NCBI GenBank assembly: GCA_964398655.1 | Contig: CAYNNG010000001.1 | Coordinates: 27,182-91,181 of the forward strand | DNA from: an uncultured Oscillospiraceae bacterium | GTDB lineage: Bacteria > Bacillota > Clostridia > Saccharofermentanales > DTU023 | Direction of reading: 5' to 3' | DNA length: 64,000 bases | Shown here: positions 1-64,000 of the stretch, in pieces | How positions within the stretch are numbered: position 1 is the stretch's first letter | Layout of the letters: every line of letters starts with the position of its first letter | Position numbers and translations under genes: made by a program | The notes under the pieces: generated by a model | What the model saw: only the letters and a program-made list of their open reading frames with translations | Told to the model about the DNA's origin: nothing | Databases searched by the model: none

Positions 1-1863
1 GGCCTCATAGGCTGCGAGGTTTGCTAGGCCGAAAGCTTGCAGGAGGGAATCCAACTGGGCCTGCTGTTTCTGCCATTGCTTTTCGGCTTCCTCTAGTTGA
101 CCCGCCAAAGCGGCGCTTTGCGCCTTGTAGTCTTGCTCTTGGCCTTGGACCTGGTCTTGCTCTATTTCCAGCTTCTCCTGATAGGCCTGCCAGGCCCGCT
201 GGTTTTGCTCCCAAGCTGCTAAGGCTTTTTGGGCTTCGTTCAGGCTGGGATAGGCCAAGCCTTCCCTCCTGTCCTGGACACTAGCTGTGACCAGGTCTAG
301 CTTCTGCTGGAAGAGTTCCAAGTCTCTCTGGGCTCCGGCCAGAGCCTGGGCAGCCTCCTGAGCTTGAGTTTCCAGTTCCTGCCGACCAGGGGTTTCCCCT
401 TCACTCCCTACTAGGAGCACCGCTTCAATGTCCTCGCCGCTCGCCGGCTGGGGGTGGTGGACAGAGCCGCAAACGGGGCAGGGTTCTCCTTCCCTGAGAG
501 TCGCGGCCAGCATGCGAGCCTGGTGAGCCAAGTCTGTCAGGCGCTGGGCCTCTTGGGCCTGCCAATCTGCCCAGGCTGCGGCGGCTTGTTCCGCCTGCGC
601 TTGGGCCTGCTGGCAAAGTTTTTGCTGCTGGGCGAGTTTGGCTTGTACCGTCTTTAGCTCCGCTTGCTCGGCCGCCAGCTTTTCATATTGTCCCAAGCTG
701 GCCTGGAGCAGCTGGGCTTGTTGAGTCTGGCTCTGCCTGGTCTCTGCCTGTTGCTGGAATTCGCTGAGCTGACGGTCCAGTTTTGCTTTCCGGGGTGCCA
801 GGATTTGAGCATATGTGTCTTGTAATTTTTGCTGGGCCTGCTTCAACTCTTCCCAGCGGGCCTTCGCCAGGTCAAAGTCCACCCGACGGGCGGTGACCTT
901 GGCTAAAAGGTCAAGATCCTGAGTCAGGCCCTGCTCCTTCTGGTCTAGCCCTTGCGCGGCCTGCTCCGCGGCGGCCAGGTCCCGCTGGAGGTCCTGCCAA
1001 CGCTGAGCAAGCTCCAGACTTTCTTTAGCCTTGGCGATCTCCAGGGTGAGCTTGGCTTGTTTGGCTTCAAGGGCTTGCTTTTGCGTCGTCTGCTGAACCA
1101 TCAGCCCAGCGTCGCGTTCCGCTTCTTGGGCCAATAAAGCTAGGGGAATTGCTAAGTCCAAAGGCTGGGTCGCATCCTGCTGGCGTAAGTCTTGCCAGGT
1201 CTCCAGGAGGTCTGGCGACACCAAGTTAAGCGATTCCAAGGAAAAACGCGCCTGGGCCCTGGCCTGCTGCAAGTCTTGCCTGGCTTGCCCCCAGAGTTCT
1301 TTGAGCCGGGTTTGGAAAAGCGGCAGCTGGTCCGTTTGGAAAATCCGGCGCAGGATATCCGAGCGTTTACTAGAGTCTGCTTTGAGGAAGTTAGAAAATT
1401 CACCCTGGGCTAGCATGGAAACCTGGCGGAACTGGTCCACTCCAATCCCCAGGATATCCTGCATCTGCCGCTTAACCTCATCTGGCTTAGTGAGAATGCG
1501 GCCATCCGGCAGCTTAAGCACCTGCTCAGCCTGCTGCGTGGTAGTACCCGTGCCAATTTTTTTAGCCCGCTCATAAGTGGGGATGCGCTCAATCATGTAA
1601 TTTTTGCCCTGCTGGATAAACTCCAGGCGGACAAAGGTATCCAGGTGGGGATCAGCCAGGTTGGACCGCAGGTTGCGCTGGGTGCGCCAAGTCCCGGAAG
1701 CCTGGCCGAAAAGAGCATAGCTCAGGGCGTCAAAAATCGTGGTTTTTCCTGCCCCTGTGGGGCCAGAAATCAAAAAGAGGCCGGAGTCCAAGTTGCGAAA
1801 GTCCACCGTCTGCTGGTCTACGAAGGGGCCAAAAGCCTGCATAGTTAAAACCAGGGGTCTCAC
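1..1863 (-). CDS. sbcC: SbcC/Rad50-family exonuclease ATPase subunit (partial; C-terminus lies beyond window start)
   Basis: Hand translation. The minus-strand frame is open from GTG at 1863 (overlapping the sbcD stop as GTGA) to position 1; the first ~420 nt were checked codon by codon. It is absent from the ORF track because there is no stop in the window. The N-terminus reads VRPLVLTMQAFGPFVDQQTVDF..LFLISGPTGAGKTT (Walker A). A long Q/A/L/E coiled coil follows, with an in-frame zinc-hook CPVCGS at 463-480. Confidence 0.85.
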   Translation of the reverse strand, partial: MRPLVLTMQAFGPFVDQQTVDFRNLDSGLFLISGPTGAGKTTIFDALSYALFGQASGTWRTQRNLRSNLADPHLDTFVRLEFIQQGKNYMIERIPTYERAKKIGTGTTTQQAEQVLKLPDGRILTKPDEVKRQMQDILGIGVDQFRQVSMLAQGEFSNFLKADSSKRSDILRRIFQTDQLPLFQTRLKELWGQARQDLQQARAQARFSLESLNLVSPDLLETWQDLRQQDATQPLDLAIPLALLAQEAERDAGLMVQQTTQKQALEAKQAKLTLEIAKAKESLELAQRWQDLQRDLAAAEQAAQGLDQKEQGLTQDLDLLAKVTARRVDFDLAKARWEELKQAQQKLQDTYAQILAPRKAKLDRQLSEFQQQAETRQSQTQQAQLLQASLGQYEKLAAEQAELKTVQAKLAQQQKLCQQAQAQAEQAAAAWADWQAQEAQRLTDLAHQARMLAATLREGEPCPVCGSVHHPQPASGEDIEAVLLVGSEGETPGRQELETQAQEAAQALAGAQRDLELFQQKLDLVTASVQDRREGLAYPSLNEAQKALAAWEQNQRAWQAYQEKLEIEQDQVQGQEQDYKAQSAALAGQLEEAEKQWQKQQAQLDSLLQAFGLANLAAYEA

Positions 1864-3038
1864 GCTTTACTCTCTCCCTGTAAATCAGCTAATACCTGGG
1901 CGACCACCGCGGCTTGCTGGGGATTCATGGCATGGCCGGTCTCTTGCTGGAAAAAGCTGGCAAAAAGGGCGGGAAAATCCTGGGCGGAAAAGGCCTGTCC
2001 CGCAGAGTGCTCCGCCGTTTCGGCTGCCCGGGCATAGCCCAAAAAGCTCAGGCCGCAGAGCCTAGGATAAACAGCTTGCAACTTGAGCGAGGCATCTAGG
2101 ACCAGCTGCTGGTCCGTAAGTTCGGCAAAAATATAGGCCTCCTGCGGGTGCTCTTGGCCGGCAGCCAGGAGTTCTGCACAGGTCCCTTTAACCTTGTGCA
2201 CACGATAAAGGGGCTTTAAGGGTCTGGCTTCCCAGGTCAGGTGTCCGGCCTGGCTCTCAATCAGGATGACCCTTTTATCCTGGTCCGCCTCGGAGGCGGA
2301 ATAAGCTAGGGGGGAACCCGGGTAGACCGCATTTGGACCGACCTCTTGCGGCCTATGCAGGTGGCCTAGGGCCACATAGTCAAAGTCTGAAAAGAGCTGA
2401 ACCGGCAGCTGCTCCACCATACCCAGGGAGGGGAATTCTGATTCGGAAACCATACTATCCTGGGAGGAATTAACCAACCAGAGGTGGGCCAGGAGCAGGG
2501 AGGGCACGCCTTCCGCCCGACGCTGGCGCACCCGGTCAAGTGCGGGGCCCAGGTATTCTGCCATAAGGTCAGGATACTTGGCCTGGCTGTAGTCAGCTTG
2601 CTCATCTTCATTAGTCAGGATGGCCCTTAAGTCATACCGCCTCGTGTGGGGCAGGAGGTAGAGGTCCAGACGGTCTTCCCCTTCTCCCAGGCAAAAGACC
2701 TCCGGGCGGGCCTGGGGCTGCGTGGCCAAATGGATGCCCTGTTGGGCAAAGAGTCGACTGCCGTAGCCTAAGCGGCTTGCGGAGTCATGGTTGCCTGACA
2801 CGAGGAAGAGCTGGATGCCTTCGGCAGCAAGCTGGGAGATAAAGCGGTCAAAGAGCTCTAAGGCCTCCTGGGGAGGATTTGACCTGTCAAAAACATCGCC
2901 CGCCAGGACCAGGGCTTGAACCCCTTCACGGCGGGCGATCTCAAGAATTTCTTGCAAAATGTGCTCTTGGTCCTCCCGGAGGGAAAAACCACTGAGACTT
3001 TTACCTAAATGCAGATCAGCAAAATGAAGGATCCGCAT
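1860..3038 (-). CDS. sbcD: SbcD/Mre11-family exonuclease nuclease subunit
   Basis: MRILHFADLHLGK, GDVFD and SGNHD calcineurin-like phosphoesterase motifs. Overlaps the sbcC start. Confidence 0.9.
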   Translation of the reverse strand: MRILHFADLHLGKSLSGFSLREDQEHILQEILEIARREGVQALVLAGDVFDRSNPPQEALELFDRFISQLAAEGIQLFLVSGNHDSASRLGYGSRLFAQQGIHLATQPQARPEVFCLGEGEDRLDLYLLPHTRRYDLRAILTNEDEQADYSQAKYPDLMAEYLGPALDRVRQRRAEGVPSLLLAHLWLVNSSQDSMVSESEFPSLGMVEQLPVQLFSDFDYVALGHLHRPQEVGPNAVYPGSPLAYSASEADQDKRVILIESQAGHLTWEARPLKPLYRVHKVKGTCAELLAAGQEHPQEAYIFAELTDQQLVLDASLKLQAVYPRLCGLSFLGYARAAETAEHSAGQAFSAQDFPALFASFFQQETGHAMNPQQAAVVAQVLADLQGESKA

Positions 3039-3041
3039 GTC

Positions 3042-4100
3042 CTACCCTACCAGAGTAACGAGGAAGAGCAGGATGAAATAGAGCCAGTAGCGGCTGGACC
3101 TGGACTTGGGATAAATGGAATCCAGGACATAGGTAAAGCTGAAGAAGAGCGTGTACTTGGCCAGGACCAGGAGGGTGCCGGCAAAACCCACGGAAATCAG
3201 GGAGATAAAGATGATCACGAAGTGCAGGATGGTGTGCAAGACCGTGGTATAGGATATCAGCTTGAGATACTGCAGGACCGGCAATTTAGCCTCACCACCC
3301 ATGCCGGAAAAGATCCAGGCGGCCAAGAAATAGAGTAAGAGGACCAGGGCCTGCTGGACCAGGGCAAGACCAAAGCTGGAACCCCAGTTAAAGGTCTCGG
3401 CGCCCATGAGTCCACCAAAGAGTCCTCCCACCTCACCCAAGCTAGCCAGAGCAGCTGCCACGCCTTGGGAGGCAAAGGTGGCTTGTGCCAGGGCATAGAA
3501 GAGGATATTTGCGACTAAGAGGATAACCCAGGAGACTAAGGATAAGTCTTGGTTCAGGGCCTTGCTGGGGTTAGAGGAGAAGTAATGCTTGAAGAGACCG
3601 GAAAATTCTCCGATCTGCTTGTTGAAATCATAGTTACTTCCTGCAGGCTTGCCAGGTCTGGCGGGGCGAGGTCCGTGAGGACGCGGGCGGCCTTGCTGCG
3701 GGCCCTGAGGGCGGCTGGCATAGGCCTGACCTGCCTGATAAGCATCAAATTGGCCTGTCGCCTGGTTATTGTAGGGGGCCTCATAAGGATTCCCTGCACC
3801 CGGCAGAGGTCCCGTAAATCCTGCCTGGTTCATAGGGTTATAGTCTCCAGCCTGGGGGTTATAGGGGCCTGTATAATGGTTTACTTCAGGGCTGGGCTGG
3901 TAGCCTGGGCCCTGGGGTTGGGGATTGTAATCAAAATTTTGGCCAGGATTATAAGCGCCTTGCGGCTGGCCTTGAGGGTTTACCGGAGGAAGGTCCTCAA
4001 AAGGGGGCTCTGGTTGGTTGGTCCGGGGCATACCCGCGGGCTGCGAGTTATAAGGCATAGGGTTTGGACCGTGAGGGCGCCCACTATTGTCTTGGTTCAT
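3042..4100 (-). CDS. Membrane protein with a ~170-aa P/Q/N/G/Y-rich low-complexity N-terminus and a multi-helix C-terminal domain
   Basis: 352-aa ORF. The N-terminal half has repetitive YNPQ/GPQQG composition. The C-terminal half has several hydrophobic helices (VSWVILLVANILFYAL, LVLLLYFLAAWIF, HFVIIFISLISVGFAG, YWLYFILLFLVTLVG). Its stop lies 3 nt before the sbcD ATG. Confidence 0.6.
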   Translation of the reverse strand: MNQDNSGRPHGPNPMPYNSQPAGMPRTNQPEPPFEDLPPVNPQGQPQGAYNPGQNFDYNPQPQGPGYQPSPEVNHYTGPYNPQAGDYNPMNQAGFTGPLPGAGNPYEAPYNNQATGQFDAYQAGQAYASRPQGPQQGRPRPHGPRPARPGKPAGSNYDFNKQIGEFSGLFKHYFSSNPSKALNQDLSLVSWVILLVANILFYALAQATFASQGVAAALASLGEVGGLFGGLMGAETFNWGSSFGLALVQQALVLLLYFLAAWIFSGMGGEAKLPVLQYLKLISYTTVLHTILHFVIIFISLISVGFAGTLLVLAKYTLFFSFTYVLDSIYPKSRSSRYWLYFILLFLVTLVG

Positions 4101-4228
4101 TGCTGTACCTCCTCAACGCAAGCATCCTCATAAATATACACAGAGGACAGGCGCTTGCGTAATAGATTTGTAAGAATACGTAAACATTTTATACATAAAT
4201 GGGCATTTGAGCAAATTATTGCGCCGTC

Positions 4229-5293
4229 TTAGCCCTCATAAGCCACTGGTACGGGGCTGGGGGCAATTAAGCGGTCAGCTCGAATATCCACTTGTAAGAC
4301 ATTGATTGAGGTATATTGGCTGACATCAGCCGCAACCTGGGCCTGGGCGGCCCGCATCACCTCTTGGGCGGGATAGCCGTAATGCAGGGAAATCGTAATC
4401 TCGAAGGTGGCTCCGTAGGGCTCCTTATTAGCCCGGAAATGCCGCATTTGGGCCACACCTTCAACCTGTTTGAGGGAAATACGGACCATCTGGGCCATGG
4501 CGTCATCCGAAATTGAGTAGGAGCCCAGGGTGGAGAAGGTGGGCCTGACCACGGTCCTCTCCCCCTCGCCTCCAAAGCTCTTGTCGCTGCGGTCAAAACG
4601 GCGGCGGAGTTTATTGAGCGGCTCGGCTAGAGAACCGGAAAACTCATGCCTGATCTCCATGGTAGGCACGGGGATCGTGTGCTTGCCTTGGGTCATGCGG
4701 GTTTCCTTGGCTTCCCGCCGCTCTTCTTCCGTAGAGATATCCTCAATCCGGATGAGCATGGAAGGCTTGGCCAGGTAAAGGCTTTGGCAGATACGGTCAA
4801 TCATCTCCCGAGAGGTGCCCAGGATCATGAGGGCCGGCGGCATTTCCTCCAGGAGGGCCCGCCGCATATTCTGAGCCCGAGTTTCGTCCGCGAAGATGGC
4901 CGCCTTGACCGATTCAATCTTGGTGGCGGCCTTTTTGGCTGATGAGCCGGCCACAATAGAGGACCCGTGGATGAGGATGCCGTCATCAATAATGTAGTTA
5001 ATCCCGTTTTCCTTGGCCACCTTGATCGCCCGTGTGGATTTGCCCGTGCCCGAGGGTCCCACAAAGGCTACCACGGCAATTTGGCTGAGGTGCTGGCGGA
5101 TCTGTTCTTCCGTCTCCAGCTCTGCAGACCGGTTCATCTCATTAACGGAAGATTTCACCGCCGAGGCGATGCGGCCCAGGGGATTAAAAAGAATTTCCTC
5201 CGCCTTAACCGGGGGCAAGCGGTCCTGACTAGTCTCCGAGCTCTCTCGGGTGGAGGACCTGTCCCGTCGTTTATGGAAGAGGAAATCAAACAT
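4229..5293 (-). CDS. P-loop NTPase domain fused to an Asp23/Gls24-like C-terminal domain
   Basis: Walker A VGPSGTGKST. The C-terminal ~110 aa (YSISDDAMAQMVRISLKQVEGV..FEITISLHYGYPAQEVMRAAQAQVAADVSQYTSINVLQVDIRADRL) follows the Asp23 family pattern. Confidence 0.7.
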   Translation of the reverse strand: MFDFLFHKRRDRSSTRESSETSQDRLPPVKAEEILFNPLGRIASAVKSSVNEMNRSAELETEEQIRQHLSQIAVVAFVGPSGTGKSTRAIKVAKENGINYIIDDGILIHGSSIVAGSSAKKAATKIESVKAAIFADETRAQNMRRALLEEMPPALMILGTSREMIDRICQSLYLAKPSMLIRIEDISTEEERREAKETRMTQGKHTIPVPTMEIRHEFSGSLAEPLNKLRRRFDRSDKSFGGEGERTVVRPTFSTLGSYSISDDAMAQMVRISLKQVEGVAQMRHFRANKEPYGATFEITISLHYGYPAQEVMRAAQAQVAADVSQYTSINVLQVDIRADRLIAPSPVPVAYEG

Positions 5294-5354
5294 GGTTAAA
5301 TTCTCTTTTCTGCGCCTGTGGTATGCAGGGCAAGGTTAGGCCTGGATGGACTGC

Positions 5355-6098
5355 CTAGTCTTCGTCAGCGTCCTCGGGCATATCCCAGTTATGCCAAATA
5401 TCGTTGACGTCTTCGAAGTCTTCGAGGTTTTCCAGGAGCTTTTCCATTTTGGCCTGATCTTCAGGATCATCCAGCTTGGTCATGGTCAGCGGCTTATAAT
5501 CCACGCTGCCATCCTCAATGGCGTAACCCATGTCTTGCAGGGCATTCATGACCTGGTGAAATTCGTTAGGAGCCGTAACTACTTCATAGTAGTTATCCTG
5601 TACGGTGATGTCTTCCGCGCCGGCATCCAGGGCTTCCAGCATGACGGTTTCATCATCAGGATAGCGCTCCTTATCCAGGATAATTGAGCCTTTCCGTTCA
5701 AACATGAAACCTACAGAACCTGACTCGCCCAGGTTACCGCCTGACTTGTCAAAAAGGTGGCGGACTTCGCCTGCGGTGCGGTTACGGTTGTCCGTCAAGC
5801 TACGCAGAATAACCGCTACACCGCCAGGGCCGTAGCCCTCATAGATCATCTCATCAAAGTCGGCAGAATCACTGCTGGAGGCCTTGCTGATAGAGCGGTT
5901 GATACTATCGTTAGGCATATTGTTGGACTTGGCCTTACGGATAGCATCTTCCAGGGCGCGGTTGGTGCTGGGATCGGGCCCACCATGCTTAACCGCCATC
6001 TGGATTTCTTTACCCAGTTTGGTGAAAATCTGGCCTCTGGCAGCATCTTGGGCACCCTTGCGGCGCTTGATATTATTCCATTTTGAATGTCCGGACAT
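5355..6098 (-). CDS. yebC: YebC/PmpR family DNA-binding transcriptional regulator
   Basis: MSGHSKWNNIKRRKGAQDAARGQIFTKLGKEI, the family-typical N-terminus. 247 aa. Confidence 0.92.
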   Translation of the reverse strand: MSGHSKWNNIKRRKGAQDAARGQIFTKLGKEIQMAVKHGGPDPSTNRALEDAIRKAKSNNMPNDSINRSISKASSSDSADFDEMIYEGYGPGGVAVILRSLTDNRNRTAGEVRHLFDKSGGNLGESGSVGFMFERKGSIILDKERYPDDETVMLEALDAGAEDITVQDNYYEVVTAPNEFHQVMNALQDMGYAIEDGSVDYKPLTMTKLDDPEDQAKMEKLLENLEDFEDVNDIWHNWDMPEDADED

Positions 6099-6291
6099 AT
6101 AAACTCCTTTTCAAGTCAGCTTTGAACTCAGTCTTGAGTCACCATTAACTTAATAGCCTGGTTTAGAGGCGCTGCGCGCTCAAGGTCAAGCTATTAAGAA
6201 GTGGGCTGCTCTAAATTTTGAAGGTCCGCGGTCCGTGAGTGGGCCTCAGTCCCTTATAAACTAAACTTTATTATAGCAAATGCCCTAGAGC

Positions 6292-7011
6292 CTAGTCGAT
6301 ACCCCTTGGGGCATAGGCTAAACCCTCCGGGGCGCAGATGCCCTCCCCTTGACTTTGCTCCGCTACCATAGCCCGCAGTTCCTCTTCGCGTTCGGGAGGC
6401 AGGGCTACCAACCATTCCACATCCAAGCCGAACTCTGCCTCTTCTTGGTGAAAACCCGCCGCATCCAGCTTGTAGCGCAGGCTGTCATAAACTGCGTAAG
6501 GCACCATCACCCGCATCTTGAGCTGCAAAACCATGGTCACCAGGCCCGCAGCAGCCATAGCCTGGGCCGCCGCCTGGGTGTAGCACTTAACCAGGCCACC
6601 CGTGCCCAGGAGCACACCGCCAAAATACCGGACCACCAAAATTTGCGCCTGGTCCACCCCGCCCTTGCGCAGGACATCTAAAACCGGCATACCTGCCGTG
6701 CCCTTTGGTTCGCCATCATCAGAATACTTGCCCCCAATCTCCGGGAAAATATGCCGCCAGGCATACACCCAATGCGTCGCGTCCGGAAAATCCGCCCGGC
6801 ACTGGGCCAGGCGCGCCTCCGCCTCCGCCCCGTTTTCGATGGGCAGGCAAATACCAATAAAGCGCGACCGGCGCTCCTCAAACTCAACCTGCGCTTCTTT
6901 TGCGACAGTCGTCCAAGAAGCAGGTCCGCGATAATCTGGGGGCAAAATTTTAGGCATGAGTTTATTGTAGCAAATTAGCAGCTGAACAAACTTATCAAGC
7001 GGGTTTACCAC
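6292..7011 (-). CDS. yigZ: YigZ / IMPACT family protein
   Basis: ERRSRFIGICLPIENGAEAEARL..DATHWVYAWR..YSDDGEPKGTAG. The start is uncertain: GTG at 7011 or ATG at 6957, neither with a clear RBS. Confidence 0.8.
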   Translation of the reverse strand: MVNPLDKFVQLLICYNKLMPKILPPDYRGPASWTTVAKEAQVEFEERRSRFIGICLPIENGAEAEARLAQCRADFPDATHWVYAWRHIFPEIGGKYSDDGEPKGTAGMPVLDVLRKGGVDQAQILVVRYFGGVLLGTGGLVKCYTQAAAQAMAAAGLVTMVLQLKMRVMVPYAVYDSLRYKLDAAGFHQEEAEFGLDVEWLVALPPEREEELRAMVAEQSQGEGICAPEGLAYAPRGID

Positions 7012-7184
7012 AAGTAGAGGAGGCGCTGTTGTGCGCGCCGACGACGCCTTGAGGTAACCCCCGTCCCTGTTTATACTCTGCCACTGGCGGAAGAAGCATT
7101 GTTGTACGCGCCGCCGGCACCTTGTGGCAGCCCGCGCCAGAATAAACTGCCTAAAACGCCTTCTATTGTGGTATTCTTATCTCT

Positions 7185-8681
7185 ATGCAAGGCATCTTTC
7201 TCAACGACCCTAAGGTCCCTAAAGGCCCACGTTTTTATCTGCGCGCCCTCGCCATTTTGGTCCTCATTGGTGTGCAGGTGGGGATTTTTTTCCTGCTCTA
7301 CCGCAACAACCAGGACACGCAAGACCAGGAGCCCCTGGTCACAGACCCTCCGCGCCCGGTGGTTACCACCGCCCCTCCACCGCCTCTAGCCCTTTCGATT
7401 AAAGATGAGGCCATGCAAGAACTCTTAAATGACTACTTCGGTCCCCTGCCCCGGGTCAAGGCAGAAGATAGGAAAGCTTACCAAAGTCTTTACCCTGTTA
7501 AGGGGATTTATCTGGGTACAGGTAAGGATTTAGATGCCGCCCTGGACCTGGCGCAAACTACAGAAGTTAATGCTTTCGTCATTGACGTCAAGGAGTCTTG
7601 GGGCTTAACTTATAAGTCTAAAGTTCCCTTGGCCCAAGAGATGCAGGCGGATTCCGGCACCATCGACCTGGAATCCACCTTCGCCCGCTGCCATGAGGCT
7701 GGCGTGAAAGTGATCGCCCGCCTGGTTTGCTTCAAGGACGAAGTTATGCCTCAGGCCCGGCCCGACCTCTGTATCCAAGATAGCGAGGGCAACCTGCTCT
7801 ACTTCCCCTTGGAAGGTGGCCTGGCCTTTGCCGACCCCTACAACCCCGAAGTGTGGGCCTACCTTATGGATATCGCCCGCGAGGTGGTAGCTATGGGGGC
7901 GGATGAAATTCAGTTTGACTATGTCCGCTTCCCCACAGGCTCACCGGAGTCAGGGGCAGCTCCGAGTTTTGCATCGGTTGAGGAAAAAATCCCCAAGCAG
8001 TACGCGATCAACCGCTTTCTGGAGACCGCCAGAATTGAAATTCAGGAAAAGCTCGGAGTGCCAATTTCCGCCGACCTCTTTTCCATCGTCATGTCTTCCG
8101 AAGTAGATGGCCAGCTCATCGGGCAAAATTGGTCCACCATCGGGCTGACCGGGATTGACTGCATTTGCCCCATGATTTATCCCTCTCACTACGCCAACGC
8201 CTCCCTAGGCAGCCAAGGCAATGGGGTCGGTTCCTACATTGGTCAGGATTTTTTCACCGCACCCGACACGGAACCCTATGCCGTGATTGAGAACGCGATT
8301 ATTGATGGGGAAAGAGCCAGTAAGCAGGCCGGTTACACCCGGCTGCGCCCCTGGCTGCAGGCTTTTACCGCCTCCTGGCTCCCCCAGGGCTATTTTATTG
8401 AATACAACGGAGCGGAAATACGCAAGCAGATCGAAGCCGTCTATGCGGCCGGCTACGGGGAATGGCTGCTTTGGGACGCGGAATACACCTATCCGCGAGA
8501 TGCTTTTATTTCAGCGGACGAAGCGAGAGTACAGGAGAGTCAGCAGGCAGTGGCCAGCGAGGCTCAAGCGAGCGAGCTGGCCTCCGAACAGGCTTCAGAA
8601 TCTGAGGCTCTGGCCGAATTGGGCGGTGAGGGCCAACCGGTCTTCCCTGTTGCGACTGCTCCCCTGGGGCAAGGACATTAG
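7185..8681 (+). CDS. Membrane-anchored putative glycoside hydrolase (DUF4015-like TIM-barrel) with a Q/A/S/E-rich tail
   Basis: N-terminal TM helix (LRALAILVLIGVQVGIFFLLY). VKGIYLGTG..VNAFVIDVKESWG..IQFDYVRFP is the pattern of the DUF4015 putative hydrolase family. The C-terminus has low-complexity QASE repeats. Confidence 0.65.
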   Translation: MQGIFLNDPKVPKGPRFYLRALAILVLIGVQVGIFFLLYRNNQDTQDQEPLVTDPPRPVVTTAPPPPLALSIKDEAMQELLNDYFGPLPRVKAEDRKAYQSLYPVKGIYLGTGKDLDAALDLAQTTEVNAFVIDVKESWGLTYKSKVPLAQEMQADSGTIDLESTFARCHEAGVKVIARLVCFKDEVMPQARPDLCIQDSEGNLLYFPLEGGLAFADPYNPEVWAYLMDIAREVVAMGADEIQFDYVRFPTGSPESGAAPSFASVEEKIPKQYAINRFLETARIEIQEKLGVPISADLFSIVMSSEVDGQLIGQNWSTIGLTGIDCICPMIYPSHYANASLGSQGNGVGSYIGQDFFTAPDTEPYAVIENAIIDGERASKQAGYTRLRPWLQAFTASWLPQGYFIEYNGAEIRKQIEAVYAAGYGEWLLWDAEYTYPRDAFISADEARVQESQQAVASEAQASELASEQASESEALAELGGEGQPVFPVATAPLGQGH

Positions 8682-8707
8682 TCCTTCCTGTGATCAGCGC
8701 TAGATCA

Positions 8708-10015
8708 TCAGGCTCGGGGCTCCAAGATCTCTTGTCCCTGCATATAGGGGCGGAGAACTTCCGGTACAATTACGCTGCCATCGGCCTGCTGATTCTGCTC
8801 CAAAATAGCAGGGAAAATACGGGAGGTTGCAAGGCCAGAGCCGTTTAAGCTGTGTAGGAATTCCGGCTTGGTTCCATCTTGGCGGCGGAAGCGCAGGTTA
8901 GTACGCCGGGCCTGGTAATCGCCAGAGGTGGAGACGGAAGATACCTCTTTATAACCGCCCATGGAAGGGATATAGACTTCAATATCCCAGGTTTCGCGCA
9001 TGGAGGCAGATACATCGCCCGCCGCCAGTTTGACCAGCTGATAGTGGAGTCCCAGTTTTTCTACCAGGCTGCAGGCCTTATTGATGAGCTCTTTTAAAGC
9101 CGCCGCGTCATCTTCGGGCTTCACAAATTGGAACATTTCCACCTTATTAAACTGGTGGCCCCGGATCATGCCGCGCTCTTCCGCCCGGTAGGAACCCGCT
9201 TCCCGCCGGTAGCAGGGAGTGTAGGCGAAGCACTTAATGGGCAGGTCTTCTTCCTCCAGGATCTCGTCCCGGTAGAGGTTAACCAGGGCAGTTTCGGCTG
9301 TGGGCAGGAGGAAGCGGCCAAAGCCTTGCCCGTATTCATCCTCTTCCTTGCCTTGCAGGCGGAGTTGGAACACGTCCTCAGAGAATTTAGGGAACTGGCC
9401 GGCGCCCAGGCCGCAGGCATAATTGAGAATATGGGGAGGCAGGATCATTTCATAGCCATCTTTGATGTGCTCGTTAATGAAGAAGTTAAGCAGGGCCCAC
9501 TCCAAGCGGGCGCCCTGTCCCCTATACATCCAGAAACCGGAGCCAGACAGCCGGGTTCCCCGTTCGTAATCAATCAAACCCAAGCTCTCGGCCAAGTCCA
9601 CATGGTGCTTGGGCTCAAAGTCGAAAGTGGGCTTTTCGCCAAAGGTCTTTTTGACCTGGTTATTTTCCTTCCCCCCAGCTACGACATCGTCGTGGGGCAT
9701 GTTGGGCAGGCCAATCATAAACTGGTACTGGGCTTCGTCCAGGGCTTGCAGCTCGACTTCTTTATTCTTTATATCTTCGGAAACTTGTTTGAGTTCTTCC
9801 AAGAGTCCCGAGGCATCCTGGCCAGCTTTTTTCAGCTTGGGGATTTCGGCAGACTTCTTATTACGCAAGGCCTTGAGTTCTTCCGTCTCGTGGATCAGGG
9901 CGCGGCGCTCCTTATCCTGGTCTAAAAAGTGGCTGAGATCTAAGTCAAAACCTCTTTTGGCTAAGGCTTTAACTACGGTTTCCGGATCATTGCGCAGTAA
10001 ATTAATATCTAACAT
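8708..10015 (-). CDS. serS: Serine--tRNA ligase
   Basis: MLDINLLRNDPE N-terminal coiled-coil arm, class II core motifs (FRREAGS-like CYRREAGSYRAEERGMIRGHQFNKVE) and C-terminal GSGLATSR. Confidence 0.95.
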   Translation of the reverse strand: MLDINLLRNDPETVVKALAKRGFDLDLSHFLDQDKERRALIHETEELKALRNKKSAEIPKLKKAGQDASGLLEELKQVSEDIKNKEVELQALDEAQYQFMIGLPNMPHDDVVAGGKENNQVKKTFGEKPTFDFEPKHHVDLAESLGLIDYERGTRLSGSGFWMYRGQGARLEWALLNFFINEHIKDGYEMILPPHILNYACGLGAGQFPKFSEDVFQLRLQGKEEDEYGQGFGRFLLPTAETALVNLYRDEILEEEDLPIKCFAYTPCYRREAGSYRAEERGMIRGHQFNKVEMFQFVKPEDDAAALKELINKACSLVEKLGLHYQLVKLAAGDVSASMRETWDIEVYIPSMGGYKEVSSVSTSGDYQARRTNLRFRRQDGTKPEFLHSLNGSGLATSRIFPAILEQNQQADGSVIVPEVLRPYMQGQEILEPRA

Positions 10016-10339
10016 GTTTCCTCTTCCTTTCTGCTACGTCAGTGTGAGGTTCGTTTATTTATAATTATCTTATTAAGCTTACCGCTTAAGCGGGATTTTG
10101 CAACTATAAATGGTATGATTTCTACTATAAATGGTTGAGTCTCCACCTTTTATAGCGGCTTTATAGCTGTTCACGATTATAGCCCAAGCGGAAGTCTTGC
10201 GGCTACACTTCCCACCCGCTGAGCTCAAGACTTATCTCTATCTCACCATCAGGGCTTCAATAATCAGGGGTAAGTGGAACTCTGTATGCTCTACAGTTGA
10301 GTTATTAGCGGAGTTTCTAGTTGTGTTTCTAGTTGAACA

Positions 10340-12352
10340 TTAGTTGAGTTTTAGGTGAGTGTTTGTCAGAACAGACACACAGGAGGTCAAGGCTTCAAGC
10401 GCAGGGGCCAAATCTTCCTCCTTGAAATCGAAAGCAGGGTGGTGATGGGCAGTGACCGTGTCTGTACCCAGCATGAGGTGAATGGCCTGGCCTCCTTGGC
10501 GGAGGACTTGGTTCATCCAAGTGACCACATCCTCCGAGGCGGCAAAGTCTGGGCCCACCAGGGTCTTGAAGCCCAGCTTCGTTATTGTCTGCTGGACCGT
10601 GCGTCCCTGGTCCAAATAGGCCGGAAGATAGGCAGGATCCAGCGCTTCCGCGTAGCCCTCCCGCTCGAGCTGCCAGCTAAGGTCTCGCGCTTGGCAGTGG
10701 CCCTGGACCATGGCCTGCATTTTGCCCTGCAGGTCTTGTATAGTCGCCGTATCTGCCGCGCGGATTTCAAACTCCAATTGGGCATGCTCAGGAATCACAT
10801 TAGGCAGCCGGCCCGCCTCCAGTCTTCCTACATTCAGGAAAGCCTTACTGTGGCCATATTGGGTGAGAGTATGGAGATTTAAGGCTAGACCCGCTGCCGC
10901 CAGCAGGGCATTTTTCCCGGTCTCCGGAGCGGAAGCAGCATGTGCGGCTTGGCCCTGGATATCCAGTAAAAACTTCTGACTGGCTAGGAAACCCTGGGTT
11001 GCCAGCCCCACCGTACCCGAGGGGATGCCCAGGCCCAGATGGCAACCAAACATATAGTCCACTCCATCTGCCAGGCCTCGCTTAACCATGCTATAGGCTC
11101 CGCGGCAAGACTCTTCGGCCGGCTGAAAAATCAAGCGCACCCTGCCCTTGAGCTCAACCGTTTGAGCAATAACTTTAGCCAGGGCAAGTCCCAAAGCGAT
11201 ATGGCCATCGTGGGCGCAGGCATGGCAGGCTTGACCATTATTTTGCGAAAAGCCTTCACGTTCCGGCCTGTGGTCATCCGCTTGACTCTCCGCAATAGCC
11301 AGGCCATCAATGTCAAAGCGGAAAAGCAGGTAGGGCCCGGCTTTACCCGAATCCCAGTCTGCTATCACGCCGGTGTACGAGTCCAGGATTTCCTCAAAAA
11401 CCGCATCTGGGAGCGGCTTCTGGGGTGCATGGTTATGGGCCACGGGTATATCTAGGGACTGGTTACCTGGCCTTTGCTTGTCGGGCATTTGGCTATGGGC
11501 CGCAGTGCTGTTTGTCGCCTGACTGCTGTCGGTCTCCTGGCGATGCGCTGCAACGTTGTATGACGTCTGACTAGCTGCCGGCCCTAACTTGCTGTTAGCC
11601 TGCGCTTGAACTTGCGCAAAAAGCTTGGCCAAGTCTTCCCGCTTAACCCCACACTTAGCCTCATAATTCTTCTTAAACTCGGCACTCGGCAGGGCCAGGC
11701 GGTCTTCCGTATGTAAGGCCTTGCCCAACTGAACAGACCAGCCCAGGCCTAAGAGGCGGGAGGCAATCTCCAAGCTGGTACGGAACTCCAGCCAACCAGG
11801 CTCTGCGATACTATGGAAGAAACGCCGGTCAGAAATCAATTGTTGCGCTAGTTTGGCATTTTCTCGTGCATAGATCATACATTGTTCTGTTACAGGTGTA
11901 CCCAGCTTAATTTCCCGTTCATCGCCCTCAAAGCGGAAACCATAACGCGTATAAAAGCGTGCGGCGCGCTCATTCCCCTTTAAGACCCAAACAACTACTT
12001 CTTGAAAGTCTTTTAACCTCTCAAGAGCTGCATTCATCAATTCATATCCAACGGTGCTACCATGGTAAGCAGCCAAGACATAAATCGCATAAATTTCACC
12101 TCTGTGAGGAAGCTCCGAGTCCCGGCAAGCTCCATATACTACAAACCCTACAACCTCATCGCCGTCCTTGGCAATCAGAGTATGGTCTAGGTCGGTATGG
12201 GCTATACTACGGCACTTGTCTAACGTCATGCGTTCAAGAAAATTAGCGTCAATTAAGCCAGGATAGGTCTCATGCCAGGACTTCCAATGCACATAGCCCT
12301 TTCCTCGTATTTCATCTATCGTTTCAGGCTGCTTAATCGTAAATATGGCCAT
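10340..12352 (-). CDS. GNAT N-acetyltransferase fused to an M20D-type amidohydrolase/peptidase
   Basis: aa 1-165 is a GNAT fold (VVGFVVYG..IYAIYVLAAYHGSTVGYELMNAAL..RAARFYTRYGFRFEG). The rest is M20 (RRFFHSIAEPGWLEFRTS..ACHACAHDGHIALGLA..FQPAEESCRGAYSMV..FGCHLG), interrupted by a ~110-aa Q/S/A/T-rich insert. Confidence 0.8.
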   Translation of the reverse strand: MAIFTIKQPETIDEIRGKGYVHWKSWHETYPGLIDANFLERMTLDKCRSIAHTDLDHTLIAKDGDEVVGFVVYGACRDSELPHRGEIYAIYVLAAYHGSTVGYELMNAALERLKDFQEVVVWVLKGNERAARFYTRYGFRFEGDEREIKLGTPVTEQCMIYARENAKLAQQLISDRRFFHSIAEPGWLEFRTSLEIASRLLGLGWSVQLGKALHTEDRLALPSAEFKKNYEAKCGVKREDLAKLFAQVQAQANSKLGPAASQTSYNVAAHRQETDSSQATNSTAAHSQMPDKQRPGNQSLDIPVAHNHAPQKPLPDAVFEEILDSYTGVIADWDSGKAGPYLLFRFDIDGLAIAESQADDHRPEREGFSQNNGQACHACAHDGHIALGLALAKVIAQTVELKGRVRLIFQPAEESCRGAYSMVKRGLADGVDYMFGCHLGLGIPSGTVGLATQGFLASQKFLLDIQGQAAHAASAPETGKNALLAAAGLALNLHTLTQYGHSKAFLNVGRLEAGRLPNVIPEHAQLEFEIRAADTATIQDLQGKMQAMVQGHCQARDLSWQLEREGYAEALDPAYLPAYLDQGRTVQQTITKLGFKTLVGPDFAASEDVVTWMNQVLRQGGQAIHLMLGTDTVTAHHHPAFDFKEEDLAPALEALTSCVSVLTNTHLKLN

Positions 12353-12466
12353 AGCTCATTTCCCCTTTATATTTTTCTTCCTGCGTAACATTTTGTGCAA
12401 GTATAACTGATTGATAAAGAGCCGACTGTATATTTTAAGGTTCTCCATTTTTCAGGGTTAGGTAGT

Positions 12467-12722
12467 CGTAGGGAACTCGGCCGAATGGTTAAAATGCCTA
12501 CGGTTAAATCAGCTACGAGGGCTTGGGAGGCATAGGGAGATCCGCCAAATGGCTAAATTGCCTACGCTTATATCAGCTACGAGAGCTTATGAGGCGTAGG
12601 GAGATTAAGCAAATCACCGAAATGCCTACTACGATCTCAGCCCCAAAGGCCTAGTAAGCGTAGGCAAATTCATTGATTCGCCGAAATGCCTACTGCTTCC
12701 GGTGGATGGTGCCTGTGGATTT
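12467..12722. repeat. Degenerate tandem repeat, 64-nt period, about 4 units, each with a CGTAGG..CCTAC(G) inverted repeat
   Basis: Units start at 12467, 12531, 12595 and 12659. Units 1 and 2 are roughly 80 percent identical by eye; units 3 and 4 are decayed. The period is not a multiple of 3. Confidence 0.8.
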
Positions 12723-12830
12723 CAGAATATGGGGATTCCACAGGCATTTTCAGGGCAGGAGGGCACTTTGAACGCCTGTGAAATTTAAGAATTGACGATT
12801 CTCCAGGCAATTTAAGAATAAGAAAGAAAA

Positions 12831-12876
12831 TCGGAAAGAAAAAAGGAGCTGGTCCGCAGTGGGAACAGCTCCTTTT
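12831..12876 (-). terminator. Rho-independent terminator of the rplKAJL operon (bidirectional shape)
   Basis: AAAAGGAGCTG (12841-12851) pairs perfectly with CAGCTCCTTTT (12866-12876). On the minus strand the hairpin is followed by TTTTTTCTTTCC. Confidence 0.8.
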
Positions 12877-13046
12877 ATAGGTAAATTTGTGGGCAGTAAT
12901 GCTGCTAGCCAGGTTTTAAGTAGTTGTAGGTGGTGATGCCTATGGTGGCAATGACACCTACTTATCCACGCACTCATGCGCATAAGCGCTCACTACCATC
13001 AGCCTAGGCTGCCAGCAGGACTGCCGGAGTTGAAGTAAAGTTAAAA

Positions 13047-13433
13047 CTACTTGAGTTCGACTTCGGCGCCAGCTTCTTTGAGCTTGTTGGCGATTTCTTC
13101 AGCTTCTTCTTTCTCCACGCCTTCTTTGACCGGCTTGGGTGCTTCGTCAACCAGAGCCTTAGCATCCTTGAGGCCGAGGCCGGTGATTTCACGGACAACC
13201 TTGATAACACCGATCTTGCTGGCGCCAGCGGACTTCAGGATAACGTCAAAGCTGGATTGTTCTTCTTCTGCGGCTGCACCACCGGCTGCGCCAGCGGCAC
13301 CAGGAGCAACGGTCATCATAGCGGCGGCGGAAACGCCAAATTCTTCCTCTAAGGCTTTGACCAGGTCATTAAGTTCGATAACGGTTAGGCCCTTAACTTC
13401 TTCGATGAGGGCATTAATTTTTTCACTTGCCAT
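13047..13433 (-). CDS. rplL: 50S ribosomal protein L7/L12
   Basis: [60 protein letters not shown]. Confidence 0.97.
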
Positions 13434-13450
13434 TTTATATTCCTCCCAAA

Positions 13451-14137
13451 TTATTCAGCGGGCTTTTCTTCCGCTGCTGGTGTTTCTTCTTGGCCTTCAG
13501 TGGCCGGGGCAGGGGCCTCTTCTTGAGGTGCTGCGCTTACTTCAGTTGCAGATTCTGCAGCAGGATCTGCTGCTTCTGCGGGGGCTTCTTCAGCTGCGGG
13601 AGCAGCTTCGACAGCCAGGTCTTTGACGTTTTCCACGCCATTCTCTTCGGCTTTCTTGGCCATAGCGCCAAGGGTCATAGCCAGAGAGGTAACGGGGAAA
13701 ATCAGGCTGGATACCAGTTGTCCGTACAGAACTTCAAGTGCAGGAATGTTAGACAGAGCAGTGATGGTTTCGAGGGGTGCCAGGGCACCATCGATGACGC
13801 CACCTTTAATCTTCATCTTCTTGAAGTCGTCGACGTACTTCTTGACCAGGCGAGGAGCCAAAGTAATGTCTTCGTTAGACCAAGCAATGGCTGTAGGGCC
13901 AGTCAGAATTTCGTCTAGGCCAGTTACACCGAGCTCTTCAAAAGCTCTGCGCAGCTGAGTGTTCTTCACAACCCGGTAATTCAGATTGCCTTCACGGAAA
14001 GCATGGCGCATTTGCGTGTCTTGATCTACGGTTAAGCCTTGGTATTCAGAAAATACGACAGACTCGGCAGACTTAAGATCTTCGACTAAGAGCTCAACGG
14101 CCGCTTGCTTTTTGGCGAGAATTTTATCGCTGGGCAT
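13451..14137 (-). CDS. rplJ: 50S ribosomal protein L10 with a ~55-aa acidic Ala/Glu/Pro C-terminal extension
   Basis: L10 core ([32 protein letters not shown]), then the tail [32 protein letters not shown]. 228 aa. Confidence 0.93.
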
Positions 14138-14290
14138 TCTCTTACCTCCTTATGTATTTAAATACCCCTCTCGCTCACCAGAAAGCGGAGGGGTACACGT
14201 AGTCCACATCTCCACCTCGGCCGGAATGTTTAAGGCATGGCCTCCGGCTGTCTTCGGCGATCAGGTGTATTTATGAAGTTAGGCGGGGAC
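14138..14290 (-). promoter_or_regulatory. Structured rplJ 5' leader (candidate L10-leader autoregulatory RNA)
   Basis: 153-nt rplA-rplJ gap. Contains the hairpin ACCCCTC..GAGGGGT (14164-14194) with an inner CGCT/AGCG stem just upstream of the rplJ RBS. Position matches the Firmicutes L10 leader. Not checked against a covariance model. Confidence 0.35.
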
Positions 14291-14983
14291 TTAGCGGGCA
14301 GCAGTGGCTACACGGACCCCAGGTCCCATGGTAGAGGCGATGGTGCAGGAACGGATGTAACGTCCCTTAGCAGCCGCAGGTTTGGACCGAATGATGGCAT
14401 CCAGGAGAACTTCAAAGTTTTCTTGGAGCTTTTCAGCGCCAAAGCTGGCCTTACCGATGGAGCAGTGAATAATATTTTGTTTATCTAAGCGGTATTCAAT
14501 CTTACCAGCCTTAGCATCGTTTACCGCAGTGGTTACATCGTTGGTAACGGTACCAGACTTGGGGTTAGGCATGAGGCCCTTAGGACCTAAAACCCGGCCT
14601 AAGCGGCCAACAACACCCATCATGTCAGGAGTTGCGATAACTACTTCGAAATCAAACCAGTTTTCTTTCTGGATCTTTTCGACCATGTCTTCGGCACCTA
14701 CGTAATCTGCGCCAGCAGCCTTGGCCTCTTCAGCTTTTTCGCCCTTGGCGAAAACTAAGGTGCGGACAGTTTTACCTGTACCATGAGGCAGGACTACGGA
14801 ACCACGAACCTGTTGGTCGGCGTGACGGGAGTCAACACCCAGACGGGCGTGCATTTCAATAGTCTCATCGAATTTCGCGGTAGCCATTTCCAGAACCAGC
14901 TTCATGGCCTCGTCAAGGTCATAGGTTTGGGAATGATCGTACTTAGCGACAGCTTCTTTATATCTCTTACCATTTCTTGACAT
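14291..14983 (-). CDS. rplA: 50S ribosomal protein L1
   Basis: [50 protein letters not shown]. Confidence 0.97.
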
Positions 14984-14985
14984 AA

Positions 14986-15435
14986 CTAGGCCTCCTTGCT
15001 TACAGCAGGCATACCGTCAACCGTGATGCCCATGCTCCTAGCAGTACCGGCTACCATGCGGGCGCCAGCTTCCAGGTCAGCTGCGTTGGATTCAGAGATT
15101 TTGATTTTGGCGATTTCCAGGCAATCGTCCCAAGTAACTTTCGCTACCTTCTTCTTGTTGGGCTCGCCAGAGGCCTTTTCGATTTTTGCGGCCTTCTTTA
15201 AGAGCGTTGCGGCGGGCGGAGTCTTGGTAATGAAAGTATAGGAACGGTCCGCATAAACAGTGATAACGACAGGAATAACCATGCCTGCGTCTTTTGCGGT
15301 TCTTTCATTAAATTCCTTGACAAACTGCGCGATGTTCAAACCGTGCTGTCCAAGGGCTGGTCCGACCGGCGGCGCTGGTGTTGCTTTGGCTGCAGGGATC
15401 TGCAGCTTAACCATGGCAATGACTTTTTTGGCCAT
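14986..15435 (-). CDS. rplK: 50S ribosomal protein L11
   Basis: [32 protein letters not shown]. Start moved to ATG 15435, which sits behind GGGAGGTGG. The track ORF adds 5 spurious codons. Confidence 0.95.
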
Positions 15436-15550
15436 TTTGCCACCTCCCAATTTTTCTTAATTTATGCTGAAAGGCTCGAAAGCCTTGCAGTTTTACTGGA
15501 TCAAGGCCAGCTGGCCTTGCGGATACGGCTGGTGAGCCGACAAGCAATAA
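15436..15550 (-). promoter_or_regulatory. Structured nusG-rplK intergenic leader (candidate L1 autoregulatory site or attenuator)
   Basis: Perfect 16-nt palindrome AAGGCCAGCTGGCCTT (15503-15518). Also AAGGCT-UUCG-AGCCTT, a tetraloop hairpin on the sense strand (15471-15486). Confidence 0.3.
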
Positions 15551-16087
15551 TTATATACGTAAGACTTGGGTCAGTTCAAGTTCCACCGGAGTTTCCCGGC
15601 CAAACATGGAAACTGAGACTACAAGCTTCTTCTTCTCAGCGTTGATCTCTTCCACCGTACCTACAAAGCCATCCAGGGGGCCGTGGATGATTTTTACGGA
15701 GTCGCCGACATCGTAGTCCACGATAGGCTCCCAGTTGGACTCCAGCCCGATGATCATGAGTTCTTCATCAGTTAGGGGTACAGGGTTAGTGGGGGAGGAT
15801 CCGACAAAGCCGGTTACACCCCGGGTGTTGCGCACGATGTACCAAATCTCATCGGTCAGGACTAGTTTCACTAGGATATAGCCAGGATAAACCTTGCGCT
15901 CGTGGGTCTTGCGCTCGCCATCCTTGATCTCCACCACATCTTCCGTGGGGACTAGCACTTCCTGAATATAGTCCTGCAGGCCACGATTTTCGACTATCAT
16001 GTCCAAGGTTTGCTTAACCTTGTTTTCATAGCCGGAATAAGTGTGGACTACGTACCAGAGGGCTTCTTCTTTATTGCGTTCAGCCAT
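15551..16087 (-). CDS. nusG: Transcription termination/antitermination factor NusG
   Basis: WYVVHTYSGYENKV..KVYPGYILVK..C-terminal KOW (GDSVKIIHGPLDGFVGTVEEI). Confidence 0.96.
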   Translation of the reverse strand: MAERNKEEALWYVVHTYSGYENKVKQTLDMIVENRGLQDYIQEVLVPTEDVVEIKDGERKTHERKVYPGYILVKLVLTDEIWYIVRNTRGVTGFVGSSPTNPVPLTDEELMIIGLESNWEPIVDYDVGDSVKIIHGPLDGFVGTVEEINAEKKKLVVSVSMFGRETPVELELTQVLRI

Positions 16088-16092
16088 CTAGC

Positions 16093-16512
16093 TTACCCTT
16101 CGTTTTTGGTGGTTTCGGCCTCGGTAGCCTCAGCATCTTCTGCGGGAGCTTCAGTTTCTGCCGCGTCCTCTGCTGCAGGCTCGGCCTCTGCTTCGTCCGC
16201 AGTCTCGGTTTCCGGTTCAAGCGGCGCAGTTACGGCTGGTGTGGCGGCTGGTGCCTGCTTGACATCGTAGAAGCCGGTTACGTTCAGGACCATAGATATG
16301 AGCGAGTCGAAAACCAGAATAGTTACCACAGCCACCACAATGATGACTAGGACGGCAGCCAGGTTTTTCTTGAACTTGGTCTTGTCAGGCCAAGTAACCT
16401 TTTTGAGTTCAGAGGTAATGCCCTTGTACCAGGTTTTTACCTTAGCGAAAAAGGACTTTTTATTCTTGTCGGTTTTCTTGTCCTGCTTTTTGGAGCTAGT
16501 ATCTTTTGCCAT
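16093..16512 (-). CDS. secE: Preprotein translocase subunit SecE with an acidic Ala/Glu/Thr/Pro C-terminal extension
   Basis: ELKKVTWPDKTKFKKNLAAVLVIIVVAVVTILVFD (SecE TM), then a ~70-aa tail ending ..AEAEPAAEDAAETEAPAEDAEATEAETTKNEG. Start placed at ATG 16512 behind AAGAGG. Confidence 0.88.
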   Translation of the reverse strand: MAKDTSSKKQDKKTDKNKKSFFAKVKTWYKGITSELKKVTWPDKTKFKKNLAAVLVIIVVAVVTILVFDSLISMVLNVTGFYDVKQAPAATPAVTAPLEPETETADEAEAEPAAEDAAETEAPAEDAEATEAETTKNEG

Positions 16513-16567
16513 GGTAGCCTCTTTCAGCATGGGAAATAGACCCTAGAGGGGCCATTTCGCAGTCAAA

Positions 16568-16732
16568 TTATTTGGATTCGGTGTGTTTGGTGTGCTTACG
16601 GCAAAACGGACAATACTTGTTCAGTTCGAGTTTTTCCGTAGTGTTCATCTTGTTCTTTTTCGTGTTGTAGTTACGCTGTTTGCATTCGCTGCATACGAGA
16701 GCGATTCTGTCGCGTGCTCCTGGTTTAGCCAT
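16568..16732 (-). CDS. rpmG: 50S ribosomal protein L33
   Basis: Not in the ORF track (54 aa). Hand translation gives [54 protein letters not shown], with two CxxC pairs, upstream of secE-nusG as usual. Confidence 0.93.
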
Positions 16733-16835
16733 GTCCTTACCTCCCTTTATATCTGAGAAAACAAGCTTTTTCTTACGTTGGATCTAGTTATTTGTCCCAC
16801 AATAAAAAGAACTTGCGGGAAAACAAGCAGAGGAA

Positions 16836-16863
16836 ATTATAGCACAATGCCTTGGCCTGTCAA
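16836..16863 (-). promoter_or_regulatory. Sigma-A type promoter for rpmG-secE-nusG
   Basis: On the minus strand: TTGACA (16863-16858), a 16-nt spacer, then TGC-TATAAT (extended -10, TATAAT at 16841-16836). About 100 nt upstream of the rpmG ATG. Confidence 0.65.
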
Positions 16864-16873
16864 GCACCAAGGC

Positions 16874-17173
16874 CTAAGCGCCGTGTTCACGCCGGTCTTC
16901 CAGGACTGCGGCGATGCTATCCCAAGTCAAGCCATGCTGGTACAGGAGCACGGTCATATGGTAGAGGAGGTCGGCTCCTTCTTCCGCAATCTGCTGCTGG
17001 TCCGCATTTTTGCAGGCTAAAATCATGGAGTTGCATTGTTCCTGCGTCTTGGCCAGGATACGGTCTTCGCCTTTATCTAAAAGGTAATTAGTATAAGATC
17101 CGGTCACCGGCTGTTTGGCCCGTTCGTCGGTGAGATCGTAAAGGGTTTGAAGTATGGATCCGATTTCACTCAT
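16874..17173 (-). CDS. hisE: Phosphoribosyl-ATP pyrophosphohydrolase-like (HisE / MazG-type all-alpha NTP-PPase)
   Basis: SYTNYLLDKGEDRILAKTQEQ..EEGADLLYHMTVLLYQHG..VLEDRR matches the HisE pattern. No other his genes in the window. Confidence 0.75.
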   Translation of the reverse strand: MSEIGSILQTLYDLTDERAKQPVTGSYTNYLLDKGEDRILAKTQEQCNSMILACKNADQQQIAEEGADLLYHMTVLLYQHGLTWDSIAAVLEDRREHGA

Positions 17174-17424
17174 GGGAGGCTTCCTTCCTAATCTGCGAAG
17201 AAAAAATTCGCTTTTACCGGCAAAAGTGCCAGCGGGTGGATAAGCAGGTAGGGACCTGTTATAGGCTTTTCAAGTAATATTTATCATATCATCAAAGGCA
17301 GATTCAGGTGTCATAATTTGTTTTCTGGCCCTTCCTGCCCATGCCCAGACCCTGTAAATTAAGTTATACTTAGGAGCATAAATATAAAACAAACCCCTGC
17401 TTGCTAGAGAAGTGAGGATACGCC

Positions 17425-19506
17425 ATGAACGAAGCTTATCTTTTTAATACTGGAAAGAACTACCAAGCCTATAAATACCTGGGCGCCCACCCCTATAAGC
17501 TGGGCGATCAAGAGGGCTATATTTTCCGGGTTTGGGCTCCCCAGGCCCAAAGTATCGCCTTGTGCGGTTCCTTTAACAATTGGGATGAGAACCAGCACTT
17601 CATGGAGAAGGATCCGGCTACCGGAATCTGGCAGGCTTTTCGGGCAGATGTCAAGGCCTGGGACCGCTACCAGTACCTGGTCAAGGGCAAAGATGGCTCA
17701 CTGGTCTACAAGGCAGACCCTTTTGCAGTCCACCAGGAGACCAGGCCGGCCAAGGCTTCCATTATTTATGAAGCCCCAGATTTTGCCTGGACCGATGCGG
17801 AATTTATGAAATCCCGCCCCTTGGCCCGCGAGCCTCAGCCTCTCAATATTTACGAGGTGCATTGCGGATCTTGGCGGACCTATCCTGATGGTAATTTTTA
17901 TAACTACCGCGACTTAGGCCGAGAGCTGGCTGCCTATTGTCAGGATATGGCTTATAACGCGGTGGAGCTCCTGCCCATCATGGAGCACCCTCTGGACGCT
18001 TCCTGGGGCTACCAGGTAACAGGTTATTTCGCCCCGACCTCCCGCTTCGGCACACCTGACGATTTCAAAGCCATGGTCAATACCCTGCATGAGGCTGGGA
18101 TTCGAGTAATTTTGGACTGGGTACCCGCCCACTATCCCAAGGACGCTTTTGGCCTCTACCACTTTGACGGCTCACCCTGTTATGAGTATGCGGACCCCCG
18201 CCTGGGCGAACAGCAGGCCTGGGGAACCATGGTTTTTGACTATTCCAAGGCTGAGGTGCAATCCTTCCTCTTATCGTCCGCTTATTATTGGCTGGCCGAG
18301 TATCACTTGGATGGGCTCCGGGTAGATGCCGTGTCTTCCATGATTTACCTGGACTATGGCCGCACCGAGTATGTAAAAAACCGCTTTGGCGGCAATGATA
18401 ACCTGGAGGCCCTCTATTTCCTGCGGACCTGCAACGAGGTCCTGGCCAAGAACTTCCCCCAGGCCCTCTTAATCGCCGAAGAATCTACCGCCTATCCTCA
18501 TATTACTAAGCCTGTAGAAGAAGGCGGCCTAGGTTTTACTCATAAATGGAATATGGGCTGGATGCATGACACCTTAAACTACATGTCGGTAGATTATTAC
18601 GCCCGCAAATACCACCACAACAAGATGTCTTTCTCTATGACCTATGCCTTCTCCGAGCACTATATCCTGCCCTATTCCCACGATGAAGTGGTGCATGGCA
18701 AAAAGTCCATTATTGGCAGGATGCCTGGAGATATCTGGCGTCAGTGTGCCAGCCTTAAGACCTGCTACGCCTGGCAGTTTACCCACCCCGGCGGCAAGCT
18801 CAATTTTATGGGCAACGACTTTGGTCAATTCGTGGAATGGAGGGAGTATGAGGAGCTCCAGTGGTTCATGCTGGAGCACAATCACCACAGGCAGATTCAA
18901 GATTTCAACCGGGCCCTGCACCGGCTCTACCTCAGCCACCCCGCCCTCTACATGGACGACCAATCTTGGCATGGTTTCCGCTGGGTTCAGGTAGATGACA
19001 GGGAGAACTCCGTGTTCGCCGTCAGCCGTATTTATAAGGACCAAGAAATACTCGTGGTCCTAAATATGACCCCTGCCGTATTGGATGGCTATGAGCTAGA
19101 GGTGGAAAACTGTGGCACCTATACCCTTCTGCTCAATTCCGACGACAGCCAATGGGGCGGATCGGCTTATTTAGGCCCCGAGACCGAGGGCAAGGTATAT
19201 CAGACCTCTCCCCTGGATAGTAAAGACCTTGACCGGCGGCAGCAGGATGAACTGGTCCTCCTCAAGGACCTCCATAAAAAGGCTGCTCAGCAGCGGACTA
19301 CCTTCCTCAAACAGCGCCGGAAACTCTACAAATCCTACAGCCAGCTCCTGGGCACAGAAAATCCCGACCAGGACCTCGTGGCAGGCCTGGTAGGAGATGT
19401 GGCTCCCCTGCCCCAAGTTGACGTACAAAAGGCAAAGCCCAAGCTGATTTTGGACCTGCCTCCCCTGTCGGCGATGTTCTTGGAATTTAAGCGGTCGCAA
19501 GAATAA
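17425..19506 (+). CDS. glgB: 1,4-alpha-glucan branching enzyme
   Basis: GH13 motifs (ILDWVPAHYPKD, GLRVDAVSSMIY, LIAEESTAYP, YSHDEVVHGK). There is an ~80-100-aa charged insert before the final LILDLPPLSAMFLEF strand. Confidence 0.93.
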   Translation: MNEAYLFNTGKNYQAYKYLGAHPYKLGDQEGYIFRVWAPQAQSIALCGSFNNWDENQHFMEKDPATGIWQAFRADVKAWDRYQYLVKGKDGSLVYKADPFAVHQETRPAKASIIYEAPDFAWTDAEFMKSRPLAREPQPLNIYEVHCGSWRTYPDGNFYNYRDLGRELAAYCQDMAYNAVELLPIMEHPLDASWGYQVTGYFAPTSRFGTPDDFKAMVNTLHEAGIRVILDWVPAHYPKDAFGLYHFDGSPCYEYADPRLGEQQAWGTMVFDYSKAEVQSFLLSSAYYWLAEYHLDGLRVDAVSSMIYLDYGRTEYVKNRFGGNDNLEALYFLRTCNEVLAKNFPQALLIAEESTAYPHITKPVEEGGLGFTHKWNMGWMHDTLNYMSVDYYARKYHHNKMSFSMTYAFSEHYILPYSHDEVVHGKKSIIGRMPGDIWRQCASLKTCYAWQFTHPGGKLNFMGNDFGQFVEWREYEELQWFMLEHNHHRQIQDFNRALHRLYLSHPALYMDDQSWHGFRWVQVDDRENSVFAVSRIYKDQEILVVLNMTPAVLDGYELEVENCGTYTLLLNSDDSQWGGSAYLGPETEGKVYQTSPLDSKDLDRRQQDELVLLKDLHKKAAQQRTTFLKQRRKLYKSYSQLLGTENPDQDLVAGLVGDVAPLPQVDVQKAKPKLILDLPPLSAMFLEFKRSQE

Positions 19507-19599
19507 ACCTATTAGGGGGGTGCGGACAAAATTTTGGACAAGTTTGCAAGAAACAGTTGGCTGTTCACCCTGCTTTAGGAAACGAAATAAGAGCTGAGC

Positions 19600-20595
19600 T
19601 TAGATGCCTAAGATAAGGTAGCGCGCAGCCAAAATCACAAAAAAAGCGATACCTGCTCCTAGATAAAACAGGTGGATAGTCTTGTCTATGTCGCGGATTT
19701 CCGGAGTCCGCTTGGCGTCGCCAATGCTGGGCTTCACAATTTCTACGCCTCCATAGCTATGGGTACCACCCAGCTGGATGCCCAGGGCGCCGGCCGCCAC
19801 AGCTTCGGTTTGGGCGGAGTTGGGTGACAGGTGGTTATGCCGGTCCCGGCGGAAGATCCGCCAGCCCTCGTGAAAGTTCAGACCAGCCAAGGGCGAGGCC
19901 AAGAGTAAACAAAGAGCGGCCAGACGGGCGGGCAGGAAATTTACCACGTCATCCAGGCGGGCTGCCGCCTTGCCAAAGTCTTCATAGCGGGCGTTGTGGT
20001 AGCCCAGCATAGAGTCCATGGTGTTAATCACCTTGTAAAAAAACATACCCGGCAGGTCAAAGAGCGCGAAAAAGAATAAAGGGGCCACCATCCCATCAGC
20101 AAAGTTTTCGGCCACCGTCTCCACGGCTGCCTTAATCACCTCAGTATCAGAGAGTTCGGCGGTGTCTCGGCCTACAATCCGGGCCAGGCGCAGACGGGCG
20201 GCAGGCAGGCCTTGGGTACGAAGAGCCGCCGCTACCATCCCTGCTTCCTGGGCCAGACCTTTAAGGGCCAGGAGCTGCCAGACCAAAATCAGACGAAAGA
20301 GCAAATACAAATAAGGGTTAAGGCTGAAGAGCAAACGGAGGACGGCTTGCAGGGCCAGGGTGAGACCAACGGGCAAGAAGATAGCCAAGAGGACTCCCCG
20401 GCTGAGGCGCTGAGCGGGGGTCAAGAGGGGGCGGTTGAGCTGGCGATCAAAAAAGCTGATCAGCTTCCCTACCAGGACCACAGGGTGCAGGCTGGAGGAC
20501 GGGTCAGCGAGGATCAGGTCCAGAACCAAGGCCAGGAGAGCGGTGAGGTAAAAACTGGTCTGGGCCAGATTGTTGAGTTCCCAAGCAAGCGGCAT
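19600..20595 (-). CDS. cbiB: Adenosylcobinamide-phosphate synthase CbiB/CobD
   Basis: DLILADPSSSLHPVVLVGKLISFFDR..HNHLSPNSAQTEAVAAGALGIQLGG. Confidence 0.9.
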   Translation of the reverse strand: MPLAWELNNLAQTSFYLTALLALVLDLILADPSSSLHPVVLVGKLISFFDRQLNRPLLTPAQRLSRGVLLAIFLPVGLTLALQAVLRLLFSLNPYLYLLFRLILVWQLLALKGLAQEAGMVAAALRTQGLPAARLRLARIVGRDTAELSDTEVIKAAVETVAENFADGMVAPLFFFALFDLPGMFFYKVINTMDSMLGYHNARYEDFGKAAARLDDVVNFLPARLAALCLLLASPLAGLNFHEGWRIFRRDRHNHLSPNSAQTEAVAAGALGIQLGGTHSYGGVEIVKPSIGDAKRTPEIRDIDKTIHLFYLGAGIAFFVILAARYLILGI

Positions 20596-20960
20596 TAATC
20601 TAGTTCCTCATTTTTCAGACAGAGGCCCAGGCCGACAAAGACCCGGTAGACTTGCGTGGCCCGGCTGGCTAAATTCTGCAGCAGGGCACCATTGAACTCA
20701 CGCAGACTCCTCTCTTGGGCATCTAAGGGGACGAGGCCGCAACCTACATCTTCCATGATGCAGATGTACTGGCCTTGGAGCTCCGCCTGGAGATAGTCCA
20801 GGCGATTATCCAGGTCCTGCCGGGACAACTTAGAGAGGTCTGGCAGAATCTGGCGGAGGTCATAGATGGGCAGGTCTAAGCCCTCGGACCGGTAAGAGTC
20901 ACGCAGCTGTTGGGCGAAGTGGGTCTTGCCTTGGGCGGCACCGCCAAATATGAGGATCAT
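20595..20960 (-). CDS. Short CobU-like P-loop protein (lacks the central His-loop region)
   Basis: 121 aa. MILIFGGAAQGKT (P-loop) joins directly to ICIMEDVGCGLVPLDAQERSLREFNGALLQNLASRATQVYRVFVGLGLCLK, which parallels the CobU C-terminal half. Overlaps the cbiB start by 1 nt. Confidence 0.6.
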   Translation of the reverse strand: MILIFGGAAQGKTHFAQQLRDSYRSEGLDLPIYDLRQILPDLSKLSRQDLDNRLDYLQAELQGQYICIMEDVGCGLVPLDAQERSLREFNGALLQNLASRATQVYRVFVGLGLCLKNEELD

Positions 20961-20976
20961 GGGCAGGTCTCTCCTT

Positions 20977-21792
20977 CTAAAGACGTAAAAGCAGACTCAA
21001 AAGCAGCAGGCTGAAGTCAGAAAACAAGCAGAGGGCTTGGCCGGCCAGGTCACCGGAAATGCCGCCAAAAGTCCGCTGGTAGTAGGTCCGGGCAGCCTGC
21101 CAAGCGAGTGCTAACAACAGGGTCAAGACGAGTCCCCGCCAACCTAAGGCGAGGGAAAGGACCAAGGCCCAAATTAGGCCATGGACCACTAGCAGACGGT
21201 TGGCCAAGGGGTCAGGTTCAGGGGCCATAGTCCGTGACATGCCGGTCTTCTGAGCCTTGGGCATGACCTGGGTTAAGCCCCCCGATAAGGCGCGCAGGAA
21301 GGCCGGCAAAACCAGCAGGGTCATAAATAGTCGGGCCTGAGAGGTATTCTGGGGCACCAGCCTATAGAGGTCCGACCACAAGATAATCTGCCAGAGACTG
21401 TGAATGACCAGAGCAATAACCGCCATGGGCCCGGTCAAGGGGTCATGCATGATCTCCAGCATGCGGTCACGGTCGCGCCGGGAGAAGATAGCATCCGAGG
21501 CATCCGCCAGGCCATCTAAGTGGATAAAGCCCGTGAGATAGGCTTCAAGACTATAAATCAGGAGCCCAAATACCAGACCCGAGAGGCCAACAGCCCGGGC
21601 CAAAAGTAAAACTAGGCCCTGGCAAAGCCCGATCGCCGCCCCCACCAGTGGGAAGGCGGCCAGAGTGAAGCGGAGATTTTCCGGATGATAGGCGGGGGCC
21701 TTCACCGGAAAGAGGGAGAAGGTCGAAAAGGCCGTAAGGATGCCGCTCCAGATTTGGGACCAGATCTTAGGCGGGGTTGAGACTTTTGCCAT
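20977..21792 (-). CDS. cobS: Adenosylcobinamide-GDP ribazoletransferase (cobalamin synthase)
   Basis: FSLFPVKAP..AAFPLVGAAIG..HLDGLADASDAIFS..DPLTGPMAVIAL. Confidence 0.9.
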   Translation of the reverse strand: MAKVSTPPKIWSQIWSGILTAFSTFSLFPVKAPAYHPENLRFTLAAFPLVGAAIGLCQGLVLLLARAVGLSGLVFGLLIYSLEAYLTGFIHLDGLADASDAIFSRRDRDRMLEIMHDPLTGPMAVIALVIHSLWQIILWSDLYRLVPQNTSQARLFMTLLVLPAFLRALSGGLTQVMPKAQKTGMSRTMAPEPDPLANRLLVVHGLIWALVLSLALGWRGLVLTLLLALAWQAARTYYQRTFGGISGDLAGQALCLFSDFSLLLLSLLLRL

Positions 21793-21795
21793 GCT

Positions 21796-22155
21796 TTAGT
21801 CGTCGGTTTGGCCCTGCTTCGAAAGGATAGCTGCAGCAGCCGCACAGGCTGGGCAATCGCAGTATTTTTCGCCTTGGGACTGGCGTTTCTGCGCATGGGT
21901 CAAAATCTGCTGGGCCAATTCTGGGCCAAAGACTTTCTGCCCTTCGCTCGACTGGGCAAACGCGATCAGCTGATCCAGGGGCATGATATCGGCCTGCATT
22001 TCCGCCATCAGTTTGTGGGTTTGTTCTGCTTCCTGAGGGGTGTCCAGGGCTGCAAGCCAGGCCTGGCCGGCAGCCTTGGCTTCTGCGGAACAGGAATCTG
22101 CGGCCACGAGTTGTTCTACTTGAGTTTTGAGAAAAGCTTTTACTTCTGCGTTCAT
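21796..22155 (-). CDS. Small alpha-helical protein with a C-terminal YCDCPAC motif (function unknown)
   Basis: 119-aa ORF inside the cob operon. Its stop is 3 nt before the cobS ATG. Cys residues: one at aa 22 and the CDCPAC cluster near the C-terminus. Confidence 0.6.
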   Translation of the reverse strand: MNAEVKAFLKTQVEQLVAADSCSAEAKAAGQAWLAALDTPQEAEQTHKLMAEMQADIMPLDQLIAFAQSSEGQKVFGPELAQQILTHAQKRQSQGEKYCDCPACAAAAAILSKQGQTDD

Positions 22156-22324
22156 GAGATAAACCTCCTAAGGGGCACAAGCTGACTTGGGGCCAGCTTG
22201 GTCGTATCTAGCCAAAGGAAACCAGTACATGGCAAGCGGCTAATTTTCGCCTGTACAAGTCGGCTCCCTACTCTTTGATTCTATACTTTACGGGCGGTCA
22301 GAGAAAGTCAGGGCTGCTCTCCCG

Positions 22325-23113
22325 CTACTTGCCCCCTTCAGACAGGCCAGGGCCCGACCAAGCCAAGGGAATACCGGCCGCCACTTCCACCAGCCAGCAG
22401 GCAGGGTCTGCAGCCAGACCTTGATGGACCAGGTCCAGGGTATCCAGCCAAAGCTGGGACCAGGGATCGGGGGCTGGGCAGTTGCTGAAAACATCGTTTG
22501 AGGCGATGAGGAGCAAGCTGGTCTGGTTTTTAAGCCAGGCCAAGTCCTCCAACAGGTCTTGGGCAATCTGGCCTGCCAGATCTGGCGCCGGCGCTTGGTC
22601 ATAGTTTGCGGGCAAGCCCCAGGCAGTTTGCCGGTCTTGATTGTGAGGGCTGAATATTTCGTTGGCAGTCAAAGTGCCCAGGCACTCCAGGAGCAGGACG
22701 GACTGGGAGTGGGGGGAGACAGGTCGCAGGGACTCACCATTTGAGGACTGCCCCTTCAGCTTCAAGAAATAGTCCCGCAAGTGTAGGGGGAGATTGCAGC
22801 TGGCCTCCAGGGTCTCAAAACCCTTGCCCGCCCGCTGGGCCCTGTGTCTGTCTACCCGCGCCTGGTTTTCCGGATCCTCCCCCACCTCTAAGGTGGCTAG
22901 GTACAAGAGGGGAACCTGCCAGGCGCGCGCCATCGCTTGAGCCCAAATTTCCAAGCACTTGGACTTGCCGGACTTACTTCCTCCTACAGCAAGGACCAGC
23001 TGGCCTGGCTGCAGGCTTAAGTCGCGCGCCTCAGTTGCCAGTACGGAAGCCTTAAGCCTGGTGGGAATCCTGACTTGCATAGTCCTCATAAGCCTCGACC
23101 TGGCCTTGTTCAA
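22325..23113 (-). CDS. cobU: Adenosylcobinamide kinase / adenosylcobinamide-phosphate guanylyltransferase CobU/CobP (insert-bearing)
   Basis: VLAVGGSKSGKS (P-loop), LLYLATLEVGEDPENQARVDRHRAQRA (guanylyl-His region), LLLECLGTLTANEIF, LLLIASNDVFSN. The true start is probably ATG 23089 or 23080, either of which overlaps the cobT end. Confidence 0.8.
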   Translation of the reverse strand: MNKARSRLMRTMQVRIPTRLKASVLATEARDLSLQPGQLVLAVGGSKSGKSKCLEIWAQAMARAWQVPLLYLATLEVGEDPENQARVDRHRAQRAGKGFETLEASCNLPLHLRDYFLKLKGQSSNGESLRPVSPHSQSVLLLECLGTLTANEIFSPHNQDRQTAWGLPANYDQAPAPDLAGQIAQDLLEDLAWLKNQTSLLLIASNDVFSNCPAPDPWSQLWLDTLDLVHQGLAADPACWLVEVAAGIPLAWSGPGLSEGGK

Positions 23114-24233
23114 AACTGGGCATCTGAGTGAACACCTCTTGTGTCATCTCTAAAAGGGGCAAGAGGAAGAGGGCTCCTGCGCCTTCGCCTAAAGCCAGGT
23201 CTAGTTCTAGGGTGGGCTGGAGTCCCAGGTCTTGGGCAATGAAGCCCGAACATTTTTCCCGCGGTTTATGGCTGGGCAGGAAGTAGGCTGCCGCCTCCGG
23301 AGCGTAGCGCGAAGCCACTAGGGCAGCGGCGTAGGAGATCAGTCCATCCAAAATGACAGGCAGATGGGCGTGGGCCGCACCCAGGTACAGACCGGCCAGG
23401 GCCGCGATGTCCAGGCCGCCTACCGCGGCAAGGTAGCTTGTAATATCCTCACCCTCTAGTTGGTCTGCGTACTTGTCGTAAGCCTTCTGCAGGACCTGTT
23501 TTTTATGGTCCAGGCCTTGATCAGACAAGCCGGCTCCGTGGCCGCAGACCTCAGGGATATCTAGTTGTAAGAGCAGCGAAGAGATAAGAGTAGAAGTGGA
23601 GGTGTTGCCAATCCCCATCTCCCCTCCAACTAGGATTTTATAGCCAGCCTCCTGGGCAGCTTCGGCCAGGGTGATGCCCGTTACCAGGGCTTGCAGGCAC
23701 TCTGCCCGGGTCATAGCTGGCTCTTCCAGCAAGTTGCGGGTCCCTTGGGGCCTCACCACAGCTTCTATCACGCCCACGTGGGTGCTGCCGCTTGCGCAAT
23801 AATCTGCCGCACCCAGGTTTACGGGGTAAAGATCCAAGCCCAACTCTTGAGCCAAGATCGCTACCGTGGACTTACCTTCCGTCATATTGACTAGGACCTG
23901 GCTGGTGACCTCCTGGCCGCATTGGCTAACCCCCTCTGCAACCAGTCCGTTGTCCGCCACCATGCAAAAAATACCCACGGGACGCAAGGCTGGCCGCTTT
24001 TGCCTTTGCAGGGCGGCGAGTTCTGCCCAGTAGTCCTCTAAAACACCCAGGGAATGCAGAGGTTTGCACAGCTGGTCCCAAGCCCGGAACATACCCGCCA
24101 GGTAGGCAGGATCTCCACTCGTAATCTCTGCCAGGTAAGCAGCGAGTTTTTCCTCCTGGACTAACTGGGCGCAGCGGCTGCGGCTCTCCTCGTAACATGC
24201 GGCAAAATTGGTTTTAGGATCAAGCTTAGGCAT
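23052..24233 (-). CDS. cobT: Nicotinate-nucleotide--dimethylbenzimidazole phosphoribosyltransferase
   Basis: LVGGEMGIGNTSTSTLISSLL..GGLDIAALAGLYLGAA..LGEGAGALFLLPLLE. Confidence 0.92.
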   Translation of the reverse strand: MPKLDPKTNFAACYEESRSRCAQLVQEEKLAAYLAEITSGDPAYLAGMFRAWDQLCKPLHSLGVLEDYWAELAALQRQKRPALRPVGIFCMVADNGLVAEGVSQCGQEVTSQVLVNMTEGKSTVAILAQELGLDLYPVNLGAADYCASGSTHVGVIEAVVRPQGTRNLLEEPAMTRAECLQALVTGITLAEAAQEAGYKILVGGEMGIGNTSTSTLISSLLLQLDIPEVCGHGAGLSDQGLDHKKQVLQKAYDKYADQLEGEDITSYLAAVGGLDIAALAGLYLGAAHAHLPVILDGLISYAAALVASRYAPEAAAYFLPSHKPREKCSGFIAQDLGLQPTLELDLALGEGAGALFLLPLLEMTQEVFTQMPSFEQGQVEAYEDYASQDSHQA

Positions 24234-24235
24234 GA

Positions 24236-24877
24236 CTAAAACTCCTTCCCCAACTTGCGTTCGGCCCGCAGTTTAGCTGCCTTAAAGTTACCGTCACTAT
24301 CTAAAATAGCGGCGGCCAGCTCATGCAGCTGGGGAGCCCGCAGCTCAGGATGTAGTTTTTGCATGGCTTCCGATTGGCGGACCGCGGCATAGCCGCTGGA
24401 AGCCTCACTCCAGTCGGGGCCTAGCTCTCTTTCCAGGCGATGGGTCACGAGGTCGGCCAGCTCGGGAGCTGTTTCCGAAGAAATCCCGAAAGTTAGCGCC
24501 TCACGGTCGATGGTATGACCAAAGTTTAAGCGGCTGTTCCGGCCAACTCGTGAAGCGAGTACCTGCAAAGCCTCACAAACCATGTAGAGATCATGGTCCC
24601 GCTGCCCGCTGCCTGTGGCCAAGACTACCAGGCGGGGAGGTTGGTGGCTCTTTAGCAGGTGCTCCAGCATTTCCGGGGTGAGGTTGGCTCTCACAATGGA
24701 CAGCCGGTTGCTGCGGTTAGCTAGATCGGAGAAACCCTCCGCAAAATCTTGGGCCCAGACCGCCACCCAGGCTCCCTGGTCCAGCAAGATCCTGGTCCTG
24801 TCCAAAGCCTCCGGGCAGCCACCTGCCACGAGGCAGGGCCAGCCCTCTAAATCTATAAAAAACGCAGTTTTTGCCAT
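24236..24877 (-). CDS. SirC / CysG-N-like (precorrin-2 dehydrogenase fold) with a degenerate dinucleotide-binding motif
   Basis: FIDLEGWPCLVAGGCPEALDRTRILLDQGAWVAVWA aligns with the LxVGGGxVAxRKxxxLLxxGAxVxVV of siroheme-synthase N-domains. LVVLATGSG and FGISSETAPELADLVTHRLEREL match later family blocks. Confidence 0.5.
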   Translation of the reverse strand: MAKTAFFIDLEGWPCLVAGGCPEALDRTRILLDQGAWVAVWAQDFAEGFSDLANRSNRLSIVRANLTPEMLEHLLKSHQPPRLVVLATGSGQRDHDLYMVCEALQVLASRVGRNSRLNFGHTIDREALTFGISSETAPELADLVTHRLERELGPDWSEASSGYAAVRQSEAMQKLHPELRAPQLHELAAAILDSDGNFKAAKLRAERKLGKEF

Positions 24878-24985
24878 ACCTTTCTCCTCTTTGCTTTTAC
24901 TTATCTATACTCTTACCTGCTTGGTCTATGTACTAATATACGGGTTTGCTTATGCATGCCGTATGCGTACCCTGGGCTAAATCGC

Positions 24986-25693
24986 CTAAGCCAGGGCAAA
25001 GGCCCGGTCGGGGAAATTCGTGATCACGCCTTCCACGCCCAGACTCTGGCAGCGGGCCAGGTCTTCCGGTTCATTAACGGTCCAGCAATTGACCTTGACC
25101 CCATACTCCTGGCAGGAGGCCATTTGCACCTCATCCAGGATGCGGAAGTCCGGATGGTAGTAGGCCAGGTCAAACTTGTGGCAGTAATAGCCAACATTGC
25201 CTACCGACTGGAAACTCAGCAAGGCTCCGCAGGGAATATCTGGGGCCAGCTCGCGCAAGACATGCAGGGAGGAATGGTTGAAGGAAGAGAAAAGGACCCG
25301 GTCAGATAAACCAGATTCCCTCACCAAAGCCAAGGTCTTCTCTTCAATATCCTGGTAATAGTAGCGGTCGGTCTTGATTTCAATATTGGTAATCAAGTCA
25401 GTGTCCTTGACCCAGTCCAGGTACTCCTCCAGGCTGGGAATTTTGGCCTCCAGCTTAAAGGCCACACCCGCATTGAGTTTTTGCAGCTGGCTCCAGGTTA
25501 GGTCCTTGATCCAGCCCCGTCCATCCGTAGTGCGGTTTACTTTTTCGTCGTGGATGACCACCAGCTTGTCGTCCTTGGTCAAGTGGACATCCAGCTCAAT
25601 GCCATAGCAGCCAAGTTCTGCGGCTTTTTGAAAAGCCAGCATGGTATTTTCTGGATATTGGCCGGAGAAGCCGCGGTGTGCGTAAACTTTCAT
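24986..25693 (-). CDS. glpQ: Glycerophosphodiester phosphodiesterase
   Basis: MKVYAHRGFSGQYPENTMLAFQKAAELGCYGIELDVHLTKDDKLVVIHDEKVNRTTDG. Confidence 0.92.
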   Translation of the reverse strand: MKVYAHRGFSGQYPENTMLAFQKAAELGCYGIELDVHLTKDDKLVVIHDEKVNRTTDGRGWIKDLTWSQLQKLNAGVAFKLEAKIPSLEEYLDWVKDTDLITNIEIKTDRYYYQDIEEKTLALVRESGLSDRVLFSSFNHSSLHVLRELAPDIPCGALLSFQSVGNVGYYCHKFDLAYYHPDFRILDEVQMASCQEYGVKVNCWTVNEPEDLARCQSLGVEGVITNFPDRAFALA

Positions 25694-25716
25694 GTTTGCC
25701 TCCTTAGTTTATCTAT

Positions 25717-26646
25717 TTAGCTTAGGGCCATAAAGAGCAAGATCACCAGGCCCAGGGCAATGCGGTAATAGGCGAAGCCCCGGAAGGAGTGGCTGCGGAC
25801 GTAGGCTAAGAAATATTTAATCGTGAGCAGTGAGGTGGCAAAAGCTACCAGACAGGCTAGGAGCAAGGCTAAAAGTTCCATGCTGCTGGCAGACACGGAC
25901 AGGCGCAGGAGTTTGAGCAGGGAAGCTCCTGCCATGACCGGGATAGCCAAATAAAAGGAAAACTCCGAGGCCGCCGGCCGGCTAAGCCCCAAGACCAGGC
26001 CTCCGATAATGCAGGCGCCCGACCGGGAGACTCCGGGGAACACCCCAGCCAACATTTGGAAACAGCCGATCCAAAGCGCAATCTGCCAGGTAATTTGCCT
26101 ATGGTTGGTGATTGTGGGATTTTTGCCCTCCTGCCATCTTTCGACCAGCAAGAAGGCCAGGGCCACAATAATCAAGGCCAGGGCCACTGACAAGGGGTTG
26201 TAGAAATACTTTTCAAAGAATTCGTCTAAGAATACGCCCACAATGCCAGCCGGCACACAGGCCAGGAGGATTTTCCCCCACAGTGAGAGGATATCTAAAT
26301 CCCAAGCTAAATGGGATCCCTGCTTAGCTACACGGGGCGGCCTTGTATTGGTTGGACGCTGGGAGTTATAGCGGTTTTCCAGGCTCCTATGGCCATAGGA
26401 GCCTGGTCCTGCCAGACTGGCCTGACGCTTAAGCGGCCAGAGCTGGGGCCAGAAGTAGATGACCACCGCGAGGATCGCCGCCAGCTGGATGACGATACGG
26501 AAAAGGGCCAAAAAATCTGGAGACAGCTGCAGGGGCAGGAGGTTTTCCAGCAGGATAAGGTGGCCGGTGGAAGATACGGGCAACCATTCTGTAATGCCTT
26601 CCACTATGCCGTAGAGAATGAGTTTGAGAATTTCCCAGAGATCCAT
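25717..26646 (-). CDS. uppP: Undecaprenyl-diphosphate phosphatase (BacA/UppP) with a ~50-aa hydrophilic insert
   Basis: GIVEGITEWLPVSSTGHLIL..GVSRSGACIIGGL..EFSFYLAIPVMAGAS. The insert reads RQASLAGPGSYGHRSLENRYNSQRPTNTRPPRVAKQGS. Confidence 0.9.
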   Translation of the reverse strand: MDLWEILKLILYGIVEGITEWLPVSSTGHLILLENLLPLQLSPDFLALFRIVIQLAAILAVVIYFWPQLWPLKRQASLAGPGSYGHRSLENRYNSQRPTNTRPPRVAKQGSHLAWDLDILSLWGKILLACVPAGIVGVFLDEFFEKYFYNPLSVALALIIVALAFLLVERWQEGKNPTITNHRQITWQIALWIGCFQMLAGVFPGVSRSGACIIGGLVLGLSRPAASEFSFYLAIPVMAGASLLKLLRLSVSASSMELLALLLACLVAFATSLLTIKYFLAYVRSHSFRGFAYYRIALGLVILLFMALS

Positions 26647-26821
26647 GGGCTTAAACCGCCTTCGTTATCGTAAAGATTTTAATTATTGCCTTTGCGCTTT
26701 TGTGAAGTGGACGCTTCTAGTTCACTTCAGCTTGCACCTCGCTCATTATAACCAAAATCGCCAACCATAAGTTCGCGACCAAATCGTCCGCCCTAAGCCT
26801 AAGTGACCAGGCTTTGCTATA

Positions 26822-27397
26822 ATGGGCTTTATGGCAAGTAACAGGAGGACCAGCGCCTCTCCCCGTTCTGGGCAAAAACTCCCTAAAGTCCGGGCTCCGC
26901 AAAACCCGGACAAATTTCGGCCATGGCGTCTGCTACTAAAGCTGCTCGTGGGGCTTTATTTACTTGTACTCTATTTTACCTTCACCTTTAAATGGATACC
27001 GGTGGTCCATCCCCTCGCGGATTTCCAGCTTAAGCCCTTGCCCTTGCAGGACACCCCTCCCCTCAACCTTGTCCTTTTCCACTCCATTTCCCGCTATTGG
27101 CAGAGCCTGAAAAATGACCCCTTCCACCATGCCAGCATCTTAAATCTCTGGGGCAATATTGTGGCCTTTGTTCCCCTCGGCCTCTTGATGCCCCTGTCCC
27201 TCGCCGGTAACCTTGCTTACCTGCGCAGTCTGCTGACTGGTCTTTTACTTACCCTAAGCATAGAATTGACTCAATTAGTTTTAGCGGTTGGCGTTTGGGA
27301 TATAGATGATATACTCTTAAACTTAACCGGTGTGTTAGTGGGACTGATACTTTCAGTCCCTTTAAAATTTTGCTTGGCCAAATATATTAGGGAGTAA
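26822..27397 (+). CDS. VanZ family membrane protein
   Basis: NLWGNIVAFVPLGLLMP..SIELTQLVLAVGVWDIDDILLNLTGVLVG. Confidence 0.8.
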   Translation: MGFMASNRRTSASPRSGQKLPKVRAPQNPDKFRPWRLLLKLLVGLYLLVLYFTFTFKWIPVVHPLADFQLKPLPLQDTPPLNLVLFHSISRYWQSLKNDPFHHASILNLWGNIVAFVPLGLLMPLSLAGNLAYLRSLLTGLLLTLSIELTQLVLAVGVWDIDDILLNLTGVLVGLILSVPLKFCLAKYIRE

Positions 27398-27407
27398 GAA
27401 CTGGTAA

Positions 27408-28790
27408 ATGAACGAGATTGTGTTGGATACTGAGGAAAAGAGCATTTTTAAACGGCAATTTTGGGAGCTGGCCTACCCGAGTATTATCGCTTTTACCCTT
27501 CAGGGCTTTTACGACATCATCGACATGATGTGGGTAGGTAAAATTTCCAAGGAAGCTATCGCGGGGGTTACCCTCTTCTCCGTAATTTATGCCCTATTCG
27601 GGGTGCTGAATGAGGTAGCCGGCGCTTCTTCCGTCTCCATGATTTCCCAGTCCTACGGCCGCGGCACGGAAGAAAGAACCCAGACCATTTCTGAGCAGAC
27701 CATTTCTTTTAAAATCGTCCTGGCCATCATTACGGGAACCCTGATTTACCTGACCCTGGACCCTATTCTCAACTGGTTTTCTTCCGACCCCCTGGTCATC
27801 CAGGCCGCTAAAGATTACGGAATTATCCGCATCTTTGCCCTGCCTGTAGCCTTTTCCTCCTATTCGGTCAACACCATCTTTCGCTGCACCGGCGACTCTA
27901 AAACGCCCATGAAGATCATGCTGATTGCCACGGTCATCAACATGATCCTAGACCCCCTGCTCATGTTTGAAACCCTTACCATCGGCAGCCTAAAACTGCA
28001 AGGTTATGGCTTGGGTGTTTACGGAGCGGGCCTAGCCACGGTAATTTCCATCTGTATCTCCTTCGGCCTAGGCTTCTTCATCCTTGTAACCGGCCGTCGG
28101 GATGTGACCATCAGCATGCGGGGGCTCTTGCGTCTGGATAAGGAAATTGACCTTCAGCTCCTGTCCATCGGTCTGCCTGCCGGTGGCCAGCTCCTCATCC
28201 GTCAAGCCTTCAACACCCTGCTCATGGGCTTTATCACCTCTTACGGCACCCTAGCCGTGACCATCTTTGGCCTAGGCAACAAGCTGGTACAATTCTCCTT
28301 CTCCTCCATGGCCGGCTTCTCCTTTGCCGGATCCACCATGGTGGGTCATGCCTTGGGCCGCGAGCACGTGGAAGAGGCCTCCTACTTAGCTAGAGTTGCA
28401 ACTACCATCATTGTAAGCATCATTGGCACCATCGCCGGCCTCGCCATGATCTTCCCCGCCACTTTCCTGGGCTTCTTTAACAAAGATCCCGAAGTCTTAA
28501 CCGCAGGCAGCCCCATGCTCCGCTGGCTGGCCGGCTCCATGATAATCGCCGCCTTCGGCTCCGGCATGCGGATCGTCTTCTCCGGATCCGGCTTCAACCG
28601 CCCCGTCCTCATCTCCACCATCATCTCCCGCTGGCTGGTCCAACTCCCCCTCATGTATGTCCTAGTCAAGCTCCTGCAAGTCCCCCTCAACTCCCTCTGG
28701 ATATCCTTCGTAATCGCCGAGCTGGCCGACTTATCCGTGGTAATCTACTACTTCCGCCGCGGCGACTGGAAGCTAAAAAGGGTGGGCTAG
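27408..28790 (+). CDS. MATE family efflux transporter
   Basis: 460 aa, about 12 TM helices, with the typical N-terminus (FWELAYPSIIAFTLQGFYDIIDMMWVGKISKEAIAG). Confidence 0.88.
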   Translation: MNEIVLDTEEKSIFKRQFWELAYPSIIAFTLQGFYDIIDMMWVGKISKEAIAGVTLFSVIYALFGVLNEVAGASSVSMISQSYGRGTEERTQTISEQTISFKIVLAIITGTLIYLTLDPILNWFSSDPLVIQAAKDYGIIRIFALPVAFSSYSVNTIFRCTGDSKTPMKIMLIATVINMILDPLLMFETLTIGSLKLQGYGLGVYGAGLATVISICISFGLGFFILVTGRRDVTISMRGLLRLDKEIDLQLLSIGLPAGGQLLIRQAFNTLLMGFITSYGTLAVTIFGLGNKLVQFSFSSMAGFSFAGSTMVGHALGREHVEEASYLARVATTIIVSIIGTIAGLAMIFPATFLGFFNKDPEVLTAGSPMLRWLAGSMIIAAFGSGMRIVFSGSGFNRPVLISTIISRWLVQLPLMYVLVKLLQVPLNSLWISFVIAELADLSVVIYYFRRGDWKLKRVG

Positions 28791-29048
28791 GTTAGCTAAT
28801 GATTAGGCTCGCTTAGGGACTAGGCTAGCAAATGGATTGGGTGCGCTTAGCTCAAGAACTACCTCACTGCTAGCCCAGTTATTTATAGTCAATCTAGCTC
28901 AAACTGGGTTTTGCACACCTTTTTTGAGGCTGCGAAGGCCCCTGGGCGCCAGATTTTGGTTGGCAGATTTGCGCAAACTGGGTTTTGCACACCCTTTTTT
29001 GAGAGCCCGGTTGTGTAAGCCTTCTCAGATTGTGGAAACACCCATAGG

Positions 29049-29177
29049 TTTTTGAGGCTTGCCAACTTTATAGGCCGAGAACTCCCTGAGCAGTCAATGG
29101 TCTGAGACCGCATAGCTGCGCCGCGGCGCCATTGACTGCTCAGGGGCCTCGGCCTTAGGTTAAACAAGCCTCAAAAA
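29049..29177. repeat. 129-nt nested palindrome with three perfect arm pairs
   Basis: TTTTTGAGGCTTG (29049-61) pairs with CAAGCCTCAAAAA (29165-77). GGCCGAG (29073-79) pairs with CTCGGCC (29148-54). CCTGAGCAGTCAATGG (29085-100) pairs with CCATTGACTGCTCAGG (29129-44). The loop contains the palindrome CGCCGCGGCG. Confidence 0.85.
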
Positions 29178-29296
29178 CTAAGTCCAGCATAAGTGCGTTA
29201 ATTGCGCATGATCATGCGTGTTGTAGGCTTGCGATTGAATCTAATATTTAATCTTAGAATAGTTGGAGGATGGCATATTTGGGTTTTCCGCGCACG

Positions 29297-29334
29297 TATA
29301 AAAGGGGCTGCCTCGTGTTCAAGGCAGCCCCTTT
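29297..29334 (-). terminator. Rho-independent terminator downstream of ppdK (bidirectional shape)
   Basis: AAAGGGGCTGCCT (29301-13) pairs with AGGCAGCCCCTTT (29322-34). The minus-strand hairpin is followed by TTTTATA. Confidence 0.7.
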
Positions 29335-29546
29335 GCATTGGGTTACTTTCGTCTTTGGGCTTGTGTGGGCTAAGGCTTATGCAAGCCAAGCCACTAGTGT
29401 AGTGCAAGCCTAGGCAACAATGGTAGAACTAGACTGCTAATGCATGGTTACCTGCAGTGCTTAGAGGTTTAGCTGACGCTTAGCCTGCGGCGGCTGCAGT
29501 TGATGATGCATAGATGCAATGCAGCTAAGGCCCCTGCTTATACAGC

Positions 29547-32219
29547 TTAGCCTTCGATTCTGTGGCGGCCGTGCTCACGGAAGTCGACGGAGACGTAGTC
29601 TCTTGGCTTCTCAATTTGAGCTTGGGCGGCGGCCAGGATGGCGATAGGCACGCGGTAGGGTGAGCAGGATACGTAGTCGAAGTTCAGGTCGTGGCAGAGA
29701 TGGATGGATGAAGGTTCGCCACCGTGTTCACCGCAGATACCCAGATGGATATTGGGTTTGACTTCTCTGGCTTCCTGAGAGCTGATCTTGACCAGACGGC
29801 CTACGCCCTTTTGGTCCAGGATAGCGGTAGGATCGTTCTCGAAGATGCCCTTCTTGTAGTAGGTATCAAGTACGCGGCCGGCGTCATCGCGGGAGAGACC
29901 ATAGCCCATCTGGGTCAGGTCGTTGGTGCCGTAGGAGAAGAAGTCTGCGTGCTGGGCGATCTCGTCAGAGGTCAGGGCAGCGCGAGGAATCTCGATCATG
30001 GTGCCTACCAGATAGTGGAGTTCTTGGCCAGATTCTTTGATCAGCTGGTCAGCCTTTTCGGTAATGATCTTGCGCAGGAATTCCAGTTCCTTATCGACAG
30101 ATACCAGGGGTACCATGATTTCGGGGTAGACCTTGATGCCTTCTTTTTGTACGTTGAGGGCAGCGGAGATAATAGCTTCTACCTGCATCTCAGCGATTTC
30201 GGGGAAGACGATGGCCAGACGGCAGCCACGCATACCCAGCATGGGGTTGGCTTCGGCCAGGCCGTTTACAACACGCTTGATGTCGTCCAGGCTGAGGCCC
30301 ATGGCATCGGCGAGTTCCTTCATCTCAGGTTCTTCGTGAGGCAGGAATTCGTGCAGAGGGGGATCCAGGAGACGGATGGTAACAGGCAGGCCCTTCATGG
30401 CGCGGAAGATACCTTCGAAGTCGCCTCTTTGGATGGGCAGGATCTTAGCCAGAGCAGCTCTTCTCTCTTCTTCGTTCTTGGCCAGAATCATTTGACGGAA
30501 TTCAAAGATACGGTCTTTTTCGAAGAACATGTGCTCGGTACGAACGAGGCCGATACCGCCAGCACCCAGTTCCAGAGCCTTAGCGGCGTCCTTGGGTGTA
30601 TCAGCGTTGGCGCGAACGTTCATCTGACGGGTTTCGTTAGCCCAGTTGAGAACTTGGGAGAAGTAACCGGAGATGTGGGCTTCCACGGAGGGGATTTCAC
30701 CAGCGTAAACTTGGCCAGTGGTACCGTCGATGGAGATCACGTCACCCTTGTTAAAGGCTAAGTCTTTGAGATAGGCCTTACCGGCAGCTTCGTCGATGGT
30801 GAGGTCGGCACAGCCAGAGACACAGCACTTACCCATACCACGGGCTACTACAGCAGCGTGGGAGGTCATGCCGCCACGAGCGGTGAGGATACCTTCAGAA
30901 AGGTTCATGCCTTCGATATCTTCAGCGGAGGTTTCCAGACGAACCAGGATTACCTTCTTACCAGCTTCTTTGGCGACGCGGGCTTCTTCTGCGCTGAAAA
31001 CAATTTGTCCGGAAGCGGCACCAGGAGAAGCAGGCAGGCCCTTGGCGATGGGCTCAGCCTTCTTGAGGGCAGCTTCATCAAACATGGGGTGGAGGAGGGC
31101 ATCCAGGCTCTGAGGATCAATCTGCTGGAGGGCGCGTTCCTTGGTGACTATGCCTTCTTCAACCATTTCTACTGCAACTCTCATTGCGGCCTGAGCGGTA
31201 CGCTTGCCGTTACGGGTTTGCAGGATGAAGAGTTTGGAGCGCTCAATGGTGAATTCCAAGTCTTGCATGTCGCCATAGTGTTTTTCCAGGCGCTTAGCAA
31301 TGTCAGAGAACTGGTTGTAGATGTCTACGTTCCAGGTCTTCATTTCTTCCAGGTTGATAGGAGTGCGTACGCCGGCAACTACGTCTTCGCCCTGAGCATT
31401 GATCAGGAATTCGCCGTAGACCTCATTTTCACCGGTGGCAGGGTTGCGGGAGAAGGCTACGCCGGAACCGGAGTCATCGCCCATGTTGCCGAAGACCATC
31501 TCTTGAACGTTAACAGCAGTACCCCAAGAAGCAGGGATATTGTGCATTTGACGGTAGTAGATAGCACGGGGGTTGTTCCAAGAACGGAAAACAGCTTCTA
31601 CAGCTTCAATTAACTGGGTCTTGGGATCTTGAGGGAAGTCTTCTCCCTTGATCTCTTTGTAGCGGGCCAGGGAGGCTTGGGCTACTTTTTCCAGGTCGTT
31701 AGCGTCCAGCTCGGTATCTTCGGTAACGCCCTTGGCTTTTTTAGCTTCGTCCATTAAGGCTTCAAATTCGTCTTTGTGGACTTCCATGACGACGTCAGAG
31801 AACATCATGATAAAGCGGCGGTAGGCGTCGAAAGCAAAGCGGCGGTTATTGGTCAGAGTGGCTAAGCCTTCTACTACTTCGTCGTTAAGACCCAGGTTGA
31901 GGACAGTGTCCATCATGCCGGGCATGGAGGCACGGGCGCCAGAACGGACGGAAACCAAGAGAGGATTTTCTTTATCGCCCAGGGTTTTACCGGTCTGTGC
32001 TTCGAGCTTATGGAGATAGTCAAAAATTTCTGCTTGAATTTCGTCAGAAATTTTTTCACCATGTTCGTAGTAGGCCAGGCAGGCTTCTGTAGAAACTGTG
32101 AACCCATTAGGCACAGGTAAGCCTAAGCCAGTCATTTCGGCCAGGTTAGCGCCTTTACCACCGAGCAGTTCACGCATTGAAGCGTTACCTTCGGCAAACA
32201 TATAAACAAATTTTTTCAT
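29547..32219 (-). CDS. ppdK: Pyruvate, phosphate dikinase
   Basis: 890 aa. MKKFVYMFAEGNASMRELLGGKGANLAEM, phospho-His loop GGMTSHAAVVARGMG, C-terminal PEP-utilising TIM domain. Confidence 0.96.
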   Translation of the reverse strand: MKKFVYMFAEGNASMRELLGGKGANLAEMTGLGLPVPNGFTVSTEACLAYYEHGEKISDEIQAEIFDYLHKLEAQTGKTLGDKENPLLVSVRSGARASMPGMMDTVLNLGLNDEVVEGLATLTNNRRFAFDAYRRFIMMFSDVVMEVHKDEFEALMDEAKKAKGVTEDTELDANDLEKVAQASLARYKEIKGEDFPQDPKTQLIEAVEAVFRSWNNPRAIYYRQMHNIPASWGTAVNVQEMVFGNMGDDSGSGVAFSRNPATGENEVYGEFLINAQGEDVVAGVRTPINLEEMKTWNVDIYNQFSDIAKRLEKHYGDMQDLEFTIERSKLFILQTRNGKRTAQAAMRVAVEMVEEGIVTKERALQQIDPQSLDALLHPMFDEAALKKAEPIAKGLPASPGAASGQIVFSAEEARVAKEAGKKVILVRLETSAEDIEGMNLSEGILTARGGMTSHAAVVARGMGKCCVSGCADLTIDEAAGKAYLKDLAFNKGDVISIDGTTGQVYAGEIPSVEAHISGYFSQVLNWANETRQMNVRANADTPKDAAKALELGAGGIGLVRTEHMFFEKDRIFEFRQMILAKNEEERRAALAKILPIQRGDFEGIFRAMKGLPVTIRLLDPPLHEFLPHEEPEMKELADAMGLSLDDIKRVVNGLAEANPMLGMRGCRLAIVFPEIAEMQVEAIISAALNVQKEGIKVYPEIMVPLVSVDKELEFLRKIITEKADQLIKESGQELHYLVGTMIEIPRAALTSDEIAQHADFFSYGTNDLTQMGYGLSRDDAGRVLDTYYKKGIFENDPTAILDQKGVGRLVKISSQEAREVKPNIHLGICGEHGGEPSSIHLCHDLNFDYVSCSPYRVPIAILAAAQAQIEKPRDYVSVDFREHGRHRIEG

Positions 32220-32292
32220 TCTTCCTCCTATTTTCGAGAGTCTAGCCCCCCGTTTTTTTCTGTTTTTTGCTGTTTGTGCTTTTGCTGTTTGT

Positions 32293-32326
32293 CTATATAA
32301 AAGGACAGTCTAGAGGCTGTCCTTTT
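32293..32326 (-). terminator. Rho-independent terminator of glyQS
   Basis: AAAAGGACAG (32299-308) pairs with CTGTCCTTTT (32317-326). It starts 5 nt after the glyQS stop, and the minus-strand hairpin is followed by TTTTATATA. Confidence 0.75.
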
Positions 32327-32330
32327 ATGC

Positions 32331-33719
32331 TTACTTAAATTTTTCCTGCATGTAAGGCAAGAGCTCAGAAATTGGCAGACGCACCTGCTCCATCGTGTCG
32401 CGATCGCGCACGGTCACGGCCTTATCTTCCAAGCTGTCAAAGTCAAAGGTCACACAGTATGGCGTGCCAATTTCATCTTGACGCCGGTAACGCTTACCGA
32501 TGGACTGGCGGTCATCGTATTCCACCGCGAAGTGGGGACGGAGGATCTGAGCAACTTCCTCAGCCTCTTTGGCCAGCTTGGCGGATAGGGGCAGGACGGC
32601 TATCTTGACCGGAGCCAGGTCTTTATGCAGACGCAGGACAGTGCGCACATCGCCGCCTTCAAGTTCTTCCTCTTCGTAAGCGCCGCAGAGGAAGGCCAAG
32701 AAGAGACGCTCAACACCCACGGAAGGCTCTACCACGTAGGGAATGTACTTCTCATTCGTTTGAGGGTCAAAGTAGCGCAGGTCTTGCTTGGCGTGCTCCA
32801 TATGCTTACCCAGGTCGTAGTCCGTGCGGTCAGCCAGACCCCAGAGTTCGCCCCAGCCAAAGGGGAAGAGGAACTCAAAGTCTGTTGTCGCCTTGGAGTA
32901 GAAGGATAATTCCTCCGGGCTGTGGTCTCTCAGGCGGAGCATGTCTTCAGGCAAGCCCAGGTTGAGCAGCCAGTTATGGATGTACTCGCGCCAGTAGTCA
33001 AACCACTCCAGGTCCGTGTCAGGTTCGCAGAAGAATTCAATTTCCATCTGCTCAAATTCCCGGGTGCGGAAAATGAAGTTGCCCGGCGTAATTTCATTGC
33101 GGAAAGATTTACCAATTTGGGCAATACCAAAGGGGATCTTACGGCGGGAGCTGCGCTGGACATTGCGGAAGTTCACAAAAATGCCCTGGGCGGTCTCAGG
33201 CCGCAGGTAGAGCTGGGTTTGCGAATCTTCCGTAACACCCTGGAAGGTCTTGAACATGAGGTTGAACTTGCGGACATCCGTATAATCAACAGCTCCGCAG
33301 CGGGGGCAGGCGATGTGGTTATCCCGGATAATTTCTAAGAGTTCCTCATTGGACAGGCCCTCAACTTGGCGAGGCTCTCCCTTTTCTTCAAAGAAGTCCT
33401 CAATTAATTTGTCCGCCCGGTAGCGGGACCGGCAGGACTTACAGTCCACCAGGGGGTCGGAGAAGCCGGCGACGTGGCCGGAAGCTACCCACACCTCTGG
33501 ATTGAGGAGTATGCCGGAATCCAGGCCTACGTTGTGGGGATTTTCCCGCACGAAGCTCTGCCACCAGGCTTGCTTGATATTGTTCTTCAGTTCTACGCCA
33601 TAAGGGCCGTAGTCCCAGCTATTGGCGAGGCCGCCATAGATTTCCGAGCCGGGGTAGACAAAGCCGCGGTTTGAGGCTAAGGCTACCAGCTTTTCCATGG
33701 TAAGGTCAGACTGTGCCAT
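32331..33719 (-). CDS. glyQS: Glycine--tRNA ligase (homodimeric GlyQS type)
   Basis: [59 protein letters not shown]. The ATG overlaps the rpoZ stop (TAATG). Confidence 0.95.
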
Positions 33720-34177
33720 TATTCGTCGTCCTCGCTCTCCATATCTTCATCCTGCTTGCCGATGATTTCCAGGAGCTGGGCGGTGAAGTCTCGGGCATTC
33801 TGCTCTTGCAGAGCTTCGGTCTCAGCCCGCTCTTGGGCCTTGCGGTCGGCGGGAGAAAGCTGGGCGGATTCCGCCAGTTTGGCTTCTTCCTGCAAGGCTT
33901 CATGCTGCTTGGCCATGGCTTGACGTTGGGCCTCTAGGCGTTCGGCTTCAACTTCCGGACGCAGGGGTACGACAACTGGGTGGTCACCCACCACATATTT
34001 AAGTTTGCTCTCAGCCAATTCCATTGAAGCTTGAGTCAGGGGGACGTTGGAGCGGCGCTCAGAAAGAGGCTGTCCGCCATCCACCAACTGCCTGGCCCGC
34101 TTAGCAGTTAAGAGAGAGAGAATATAGCGGTTTTCCACCAGGGGTAAAAGTTCTTCAACGGGTGGATCAATTAGCAT
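33719..34177 (-). CDS. rpoZ: RNA polymerase omega subunit with a ~85-aa E/A/Q-rich C-terminal extension
   Basis: [17 protein letters not shown] core at the N-terminus. 152 aa in total, with a charged helical tail. Confidence 0.85.
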
Positions 34178-34388
34178 AGAGACCTCCTAATATTTGCCTT
34201 ACGGCATTTTTCTATCACTTACTTATATTTAAGTATTGTATGCCTTAGGACTATTAATTATAAGACACTTACTATTATAGTTCTAGTGTTAAGGGACCTC
34301 CGAACTGAGGTCTAGGATTTTGGCACAAAGGACAGGCTAGAAGCCAGTTTTGCTTAGGCAATTTGCCTGGTCTTCCGGGCTAATTTTC

Positions 34389-35015
34389 TTAGAATTTTTC
34401 AACGATACCTTGAATAGCGACTGCCCGGCGGAAGGACTTCAACCGTTCCACATAAAGAATATCCTCTACCGCGGAACTTGTTTCCTCCAGGCTCTCATTA
34501 ATCAGGAAATAGTCAAACTGAGGGGCTTGGCTGATTTCCTGTCTGGCCTGGGATAGGCGGCTGGCAATTTTTTCCGGAGATTCCGTGTCGCGGAATTCGA
34601 GGCGGGACCGCAGTTCCTGCAGGTTGGGAGGGGCAAGAAAGATGGTAATGGCCTGAGGCAGGGCCTGTTTTATGGCCAAGGCTCCCTTCACCGTAATGTC
34701 CAAGAAGATACTGTAGCCGGCATCCAGGCGAGCTTCAATCTGGGCCCTTGGGGTACCGTAGTAATTACCACAAAACTCATCATATTCTAAGATTTGGTCA
34801 GCGGCGATCATCTGCTGGAAATCTTCCCGGCTGACAAAGTAGTAGTCTACGCCATTTTCTTCTTGGCCGCGGGGTGGGCGCGAAGTAGCAGAAACCGAGA
34901 CCCAGGCCCGGTCTTCCTGGCTGAGGACTTCTTTAAGGACGGTACCTTTACCCACACCGGAGGGTCCAGAAATACAAACTACCAAAGGTTTTTTCTCAAG
35001 AGTCATTTTATTCAT
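34389..35015 (-). CDS. gmk: Guanylate kinase
   Basis: ISGPSGVGKGTV..TSRPPRGQEENGVDYYFVSREDF..YGT. Confidence 0.94.
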   Translation of the reverse strand: MNKMTLEKKPLVVCISGPSGVGKGTVLKEVLSQEDRAWVSVSATSRPPRGQEENGVDYYFVSREDFQQMIAADQILEYDEFCGNYYGTPRAQIEARLDAGYSIFLDITVKGALAIKQALPQAITIFLAPPNLQELRSRLEFRDTESPEKIASRLSQARQEISQAPQFDYFLINESLEETSSAVEDILYVERLKSFRRAVAIQGIVEKF

Positions 35016-35139
35016 CTCCTCTTCGCCTCTGATCTGTTAGGCAGGCACTTTCGGGGCTTATTTTAGGGCAAGCGGTCGGGATTTACCAGAGGCTATCCGG
35101 TCCCCTGCGCGGGTTAACCTGGCTTGGCTGCGGCAGGCT

Positions 35140-35448
35140 TTATTCCTCTCCACTCAGCAGTTTTTCTGGGGGCAGGGCAGACAATATCACCTGGTCAGAA
35201 TCCATGATGAGGACGGACCGGGTTTTCCGACCGGCTGTGGCATCAATCAGGGCTCCGCGGTCTCGGGCTTCTTGGATAAGCCGGCGGATCGGGGCAGCCT
35301 CCGGTAGCACAATGGCCATCAGCCGGGCGCTGGAAACAAAGGATCCATAACCCGTGGAGATAAATTCTGCCACCGGCCTTCTTGCTTCGCTAGGAGCGGG
35401 GCCAGGGACCTCGGTACTGCCAGGATAAGATTGTGCGTTTTCGTTCAT
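35140..35448 (-). CDS. remA: RemA/DUF370 family extracellular-matrix regulatory protein
   Basis: [52 protein letters not shown]. The N-terminal ~27 aa may be an over-extension. Confidence 0.85.
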
Positions 35449-35474
35449 AACTGTGGCTGCTCCTTTCCTCTCCC

Positions 35475-36365
35475 CTACTCCAGGTTCTGGATCTGTTCAC
35501 GCAGCTGCTCAATTTGGGACTTGAGCTCCACAGCTAACTTGGTCATCTCCAGATCTTGGGATTTGGAAGCGATCGTGTTGCTTTCGCGGTTCATCTCTTG
35601 AATGAGAAAATCCAGTTTTTTACCTAAGGCCCCCTCACCAGCTAAGATTTCTCGGAATTGTTGGAAATGGCTGGCCAGCCGGGTGAGCTCTTCCGTGACA
35701 TCCGCCTTGTCGGCAAAGAGGGCAATTTCTGCCGCTACCCTTTGCCCATCGTAGAATTCCTCCTGGTCCAAGCCCAAGAGTTCTTCTACGCGAGCCAGGA
35801 GACGTTCCCGGTAACGTGCGGTGACGCCGTCTGCCCGGTCTAAAAGCTCAAAACGCAGAGTTTCCATCCGGTCTAGGCCCTGCAGGAGTCCCCTAGCGAG
35901 GTTGTCCCCTTCCACAGCCCGCATGGTGTGGAAGTCTGCCAAGCAGGCCGCCAGGCAGGTTTGAGTCAATTGGGCCAGCCTTGCTTCATCGGTAGCAGCT
36001 TCCTCCAGCCTAATCACATCTGGCAACTGGGCAATCCTCGTAGTGAGGTTAGATGGCGATTCTTCACCCAGAGCTTGGGCAATCTCGCGGTAGGCCTGGG
36101 CGTAGGCACGGGCCCGGGCCAAATCGCTGGTAATGGTCAAGCTGTCGCCCGACGTATCTTGGTAACTGACCCGCAGCTCTAGCTTGCCCCGGCTAATTTC
36201 CTCCTGGATCTGCTGGCGCCAGGCAGCCTCTAAGGGAGACAGCAAGCGGGGTGACCGCAGGGTGAGGTCAAAGTAGCGGGAGTTGACCGAGCGGAGCTCC
36301 ATGCTAAGGCTGATTTGATCTTGGTTGAGGGTGGCCCGGCCAAAGCCGGTCATACTTAAAGGCAT
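35475..36365 (-). CDS. yicC: YicC/YloC family protein (endoribonuclease family)
   Basis: [12 protein letters not shown]-terminal [13 protein letters not shown]. Gene order yicC-remA-gmk-rpoZ matches Bacillus yloC-ylzA-gmk-rpoZ. Confidence 0.88.
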
Positions 36366-36393
36366 CTTGTTACCTCTTTTCTCTGGGTGAGTT

Positions 36394-39177
36394 TTACAAG
36401 TTTTCTAAACTGGGAGCTAGGATTTCCTTAGGCTTAAAGCCCAGGTAATCACCGGCCACCAGGCTATAAGGGACACCATCTATCAGCTGCTGGTTAAGGC
36501 AGTAGGGAGAACCAGCGTGGTGGATATGGCCGAAGACACAAGCTACTGCGCCCGCTTCACGTATGAGGCTTGTGACCTGGCTAGGGGCGAGGTTCTTGGC
36601 AAAGGGTGGGAAGTGGGTCATGACAATGAGCTGACGGTCCCCAGGAATCTGACCTGCGGCCTGCAAAGACAACTGCAGCCTGGCCTCTTCTCTCTGTAAA
36701 ATCTTGTCGTCCGCGGCCGTAAAGCGCTGGTCGTCTGGCCAGAGCCAGAGCCGGCTGCCCGCGATCATATAACGGTCTCCCAGGGGCAGGGCCGTATTTT
36801 GCAGGAAATGCAGGCTGGACCAGCCTTGGTCCTGGGCATAGCCGCGAATTTTATTCAGGCTCTGCCACCAATAGTCATGGTTGCCCCGCAGGAGGATTTT
36901 CTGCCCCGGCAAGTCCTGTAGAAGCTGGAGGTCAGCAACAGCCTCAGGCAGGTGCATGGCCCAGGAAATATCTCCCGGGATGAGCACATAGTCCTGGTCA
37001 GCTACTAGTTCCCGCCACTGGTCCTGCAAGCGCCGGGTGTGGTCTTTCCAGACTGGCCCAAACTTATCCATGGGCTTGTCCACACTCTGGGAGAGGTGGA
37101 GGTCAGCAATCGCAAAAATACGGGCTTCCTGGCTTACGGAAAGTTCGGCCGGCAGGGGCTCCGGGCTGGGCAAATCTTCCGTTAGGTCTGAAGTTTCTTT
37201 CCCCTTATGTTCCAGATCCACCTGGTCCTCTGCCTGGCTGGTGTCAGCTGCAGGTTCGGCTGAATCCAGGGCTTCTTCCGGGTGAAAGTGCTGGTAGACC
37301 GCCAGGGCCACGGAACTGGGTAGCTTGGCCTCGCTCTCCAGTTCGCCCAAACTGGCTTGCGACACGCCCTTAAGCGTTTTAAAGGCCTGGAGCAAGGCCT
37401 TGCGGCGGGCAGGCCCTACACCAGGGATCTCCTCCAGGCTCCAGCGCAGGTTCCGCTTTCGGGCCAGCTTCTTCTGCTGGCGCCCGGCAAAGCGGTGGGC
37501 CTCGTTTTGAATCGCCGTAATCAGGCGGAGCAAGCTGAGGTCCTTATTGCGGTCCTCCGTGCTCATCCGGGCTTCTTGCTGGGGGTCGTGGCGGAGCAGG
37601 ATTTCAGTCTGGTCCTGGCGGATCAGGCCTCGTGACCGGTGCCGGTCATCCTTAACCATGCCGGCCAGGGCAATTTCGGGCGCCGTGGCCTGAATTAAGG
37701 GGTCGATGGCTGCCACATGGCCCGCGCCGCCGTCCAAGAGGATGAGCTGGGGCCTTTGGCCAAAATCTTCGTCCGTCAAGCGGGCCAAGCGGCGGGAAAT
37801 GGCCTCCTGCATTGAGGCATAGTCGTCCTGGCCCTCCACACGCTTGATATTAAAGTGCCGGTAGGCCGAGCGTTTGGGCTTGCCGTCCATAAAGACAATC
37901 ATGGAAGCTGCCTTGTCGTCCTGGCTCAGGTTGGCGATATCGTAGGCTTCAATGCGGTGGGGATATTCTTGCAAGCCCAGGCGATCAGCCAGGTCTTCCA
38001 GGGTGCGTTCCAAGTTGCCCTGTCCCCCGCCCACCAAGACATGGCGGACTAAACTTTCTTCCGCGTTCCGCTCTGCCATCTCCAGCCAGCGCAACTTAAG
38101 TCCGCGCTGGGGCCGGTGGACCCGAATCTTGCGTCCGGCCTGGCTGCGCAGCCAGGCTTCCACCTGCTCTAAACCGTCCGGCAGGTCAGAAAGCAGAATT
38201 TCCTGGGGCAGCTGGTGACCCTGGGAGTAGTATTGCAAAATAAAGGCCTGGTAAAGTTCTGCCCGGCTCTCCCCCCGGTCGGGGAAGAAATAGGAACCGG
38301 TAGAGATAATCCGGCCTTCCCTCACCTTCAAGATGCGTACGGCCTTTTCTGAATCATTCTCGGCCAAAGCCAGGACATCCGCGTCGCTCTCCAGCTCAGG
38401 CAGGGCGATGGTCTGCCGCTCATTCAGTTTTTCCAGAGCTTGGAGTCGGTCGCGCAGACGGGCGGCCTGCTCAAAGTCCAGGCGGGCAGCGGCCTTCCGC
38501 ATATCCTGTTCCAACTTGCGGCTGAAGGGTACGGATTTGCCCTCCAAAAATTGGACCAACTCGTCAATCACGGCCCGATATTCCTCTTGGGGCACCGAGC
38601 CCAGGCAGGGACCAATACACTTGCCAATATAATAATTCAGGCAGGGCCGTTCCTTGCCAATATCTCGGGGCAAGACCCGGCGGCAGCGTTTGAGGGGGAA
38701 AATTTCATAAATAGCTTGCAAAGCCCGGTAGAGGTCTCCACTTTGGTAGGGTCCAAAGTAGCGCACGCCCTCTTTGTAGTCGTCCAAGATATGGAAAGAT
38801 TTAACTACCCGGGGATAAGCTTCATTCAGGGTAACCCGAATATAGGGGTACTCTTTATCATCTCGCAGCAGGATATTGTAGCGAGGTTCATAGTGCTTGA
38901 TGAGGTTATTTTCCAGGATCAGGGCTTCCAGCTCATTGGCGCAAAGCACATAATCAAAATCCCGGATGTGAGAAATCATGGCCAGGACTTTGGCATTGCC
39001 CTGGGGATTCTCGGTAAAATAAGAACGCAGACGGCGGGGGAGGTTTATGGCCTTCCCCACATAAATAACCTGCCCAGCTTCATCCTTCATCAGGTAGACG
39101 CCGGGTTCTTCAGGTATGAGGTCTAGCCGAACATCAAGATTCGGAAGGTCTGGCTGGGGGTTCACAAGGGCGGTCAA
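36394..39177 (-). CDS. uvrC: Excinuclease ABC subunit C fused to a C-terminal calcineurin-like metallophosphoesterase domain
   Basis: Single 927-aa ORF. It has a GIY-YIG domain (GVYLMKDEAGQVIYVGKAINLPRRL), a UvrBC domain, an RNaseH-like endonuclease domain and HhH (IPGVGPARRKALLQAF). A ~55-aa acidic linker follows, then a 243-aa phosphoesterase domain (36394-37125): IFAIADLHLS, GDISWAM, RGNHDYWW, THFPP, GHIHH. Confidence 0.85.
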   Translation of the reverse strand: MTALVNPQPDLPNLDVRLDLIPEEPGVYLMKDEAGQVIYVGKAINLPRRLRSYFTENPQGNAKVLAMISHIRDFDYVLCANELEALILENNLIKHYEPRYNILLRDDKEYPYIRVTLNEAYPRVVKSFHILDDYKEGVRYFGPYQSGDLYRALQAIYEIFPLKRCRRVLPRDIGKERPCLNYYIGKCIGPCLGSVPQEEYRAVIDELVQFLEGKSVPFSRKLEQDMRKAAARLDFEQAARLRDRLQALEKLNERQTIALPELESDADVLALAENDSEKAVRILKVREGRIISTGSYFFPDRGESRAELYQAFILQYYSQGHQLPQEILLSDLPDGLEQVEAWLRSQAGRKIRVHRPQRGLKLRWLEMAERNAEESLVRHVLVGGGQGNLERTLEDLADRLGLQEYPHRIEAYDIANLSQDDKAASMIVFMDGKPKRSAYRHFNIKRVEGQDDYASMQEAISRRLARLTDEDFGQRPQLILLDGGAGHVAAIDPLIQATAPEIALAGMVKDDRHRSRGLIRQDQTEILLRHDPQQEARMSTEDRNKDLSLLRLITAIQNEAHRFAGRQQKKLARKRNLRWSLEEIPGVGPARRKALLQAFKTLKGVSQASLGELESEAKLPSSVALAVYQHFHPEEALDSAEPAADTSQAEDQVDLEHKGKETSDLTEDLPSPEPLPAELSVSQEARIFAIADLHLSQSVDKPMDKFGPVWKDHTRRLQDQWRELVADQDYVLIPGDISWAMHLPEAVADLQLLQDLPGQKILLRGNHDYWWQSLNKIRGYAQDQGWSSLHFLQNTALPLGDRYMIAGSRLWLWPDDQRFTAADDKILQREEARLQLSLQAAGQIPGDRQLIVMTHFPPFAKNLAPSQVTSLIREAGAVACVFGHIHHAGSPYCLNQQLIDGVPYSLVAGDYLGFKPKEILAPSLENL

Positions 39178-39183
39178 GCTTCC

Positions 39184-39462
39184 TTATTCTTCTAAAAGGG
39201 GATCAGCAAGCCATTGGCTCAGAGTGGCCAAGGCCTCATCTTCGTCTGGACCGTCTGCTAGAAGCGTGAGTTCAGAACCGGGGGTCATGCCCAGGGACAT
39301 CAGGCCCAGAAGGCTCTTAGCGTTTGCGCGTTTGTCGCCAATTTGCACATGGACAGAAGACCGGTAAGCAGAGGCCTTCTGAATCAAAAGGGCTAAGGTT
39401 TTCATCTGGATAGATTCTTCACCTTGTAAGATAATCTTGGCTTCTTTCATATTTTCCTCCAA
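39184..39462 (-). CDS. crh: HPr-family protein of Crh type (Gln at the His15 position, Ser46 region retained)
   Basis: GEESIQMKTLALLIQKAS aligns with HPr GIHARPA / Crh GLQARPA. ANAKSLLGLMSLG keeps the Ser46 motif. Confidence 0.75.
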   Translation of the reverse strand: MEENMKEAKIILQGEESIQMKTLALLIQKASAYRSSVHVQIGDKRANAKSLLGLMSLGMTPGSELTLLADGPDEDEALATLSQWLADPLLEE

Positions 39463-39546
39463 GAGAAAGCTTATGCCTATTTTAGGCTAGGGTTCTTTCT
39501 TAAGCAAGACCTCGAACTACCGGGATGCAGGCGGGGTCATTCTTGC

Positions 39547-40761
39547 CTATAGTTGGACTTCCAGGATCAGCGCATCTTCGCGTGGTTTGTCGTAGTAGTT
39601 TTTACGTTCCCCACAGGGCAGAAAACCCAAGCTGGCATAAAGTTTACGGGCCGCTTCATTGGACTTGCGGACTTCCAGGGTCAGGCGGTGCACACCCCGG
39701 GACTTGGCGTCGGCCATCAGGCCAGCCAGGAGTTTTTGCCCCAGGCCCTGGTGGCGGTGGTCCGGCAGTATGGCTATATTGAGAATTTCTGCCTCGTCCA
39801 CATGGAGGTAGTAGCCCCCATAGCCCAGGATTTCTTCCGCCGGCTTGGCCTGGTCCCCGCTTCCCTCTTCTTCATCCGGCTGAGGCTGCGGTAGATAAAT
39901 GAGAAACAGCTTGGCGTCCTTGTTTTCAGGCGCTAGCTGGTGGGCCAGGGCCTTGCGGGACCAGGGGGTAGAGAAGACGGCCCGCTCGATCTGGTGGATG
40001 GTATCCAGGTCTTTCAGACCCGCAGGGCGGAGCTGAACCTGGGCCAGATGCTCTGACCGCACCCGTTCGGCCTGGGTAGGAGCACAGTAATTGGCCGCAG
40101 TTTCTTGCCAGGAGGGTTTTTCCCCACGGTCCGCGGCTTCTTGGGCCAGGAGGCCCAGGTTATAAGGTCGGAGGCAGGCCACACTGGCATCTAGGACTTC
40201 TAAGGTAAAATGCTGGCTGGCCTCAGGATCCAGATCATAGGCTGCTTGGATAGCCGAGGCCCCATCGCCCAAAAGATAGAGGGTGGGCTGGCTTTTACGG
40301 CCTAGGTAAAAGAGCTTCTTCAATTCTGCCATGAGGTCTTGCCCATAACGGTTGGCTTCGGGCAAAACCCTTTGCCCTCCGCGGTAAAGGCAAGAGAAGG
40401 TCCGGCCAGATCGGGCATCCAAGGCCGGCAGGAAGAAGGCATCCATAGCCCGATAAGGCGCCGCCATCAGGGCCAGGCTGGAAAAAGCATAGATAGGTTT
40501 GTCCGCTTGCCAGGCCCAGGTTTTGGCCGTGGCCAGGCCAATACGGATGCCGGTATAGGATCCCGGTCCGCTCGTCACCGCAAAGGCTTCAAGCTCAGAA
40601 AAATCTACCCCCGCCTCGGTCAGAAGTTCTTTTAACTGAGGCAGGAGGGTAACAGAATGCTTAAAACCTGCTACAAGGCTGCGTTCCGCCAAAAGCTGAC
40701 CGTCCTTGACCAGGGCTAGGCCCAAGCTTTTACTTGATGTGTCCAAGGCTAAAATTAGCAT
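39547..40761 (-). CDS. tsaB: tRNA t6A protein TsaB fused to a RimI-type GNAT acetyltransferase
   Basis: N-terminal half: MLILALDTSSKSLGLALV..GPGSYTGIRIG. C-terminal half: AEILNIAILPDHRHQGLGQKLL..RLTLEVRKSNEAARKLYASLGF. Confidence 0.85.
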   Translation of the reverse strand: MLILALDTSSKSLGLALVKDGQLLAERSLVAGFKHSVTLLPQLKELLTEAGVDFSELEAFAVTSGPGSYTGIRIGLATAKTWAWQADKPIYAFSSLALMAAPYRAMDAFFLPALDARSGRTFSCLYRGGQRVLPEANRYGQDLMAELKKLFYLGRKSQPTLYLLGDGASAIQAAYDLDPEASQHFTLEVLDASVACLRPYNLGLLAQEAADRGEKPSWQETAANYCAPTQAERVRSEHLAQVQLRPAGLKDLDTIHQIERAVFSTPWSRKALAHQLAPENKDAKLFLIYLPQPQPDEEEGSGDQAKPAEEILGYGGYYLHVDEAEILNIAILPDHRHQGLGQKLLAGLMADAKSRGVHRLTLEVRKSNEAARKLYASLGFLPCGERKNYYDKPREDALILEVQL

Positions 40762-41276
40762 GCAAATAACTCCTGCAAGGCGGTAAGCCGGTCTGGGCCC
40801 AGGTCTGGGCTGGCCCAGAGTTCAATCAGACGGTCTTGGTCTTGTTCCCCAGGTGAGAGGGAGATAACCAGGTCAGGCGGCGGCAGGACCTCCAAAATCC
40901 GGCTGGGCCACTCTATCAGGACCACACCATCACTATCTAGGTAGTCCGCAAAACCTAAGTCATACCAGTCTTCCGCAGAATGAAAACGGTAGCAGTCAAA
41001 ATGGTAGAGGGCCGGTAGGCCGGCTTGACCAGGCTGGTGTTCCCGCAGATAGGTAAAGGAGGGGCTGGCCACCTGGCCTTGCACGCCCAAGCCCCGGGCC
41101 AGGCCGCGGGCCAAACAGGTCTTGCCCGCGCCCAAGTCTCCGTACAGGGGAATCAGGTCCCCCGCTTGCAAACAGGAGGCCAGGGACGTCGCCCAAGCCT
41201 CCGTATCGGCAGGTGAATGAGAAAAATAAGAGGTGCGGAATCCCGCACCTCCTCTTGTGATATATGGGTCTCGCAT
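40755..41276 (-). CDS. tsaE: tRNA t6A ATPase TsaE
   Basis: LYGDLGAGKTCLARGLARGLG..SPSFTYLREH..HFDCYR. Confidence 0.88.
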   Translation of the reverse strand: MRDPYITRGGAGFRTSYFSHSPADTEAWATSLASCLQAGDLIPLYGDLGAGKTCLARGLARGLGVQGQVASPSFTYLREHQPGQAGLPALYHFDCYRFHSAEDWYDLGFADYLDSDGVVLIEWPSRILEVLPPPDLVISLSPGEQDQDRLIELWASPDLGPDRLTALQELFAC

Positions 41277-41674
41277 TAACGCTTGGAGAACTGAGAAGCT
41301 TTACGAGCTTTCTTAAGTCCGTATTTCTTGCGTTCCTTAACCCGAGAATCACGGGTGAGGAAGCCCTCTTTCTTGAGGGTGGCCTTGAAGCGCTCTGCGT
41401 CTGCCTCTACCAGGGCCCGGGAGATCCCGTGGCGGATAGCGCCGGCCTGGCCGGAAATACCGCCGCCGTGGACGTTGACTTTGATATCAAACTCGCCTAC
41501 TGCGCCTGTGAGGTTTAGGGGCTGACGTACGATGTATTTCAGAGTTTCGAGGCTGAAATAATCATCGATGTCTTTATCGTTAATGGTGATTTGGCCTTGT
41601 CCGGGGTACAGTCTTACCCTTGCGACAGACTCCTTGCGGCGGCCAGTACCGTAGTAAAAATCTCTATTTGCCAT
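41276..41674 (-). CDS. rpsI: 30S ribosomal protein S9
   Basis: [39 protein letters not shown]-terminal [12 protein letters not shown]. Confidence 0.97.
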
Positions 41675-41686
41675 GGTCTACTCCTT

Positions 41687-42118
41687 CTACTTTACTTCGT
41701 AAACTTCGGGCTTTTGGGCAGCGTGGGGATGGTCAGGGCCAGCATAGACCTTGAGCTTCTTAAACATTTTGCGTCCCAGGCTGTTCTTGGGCAGCATGCC
41801 TTTAACAGCGGCTTCCAAGATTCTCTCGGGGTGCTTTTCCAGCATTTGTTCATAGGGGACTTCCTTGAGTCCGCCCATATAACCGGAGTGACGGCGATAG
41901 AGCTTTTGCTGGGCTTTCTTGCCTGTAACTCTAATCTTATCGGCGTTGATTACGACGACGTAATCGCCCGTATCAACAAAGGGGGTATATTCTGCTTTGT
42001 GCTTACCGCGCAGCAGGGTGGCAATCTGAGTGGCCAAACGGCCAAGGACTTGGTCTTCAGCATCAATGACATACCACTTACGGTCAACAGTTTCGGCTTT
42101 TGCCATGTAGCTTTTCAT
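41687..42118 (-). CDS. rplM: 50S ribosomal protein L13
   Basis: [47 protein letters not shown]. Confidence 0.97.
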
Positions 42119-42330
42119 GCTTTCCTCCTAAATAGGTCTTTCTTGGCCTTGGTGGACTTTGCCCTTTTCGGCTGGCGAGGCCAGCTAAAAACAGCAAGGC
42201 CCACCAAATGGGCGCTTAGCTAAAATAAGGCTTTCACTAGACTTTGTCAAATAATTTTTCAAATTAACCCAACAAAACTCGTCTTTTCGCGAATTAACTC
42301 GTTTTTTCTCCGTTTTACGTTTTTGAGGGT

Positions 42331-43809
42331 TTAATAATGCCTTTCCTCGTACCGGCGGCGGATACGGTCCTGCTTTTTCTTGTGATGGAGTTGGTAGGCC
42401 AAGATCAAGGTCAGGGTCAAGAAAAGTGAGAAGCCTAAGAAAATCAAGAACAAGGGCAGGCGGCCAACTACAATCTCGTCTGCGGCCACGGTCTGCTGGT
42501 CTGCTTGTTGAAGTTCCGGAGCGACGACCGTAAAGGACGGGAGAGGCTCCGAAGGTCCGGGCAGGGTTTCCTGAGCCGCCGCGGCGGCCTTGGCCCCCAA
42601 GAGAGGGTCCGCCATGGTAGGCCAGGGGTAGGTTCCGGGTTCATATTCCGCAGCTTCGTCTTTGCGCGGAGCTCCCATGGCCTTAGCCCCTTCTTCTAAA
42701 AGCGTATGCGACATGATGGCGGAACCTACATAGGAATTGGGATATTCGCCGGTATAGGCGGCATCAAAGAGCACAGCAATCAGGTGCCGGCCATCGTAGG
42801 TGGTGGCCGCAGTCGCCAGGCAGTCCCCCGCAATATCGGTCATACCGGCTTTGATGCCATCGATGGAGGCCAGCCAGGGAGAACCCCAGCCACCATCACC
42901 ATAGGTTACCAGGTAGTTGCCATTGACGATATTGGACCAGCCGGACATGGGGTGAAAATTTGTGGGAGGCAGGCTGTACAGCTTAGTGCCCACCAGACTT
43001 TGAAAGAGGGGGTGACCCATAGCCCGGCGGATGATTTTGACCATATCTTCACAGGTTGTGTGGTGGTCGACATAGCCAAAACCACAGGGATCAAGGAAGT
43101 AGGTGTTTTCACAGCCCAGCTCCTGGGCCTTTTGGTTCATGAGGGCGACAAAATTGTCGATCGTCCCCCCATAATTCTCTGCTAAAGCATTGGCCACCTC
43201 GTTAGCCGACCGCATCATCATGGCGTACAGGCAGGAAATGGTGGGGCAGATTTCCCCAGGCATAAAGCCCGCGGTAGTAGATTCTGGCGCGGGCATGGCG
43301 CAGGACAGGTCACTAAAGTAGATGGGCTTGGCCGGATCGTAGTCGGGATGTTCCAGAATTACCAGGGCCGTCATGATCTTGGTCATAGAGGCCGGATAGG
43401 CAATGGCGTCCGTGTTCTCGCCCAATAGAATCTCGCCTGTATCTCCATCGGCCACGATATAGGCCGCGCAGGCAATCTGATCCAAGCTGGGCCAAGCATC
43501 TACGGGGCGGGGCACATCGCTCACCATCTCGGACCACTCTTGGTCGCTGAATTCCAGCCGGGTAGTCTCCTCACTGCGGCGGTCTTCGTCTTCCGACTCG
43601 GCTTCCTCCTCGGGCTGGTCCTCGTCCAAGACCAGGTCCAGATCTTGGGGATCCGCCTCGGGCACCGCTGCCTCACCTATGGGCAGGGTCTCAGGAGACG
43701 CTTCTTCCGCCTTTACTTGCCAGCCAAGACTTAAGACCGGGCTGCAGAGCAGCGAGACCAAGGCTAAGCAGCTAAGCAGGAACTGGAATTTCGCTGACCC
43801 CTTATTCAT
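42331..43809 (-). CDS. Serine-type D-Ala-D-Ala carboxypeptidase (PBP5/S11-like) with an acidic N-terminal spacer and a C-terminal TM anchor
   Basis: Signal peptide. SxxK (PASMTK), SxN (RSANE) and KxG (IKAGMT) motifs. C-terminal helix LPLFLIFLGFSLFLTLTLILAY. Confidence 0.85.
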   Translation of the reverse strand: MNKGSAKFQFLLSCLALVSLLCSPVLSLGWQVKAEEASPETLPIGEAAVPEADPQDLDLVLDEDQPEEEAESEDEDRRSEETTRLEFSDQEWSEMVSDVPRPVDAWPSLDQIACAAYIVADGDTGEILLGENTDAIAYPASMTKIMTALVILEHPDYDPAKPIYFSDLSCAMPAPESTTAGFMPGEICPTISCLYAMMMRSANEVANALAENYGGTIDNFVALMNQKAQELGCENTYFLDPCGFGYVDHHTTCEDMVKIIRRAMGHPLFQSLVGTKLYSLPPTNFHPMSGWSNIVNGNYLVTYGDGGWGSPWLASIDGIKAGMTDIAGDCLATAATTYDGRHLIAVLFDAAYTGEYPNSYVGSAIMSHTLLEEGAKAMGAPRKDEAAEYEPGTYPWPTMADPLLGAKAAAAAQETLPGPSEPLPSFTVVAPELQQADQQTVAADEIVVGRLPLFLIFLGFSLFLTLTLILAYQLHHKKKQDRIRRRYEERHY

Positions 43810-45349
43810 GAAGGCCCGCCTCTCGCTGACGGCTATGGAGGGAAATCAGGTCAAAGACCTGATCTCCCAGGCCCTCCTGGGTGGACAGGTTTTGGAAAAT
43901 CTGCTCGTCTCCCAGCTGGCCTGCCTCCCGCAGGAGGTAGGAGGCCAAGGCCGGAGGAAAATCTATGCCACTCTCCTCTACCAGGATCTCCGCCATTTGC
44001 GCCCGGCTCTTGTCTTTACTAAAGGCACGGCCAAAGATCGCGTCCGAGGCAAGCTCCCAAGACCAGAGGGGGTTATAAGAAGATAAGACAACCTGCAAGT
44101 CCCCTTCTTTCGCAGACTTGCTGTCCAGCTTGCAGGCCGCAAAGCCCGCCGCGGCACCTCCGTCCAGGAGGTAGTCAGAGCGGTCGTAGAGTGACCGGCA
44201 GGACCGGTTGATGGCTTTGTCATTGTTGAAGATGGCCCGCAGATGACTGCGCCAGGACCGTTGGTAGTCACGACCTAGGCTAAAGCGGCCCGTTTCGCGC
44301 AAGTCCTGCAGGGACTTAGCGAGGAGCTCGCGGTTGCGGCCAATTAATTCAAACAGCAGGGCTTCAAAGGCGGGAGGCCAAATAGTGTTGAGGCTGTCCA
44401 CGGGACCCGACTTGAATTTGCGTTTGAGACTGAAACTGCCAGACCGGAAAAAATCGCTGAAGAGGCGGTTGGCATTTTCGGCGATGAGACTGTACCCAAC
44501 CGGCAAGCCCATGCTTTTGACATACAGGGCCGCCAGGCTGAAGTCCAGATCGTTAGAAGTCAAGGCCAAGTCCATGATCTTGCCTGCTTCCAAGAGTTCA
44601 TGGCCGAAAAGTTCCGACAGGGTAATGAGGAGCAGGGACATCTGGCAAACTAGGGAGATAGGCGAACTTTCATCCGCGGCTAAGAGCCGGATATCCTGCT
44701 GGGCCAAACGGGAGCAGAGGTCACAGCCTTGCCAGAGCTTGCGGTAGGCCCCTTCCGCTTCCTCCAGGCCTTGTCCGAAATAAAAGCCCAGGGCCAGGTC
44801 CTTGCTGAGATAGGACTCTAATCTGGGTAAATCCGCAGGATCAAAACGTCCATCCAAAAAATAGAGGGGGTAAAGCGGGTCTGTGGGCTGATTGGCCGCT
44901 GCGAGGGCCAGAACCTGGTCCAGGCGGGGGCCAGCCAGGCAATAATATATTTCGTCCTCCTGGGCCCAGCAGTTAAAGAGTTCGCGAGCCAGGGCTTGGG
45001 CGTAGTCTGCCCGGCTGCCGGAAGGCCCCTTATCCGCGAAAATCACTACCTCATCCAGTTTATAAGGATTGAGGGCCTTAACCTCAAAAGGCCGGCTGGC
45101 AAAGTCTTCTCCAAAAGCCCGGTCACAAATCTGGGCCAGGGTGTTGGCGTCTGGGTCATCAATGAAGATACGGAGGCAGGCCGCCATCTGCTGGCTAAAG
45201 GTCAAACCTTGCAAGGAAGTGAGAAAGTCCTTGGGCAGGCTGGGAAAGTCCGCTGGGACAAAGGTACCCCCCTGAGGGCCGTAGGCAGCCAGGCTGGCTT
45301 CTTTAAAGCTTAAAGTTAAATCAGGATCACGCGTGGATATAAAGTGCAA
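43802..45349 (-). CDS. Threonine-synthase-like protein with degenerate catalytic motifs
   Basis: MHFISTRDPDLTLSFKEASLAAYGPQGGTFVP matches the ThrC N-domain. IFADKGPSGSRADYA sits where ThrC has LFHGPTxAFKD. IAENANRLFSDFFRSG sits where ThrC has ATNxNDIxxRF. Overlaps the carboxypeptidase start by 8 nt. Confidence 0.6.
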   Translation of the reverse strand: MHFISTRDPDLTLSFKEASLAAYGPQGGTFVPADFPSLPKDFLTSLQGLTFSQQMAACLRIFIDDPDANTLAQICDRAFGEDFASRPFEVKALNPYKLDEVVIFADKGPSGSRADYAQALARELFNCWAQEDEIYYCLAGPRLDQVLALAAANQPTDPLYPLYFLDGRFDPADLPRLESYLSKDLALGFYFGQGLEEAEGAYRKLWQGCDLCSRLAQQDIRLLAADESSPISLVCQMSLLLITLSELFGHELLEAGKIMDLALTSNDLDFSLAALYVKSMGLPVGYSLIAENANRLFSDFFRSGSFSLKRKFKSGPVDSLNTIWPPAFEALLFELIGRNRELLAKSLQDLRETGRFSLGRDYQRSWRSHLRAIFNNDKAINRSCRSLYDRSDYLLDGGAAAGFAACKLDSKSAKEGDLQVVLSSYNPLWSWELASDAIFGRAFSKDKSRAQMAEILVEESGIDFPPALASYLLREAGQLGDEQIFQNLSTQEGLGDQVFDLISLHSRQREAGLHE

Positions 45350-45415
45350 AGTCTTCTCTCCTTAAGACAGGTTAGGTAAATTAACTGGTTGGCAGCTGTG
45401 AGCCCCTGTACAGGC

Positions 45416-46297
45416 TTAGGGAGTCGTGTTCGGCTCCCTTGTAAGGTCGGGCTCAGAATTTTCTGCGAGGCTTTCCTGGTCCGGGGCAGTTTCTTCACTG
45501 GCTAAACCCAGGCTAGATGGTCTAGTTTCCTCACTCGGCCTAGGTGGTCTGCCTGCGGTCAGCCAGGCCTGATAGTCTTCTAAAATCTTGCCCACCTCGG
45601 GGTAATCCGCTGCCCGCTGGTGCAGTTCCTCTTCCAGCCAGTCCAGCTTTTCGATGCGTTCAATCTCCAGGGCCTGGCCAGCTAAAATCTGGGGCCGCCA
45701 GTAGAAGAAAAAGATGAGGAGAATCAGGATACCTACCCCTACAGCTATGATAATCGTGTGGGCGGTTTTGCGTTTTTCTTGCGGGCTCTCAAAAATTAGG
45801 GAGGGCTGGTTGTGGATACTGTCGCTGGTTTCCTGGTCCAGGGATGGGGCCTTTTGCAGGATACTCTCCATGGCGATTTGCTTTTTAACCGGGGTTAAAG
45901 ATCTTTCCCGCCGGTGGAGCTTGGCATTTTCCCGCCGAATGGCTCCGGCTTCTCTTTGCGCCTCTCGCAATTCCTGTTCCAGCTGCTGTTTTTCTTCCGG
46001 CTCCATCTCCAAAAGATGAGCCCGGCCCAGATAGTCCTCCGCTTCCTCAAACTTGCCAGCTGCCCCCAGGAGGACACCGTAAAGGTGGTTGGCCTGGGGG
46101 AAAAGCGGATAGTCACGGCAAATTTGGGCCAGAGCGGACAGAGCTTGTTCCTCCTGGCCGGAAACATAGAGTTTTAAGGCCGCATTGTAGGAAGCCGCCA
46201 CCCGGTAGAGCTCGCCCGGGGGAGCAAAAAAGCTAAGGTCAGCCTCGGTGAGAGGCTGAAAGTAGTCTATACGCAGTTTCCAGTTAAACAGGCTCAT
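45416..46297 (-). CDS. TPR-like repeat protein with one central TM helix
   Basis: YNAALKLYVSGQEEQALSALAQI..ANHLYGVLLGAAGKFEEAEDYLGRA (TPR-like). TM helix HTIIIAVGVGILILLIFFFYW. Confidence 0.6.
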   Translation of the reverse strand: MSLFNWKLRIDYFQPLTEADLSFFAPPGELYRVAASYNAALKLYVSGQEEQALSALAQICRDYPLFPQANHLYGVLLGAAGKFEEAEDYLGRAHLLEMEPEEKQQLEQELREAQREAGAIRRENAKLHRRERSLTPVKKQIAMESILQKAPSLDQETSDSIHNQPSLIFESPQEKRKTAHTIIIAVGVGILILLIFFFYWRPQILAGQALEIERIEKLDWLEEELHQRAADYPEVGKILEDYQAWLTAGRPPRPSEETRPSSLGLASEETAPDQESLAENSEPDLTREPNTTP

Positions 46298-46320
46298 TAT
46301 TTCCTAGTTTATAGGCTGGT

Positions 46321-47775
46321 TTATTCGCCATCCAGGGCCTGGCCCCAGAGTTCACGCCGCAGGTAGGGGCGCAGGTTGCCGATGAGGTAAAGGGAGCCAA
46401 AAACGACCAGACCTTTGCCTTCTCGTTCGGCCTGGGCGAGAGCAGCCAGCAAGGTTTTTTCCATATCTGGACTATAGCAAATTTTTCGTGCCAGGTCTTG
46501 CTGGGCCAGTTTATCTGGGCTGTGCAGGGGCTCTTCCAAATTCCAAACCTGGTCATCTTCCCAGCCTAAAACTCCCTGGAGCTCGCTGGCTAAGGCATGA
46601 ACCTGCATGGTCCGGGGCACCGGGCATTCTGTGCAGTAAACGGTAGCAGGCGTCCGATTCTCGCCATTTAGGACCAAGGAAAGCATTTTGGCGTGTTCTT
46701 TGTCCGCCAGGATACCCACCATATAAATATGTTCTTCGTCATTAAAGTGGGCATGAATTTCCCGGGCCAGGGCAGCACAACCTTGGACATTGTGGGCGCC
46801 GTCGATCATGACCAGGGGGTCTTGCCGCATAATTTCCAGACGACCGGGCCAACGTGTGCGGGCCAGGCCTTCCGCAATCTGTTCGTCCGTAGCGAAGCTG
46901 CGGCAGGCCTTAATTGCCAGGCCGGCATTCATCTGCTGATAGTCCCCGCGCAGCTTGATACGCCAGAGGCGGTCTGAGCCAGCCAACTTAAAGCTTTGGC
47001 CCTGGCGGTCCACCTCATGGTCAGAAAACATGTTAGCAGACACCAGGGTCAGGGGGGATCCCAGGTCCTGGGCCTTGCGCTCTACTACCTCCAAGGCAGA
47101 GCCCCCCTCCTGGGAGGTCTCCTGGATATCTCTAGGATCATACAAAATAACCGGGCAGCCCTGTTTAATAATTCCGGCCTTTTCAACCGCAATTTCACCC
47201 AGGGTATTGCCCAGGCGGTCCATATGGTCGTAGCCCAAGGCCGTAATCACGGAAACTAGGGGCTGGGTCAAGACATTGGTTGAATCCAGGCGTCCGCCCA
47301 TACCAACTTCAATCACCGCCATATCAACTTTTTCTCGAGCATAGTAGAGATAGGCCACAGCAGTCAGCATCTCAAAGACAGTAGGGTGATCAAAGCCTTC
47401 CGTCAGCATCTGGTCAATGGATACCCGGATTTCGGTTAATAGGGCCGCAAAATCTTCTTCACTAATTTCGGGGCTGCGGAAGTGGTCTTCAAAGTCCGCC
47501 AGGCCTTGCCGGCCATCAATAATTCGGATGCGCTCGTTAAAGCGTTCCAGGTAGGGAGAGGTGAACCAACCCACCTTCTTATCCGCCACGGCGGCTACAT
47601 GGGCACAATAGGCAGACACCGAACCCTTGCCGTTGGTCCCTGCAATATGAACGCAGGGGTAGTTTTCCTGGGGATTGCCCAGAAGGTCTAGGAGTTTCGT
47701 AATGCGCTGCAGACCGGGACGGATGCCAAAATCATTGGCTTGGAAAAGATAGTCTAAAGCTTCTGGAAAATTCAT
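46321..47775 (-). CDS. folC: Bifunctional folylpolyglutamate synthase / dihydrofolate synthase
   Basis: VHIAGTNGKGSV..EVGMGGRLDSTNV..DGAHN. Confidence 0.92.
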   Translation of the reverse strand: MNFPEALDYLFQANDFGIRPGLQRITKLLDLLGNPQENYPCVHIAGTNGKGSVSAYCAHVAAVADKKVGWFTSPYLERFNERIRIIDGRQGLADFEDHFRSPEISEEDFAALLTEIRVSIDQMLTEGFDHPTVFEMLTAVAYLYYAREKVDMAVIEVGMGGRLDSTNVLTQPLVSVITALGYDHMDRLGNTLGEIAVEKAGIIKQGCPVILYDPRDIQETSQEGGSALEVVERKAQDLGSPLTLVSANMFSDHEVDRQGQSFKLAGSDRLWRIKLRGDYQQMNAGLAIKACRSFATDEQIAEGLARTRWPGRLEIMRQDPLVMIDGAHNVQGCAALAREIHAHFNDEEHIYMVGILADKEHAKMLSLVLNGENRTPATVYCTECPVPRTMQVHALASELQGVLGWEDDQVWNLEEPLHSPDKLAQQDLARKICYSPDMEKTLLAALAQAEREGKGLVVFGSLYLIGNLRPYLRRELWGQALDGE

Positions 47776-47856
47776 GTGCTTCTTAGCTCCAAACTGTTGA
47801 TATTAGGGTCTTAAAGTCTTGATCCTGGGGGGAAGGTCGGCTTTACCGAGCACAAG

Positions 47857-47882
47857 CTAAAAGCCCGCCTCACAGGGCGGCT
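47857..47882 (-). terminator. Rho-independent terminator of the autolysin-cohesin-gtrA operon
   Basis: AGCCCGCC (47862-69) pairs with GGGCGGCT (47875-82). The minus-strand hairpin is followed by TTTTAGCTT. Confidence 0.65.
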
Positions 47883-47924
47883 TCAAGCTCAGGCAAGAGA
47901 CTCTAGCCCCATATTGTAGCAGAT

Positions 47925-48419
47925 TTATTTTTCTTTCTTGCGGAATACCAGAAACTTACCTACCAGGTAGTTGGCCAGCACCACAAAAACTGCTCCGATC
48001 AGCTTAGCCCAGGGGACCCGGAAGAAGGGCACCTTGTCCTGGAAGTCCAAGACATTATAGAAGAGGGCAAAAAAGCCGTTATCAAAAATCAGAGAAATCA
48101 GGATGCGGGAGCTGAAAAAGCTTAAGAATTCCGGCCACAGGTGACCCGTAGAATGGAAGACAAAGCCGCGGTTAATCCAAAAGGCAAAGATAATGGAGAT
48201 TACGATAGCCAAGCTATTAAAGACAATATTTCTACCATTTTCGTAGCCAAAGGCCTCACCCAGGAGGGTGAGGACCACAAAATTAACCAGGGTCGTCAGG
48301 ACACCGGCAATGAGGTAACGGATAATTTCTGACTGCAGGAAGCGGGCGATCAAGCCCTTAAGCTTAGCGCTCAGGCCCTGCTGACCTTGCGGGTCTTCCC
48401 TGACTTCTGTCTCTGGCAT
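47925..48419 (-). CDS. GtrA family membrane protein
   Basis: IIRYLIAGVLTTLVNFVVLTLLGE..C-terminal VLANYLVGKFLVFRK. Start moved to ATG 48419, because the track ORF overlaps the upstream gene. Confidence 0.8.
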   Translation of the reverse strand: MPETEVREDPQGQQGLSAKLKGLIARFLQSEIIRYLIAGVLTTLVNFVVLTLLGEAFGYENGRNIVFNSLAIVISIIFAFWINRGFVFHSTGHLWPEFLSFFSSRILISLIFDNGFFALFYNVLDFQDKVPFFRVPWAKLIGAVFVVLANYLVGKFLVFRKKEK

Positions 48420-48436
48420 ATACCGACTCACCGCTC

Positions 48437-49612
48437 TTAGCCTAGGAGGTTGCGTTTGAGCGTATAAACCAAGACTGCTAAGGAAGAGAGCCCCACGATG
48501 GAGACCAAGAGGATCTTCCAACTATTGTCTGCGCTGCCACCTAAGAAAGAGCCCTGTTTGTTGGCTTGGGACTCACTGGCCTTGAGTTTAGCCAGGTCAT
48601 AGTACTTAAAACGCTGGGTATTCTCTTCATAGGTATAAAAGGCCGGGGCCGACTGCGACTTGAGGTAATAAAGGGTCAGCTGCTTGCTTTCTGACTTGGC
48701 GACGGGAATGTTAACCCCCATCATTTGCGCGGTATCACCTTTAAAGCCGGCCGGAATTTCTTCCAGCGGCAGGCCATTTTCTGGCACATAGAGTAATTCA
48801 CCAGTAACAGATTTCAGTTCAGATTCCGGTTTTGCCGCCTCGGAGGGCTCGGTCCGCTTAGGTTCTGGCACACTGGGTTTGCTCGGAGCTGTGGTGGCGG
48901 CGGGGGTAGTCTCTTCCTCGTTAAGCTTGCCGATCCCGTAGCCTTCAGGGTCCTGACCCTCTAGGCCTGCGGCCGGCTGCAACTGGTTGTCAGGATTATA
49001 AGGTTCTTCAATGCCGGGAGCTGGGGGTTCTTGCGGCAGGTCACCCGGAGGCAGAGGATCATTGGATAAGGGCTGGTCCACAATATCTGTAATCTGGAAG
49101 TCCAGGTTTTCGCTGGTGGCGTCTACTTTAGTGCCATCTGACAGCTGGACATAGGAGGGCTGCTGAGACGAGTCAAACTTAAATGAGGTCGGGCCGATGG
49201 CCGCGTCCGCCTTGGCGGTAAATTCTAGCTCGGCAATCACGTCGCCCGGAGCAGCGTAAGGAATACCCATGGCCAGGAGGGCGATGATTCCATTTTTATC
49301 CTGCATTTCAAAAATATTCAGGGAATCGGCTGGCGAGGCTACCTCACCGCCCAAGGTACCCAGGAAGCTGGAATTGCCCTTGACAAAGTTAAAGTTGTCC
49401 ACCGGATATTTTACATAAACTTGGACCAGGTTAACTCCGACCGCGGCGCCGGTAGCAAAGATCTGCACCTTGAAGCTCTGGCCTCTCTGGACGGCGTCTG
49501 GTGAAGTCATACCAACCACTGCGGTCGCCAGGACCGGTTGGGATAAGAAAAGGCATATACACAAAAAGAGCAAGAGAAGTTTACTTCCCCTAGAGTCTGT
49601 GCTTCTACTCAT
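48437..49612 (-). CDS. Secreted, C-terminally membrane-anchored protein with a cohesin-like N-terminal domain
   Basis: Start placed at ATG 49612 behind GGAGA. Signal peptide KLLLLFLCICLFLSQPVLA. A ~150-aa beta-rich segment (GQSFKVQIFATGAAVGVNLVQVYVKYPVDNFNFVKG..VIAELEFTAKADAAIGPTSFKF) resembles cohesin modules. A P-rich linker and the TM helix ILLVSIVGLSSLAVLVYTL follow. Confidence 0.5.
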   Translation of the reverse strand: MSRSTDSRGSKLLLLFLCICLFLSQPVLATAVVGMTSPDAVQRGQSFKVQIFATGAAVGVNLVQVYVKYPVDNFNFVKGNSSFLGTLGGEVASPADSLNIFEMQDKNGIIALLAMGIPYAAPGDVIAELEFTAKADAAIGPTSFKFDSSQQPSYVQLSDGTKVDATSENLDFQITDIVDQPLSNDPLPPGDLPQEPPAPGIEEPYNPDNQLQPAAGLEGQDPEGYGIGKLNEEETTPAATTAPSKPSVPEPKRTEPSEAAKPESELKSVTGELLYVPENGLPLEEIPAGFKGDTAQMMGVNIPVAKSESKQLTLYYLKSQSAPAFYTYEENTQRFKYYDLAKLKASESQANKQGSFLGGSADNSWKILLVSIVGLSSLAVLVYTLKRNLLG

Positions 49613-49688
49613 GTCATCATCTCCAATCTGTGGGATTATATGAGGGATTTTAGGAGGAAAATCTCGCAGCAAAAGCTGGCAGCCTCGC

Positions 49689-51800
49689 CTATTCCACTAG
49701 GGTTTGGGCAATCGGCGCAACCTGAATTACATGGTTTTTCAGGGCCCAGAGGTCCAGCATATTTACGAGGCCATCCTGGTTAATATCCATAGCCAGGTCA
49801 TAAGCCGTATCCACGTTGATCTCCCCGCGGATAATGCGGTCACGCATGGCCTGGAAGTCGCTGAGGTCGATATAACCGTCGCCATTGGCATCGCCTAAAA
49901 TAACCAGGGGAAACTGGTTGACCGCCTGGCCATTTTCTCTCAATTGAAGAAGAGAGCCTGTACCGGCTCTTTCTATAGCATTCTGTCCGTCAGCTGCCAG
50001 TACTTCTATGTTATAACTAGGCGGTAAATTGCTGTACTGGCCTTTGAGATAGCTTGCAGCGTTGCTCCCCTGCAAGGGGTCTGCCCCGTAAAGATAGCCC
50101 AGGGAGGAAATCTGATAGCTGGAGGAGGAAATCTTGGGCAGGCCCTCCGCATCTACGTTGGCTGTGAGGGGGCTTTGTTCCACATAAAGCCGGTAGTTGC
50201 GGCTGACCCCGTTATTCGCGACCACCTGTAAAATAATTTCGTTGGGACCGGGCCTTAACTGGTAGACCCCCATGCCCGCCACCGTGGAATCCGGGCTCCA
50301 AGGCAGGGCATCCACTGCCAGGCCCCGGCTGGCCGCGGAGATTTCTAGCTTATACTCATAGCGTTCGGGACGAAAGTTGGGAATCACCTGGCCATTGACC
50401 CGGATAGCCTTCAGCCAGTTGTTGGGATTGCCCCCGCCGGTAGGTGAAGGTGTAAGCTCTGGCATATCCAGGAAAACTGGGATCAGGAACTCTTTACTTT
50501 CCTGTAGGGCTCCCATCTCCAGGTAGGCATTATAGACATTGATCGCCTCATACTCCGGAGCCAAAACATTGCCCATGTATTGGTGGGTAAAGGGCCGAGT
50601 ATAGCGCGAGACCAAGTTCCACTTCTGCAAGTAGAGGGTATGCTGGTCTACCTTAATGTAGTCTTTGCCGATAAAAATCGCCCCGCCCTTGATGGCCTTG
50701 GCAGGATCTGTCCAAGGGAAGAGCATTTCCGCATTCTTATAGTCTGGATATCCCGCGATGCCGTCGCGGGCCGTCACCAGGCCCATGTAGAGGGGGTCTC
50801 CCCCACCCGTGGCCCCGATATTGTAGAAGTTATAATAGCCCCGCACATCTTCGGAATAGTCTCCGGACACGGAATGTGAGCCATCTGGTCCCACCTCTTG
50901 GATAATACGGGACAGAAGATGGTAGGGTGAAACCCCAGACACTTGACCGGCTTCTTCCAGCAGGCTGGCATAGTCCGTATCAAGACTGCGGCTTTGGCCC
51001 TCTTGGTCCAGGTACGGGATAGGCGAAGCTGCCATAAAGGTATTATTAATTACAGACACCAGACCATGCCGGTAGGCCAGGTCGGGATTATAACGCTGAC
51101 TTTCAAATTGGAAAATCTGCACCTCGTCCAAAAAGTTGCGGGGATCCATCTGGAAGGCAATGAGCTCGGCTGAAGCCCCTACCCAGCCCTGTTCGTATTC
51201 CCGCCAGGAGTTGGTGTAGTAGTTAAAATCCGCATCCGCCTTAGACTTGTACTCGGGGGGAGAGTTGGCAATTACCAGGTTAACCCCTGGCCGGTACTCG
51301 CCCTTGACGGCGCGGTCAAAGGTATAGTTGGTATGCAGAGGAGAGAAAGTCCATTGGGGGTAGGCGGCGTGCAGCTCCATGAGGGGACCGATATAGGATT
51401 CCGGGAAACCTTTAGCTACCAGGTCCTGCCGAAATTCCTCGCTGCCCAGGCCCGGCATCACGGGCGGGAGCTCAAGCTCATATTGAATACGGATAAAGGC
51501 AGACGAGACATAGCCATGCATATTGTTATACATGATCTCGTACCAGGTGCTGTTGCCTCCGACATCCTCGCCTGGAACCTCACCCAAGACAGTCACTTCC
51601 ACCCCTTTTTTCAGTTCTCTGAGGGGCTCGCGGGAAGTATCTGGGTCCCGGCGCATATAACTGGAAGGGTCTGCCGTCACAAATCCTGATACAGGGTAGA
51701 CAGGCTCTGCCTCCTGGTCTTCGTGGAAAAATACCAGAACCTCCACCAAGAGGAGGAGGATTAAAATTGCTCCGAGGAGGGTCTTACCTCTATGCTTCAC
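49689..51800 (-). CDS. Peptidoglycan hydrolase: SH3b-like + GH73 N-acetylglucosaminidase + cadherin-like beta-sandwich + C-terminal dockerin
   Basis: GH73-type blocks: SPYHLLSRIIQEVG, YYNFYNIGATGG, DQHTLYLQKWNL, THQYMGN. Cadherin-like: NWLKAIRVNGQVIPNFRPERYEY. Dockerin repeats: GDANGDGYIDLSDFQAMRDRII and MDINQDGLVNMLDLWALKNHVI. N-terminal signal-anchor helix. Confidence 0.8.
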   Translation of the reverse strand: MKHRGKTLLGAILILLLLVEVLVFFHEDQEAEPVYPVSGFVTADPSSYMRRDPDTSREPLRELKKGVEVTVLGEVPGEDVGGNSTWYEIMYNNMHGYVSSAFIRIQYELELPPVMPGLGSEEFRQDLVAKGFPESYIGPLMELHAAYPQWTFSPLHTNYTFDRAVKGEYRPGVNLVIANSPPEYKSKADADFNYYTNSWREYEQGWVGASAELIAFQMDPRNFLDEVQIFQFESQRYNPDLAYRHGLVSVINNTFMAASPIPYLDQEGQSRSLDTDYASLLEEAGQVSGVSPYHLLSRIIQEVGPDGSHSVSGDYSEDVRGYYNFYNIGATGGGDPLYMGLVTARDGIAGYPDYKNAEMLFPWTDPAKAIKGGAIFIGKDYIKVDQHTLYLQKWNLVSRYTRPFTHQYMGNVLAPEYEAINVYNAYLEMGALQESKEFLIPVFLDMPELTPSPTGGGNPNNWLKAIRVNGQVIPNFRPERYEYKLEISAASRGLAVDALPWSPDSTVAGMGVYQLRPGPNEIILQVVANNGVSRNYRLYVEQSPLTANVDAEGLPKISSSSYQISSLGYLYGADPLQGSNAASYLKGQYSNLPPSYNIEVLAADGQNAIERAGTGSLLQLRENGQAVNQFPLVILGDANGDGYIDLSDFQAMRDRIIRGEINVDTAYDLAMDINQDGLVNMLDLWALKNHVIQVAPIAQTLVE

Positions 51801-51860
51801 GTTAATTCTCCTATCTCACGGCCAATCAGACTTGACCCAATACCGGCCAAGCCTAATTTA

Positions 51861-51886
51861 GCTAGAATGACTGAAGCTATTCTAGC
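51861..51886. promoter_or_regulatory. Inverted repeat overlapping a candidate -10 element upstream of the autolysin operon
   Basis: GCTAGAAT (51861-68) and ATTCTAGC (51879-86) form a perfect 8-bp inverted repeat with a 10-nt spacer. On the minus strand it reads TGcTAGAAT (extended -10-like), about 60 nt upstream of the start codon. Confidence 0.35.
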
Positions 51887-51992
51887 ATTTGCCAGGTGGA
51901 GAAAAGCGGGCAAAGGCCTGCTAAGCCCCTGTTTTAGGTCATTTGTTGGAAAGTTTTAGGACTCCCGTAACCTAATAGCAATAATAGCCTGG

Positions 51993-52610
51993 CTAGGCGC
52001 GTCCTTCGCGCAGCTCATCCAAGGTGCGGCCAAAATCTTCCAGACAGTTGTCCAAAAACCATTTGACCTCCGGGAGGTCATAGGACAAGAGTTTCTCGCG
52101 GGTTGACTTTGCGGCATCCTGGAATTCATGGTTGCCGATTGCTAGTTCGTCCAAGCATTTGAGATAGGCCGACAAGGTATCCGCCGCCTTCACCAAGGGC
52201 TTGGCCAGGGCAAAGTCCTCTGCTTGCTCACCTGCGGCCTCTTGGTAGAGATAGGCCTGGTAATCTTCCCGAATCTCCCCCGGGATACCCTGGACCATGA
52301 GGTCTAAGGCCTCCGCTTCCACCTCCTTAAAGGACCGGTGGATCTGGTCATTAAAGTACTTAATTGGGGTAGGAAGGTCGCCCGTAATAATCTCGGAAAC
52401 GTCGTGGTAGAGGGCCAGCATCACGCAGGTTTCCGGCCGGGGCGCGGGCAAGCCGGGGAAATAAGATCTGCGGATCAGGGCCAGAGCATGGGCAAAATAT
52501 GCCACCTCCAGGGTATGCTCCTGCAGGTTTTCTGTCTGCGAATTGCGCATGAGCGACCAGCGCTCAATATAGCGCATGCGGTGGAGCATAGCATAAAAAT
52601 AATTTTCCAT
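51993..52610 (-). CDS. yfbR: HD-domain 5'-deoxynucleotidase (YfbR-like)
   Basis: MENYFYAMLHRMRYIERWSLMRNSQTENLQEHTLEVA..YHDVSEIITGDLPTP. Start moved to ATG 52610 to clear the upstream dgt stop. Confidence 0.85.
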   Translation of the reverse strand: MENYFYAMLHRMRYIERWSLMRNSQTENLQEHTLEVAYFAHALALIRRSYFPGLPAPRPETCVMLALYHDVSEIITGDLPTPIKYFNDQIHRSFKEVEAEALDLMVQGIPGEIREDYQAYLYQEAAGEQAEDFALAKPLVKAADTLSAYLKCLDELAIGNHEFQDAAKSTREKLLSYDLPEVKWFLDNCLEDFGRTLDELREGRA

Positions 52611-52651
52611 AAACTGATCCTTCCCCTCACTCACGGGCCACGTGACTTTAC

Positions 52652-53797
52652 TTAAATCTGGTAGAGACTCTTGAAGCTCTCCGAGGCATAGACATCCGTC
52701 ATCCCGGCAAGATAGTCGCAAATAATCCTCTCCCGACTGGCCTGGGACTCGGGATGTCCCGCGGCAAACTTGGCCAGGTTGGCCAGGACTGGGGTGGGCG
52801 ACTGGGCCAGGGCTTCGGGGTCCTCTAAGCCCTGCTTGAAGGCTTCATAAAGTCCGTCAACAATCTGGCGGGCAATAAATTCATAACGGCGGACCTTGGC
52901 GGAGGCATAAATCCGGTGGGAGTTGAGCTGCAGGAGCTCGCTCATGGCCTGGGCAGGCTCGGGCGAGAGCTTAATCGCGTCCTGACCCTGGCTGGTCCGG
53001 ATAATATCCGTTACCAGGTTGTTCACGATATCCCGGTTGCTGGAGCCCAGGGTTTTCTTCAAATCCCTGGGTATATCTTCAAAGTCCATGAGGCCAGCCC
53101 GGGCCGCGTCTTCAATGTCCCGGCCCAGATAGGCAATCCGGTCGGCAATGCGTACGACACAGCCCTCCAGGCTGGCGGGCAGAGCATGGCTTTCTGCGCC
53201 GGGATAGAGGTCTGCTTCGCTTTTTTCCCGGTTGGCGTGGAGCTCGGTTTCCAGGTAGCGTTCCCCGCAATGAGAAACTATACCGTCACGGACCTCAAAG
53301 CTGAGATTAAGGCCTTGGCGCTTACCACGGTGTTCCGCCAGGACGTCAATGACTCTGAGGCTGTGAACTTCGTGCTTAAATTGAAAGCCTGCGCCCTCTC
53401 GCCTCAGGATGGCATTGAGCTCTGCCTCGCCGGAGTGGCCGAAGGGGGCATGGCCCAGGTCATGGCCCAGGGCAATGGCTTCAATCAGGTCCTCGTTGAG
53501 CCGCAGGGCCTTACCTATGGTCCGGGCAATATAGGATACATAAATTACATGTTCCATGCGGGTACAGACATGGTCGGACCGGGGATTAAAGAAGACCTGA
53601 GTTTTGTGGCGGAGGCGGCGGAAGTCCAGGCTGTAGATAATGCGGCCAATATCTCTTTCGTAGGCTGTCCGGGTGGCACACTGGGCTTCGGGCTTGCGCC
53701 TACCGCGGGACCGGGCCGCGGGTACAGCATAGGGACTTAGGCGTTCCAATTCTTCCACTTCTTTGAGTTCCCGAATATTTGCTGTTGGGTCTAGCAT
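52652..53797 (-). CDS. dgt: dGTP triphosphohydrolase-like HD-domain protein
   Basis: YERDIGRIIYSLDFRRLRHKTQVF..TRMEHVIYVSYIAR..LGHDLGHAPFGHSGE. Confidence 0.88.
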   Translation of the reverse strand: MLDPTANIRELKEVEELERLSPYAVPAARSRGRRKPEAQCATRTAYERDIGRIIYSLDFRRLRHKTQVFFNPRSDHVCTRMEHVIYVSYIARTIGKALRLNEDLIEAIALGHDLGHAPFGHSGEAELNAILRREGAGFQFKHEVHSLRVIDVLAEHRGKRQGLNLSFEVRDGIVSHCGERYLETELHANREKSEADLYPGAESHALPASLEGCVVRIADRIAYLGRDIEDAARAGLMDFEDIPRDLKKTLGSSNRDIVNNLVTDIIRTSQGQDAIKLSPEPAQAMSELLQLNSHRIYASAKVRRYEFIARQIVDGLYEAFKQGLEDPEALAQSPTPVLANLAKFAAGHPESQASRERIICDYLAGMTDVYASESFKSLYQI

Positions 53798-53819
53798 ACC
53801 GCCACCGCCTTTCCACTAC

Positions 53820-56324
53820 CTAGTCTAGGATATCCAGGTCAGCCATAGAGGCCATCATGTGCTTGGTCTTGCCCCCAAAGTCGATACTCAAGATAGCATC
53901 CGTACTGGTGGTTTCTTTTTTGATCAGGGTCCCTTCGCCAAAACGCTTGTGCCTGACCTTGGCTCCCGGCTCCAGCTGGCACAGCTTGTTTTGCGCGCTG
54001 GGGCTATTGGTGTGCAGGCCACTAGATTTTGGCTTGCTGGCAAAGGGATTCGCCTTTGTCTGGCTTTTCAGCACAGGCTTGCCGTGGGTTACCGGACCAC
54101 TCTCAGGCGCGGAGGAGTATTGGTTCTCCCAGGCGTAACTGGTCCGCCCCTTATAACCTCCTCCGTAGGCAGAGCCGCCGGACGAGGTCTGGTAGCTGAG
54201 GAACTCCCCATCTCCGTAGCGCGACCCGCCGCTTTCTTCAATTAAGTGGTCAGGAATTTCTTTGAGAAATTGAGAGGGCGGGTAATAGGCCGTTTTACCG
54301 TAGAGCAAGCGAGACTGGGCGGTAGTAATCGCTAACCGCTTACGGGCCCTGGTAATCGCCACATAAAAGAGCCTCCGCTCTTCTTCCTCATCCTCCGGGC
54401 TCAGGAGCTTGTTGACATTGGGGAAGATCCCCTGCTCTACTCCCACAATAAAGCAGGCATCGAATTCCAGGCCTTTGGCGGAGTGAATTGTCATGAGGGA
54501 AACGGTCTCCGCGGGATCCTCCTCGTCTCCGGCAGCAAACAGGGCGGCATTTTCCAGGAAGCTACGGGTCAAAACGGGCAGGCTCAAATCCTGATGAGTC
54601 AAACCACCTTGGTCATCCAGGAGGGCCTGGGTGAGTTCCCCCTCGCCGTAGCGGTCGCTAAGCTCCGCAATCACCGCTAGGTCCGCGGCCTGGCGGTTGG
54701 CAAATTCCAAGGCATCGGACCGCAGCTCCTCTAAGTTTTGCAGGCGGGATTCCGCCTCCAAGTTAAGCTTTTGCTGTTCTGCCTGCCAGAAGCCATAGAG
54801 GCCGGATTCTTCTTCCACATACTTAATAAAGTCTGGGAAACTTAGCTGGTTGGCCTGGGCAACCGCCCTCATGCGTTCAATCAAGGCGGCAAATTCCTGG
54901 AGCCGAACCGCCGCATGAGAAAGGTCAGGATACTGGTCAGCCTGAGCGGCCACCTCCAAGGGGGAAACTCCCTCTTCTGTGGCGTAGTTGAGCACCCGGT
55001 CTACCGTAACCTGGCCCAGACTGCGCTTGGGGGTATTAATCACACGCTCAAAGGCCAGGCGGTCGTCAGGACTGTCGATGAGGCGCAGGTAAGCCAGGAC
55101 ATCCCGGATTTCCTTACGGTCATAGAAGCGCAGGCCGCCGTAAATCTTGTAGGGAATGCCCTCTTCTCTCAAGGCAAATTCCAGGTTACGGCTGAGGGCG
55201 TTGAGCCGGTACAGGATGCCAATTTGCGCGGGCGAAATAGGATCTTCCGCTCTTTGGCCGAGGCGCTTAATTTCCTGGGCAATCCAGCGGGCCTCTGTAT
55301 AGTGGTCGGCTGCCCGGTAAAATTGGATCGCTTCCCCACCCCGGCTGGAGGTCCAAAGTTTTTTCTCGACCCGCTTTTCATTGTTGGCAATGACCGCATT
55401 GGCCGCCTGTAGGATGATGGGCGTAGACCGGTAGTTCTGCTCCAGCTTGACAATGTGGGCCTGAGGAAAGTCTTTTTCAAAATTCAGGATATTTTCGTGC
55501 TGGGCTCCCCGGAAGGAATATATGGACTGGTCATCGTCCCCCACCACACAGAGGTTGCCGTGGGCCGAAGCCAAGAGACGCAGGACCTCGTATTGGACCT
55601 TGTTGGTATCCTGGTACTCGTCTACCAGGATATGGCGGAAACGCCCAGAGTAAGCCGCTAGCACCTCCGGGTTCTGGCGGAAAAGCTGGACCGCATAGAG
55701 GAGGATATCGTCAAAGTCCATGGAGTTTTGGTCCTTGAGGGCCTTTTGATAGGCCTGGTAAACCCGGGCAATGTCCTGGTAATAGGCCTGATGCTGGCGG
55801 AAGCCCTTGGCTTCTTGCGCTTCATAGTCCTGGGGTCCGAGCATGTGGTTTTTGGCATGGGAAATCTGCCGGTGGGCATCCGCGGGCGCAAGGTAGTGTT
55901 CGTCTATGCGCAGGTCCTTGAGCACCTGCTTGAGCAGGGTCTTCTGCTCGTCCGTATCCAGAATGGTAAAGCTATTGGTAAAGCCTAAAAGCTCAGCGTT
56001 AGGCCTCAGGATGCGCAAGAGCAGGGAGTGGAAGGTGCCTACCCACATGTGCCTGGCCACGGGGCCAAGCAGGCCTACCAGGCGTTCTTTCATTTCATTG
56101 GCCGCCTTGTTGGTAAAGGTCAGGGCCAAGATTTCTGCGGGATGCAAGCCTTGCGCCACCAGCCAGGCGATCCTCCGGGTGATGACCCGGGTTTTGCCTG
56201 AACCGGCCCCCGCGAAAACTAAGAGCGGGCCGCTGCCATAGGAGACAGCTTCTCTTTGCGGAGGATTGAGGTCTTGGAGAATTTGCTGGTTGAGGTCGGG
56301 AGAAGACTGGGGATTTAAAGACAT
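53820..56324 (-). CDS. pcrA: ATP-dependent DNA helicase PcrA/UvrD
   Basis: LNPPQREAV..FAGAGSGKT (motif I), VDEYQDTN (II), VGDDDQSIYSFRGA (III), TIHSAKGLEF, VAITRARKRL. C-terminal Tudor-like FGEGTLIKKE. Confidence 0.95.
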   Translation of the reverse strand: MSLNPQSSPDLNQQILQDLNPPQREAVSYGSGPLLVFAGAGSGKTRVITRRIAWLVAQGLHPAEILALTFTNKAANEMKERLVGLLGPVARHMWVGTFHSLLLRILRPNAELLGFTNSFTILDTDEQKTLLKQVLKDLRIDEHYLAPADAHRQISHAKNHMLGPQDYEAQEAKGFRQHQAYYQDIARVYQAYQKALKDQNSMDFDDILLYAVQLFRQNPEVLAAYSGRFRHILVDEYQDTNKVQYEVLRLLASAHGNLCVVGDDDQSIYSFRGAQHENILNFEKDFPQAHIVKLEQNYRSTPIILQAANAVIANNEKRVEKKLWTSSRGGEAIQFYRAADHYTEARWIAQEIKRLGQRAEDPISPAQIGILYRLNALSRNLEFALREEGIPYKIYGGLRFYDRKEIRDVLAYLRLIDSPDDRLAFERVINTPKRSLGQVTVDRVLNYATEEGVSPLEVAAQADQYPDLSHAAVRLQEFAALIERMRAVAQANQLSFPDFIKYVEEESGLYGFWQAEQQKLNLEAESRLQNLEELRSDALEFANRQAADLAVIAELSDRYGEGELTQALLDDQGGLTHQDLSLPVLTRSFLENAALFAAGDEEDPAETVSLMTIHSAKGLEFDACFIVGVEQGIFPNVNKLLSPEDEEEERRLFYVAITRARKRLAITTAQSRLLYGKTAYYPPSQFLKEIPDHLIEESGGSRYGDGEFLSYQTSSGGSAYGGGYKGRTSYAWENQYSSAPESGPVTHGKPVLKSQTKANPFASKPKSSGLHTNSPSAQNKLCQLEPGAKVRHKRFGEGTLIKKETTSTDAILSIDFGGKTKHMMASMADLDILD

Positions 56325-56489
56325 GAAGATTCCTTACTGTAGACGGGGCTGCAGACGGGAGTGCAGACAAGCGGGCAGCTCAGGGTGCTGGTTGATTAGG
56401 GCTTAATTGAAAGTATAGAGGAAATATGGCTGAGGACAAGAGGAGGGGCCCTAAGCCCCTCCCTTAAATGCTAAATTGTGGTCGAGAGT

Positions 56490-57032
56490 TTAGTATTCCG
56501 GTTCCAGAATACCATAGTCGCCGTCATGACGCTTATAGAGCACACAAACCTTGCCGGTTTCCGGGCTCAGATAGAGGAAGAAATCGTGGTCGATCAATTC
56601 CATCTGGAGAGCTGCTTCTTCGGAATCCATAGCGTCGATCACGAAGCGTTTGCGCCGGGTAATCTCGGGGCTGGCTTCCTGGATTTCCTCTTCGGTCAGG
56701 GCCGGGAGCTGGTCCAGATAGTCATCCATGTAAGACAGGTCGTGTTTACGCTTTTTCAGCTTGCTCTTGTGCTTGCGGATTTGGCGTTCCATGTTGTCAA
56801 TGGCAGCGTCCAGGGCAACTTTAGCTTCCGGAGCTGTGGCTTCAACCCGGTAGATGTCTCTGCGGATCTTCAAGGTAATTTCTACTTTGACATCCTTCTG
56901 CTCGGGTTGGACTTTGACCGTGGTTACGGCCTCGTCACCAAAGAAACGATGGAATTTACTTAGTTGGGATTCAACTTCTTCGCGCAATCTGTCGCTAACC
57001 GACATGTTTACGCCAGTGATTTCAATTTTCAT
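56490..57032 (-). CDS. hpf: Ribosome hibernation promoting factor (long form)
   Basis: MKIEITGVNMSVSDRLREEVESQLSKFHRFF..plus the C-terminal dimerisation domain (FFLYLSPETGKVCVLYKRHDGDYGILEPEY). Confidence 0.93.
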   Translation of the reverse strand: MKIEITGVNMSVSDRLREEVESQLSKFHRFFGDEAVTTVKVQPEQKDVKVEITLKIRRDIYRVEATAPEAKVALDAAIDNMERQIRKHKSKLKKRKHDLSYMDDYLDQLPALTEEEIQEASPEITRRKRFVIDAMDSEEAALQMELIDHDFFLYLSPETGKVCVLYKRHDGDYGILEPEY

Positions 57033-57066
57033 ATGCGAATCCTTTCTCTCTTCTACTGGTAATTAC

Positions 57067-57101
57067 AGTTTGGGCTTAGGCACCTGGCCTAAGCCCAAAC
57101 T
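57067..57101 (-). other. Perfect 15-bp hairpin between gap and hpf
   Basis: AGTTTGGGCTTAGGC (57067-81) pairs with GCCTAAGCCCAAACT (57087-101) around a 5-nt loop. There is no U-tract on either strand. It sits 35 nt upstream of the hpf ATG. Confidence 0.8.
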
Positions 57102-57115
57102 AAGTTACTACTTAT

Positions 57116-57144
57116 ATTATAGAACTAGGGCAAAGCCAGGTAAA
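57116..57144 (-). promoter_or_regulatory. Candidate sigma-A promoter for hpf
   Basis: Minus strand: TTTACC (57144-39), a 17-nt spacer, then TATAAT (57121-16). This would place the 15-bp hairpin in the hpf 5' UTR. Confidence 0.4.
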
Positions 57145-57192
57145 GCCAAGTCGAAACTTAGCGCCAGCCAGGCTTGCCTGCGGCCGCTTTAA

Positions 57193-58314
<1,122 letters not shown>

Positions 58315-58316
58315 TT

Positions 58317-58339
58317 ATTGAATAACTATTGTATTCAAT
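58317..58339. promoter_or_regulatory. Inverted repeat upstream of gap (candidate operator)
   Basis: ATTGAATA-actattg-TATTCAAT, a perfect 8-bp inverted repeat, 45-65 nt upstream of the gap ATG. Confidence 0.35.
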
Positions 58340-58496
58340 TGATCATTTTACATGCCTGCCGCTCCATTAGCAAGCCAAAAGGCTCGCATGTAACATGCCG
58401 TGAGCAGGGGCTGGAAAGGCAAACGCCGCAGCCTGGTCCCCAGACCTGGCCGCGGCGTTTAAGGGCATTAATTCTCAGAAGAGCTAGCTGCTAGCT

Positions 58497-59954
58497 TTAG
58501 CCCTCGAATTTCAGGACCAAGTCCTTGGCCGCCTTGACTTCGTCCGGACGGCGGACCGGGGTATGGTGCGGAGCCGCATGGATCACGTCAGGATTGTTCT
58601 CCACTTCCTTCGCGATCTCCTGCATGGTGTGGACCATCTTTTCCAAGCCTTCTTCCGTCTCAGTGTCTGTAGGCTCAAACATCATGGCCTCATGAACAAT
58701 GAGGGGGAAGTAAACTGTGGGCGGATGGATACCATAGTCAATCATGCGCTTGGCCATATCCATGGTGGTGCAGCCCTTTTTGGCCTGCAGGTCACCAGAG
58801 AGTACGAACTCATGCATGACTACAGACTGGTCATTGGAATTGGCGTAGAGGTCCTTCAGCTTGCGGTAGACATAGTTGGCGTTAGCCACAGCTGCTTCGG
58901 CCGAGTCCTTGAGCCCTTCGTAGCCATTGGCCAGGATGTAGGCCAGGGCGCGCAGGAGGACAGCGGTGGAGCCGTTAAAGGAACGCAGGCGGCCAAAGCT
59001 CTCGGGACGGTCATAGTCCCAGAAGTACTTGTCGCCTTCTTTGGTCAGGACAGGTTTGGGCAGGTAGGGCTTCAGGAATTCCTTGCAGCCCACCGGGCCG
59101 GCGCCGGGTCCGCCGCCGCCGTGGGGGGTGGACAGGGTCTTGTGTACGTTCAAGTGGACGCAGTCAAATCCCATGTCACCAGGACGCACCTGCATCATGA
59201 TGGGGTTGAGGTTAGCGCCGTCGTAGTACATGAGGCCGCCACAGTCGTGAACGGCTGTGGTGATTTCCTTAACCTGAGTTTCAAAGAGGCCCAGGGTGTT
59301 GGGGTTGGTCAGCATCATGCCCGCTACAGTTTCGTCGCACTTAGACTTAAGGTCTTCGACATCGACTTCCCCGTTAGGCAGGGATTTGACTTCCCGAATC
59401 TTGTAGCCCGCCATAGCGGCAGTCGCAGGGTTGGTCCCGTGGGCAGAGTCAGGCACCAGGATGTACTTGCGGGCCTGGTCATTTCTGGCCTCGTGGTAGG
59501 CCTTGATCAGCATAACCCCAGTGTATTCGCCGTGGGCGCCTGCCGCGGGCTGCAGGGTATAGCCATCCATGCCCGTCAGGTCACACAGGAGTTCTTCTAA
59601 GTAGTAGAGGGCTTTCAAAGTACCCTGAACGGTTTCGTCGGGCTGCAGGGGGTGGACATTGGCAAAGCCCGGCATAGCTACGACATCTTCATTAATCTTG
59701 GGGTTATATTTCATGGTGCAGGAGCCCAAGGGATAGGGACCGTTTTCTACACCGTAGTTTTTATTTGAGAGGTTGGTATAGTGCCGGACGACTTGGATCT
59801 CAGCCAGGTTGGGCAGGTCCAGGCTGTCGCGCAGCTTGCCCTCGCCGAACCAGTCTTTAAGGTCGGAGGTCAGGCGCTCGCCTTCAGGAATGTAGGCCCT
59901 TCTGCCTCCCGTTTGAGGCAATTCAAACACTAATTTGCGATCATTGATTAACAT
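58497..59954 (-). CDS. gcvPB: Glycine dehydrogenase (decarboxylating) subunit 2
   Basis: LGSCTMKYNPK..PDSAHGTNPA..NVHKTLSTPHGGGGPG (PLP-Lys region). Confidence 0.95.
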   Translation of the reverse strand: MLINDRKLVFELPQTGGRRAYIPEGERLTSDLKDWFGEGKLRDSLDLPNLAEIQVVRHYTNLSNKNYGVENGPYPLGSCTMKYNPKINEDVVAMPGFANVHPLQPDETVQGTLKALYYLEELLCDLTGMDGYTLQPAAGAHGEYTGVMLIKAYHEARNDQARKYILVPDSAHGTNPATAAMAGYKIREVKSLPNGEVDVEDLKSKCDETVAGMMLTNPNTLGLFETQVKEITTAVHDCGGLMYYDGANLNPIMMQVRPGDMGFDCVHLNVHKTLSTPHGGGGPGAGPVGCKEFLKPYLPKPVLTKEGDKYFWDYDRPESFGRLRSFNGSTAVLLRALAYILANGYEGLKDSAEAAVANANYVYRKLKDLYANSNDQSVVMHEFVLSGDLQAKKGCTTMDMAKRMIDYGIHPPTVYFPLIVHEAMMFEPTDTETEEGLEKMVHTMQEIAKEVENNPDVIHAAPHHTPVRRPDEVKAAKDLVLKFEG

Positions 59955-59956
59955 GC

Positions 59957-61303
59957 TTAGGCCTCCTTCCTGGCAAGTTTTTCTACCACAGCCACAAAGT
60001 GGTCCATCTTAGCCTGGCTCTTCTTCTCAGTTGCGGCTAAGAGCCAGACATTATCTTCCAGCACGACACCGCCCAGAATGCACTCGTCTAAAAGGGCCTT
60101 GTTGAGGGCTTCGAGGTCGATAGAGTCATCGGCCTTGACTGCGAATTCGCGGAAGAAGGGCTGGTCATAGAGGCTGGTAAAGAGGCCGGTAGCCACCAGC
60201 TTGTCATGCAGGTAACGGGCCTTGTCCGCAGATTGGGCCGCCACCTCTTGCAGGCCTTCCTGCCCCATAAGGGACATATAAATGGTGGCCTGAGTGGCCA
60301 GGAGGGCTTGCGAGGTACAAATGTTAGAAGTAGCACGTTCCCGGCGGATATGCTGCTCACGGGCCTGCAAGGTTAAGACGTAGGCCTTGTTGCCGTCCGC
60401 GTCTACTGTCTCGCCGCAGATCCGGCCAGGCATTTTACGGACCAGAGCATTGGTGCAGGTCATATAACCCAGGGAGGGACCGCCATAGTTGAGGCCGGCG
60501 CCCAAGGGCTGAGCTTCGCCGACCACGATATCGCAGCCGGACTCGCCGGGGCTCTTCAAGAGGGCCAGGGCCAGAGGGTCGCAGACCGCGATGGCCAGGG
60601 CACCTTGGCTGTGGGCAGATGCTACCAGCTGGTCCAGGTCTTCTACGATGCCGTAGAAGTTAGGGCTCTGGACGATAAAGGCGGCATAATCTTTGCCTTC
60701 AGGGAAGGAGTTGTGGGACTGGCCATGTTCATCCAGGTCACCGATTTCATACTCCAGACCTTGGGCGCTAAGGTAAGTGGCCACAGTCTCTAAGTACTGG
60801 GGGTTGAGGCCCGCAGACAGCCAGATCTTTTGCGCCTTACGCTTATCCCGGAAGGCCATGAGGGCAGCTTCTGCTGTGGCGGTAGCACCGTCGTACATGG
60901 AGGAGTTAGAAACGTCCATGCCAGTCAGGCGGCAAATATAGGTCTGCCACTCAAAGGTTGCCTGCAGGGTTCCTTGGGAGATTTCCTGCTGGTAGGGGGT
61001 GTAGGAAGTCAGGAATTCTTGACGGCTGATTAAGTGGTGGACAGCCGCGGGAACATAGTGGTCATAATAGCCGCCGCCTAGGTAAGAATCGTAGTGTTCT
61101 ACGGTCTTATTCAGGGCTGCTGCTTCAGCAAAATAGTTGCGGAGAGACATTTCATCAAGGGGCTTATCCGCCATAACCTTGATCTGCTCTCTTTTAACTT
61201 TGAGTTCTTCCGGAATGTGAGCATACAGCTGGTCTAAGGTGAGACCCACCTCAGCCAGCATTTCTGCTCTCTTGTCCCGGTTAATTGGAACGTAGTTAGC
61301 CAT
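59957..61303 (-). CDS. gcvPA: Glycine dehydrogenase (decarboxylating) subunit 1
   Basis: YLGGGYYDHYVPAAV..SYTPYQQEISQGTLQATFEWQT..REQHIRRERATSNICT. Confidence 0.95.
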   Translation of the reverse strand: MANYVPINRDKRAEMLAEVGLTLDQLYAHIPEELKVKREQIKVMADKPLDEMSLRNYFAEAAALNKTVEHYDSYLGGGYYDHYVPAAVHHLISRQEFLTSYTPYQQEISQGTLQATFEWQTYICRLTGMDVSNSSMYDGATATAEAALMAFRDKRKAQKIWLSAGLNPQYLETVATYLSAQGLEYEIGDLDEHGQSHNSFPEGKDYAAFIVQSPNFYGIVEDLDQLVASAHSQGALAIAVCDPLALALLKSPGESGCDIVVGEAQPLGAGLNYGGPSLGYMTCTNALVRKMPGRICGETVDADGNKAYVLTLQAREQHIRRERATSNICTSQALLATQATIYMSLMGQEGLQEVAAQSADKARYLHDKLVATGLFTSLYDQPFFREFAVKADDSIDLEALNKALLDECILGGVVLEDNVWLLAATEKKSQAKMDHFVAVVEKLARKEA

Positions 61304-61695
61304 TATGCCTCCTCTAGCATTTTTTCGTAGGCAGCAGCATCCATAAGCTCATTCAGCTCAGCGGGATCGGAGAGTTGAAGTTTGACCAGCCAGGTTTCGT
61401 AAGGAGCATTGCTGATGCTCTCTGGTTCGTCTTCAATGTCTTCGTTGCCTTCTACAATCGTGCCAGAGCAAGGAGCGTAAATATCGGCAGCCATCTTGAC
61501 AGATTCCAAGGAGGCTACAACATCGCCCTTCTCAACTTCTGTATCTTCGGGTTCAGCCTCGGCGTAAACCAGTTCACCCAGTTCGCCAGCGGCATAAGCG
61601 GTGATGCCTACTTCTACCAGGTCATCTTCCAGCTTGCGTACCCATTCATGGTCCTCGGTATAGAGGAGGTCTTGTCTTACTTCTGCGTTTGCCAT
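61303..61695 (-). CDS. gcvH: Glycine cleavage system H protein
   Basis: LLYTEDHEWV..VASLESVKMAADIYAPCSG (lipoyl-Lys motif). Confidence 0.95.
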   Translation of the reverse strand: MANAEVRQDLLYTEDHEWVRKLEDDLVEVGITAYAAGELGELVYAEAEPEDTEVEKGDVVASLESVKMAADIYAPCSGTIVEGNEDIEDEPESISNAPYETWLVKLQLSDPAELNELMDAAAYEKMLEEA

Positions 61696-61775
61696 AGTGT
61701 GATCCTTTCTCTGCTGAGGGTTCTGCCCTCACTGTTTGTTTAGGGAGTTATGACCTAAGGCCCGAGGGCCGAGGT

Positions 61776-62882
61776 TTACTTATAAAAAGGGGTATGAGTT
61801 TTCTTAAAGGGACGGTCTTTGCGGTGAATCTCTACGGTAAAATCTTCTGCGTCCTCCGGGAAATCCAGGTCCACATAGGCGTAGGCGATACCCTTTTCCA
61901 CAGTGGGAGAGTAAACGCCGGAGCTAATGTAGCCAACTTCTTCGCCTTCATATTTTACGGTGTAGCCTTCGCGGGGGATAGCCTTCTTTTCAGAAACCAG
62001 AGGAATAAGCTTTTTAGTCGCAACTATTTTGCCAGCAATGAAGGGCTCGTGGTCTTTCACGACAAAGCCCAGGCCTGCGTCTAAAGCATTCAGGGCATGG
62101 CTAATCTCGTGGCCATAAAGGGGCATGCCAGCTTCCAGGCGCAGGCAGTCACGTGCACCCAGGCCCGCAGGAGCGGCGCCTAAAGCGGTGAGCTCGTCCC
62201 AAATGGCCGGGATTTCTTCCTGGGGAGCATAAATCTCAAAACCATCTTCGCCCGTGTAACCCGTACGGGAAATCACCAGGGAAAGGCCCTTGTCCAAGAC
62301 CCGACGGAAGGTACGGTAGTTTTTGAGGCCCAGAACTTCGTCAATGACGGCCTGGTCTTCTTTCCGGCCTTGCAGGAATTTTTTCATGATCTCCGGAGAT
62401 TGGGGACCCTGCACAGCTACCTGGCCATAGAACTCAGATTCATCAACAATTTCTAAGTCCTGACCCTGGTCGGGGAAGAGCTTGAAGAATTCTTCCTTCT
62501 GCTCTAGGAGGTAAGCATAGTCCTTGTCCTTATTGGCGGCATTAACTACCAGCCAGAAGTCATGGGCTTCGGCAAAGCGGTAGACCAAGAAGTCATCCAC
62601 GGCACCTCCGTTGGGATAGCACATTACGACATAGGAAACCAGGGCTTGGCTTTTACCGTCGATGGGGCGGGAGAGCAGCCAGTTGAGGAAGGCCTCCGCC
62701 GCCTCGCCCTTTACCCGGATTTCACCCATATGGGAAACATCAAAAATACCGCAAGCCTTGCGTACGGCCAGAGTTTCCGCGGAAATCCCGCTGGGATATT
62801 CAATGGGCATTTCATAGCCCGCAAACTCGGCCATCTTGGCCTCTAGGGCGATATGTTTCTCGTATAAAGGTGTACGTTTCAT
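61776..62882 (-). CDS. gcvT: Glycine cleavage system aminomethyltransferase T
   Basis: MKRTPLYEKHIALEAKMAEFAGYEMPIEY..VSHMGEIRVKG..SRTGYTGEDGFEI. Confidence 0.95.
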   Translation of the reverse strand: MKRTPLYEKHIALEAKMAEFAGYEMPIEYPSGISAETLAVRKACGIFDVSHMGEIRVKGEAAEAFLNWLLSRPIDGKSQALVSYVVMCYPNGGAVDDFLVYRFAEAHDFWLVVNAANKDKDYAYLLEQKEEFFKLFPDQGQDLEIVDESEFYGQVAVQGPQSPEIMKKFLQGRKEDQAVIDEVLGLKNYRTFRRVLDKGLSLVISRTGYTGEDGFEIYAPQEEIPAIWDELTALGAAPAGLGARDCLRLEAGMPLYGHEISHALNALDAGLGFVVKDHEPFIAGKIVATKKLIPLVSEKKAIPREGYTVKYEGEEVGYISSGVYSPTVEKGIAYAYVDLDFPEDAEDFTVEIHRKDRPFKKTHTPFYK

Positions 62883-62952
62883 AATTACCTCCTGTTACAT
62901 ATATAGGGAATCCAAACTATCTTAACATGTAAAATCTTTATCATCTAGTAAG

Positions 62953-64000
62953 TTAGGCTTCTACTTTTCTATAAATTAGGGTCCACCAATCGTGTTTCAG
63001 CCGGGCCTCTTCCAAGATTAATTCCGTCTCCGCTAAAGCCTGTCTGACCTTAGCAAACTGTTCGTCAATAATACCGGAGAAGATTAAATAACCTCCGGGG
63101 GCCAGGTAGCGGGGATAGTCTGGGGCCAGGCTGATGTGCAGCTTGGCGATGAGATTAGCCACCAAAATGTCGTAGAGTCCTTCCACATCTTTGAGTTCGC
63201 CCGCGGCCGTCTGGATCTGGTCCGCTACCTGGTTGTCTTGGAAATTTTCCCGGGCCACCTGTACGGCGTCCGGATCAATATCTATGGCCTCAATCTGACC
63301 GGCTCCCAGCTTGGCCAGGGCAATAGCCAAGATTCCCGAGCCTGTGCCCAAATCCAGGGCCCGGGCCTGGGCAAAAAAGTCAGGCTGGTCATAGGCCAGG
63401 TCATCCAAGGCTTTCAGGCAAAGCTCGGTCGTTTCATGGTAGCCGGTGCCGAAGGCCCGGCCGGGATCAATCTTCAGGATCATTTCCTCAGGACTCGCCT
63501 CATAGGACAGCCAGCTGGGGCAGACGGTCAAGCGCCGGCTCAGCCTCAGGGGCTGGTAAAATTCCTGCCACTTATGGTCCCAATCCTCATCCTCAATGAT
63601 TTCCGCCCCTTCAAAGCTGCAGCTGCCGCCCAGGTTATCCTGAAAAATCTGGACCTTGTCCCGCAGGAGGGCCAGCAGGTCTTTGAGGCTCAGAGGCTGA
63701 GTATGTTCGGGCTCGTAGAGTTCCGCCTGGTAGTCCCGGTCCAGATCGACCAAGACTTCCTTGTCCTCTGCCACTTGGTCCCAGGGCTCTGCTGGCTTAA
63801 AGTAGGCCTCTACCCTGGCTTCTGCGGGCAGCGAGGCCAGGTATTCGTCCATGGCGTAGTTGAGGGCGGGACGGCCGTCATAAAGGCCAGCTAATTCTTC
63901 CCGGTCTACGGTCGTGACACCCTCGGCCCCTAGGGCAGAGAGGGTATAGGCAAAGAGCTCAGCCAGGCTGTGGGAAACTTGGAATTTCAATTTAATGCTT
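62953..64000 (-). CDS. prmA: Ribosomal protein L11 methyltransferase (N-terminus probably a few codons beyond the window end)
   Basis: EDWDHKWQEFYQPLRLSRRLTVCPSW..DLGTGSGILAIALAKLGA..ANLIA. The track start at 63990 is a TTG, and the frame stays open to 64000. Confidence 0.88.
   Translation of the reverse strand, partial: SIKLKFQVSHSLAELFAYTLSALGAEGVTTVDREELAGLYDGRPALNYAMDEYLASLPAEARVEAYFKPAEPWDQVAEDKEVLVDLDRDYQAELYEPEHTQPLSLKDLLALLRDKVQIFQDNLGGSCSFEGAEIIEDEDWDHKWQEFYQPLRLSRRLTVCPSWLSYEASPEEMILKIDPGRAFGTGYHETTELCLKALDDLAYDQPDFFAQARALDLGTGSGILAIALAKLGAGQIEAIDIDPDAVQVARENFQDNQVADQIQTAAGELKDVEGLYDILVANLIAKLHISLAPDYPRYLAPGGYLIFSGIIDEQFAKVRQALAETELILEEARLKHDWWTLIYRKVEA

Follow-up and report, generated by a model that had tools for sequence, protein, structure and literature searches.

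The window, that is, the whole stretch of 64,000 nucleotides that was analysed, contains a gene for a complete homologue of class II threonine synthase (ThrC) that lacks the catalytic lysine as well as the motifs for PLP and for the substrate. The loss is common to all relatives, the predicted fold is intact, and purifying selection acts on the gene. The view of the preliminary description, namely, that the gene encodes a pseudoenzyme or a repurposed fold, is well supported by these features. Our favored explanation, which we hold with about even confidence, is that a ThrC-derived pseudoenzyme acts as the cytoplasmic partner of a bitopic membrane protein encoded directly upstream. The gene and its elements are:

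43802 to 45349, minus strand: gene of the ThrC-like pseudoenzyme (ORF, Pfam, AF2 and Foldseek, hhalign, dN/dS, hydropathy)
45356 to 45363, minus strand: Shine-Dalgarno sequence AAGGAGAG, 6 nt 5' of the TTG start codon (sequence read)
44999 to 45028, minus strand: degenerate Schiff-base motif GPSGSRADYA, residues 108-117 (translation, MAFFT, hhalign)

The product of 515 amino acids starts with a TTG codon, which is preceded by a strong ribosome binding site, and the same aligned methionine is the start in all ThrC-like homologues. Hydropathy analysis revealed neither a transmembrane segment nor a signal peptide, and the protein is predicted to be cytoplasmic and soluble. Full-length intact ORFs are present at more than 20 loci, with identities ranging from 26 to 88%. 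The dN/dS values of 0.035-0.066 equal those of the neighboring genes folC and dac; hence, purifying selection on the ThrC-like gene is as strong as on its housekeeping neighbors. It is the fastest-diverging gene in its block. The distribution is narrow: the gene occurs in 3 of 185,579 species genomes, and its bearers are a few Clostridia of the gut type that are uncultured.

Fold and active site of the ThrC-like protein

The preliminary description had recognized a ThrC N-domain and ThrC-like blocks throughout the ORF, and four types of comparison agree with it. The domain Thr_synth_N (PF14821) was found at residues 3-79 (E 4e-12, 46.6 bits versus a cutoff of 25). A phmmer search against the PDB indicated full-length homology with ThrC (8g1y, E 2.5e-21), and 469 columns were aligned by hhalign with a profile of canonical ThrC (E 6e-50, probability 100%). 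The AF2 model of the protein has a pLDDT of 90.1 and a pTM of 0.93, and Foldseek matched it to ThrC of Streptococcus pneumoniae (8g1y) with an E of 2e-27 and a TMq of 0.82; ThrC accounts for each of the six best PDB entries (TMq 0.69-0.82). The protein is a full-length class II ThrC homologue, in which the fold-type II PLP fold and the ThrC domain arrangement are predicted to be intact. A match to the PALP domain (PF00291/PF24857) was not obtained with Pfam even at E<=1, and no enzyme family model other than ThrC matched the protein. In the precomputed Pfam annotation the ThrC-like entries P0001-P0007 also carry PF14821 alone, while the canonical matches carry PF00291 and PF24857.

Over about 470 residues, the protein agrees in fold and domain order with class II enzymes (EC 4.2.3.1; for example, 8g1y of S. 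pneumoniae, 1kl7 of yeast, 4f4f of Brucella, 1vb3 of Escherichia coli). The ThrC-like protein shares the structural residues G27, G28, P32, G108, P109, D115, G281, P283, G304, E329, and D396 with them, but the identity is only 18-24%, the Schiff-base lysine and the PALP match are missing, the motifs are replaced, and a C-terminal extension of about 40 residues has been added. Unlike thrC, the gene is located outside of any threonine operon. A tblastn search of the window and five related loci (L001-L005) with four canonical ThrCs for a bona fide thrC retrieved the ThrC-like gene only.

The loss of the active site is extensive. The lysine that binds PLP is gone, as had been noted, but it was not replaced by arginine: Arg113 occupies the position of the preceding phenylalanine, and the lysine position is taken by Ala114 (codon 45008-45010), in the MAFFT alignment, in the profile-profile alignment with hhalign, and in the phmmer alignment with 4f4f. 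The motif HGPTxAFKD thus reads KGPSGSRAD. A migrated lysine, K107, was considered and rejected, because it appears in the phmmer alignment with 8g1y only and is not conserved in the family. Further motifs are degenerate. The PLP-phosphate loop PTGNFGN has become TSNDLDF, and the contacts to O3' and N1 of PLP, SANSIN and STAxPxKF, have become AADESS and SSYNPLWS. ASNxN reads AENAN, and of the motifs for the substrate and its phosphate ATSGDTG reads AGPRLDQ, SPSMDI reads VDSLNT, SNxER reads PAFEA, and DPHTA reads DGGAA, so that the degeneration of the AENAN, SPSMDI, and SNFER-type blocks described before is borne out by the alignments.

The same is true for the relatives. About 30 ThrC-like clusters were compared with 100 canonical ThrC representatives. 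The Schiff-base column of the 30-cluster clade contains A, F, Q, Y, R, L, E, M, H, or G, and a lysine in none of the 30, and the clade has lost 71 positions for which conservation among the canonical representatives is 90% or more. The sole lysine present in at least 80% of the clade, K278, is frequent in canonical ThrC, too, and not part of the active-site motifs, which is suggestive of, albeit not proof for, the absence of residual or migrated catalysis. P0033, P0040, and P0042 are intermediates that are partly degenerate but retain the lysine. The mean entropy at 57 active-site motif positions versus all others is 0.44 versus 2.23 in canonical ThrC, but 2.15 versus 2.37 bits in the ThrC-like clade. 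The protein would combine a complete class II ThrC fold with the inability to hold PLP as an internal aldimine and to perform ThrC chemistry, and the fold seems to be retained for a non-catalytic purpose, while the old active-site positions drift almost freely across the family. Judged from the alignments, any catalysis is probably absent.

However, in the close subfamily, conservation is still higher at the positions of the old pocket than elsewhere in the protein (entropy 0.69 versus 1.26). Invariant at or near the old pocket are G111, the NPLWS motif, and many polar residues (R113, D115, Y116, D267, D269, E291, N292, N426, W429), and N94, Y96, D115, E334, R338, Y388, D392, D396, and E459 are kept throughout the clade, in which about 20 clade-specific positions are conserved. 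A ligand specific to the lineage or a new catalytic site would be compatible with this pattern as well. The latter would make the protein a repurposed enzyme, i.e., a ThrC scaffold in which a new active site works without PLP or with a non-covalently bound cofactor and catalyzes a different reaction, for which a link with FolC or with the metabolism of envelope precursors is possible, and the strong purifying selection is in agreement with it. Nevertheless, we regard this as unlikely: across the 30-cluster clade the pocket motifs are nearly as variable as the rest, most pocket residues that are invariant in the subfamily (R113, D267, D269, and E291) are lost in syntenic orthologues such as P0017-P0026, a drift that would not be expected for a catalytic site, and the only family model that matches is ThrC.

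The upstream gene block and the candidate partner

A non-catalytic function, preferred here, puts the focus on the genes that accompany the ThrC-like gene. Upstream of it the window contains:

45416 to 46297, minus strand: partner gene, directly 5' of the ThrC-like gene, for an N-in bitopic membrane protein of 293 amino acids (synteny, AF2, hydropathy and charge)
46321 to 47775, minus strand: folC, folylpolyglutamate/dihydrofolate synthase (TIGR01499, E 2e-97, 327 bits versus a cutoff of 163)
47925 to 48521, minus strand: gene for a small membrane protein of the GtrA family (Pfam PF04138, E 4e-15)

In the partner, a cytoplasmic TPR-like domain (residues ~27-94) precedes a long helix (100-149), from which a disordered linker leads to a transmembrane segment (~180-205). 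Beyond the membrane, a short helical region is followed by a tail that is disordered. In the AF2 model the residues 27-94 form four antiparallel helices with a pLDDT above 90. None of the Pfam TPR matches (E 0.017-0.1) reaches the gathering score, and the Foldseek matches to generic TPR modules are weak (best E 7e-3), at a TMt of 0.80-0.84. The earlier assignment as a TPR/TM protein stands as far as a single-pass membrane protein is concerned, and its N-terminal domain may be TPR-like. The partner family, about as rare as the ThrC-like family, comprises 14 clusters among 5.8 billion proteins, without Pfam domains and without names; likewise, a look-up of the members of the ThrC-like and partner clusters yielded no name in any source. 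Matches to PADLOC or PHROGs, which would point to a defence system or a phage origin, were obtained neither for the ThrC-like protein nor for the partner.

The order of the genes is conserved. An orthologue of the partner gene is located immediately 5' of the ThrC-like gene and on the same strand at all 16 core-clade loci, and at 16 of 19 loci overall, with a spacing between a 29-nt overlap and 101 nt. The folC gene, which precedes the partner gene in the window by 23 nt, is found upstream at 18 of the 19 loci with upstream sequence and is the most widely conserved neighbor of the ThrC-like gene. The only exception is L005, where folC is gone from the block and the pair of partner and ThrC-like gene stays. 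The gtrA gene is present upstream at the loci that extend that far. In the same block as gtrA, genes for surface cohesin/dockerin proteins were also observed. Two distant ThrC-like genes without the lysine codon, P0036 and P0045, directly follow folC on contigs without a partner gene, indicating that the partner is not universally required and that the linkage with folC is older.

Together, the ThrC-like protein and the partner may represent a lineage-specific two-protein module, expressed from a compact gtrA-folC-partner-thrC-like transcription unit. The most likely purpose of the ThrC-like protein would be that of the cytoplasmic subunit, for which the cytoplasmic TPR-like domain of the partner could offer a docking surface, and a physical interaction of the two proteins is suggested by the gene order. 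The distances of ThrC-like protein and partner gave the highest partial Mantel correlation after controlling for FolC (0.79), but this mirror-tree signal is not specific, because the control with ThrC-like protein and GtrA was also high (0.65). The gene order could in part mirror vertical inheritance within one lineage.

The tight linkage with folC at 18 of 19 loci also bears on another explanation, namely, that the dead pocket is a sensor for a small molecule. Its ligand would be O-phosphohomoserine, threonine, a derivative of folate or glutamate, or PLP itself, and it would signal via the TPR/TM partner or FolC to processes at the membrane or the envelope. Pseudoenzymes that bind ligands are common, and the close subfamily shows conservation of residues in the pocket. 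However, the pocket is hypervariable across the orthologues, and the PLP-phosphate loop is now acidic (TSNDLDF), which counts against a phosphorylated ligand. In addition, the sequence upstream of the cluster gave no Rfam match to a riboswitch, a T-box, or a leader RNA, and a DNA-binding domain or a signaling output domain is lacking. Therefore, we attribute a low probability to a sensor. Rfam has a single match in the window, to an L10 leader (14150-14275).

The downstream side and the DD-carboxypeptidase

A cytoplasmic subunit of the membrane-bound partner, the reading preferred here, does not involve the downstream gene, on which the preliminary description had focused. Two features are located on this side:

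42331 to 43809, minus strand: dac, DD-carboxypeptidase of family S11 (Pfam PF00768, E 6e-38; motifs, transmembrane segments)
42222 to 42250, minus strand: promoter-like site TTGACA-17-TATTTT between dac and rplM (consensus scan, 10/12 matches)

Dac has a signal peptide, an acidic linker, a C-terminal transmembrane anchor, and a cytoplasmic tail that is short and basic, and the motifs SxxK, SxN, and KTG are represented by SMTK141, SAN201, and KAG320, the last of which is a variant. The start of dac (cATGAATAAg) indeed overlaps the stop of the ThrC-like gene by 8 nt, so that the two proteins are probably co-translated in the sub-lineage of the window. The promoter-like site is likely, albeit weakly, indicated as the downstream boundary of the transcription unit, given that the promoter and terminator scan counted no more sites in the region than in shuffled sequence.

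The conservation of this gene pair is confined to the sub-lineage of the window. A lack of such conservation had been named in the preliminary description as a reason to reject its view, and this check speaks against the part that concerns dac. A direct adjacency is found at 7 of 17 placeable loci, i.e., in the window and in L001-L006, at which the junctions vary from an overlap to a gap of 33 nt. At L007-L016, a gene on the opposite strand follows the ThrC-like gene, which is prfC at L007 and L011-L015 and encodes a ferredoxin-like protein at L016. At L013 and L015, secDF also intervenes before the dac-rplM-rpsI block. It appears that dac lies outside of the conserved module and came to adjoin the ThrC-like gene in the sub-lineage of the window. 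Because the adjacency is limited to one sub-lineage, the proposed recruitment into a cell-envelope operon is not established; the conserved neighbors are folC and the gene of the TPR/TM protein upstream, and the pairing with dac is local. The genes tsaE and tsaB, which are involved in the threonine-using synthesis of t6A, were seen near the ThrC-like gene only in the Dac-adjacent sub-lineage.

A cell-envelope operon in which the ThrC-like protein assists the DD-carboxypeptidase as a functional partner, such as a regulator or chaperone of the PBP, is consistent with the overlap of start and stop codons in the window, the tight junctions at L001-L006, the membrane protein upstream, and the gtrA and surface cohesin/dockerin genes of the block. 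It is largely refuted by the synteny, since the adjacency is absent at L007-L017. Moreover, the ThrC-like protein is predicted to be cytoplasmic, whereas the catalytic domain of Dac is extracytoplasmic, and the divergence of Dac is far slower (55-62% identity versus 26-46% for the ThrC-like protein). Taken together, such a role is quite improbable. That the gene is a functionless remnant of thrC, a pseudogene open by chance, might be suggested by the loss of all catalytic motifs and by the fastest divergence in the block, but a decaying pseudogene is refuted by dN/dS values of about 0.05 and by the conservation of intact full-length ORFs, to which the confident fold and the clade-specific conserved positions can be added, leaving a negligible probability.

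Relation to known PLP proteins

The favored explanation, a ThrC-derived pseudoenzyme as a cytoplasmic partner, has parallels among PLP proteins. CysK (O-acetylserine sulfhydrylase) is a fold-type II PLP protein that serves as a docking subunit in the cysteine synthase complex as well as with CymR and CdiA-CT, and its active-site cleft takes up the peptide tail of the partner, by which CysK gains a regulatory, moonlighting role. However, CysK remains a fully active enzyme, and docking of a peptide in the pocket of the ThrC-like protein would be a possible analogy. The plant protein TSB-like, a non-catalytic paralogue of TSB, the beta chain of tryptophan synthase, works by protein-protein contact with a partner (PMC12727527). 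Two key residues distinguish it from TSB, and its target is still TSA, the ancestral partner (PMC12727527). TSB-like, which has lost the catalysis of its fold-type II PLP paralogue, offers a model for the possible action of the ThrC-like protein; in contrast to it, the whole active site of the latter is erased, and the candidate for its partner, a TPR-like protein anchored in the membrane, is unrelated.

It is tempting to go further and speculate, at a correspondingly small probability, about a previously undescribed two-component module of an uncultured Clostridia lineage, in which a dead PLP enzyme would be the cytoplasmic arm, as sensor or adaptor, of a device that spans the membrane. Such a device might couple the state of the cytoplasm, possibly folate or amino acid metabolism via FolC, to assembly at the cell surface (GtrA, cohesin/dockerin, PBP), and the old cleft, which co-diverges rapidly, might dock a partner peptide as in CysK.

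To our knowledge, pseudoenzymes derived from PLP enzymes have rarely been documented in bacteria, and a lysine-less threonine synthase family was not described in the literature searched. The ThrC-like protein represents a complete and strongly selected ThrC fold, the active site of which was erased and then drifted, and its fixed genomic partner leads to a concrete, testable interaction hypothesis. There is also a practical consequence, since transfer of the annotation "threonine synthase" on the basis of the N-terminal domain match would falsely credit genomes with threonine biosynthesis. ThrC homologues that do not make threonine are also present in animals, THNSL1 and THNSL2, of which THNSL2 is an active PLP phospho-lyase. 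And long ThrC-like proteins with N-terminal extensions (P0096, P0099, P0102, and P0117), unlike the clade described here, still possess the lysine of AFKD along with the canonical motifs.

Threonine synthase ancestry and the old catalytic site

The gene of the ThrC-like protein lies exactly where the preliminary description had placed it:
43802-45349, minus strand, ThrC-like ORF, 515 aa, TTG start

The start call is sound, because the Shine-Dalgarno sequence AAGGAGAG ends 6 nt 5' of the TTG and an aligned start methionine is common to all homologues. The only Pfam match is the ThrC N-terminal domain that had already been recognized from the sequence alone (PF14821, E 4e-12, residues 3-79); a PALP domain was not matched by Pfam even at E<=1, and a search of NCBIfam gave no meaningful match. 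The homology to threonine synthase spans the whole length of the protein. A phmmer search of the PDB retrieved the ThrC of S. pneumoniae (8g1y, E 2.5e-21, residues 3-468), and comparison of the ThrC-like profile with 21 canonical ThrCs by hhalign gave a probability of 100% (E 6e-50, 469 columns). The six best PDB entries found by Foldseek for the AlphaFold2 model (pLDDT 90.1, pTM 0.93) are all ThrC structures (TMq 0.69-0.82). Fold and N-terminal domain assign the protein to the ThrC superfamily.

The segment GPSGSRADYA (window 44999-45028) pairs with the canonical GPTxAFKDxA in the MAFFT, the hhalign and the 4f4f phmmer alignments, and this pairing puts Ala114 at the position of the Schiff-base lysine and Arg113 at that of the preceding phenylalanine. 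The preliminary description had proposed a replacement of lysine by arginine; the lysine is indeed gone, but the assignment was one residue off, and the profile-profile alignment that it had suggested as a check (the hhalign run) has Ala114, not lysine, at the Schiff-base position. K107 was aligned there in one phmmer alignment, but it is not conserved and was rejected as a catalytic lysine. Alignment and motif-column table agree with the earlier claim of degenerate motifs, in that every other canonical ThrC motif is also replaced.

Canonical ThrC motifs and their counterparts in the ThrC-like protein
ATSGDTG: AGPRLDQ
SANSIN: AADESS
PTGNFGN (PLP-phosphate loop): TSNDLDF
ASNxN: AENAN
SPSMDI: VDSLNT
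DPHTA: DGGAA
STAxPxKF: SSYNPLWS

The protein thus lacks every catalytic hallmark of ThrC that was tested by sequence, and therefore should not be annotated as a threonine synthase. A dying gene is ruled out by its approximate dN/dS of 0.035-0.066 and by the intact ORF in more than 20 loci. At the distant loci, the ThrC-like protein shows the fastest divergence in the block.

Selection and divergence (dN/dS by Nei-Gojobori among the window and the related loci L001 and L002, ratios approximate because of high dS values of about 1 to 3; identities are those of proteins from the distant loci L003-L017 to their window counterparts)
ThrC-like: dN/dS 0.035-0.066; identity 26-46%
Upstream partner: dN/dS 0.047-0.085; identity 32-53%
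FolC: dN/dS 0.049-0.060; identity 41-62%
Carboxypeptidase: dN/dS 0.067-0.072; identity 55-62%
L13: identity 59-80%
S9: identity 70-86%

The intact ThrC fold, the absence of every PLP and substrate residue, and purifying selection support the earlier reading as a pseudoenzyme, and the protein would be non-catalytic.

A family without the Schiff-base lysine

Among 5.8 billion proteins, a word-indexed search retrieved eight clusters with 42-100% identity and PF14821 as the only domain, and the canonical ThrCs stand clearly apart from them (22-24% identity). When 1.84 billion representatives were searched exhaustively with an HMM, further relatives appeared as a graded series, and according to the motif columns of 161 sequences the lysine-less, motif-degenerate state reaches the clusters P0016-P0027 and many more. 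Neighbour joining groups 30 clusters into a single clade, and none of the 30 has a lysine at the Schiff-base column, which is occupied by A, F, Q, Y, R, L, E, M, H or G. The method can suffer from long-branch attraction; synteny independently unites 16 of the 30 clusters. Relatives are encoded by 3 of 185,579 species genomes, all three of them uncultured Clostridiales/Bacillota MAGs.

With 100 canonical ThrC representatives as the reference set, 71 positions of at least 90% conservation in that set have been lost in the clade. Its sole lysine present at 80% or more, K278, is frequent in canonical ThrC too and lies outside the active-site motifs, and thus nothing points to a catalytic lysine that has moved elsewhere. 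Conserved residues of the clade's own are F15, L93, N94, Y96, G111, F333, E334, G337, R338, Y388, D392, Y393, L394, P427, E459, G461 and L501.

Mean column entropy, 57 active-site motif positions versus the remaining protein
Canonical ThrC: motif 0.44 bits; other positions 2.23 bits
30-cluster clade: motif 2.15 bits; other positions 2.37 bits
Nine closest relatives: motif 0.69 bits; other positions 1.26 bits

Clade-wide, these values show, selection on the old active site has all but collapsed. In the nine closest relatives the old-site positions are still better conserved than the rest, which indicates a lineage-specific constraint.

Outside the clade, clusters without the Schiff-base lysine occur in the motif table among P0029, P0033, P0038, P0040-P0042, P0052, P0054, P0058, P0060, P0069, P0073, P0075, P0090, P0101, P0112, P0120, P0126, P0127, P0135 and P0159; P0033, P0040 and P0042 keep the lysine in otherwise degenerate motifs. 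ThrC chemistry may have been lost several times, or these clusters may be intermediates.

The upstream block and the candidate membrane partner

45416-46297, minus strand, membrane partner, 293 aa
48437-51800, minus strand, 703-aa SH3_3 and type I dockerin protein, then 411-aa protein, weak cohesin match
L018 3008-4849, L019 2364-4205, L020 6001-7776, more distant lysine-less ThrC-like proteins (P0036, 613 aa; P0045, 591 aa)

Gene order was compared in 20 retrieved loci. The order dockerin/SH3 protein, cohesin protein, GtrA, FolC, a Pfam-less protein of 255-308 aa and ThrC-like recurs across the core clade, including ThrC-like proteins that match the family profile at only E 1e-56. Wherever a core-clade locus includes the upstream region (16 loci), an orthologue of the Pfam-less partner lies there on the same strand (alignment, tblastn, hmmsearch); it overlaps ThrC-like by up to 29 nt or is separated from it by up to 101 nt. 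ThrC-like and partner thus form a fixed, tightly spaced pair inside a compact gtrA-folC-partner-thrC-like unit, and in locus L005, from which FolC is gone, the pair is still together. The more distant P0036 and P0045 are encoded immediately after GtrA and a FolC-like gene, on contigs that lack a partner gene, and therefore the FolC linkage is older and wider than the partner linkage. Both carry long, highly charged insertions and coiled-coil-like C-terminal tails, and their FolC-like neighbour is divergent. Gene order alone would link ThrC-like to the envelope (GtrA, cohesin/dockerin, carboxypeptidase) or to folate metabolism (FolC).

The dockerin/cohesin genes and GtrA stand before FolC in nearly all related loci, and the former look like a conserved minimal cohesin-dockerin surface pair. 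The GtrA ORF (47925-48521, minus strand, TTG start) shares 85 nt with the end of the cohesin-like ORF (48437-49672, minus strand); its true start is probably further downstream, because the Pfam match begins at residue 68 and orthologues have 146-168 aa.

The partner family, 14 clusters without Pfam domain or name, is as rare as the ThrC-like family. Hydropathy predicts a single TM segment at about residues 180-205 with KRK just before it, which argues for an N-in topology. The AlphaFold2 model (pLDDT 74) starts with two short helices and continues with four antiparallel ones at residues 27-94 (pLDDT above 90), a 50-residue helix (100-149), a disordered linker, a TM helix that extends outside the membrane, one more helix and a disordered tail. 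Foldseek matched residues 27-94 to small TPR modules, which include many peptide binders, with TMt up to 0.80-0.84 and weak E values (7e-3 at best); superposition gave an rmsd of 1.3-2.3 Å over about 85 residues, and Pfam TPR matches are below threshold. The label TPR-like thus seems reasonable but is not proven. Hydropathy revealed neither a TM segment nor a signal peptide in ThrC-like, which places it on the same membrane side as the TPR-like domain.

The protein may work by binding this cytoplasmic domain. In a mirror-tree analysis, ThrC-like and partner had the highest partial correlation when FolC was controlled for (0.79, p 2e-4); the GtrA control also gave 0.65, so this signal is only suggestive. 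The old pocket is conserved inside sub-lineages and hypervariable between them, a pattern that would fit a co-evolving protein interface better than the alternatives. A universal metabolite site in the pocket is unlikely, and a conserved new catalytic centre is improbable to the same degree. All in all, the evidence speaks for a pseudoenzyme family that descends from ThrC and probably has a membrane partner of its own.

PADLOC and PHROGs gave no matches for either protein, and no description of a lysine-less ThrC family was found in the literature searched. CysK serves as a docking subunit and offers one analogy. The closest functional analogue found in the literature is plant TSB-like, which is paralogous to the fold-type II PLP enzyme TrpB, has no catalytic activity and activates TSA allosterically (PMC12727527). 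The ThrC-like family represents a clean, testable example of a bacterial PLP-fold pseudoenzyme and calls for caution in annotation; its phylogenetic range is narrow.

The carboxypeptidase and other downstream genes

42331-43809, minus strand, S11 DD-carboxypeptidase (Dac), PF00768, with signal peptide, SMTK/SAN/KAG motifs and C-terminal TM anchor
36394-39177, minus strand, UvrC fusion, 927 aa
39547-40761, minus strand, TsaB fusion, 404 aa

The 8-nt overlap between the ThrC-like stop and the Dac start (cATGAATAAg) is real, and the downstream gene encodes, as had been stated, a membrane-anchored carboxypeptidase (E 6e-38). Its third motif is KAG (residue 320) instead of the usual KTG; the signal peptide is followed by a long acidic linker and the anchor by a strongly basic tail, HHKKKQDRIRRRYEERHY. 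The proposed cell-envelope operon with Dac is unsupported beyond the sub-lineage of the window: it does not pass the test that the preliminary description had itself named, conservation of the gene pair in relatives, as ThrC-like and Dac are directly adjacent in no loci other than the window and L001-L006. ThrC-like is followed by a gene of the opposite strand in L007-L016; this gene is prfC in L007 and in L011-L015, and ferredoxin-like in L016. In L013 and L015, prfC is followed by secDF, Dac and rplM, in this order. This arrangement places Dac with the rplM-rpsI neighbourhood, and the loss or relocation of prfC and secDF brought it next to ThrC-like in the window's sub-lineage.

Two fusions are encoded further downstream. 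The UvrC protein carries GIY-YIG, UVR and UvrC RNase H domains and ends in a calcineurin-like metallophosphoesterase. ORFs of similar length (926 aa in L001, 895 aa in L002) were matched to it by length and position, UvrC and metallophosphoesterase are separate adjacent genes in L004 and L005, and the arrangement looks like a real lineage-specific gene fusion. The second protein joins TsaB (TsaD-family domain) to a RimI-like GNAT acetyltransferase; L004 and L006 share this fusion, and L005 has a lone TsaB of 260 aa. The sole Rfam match in the window is a ribosomal protein L10 leader (RF00557, 14150-14275, minus strand, 49.7 bits).
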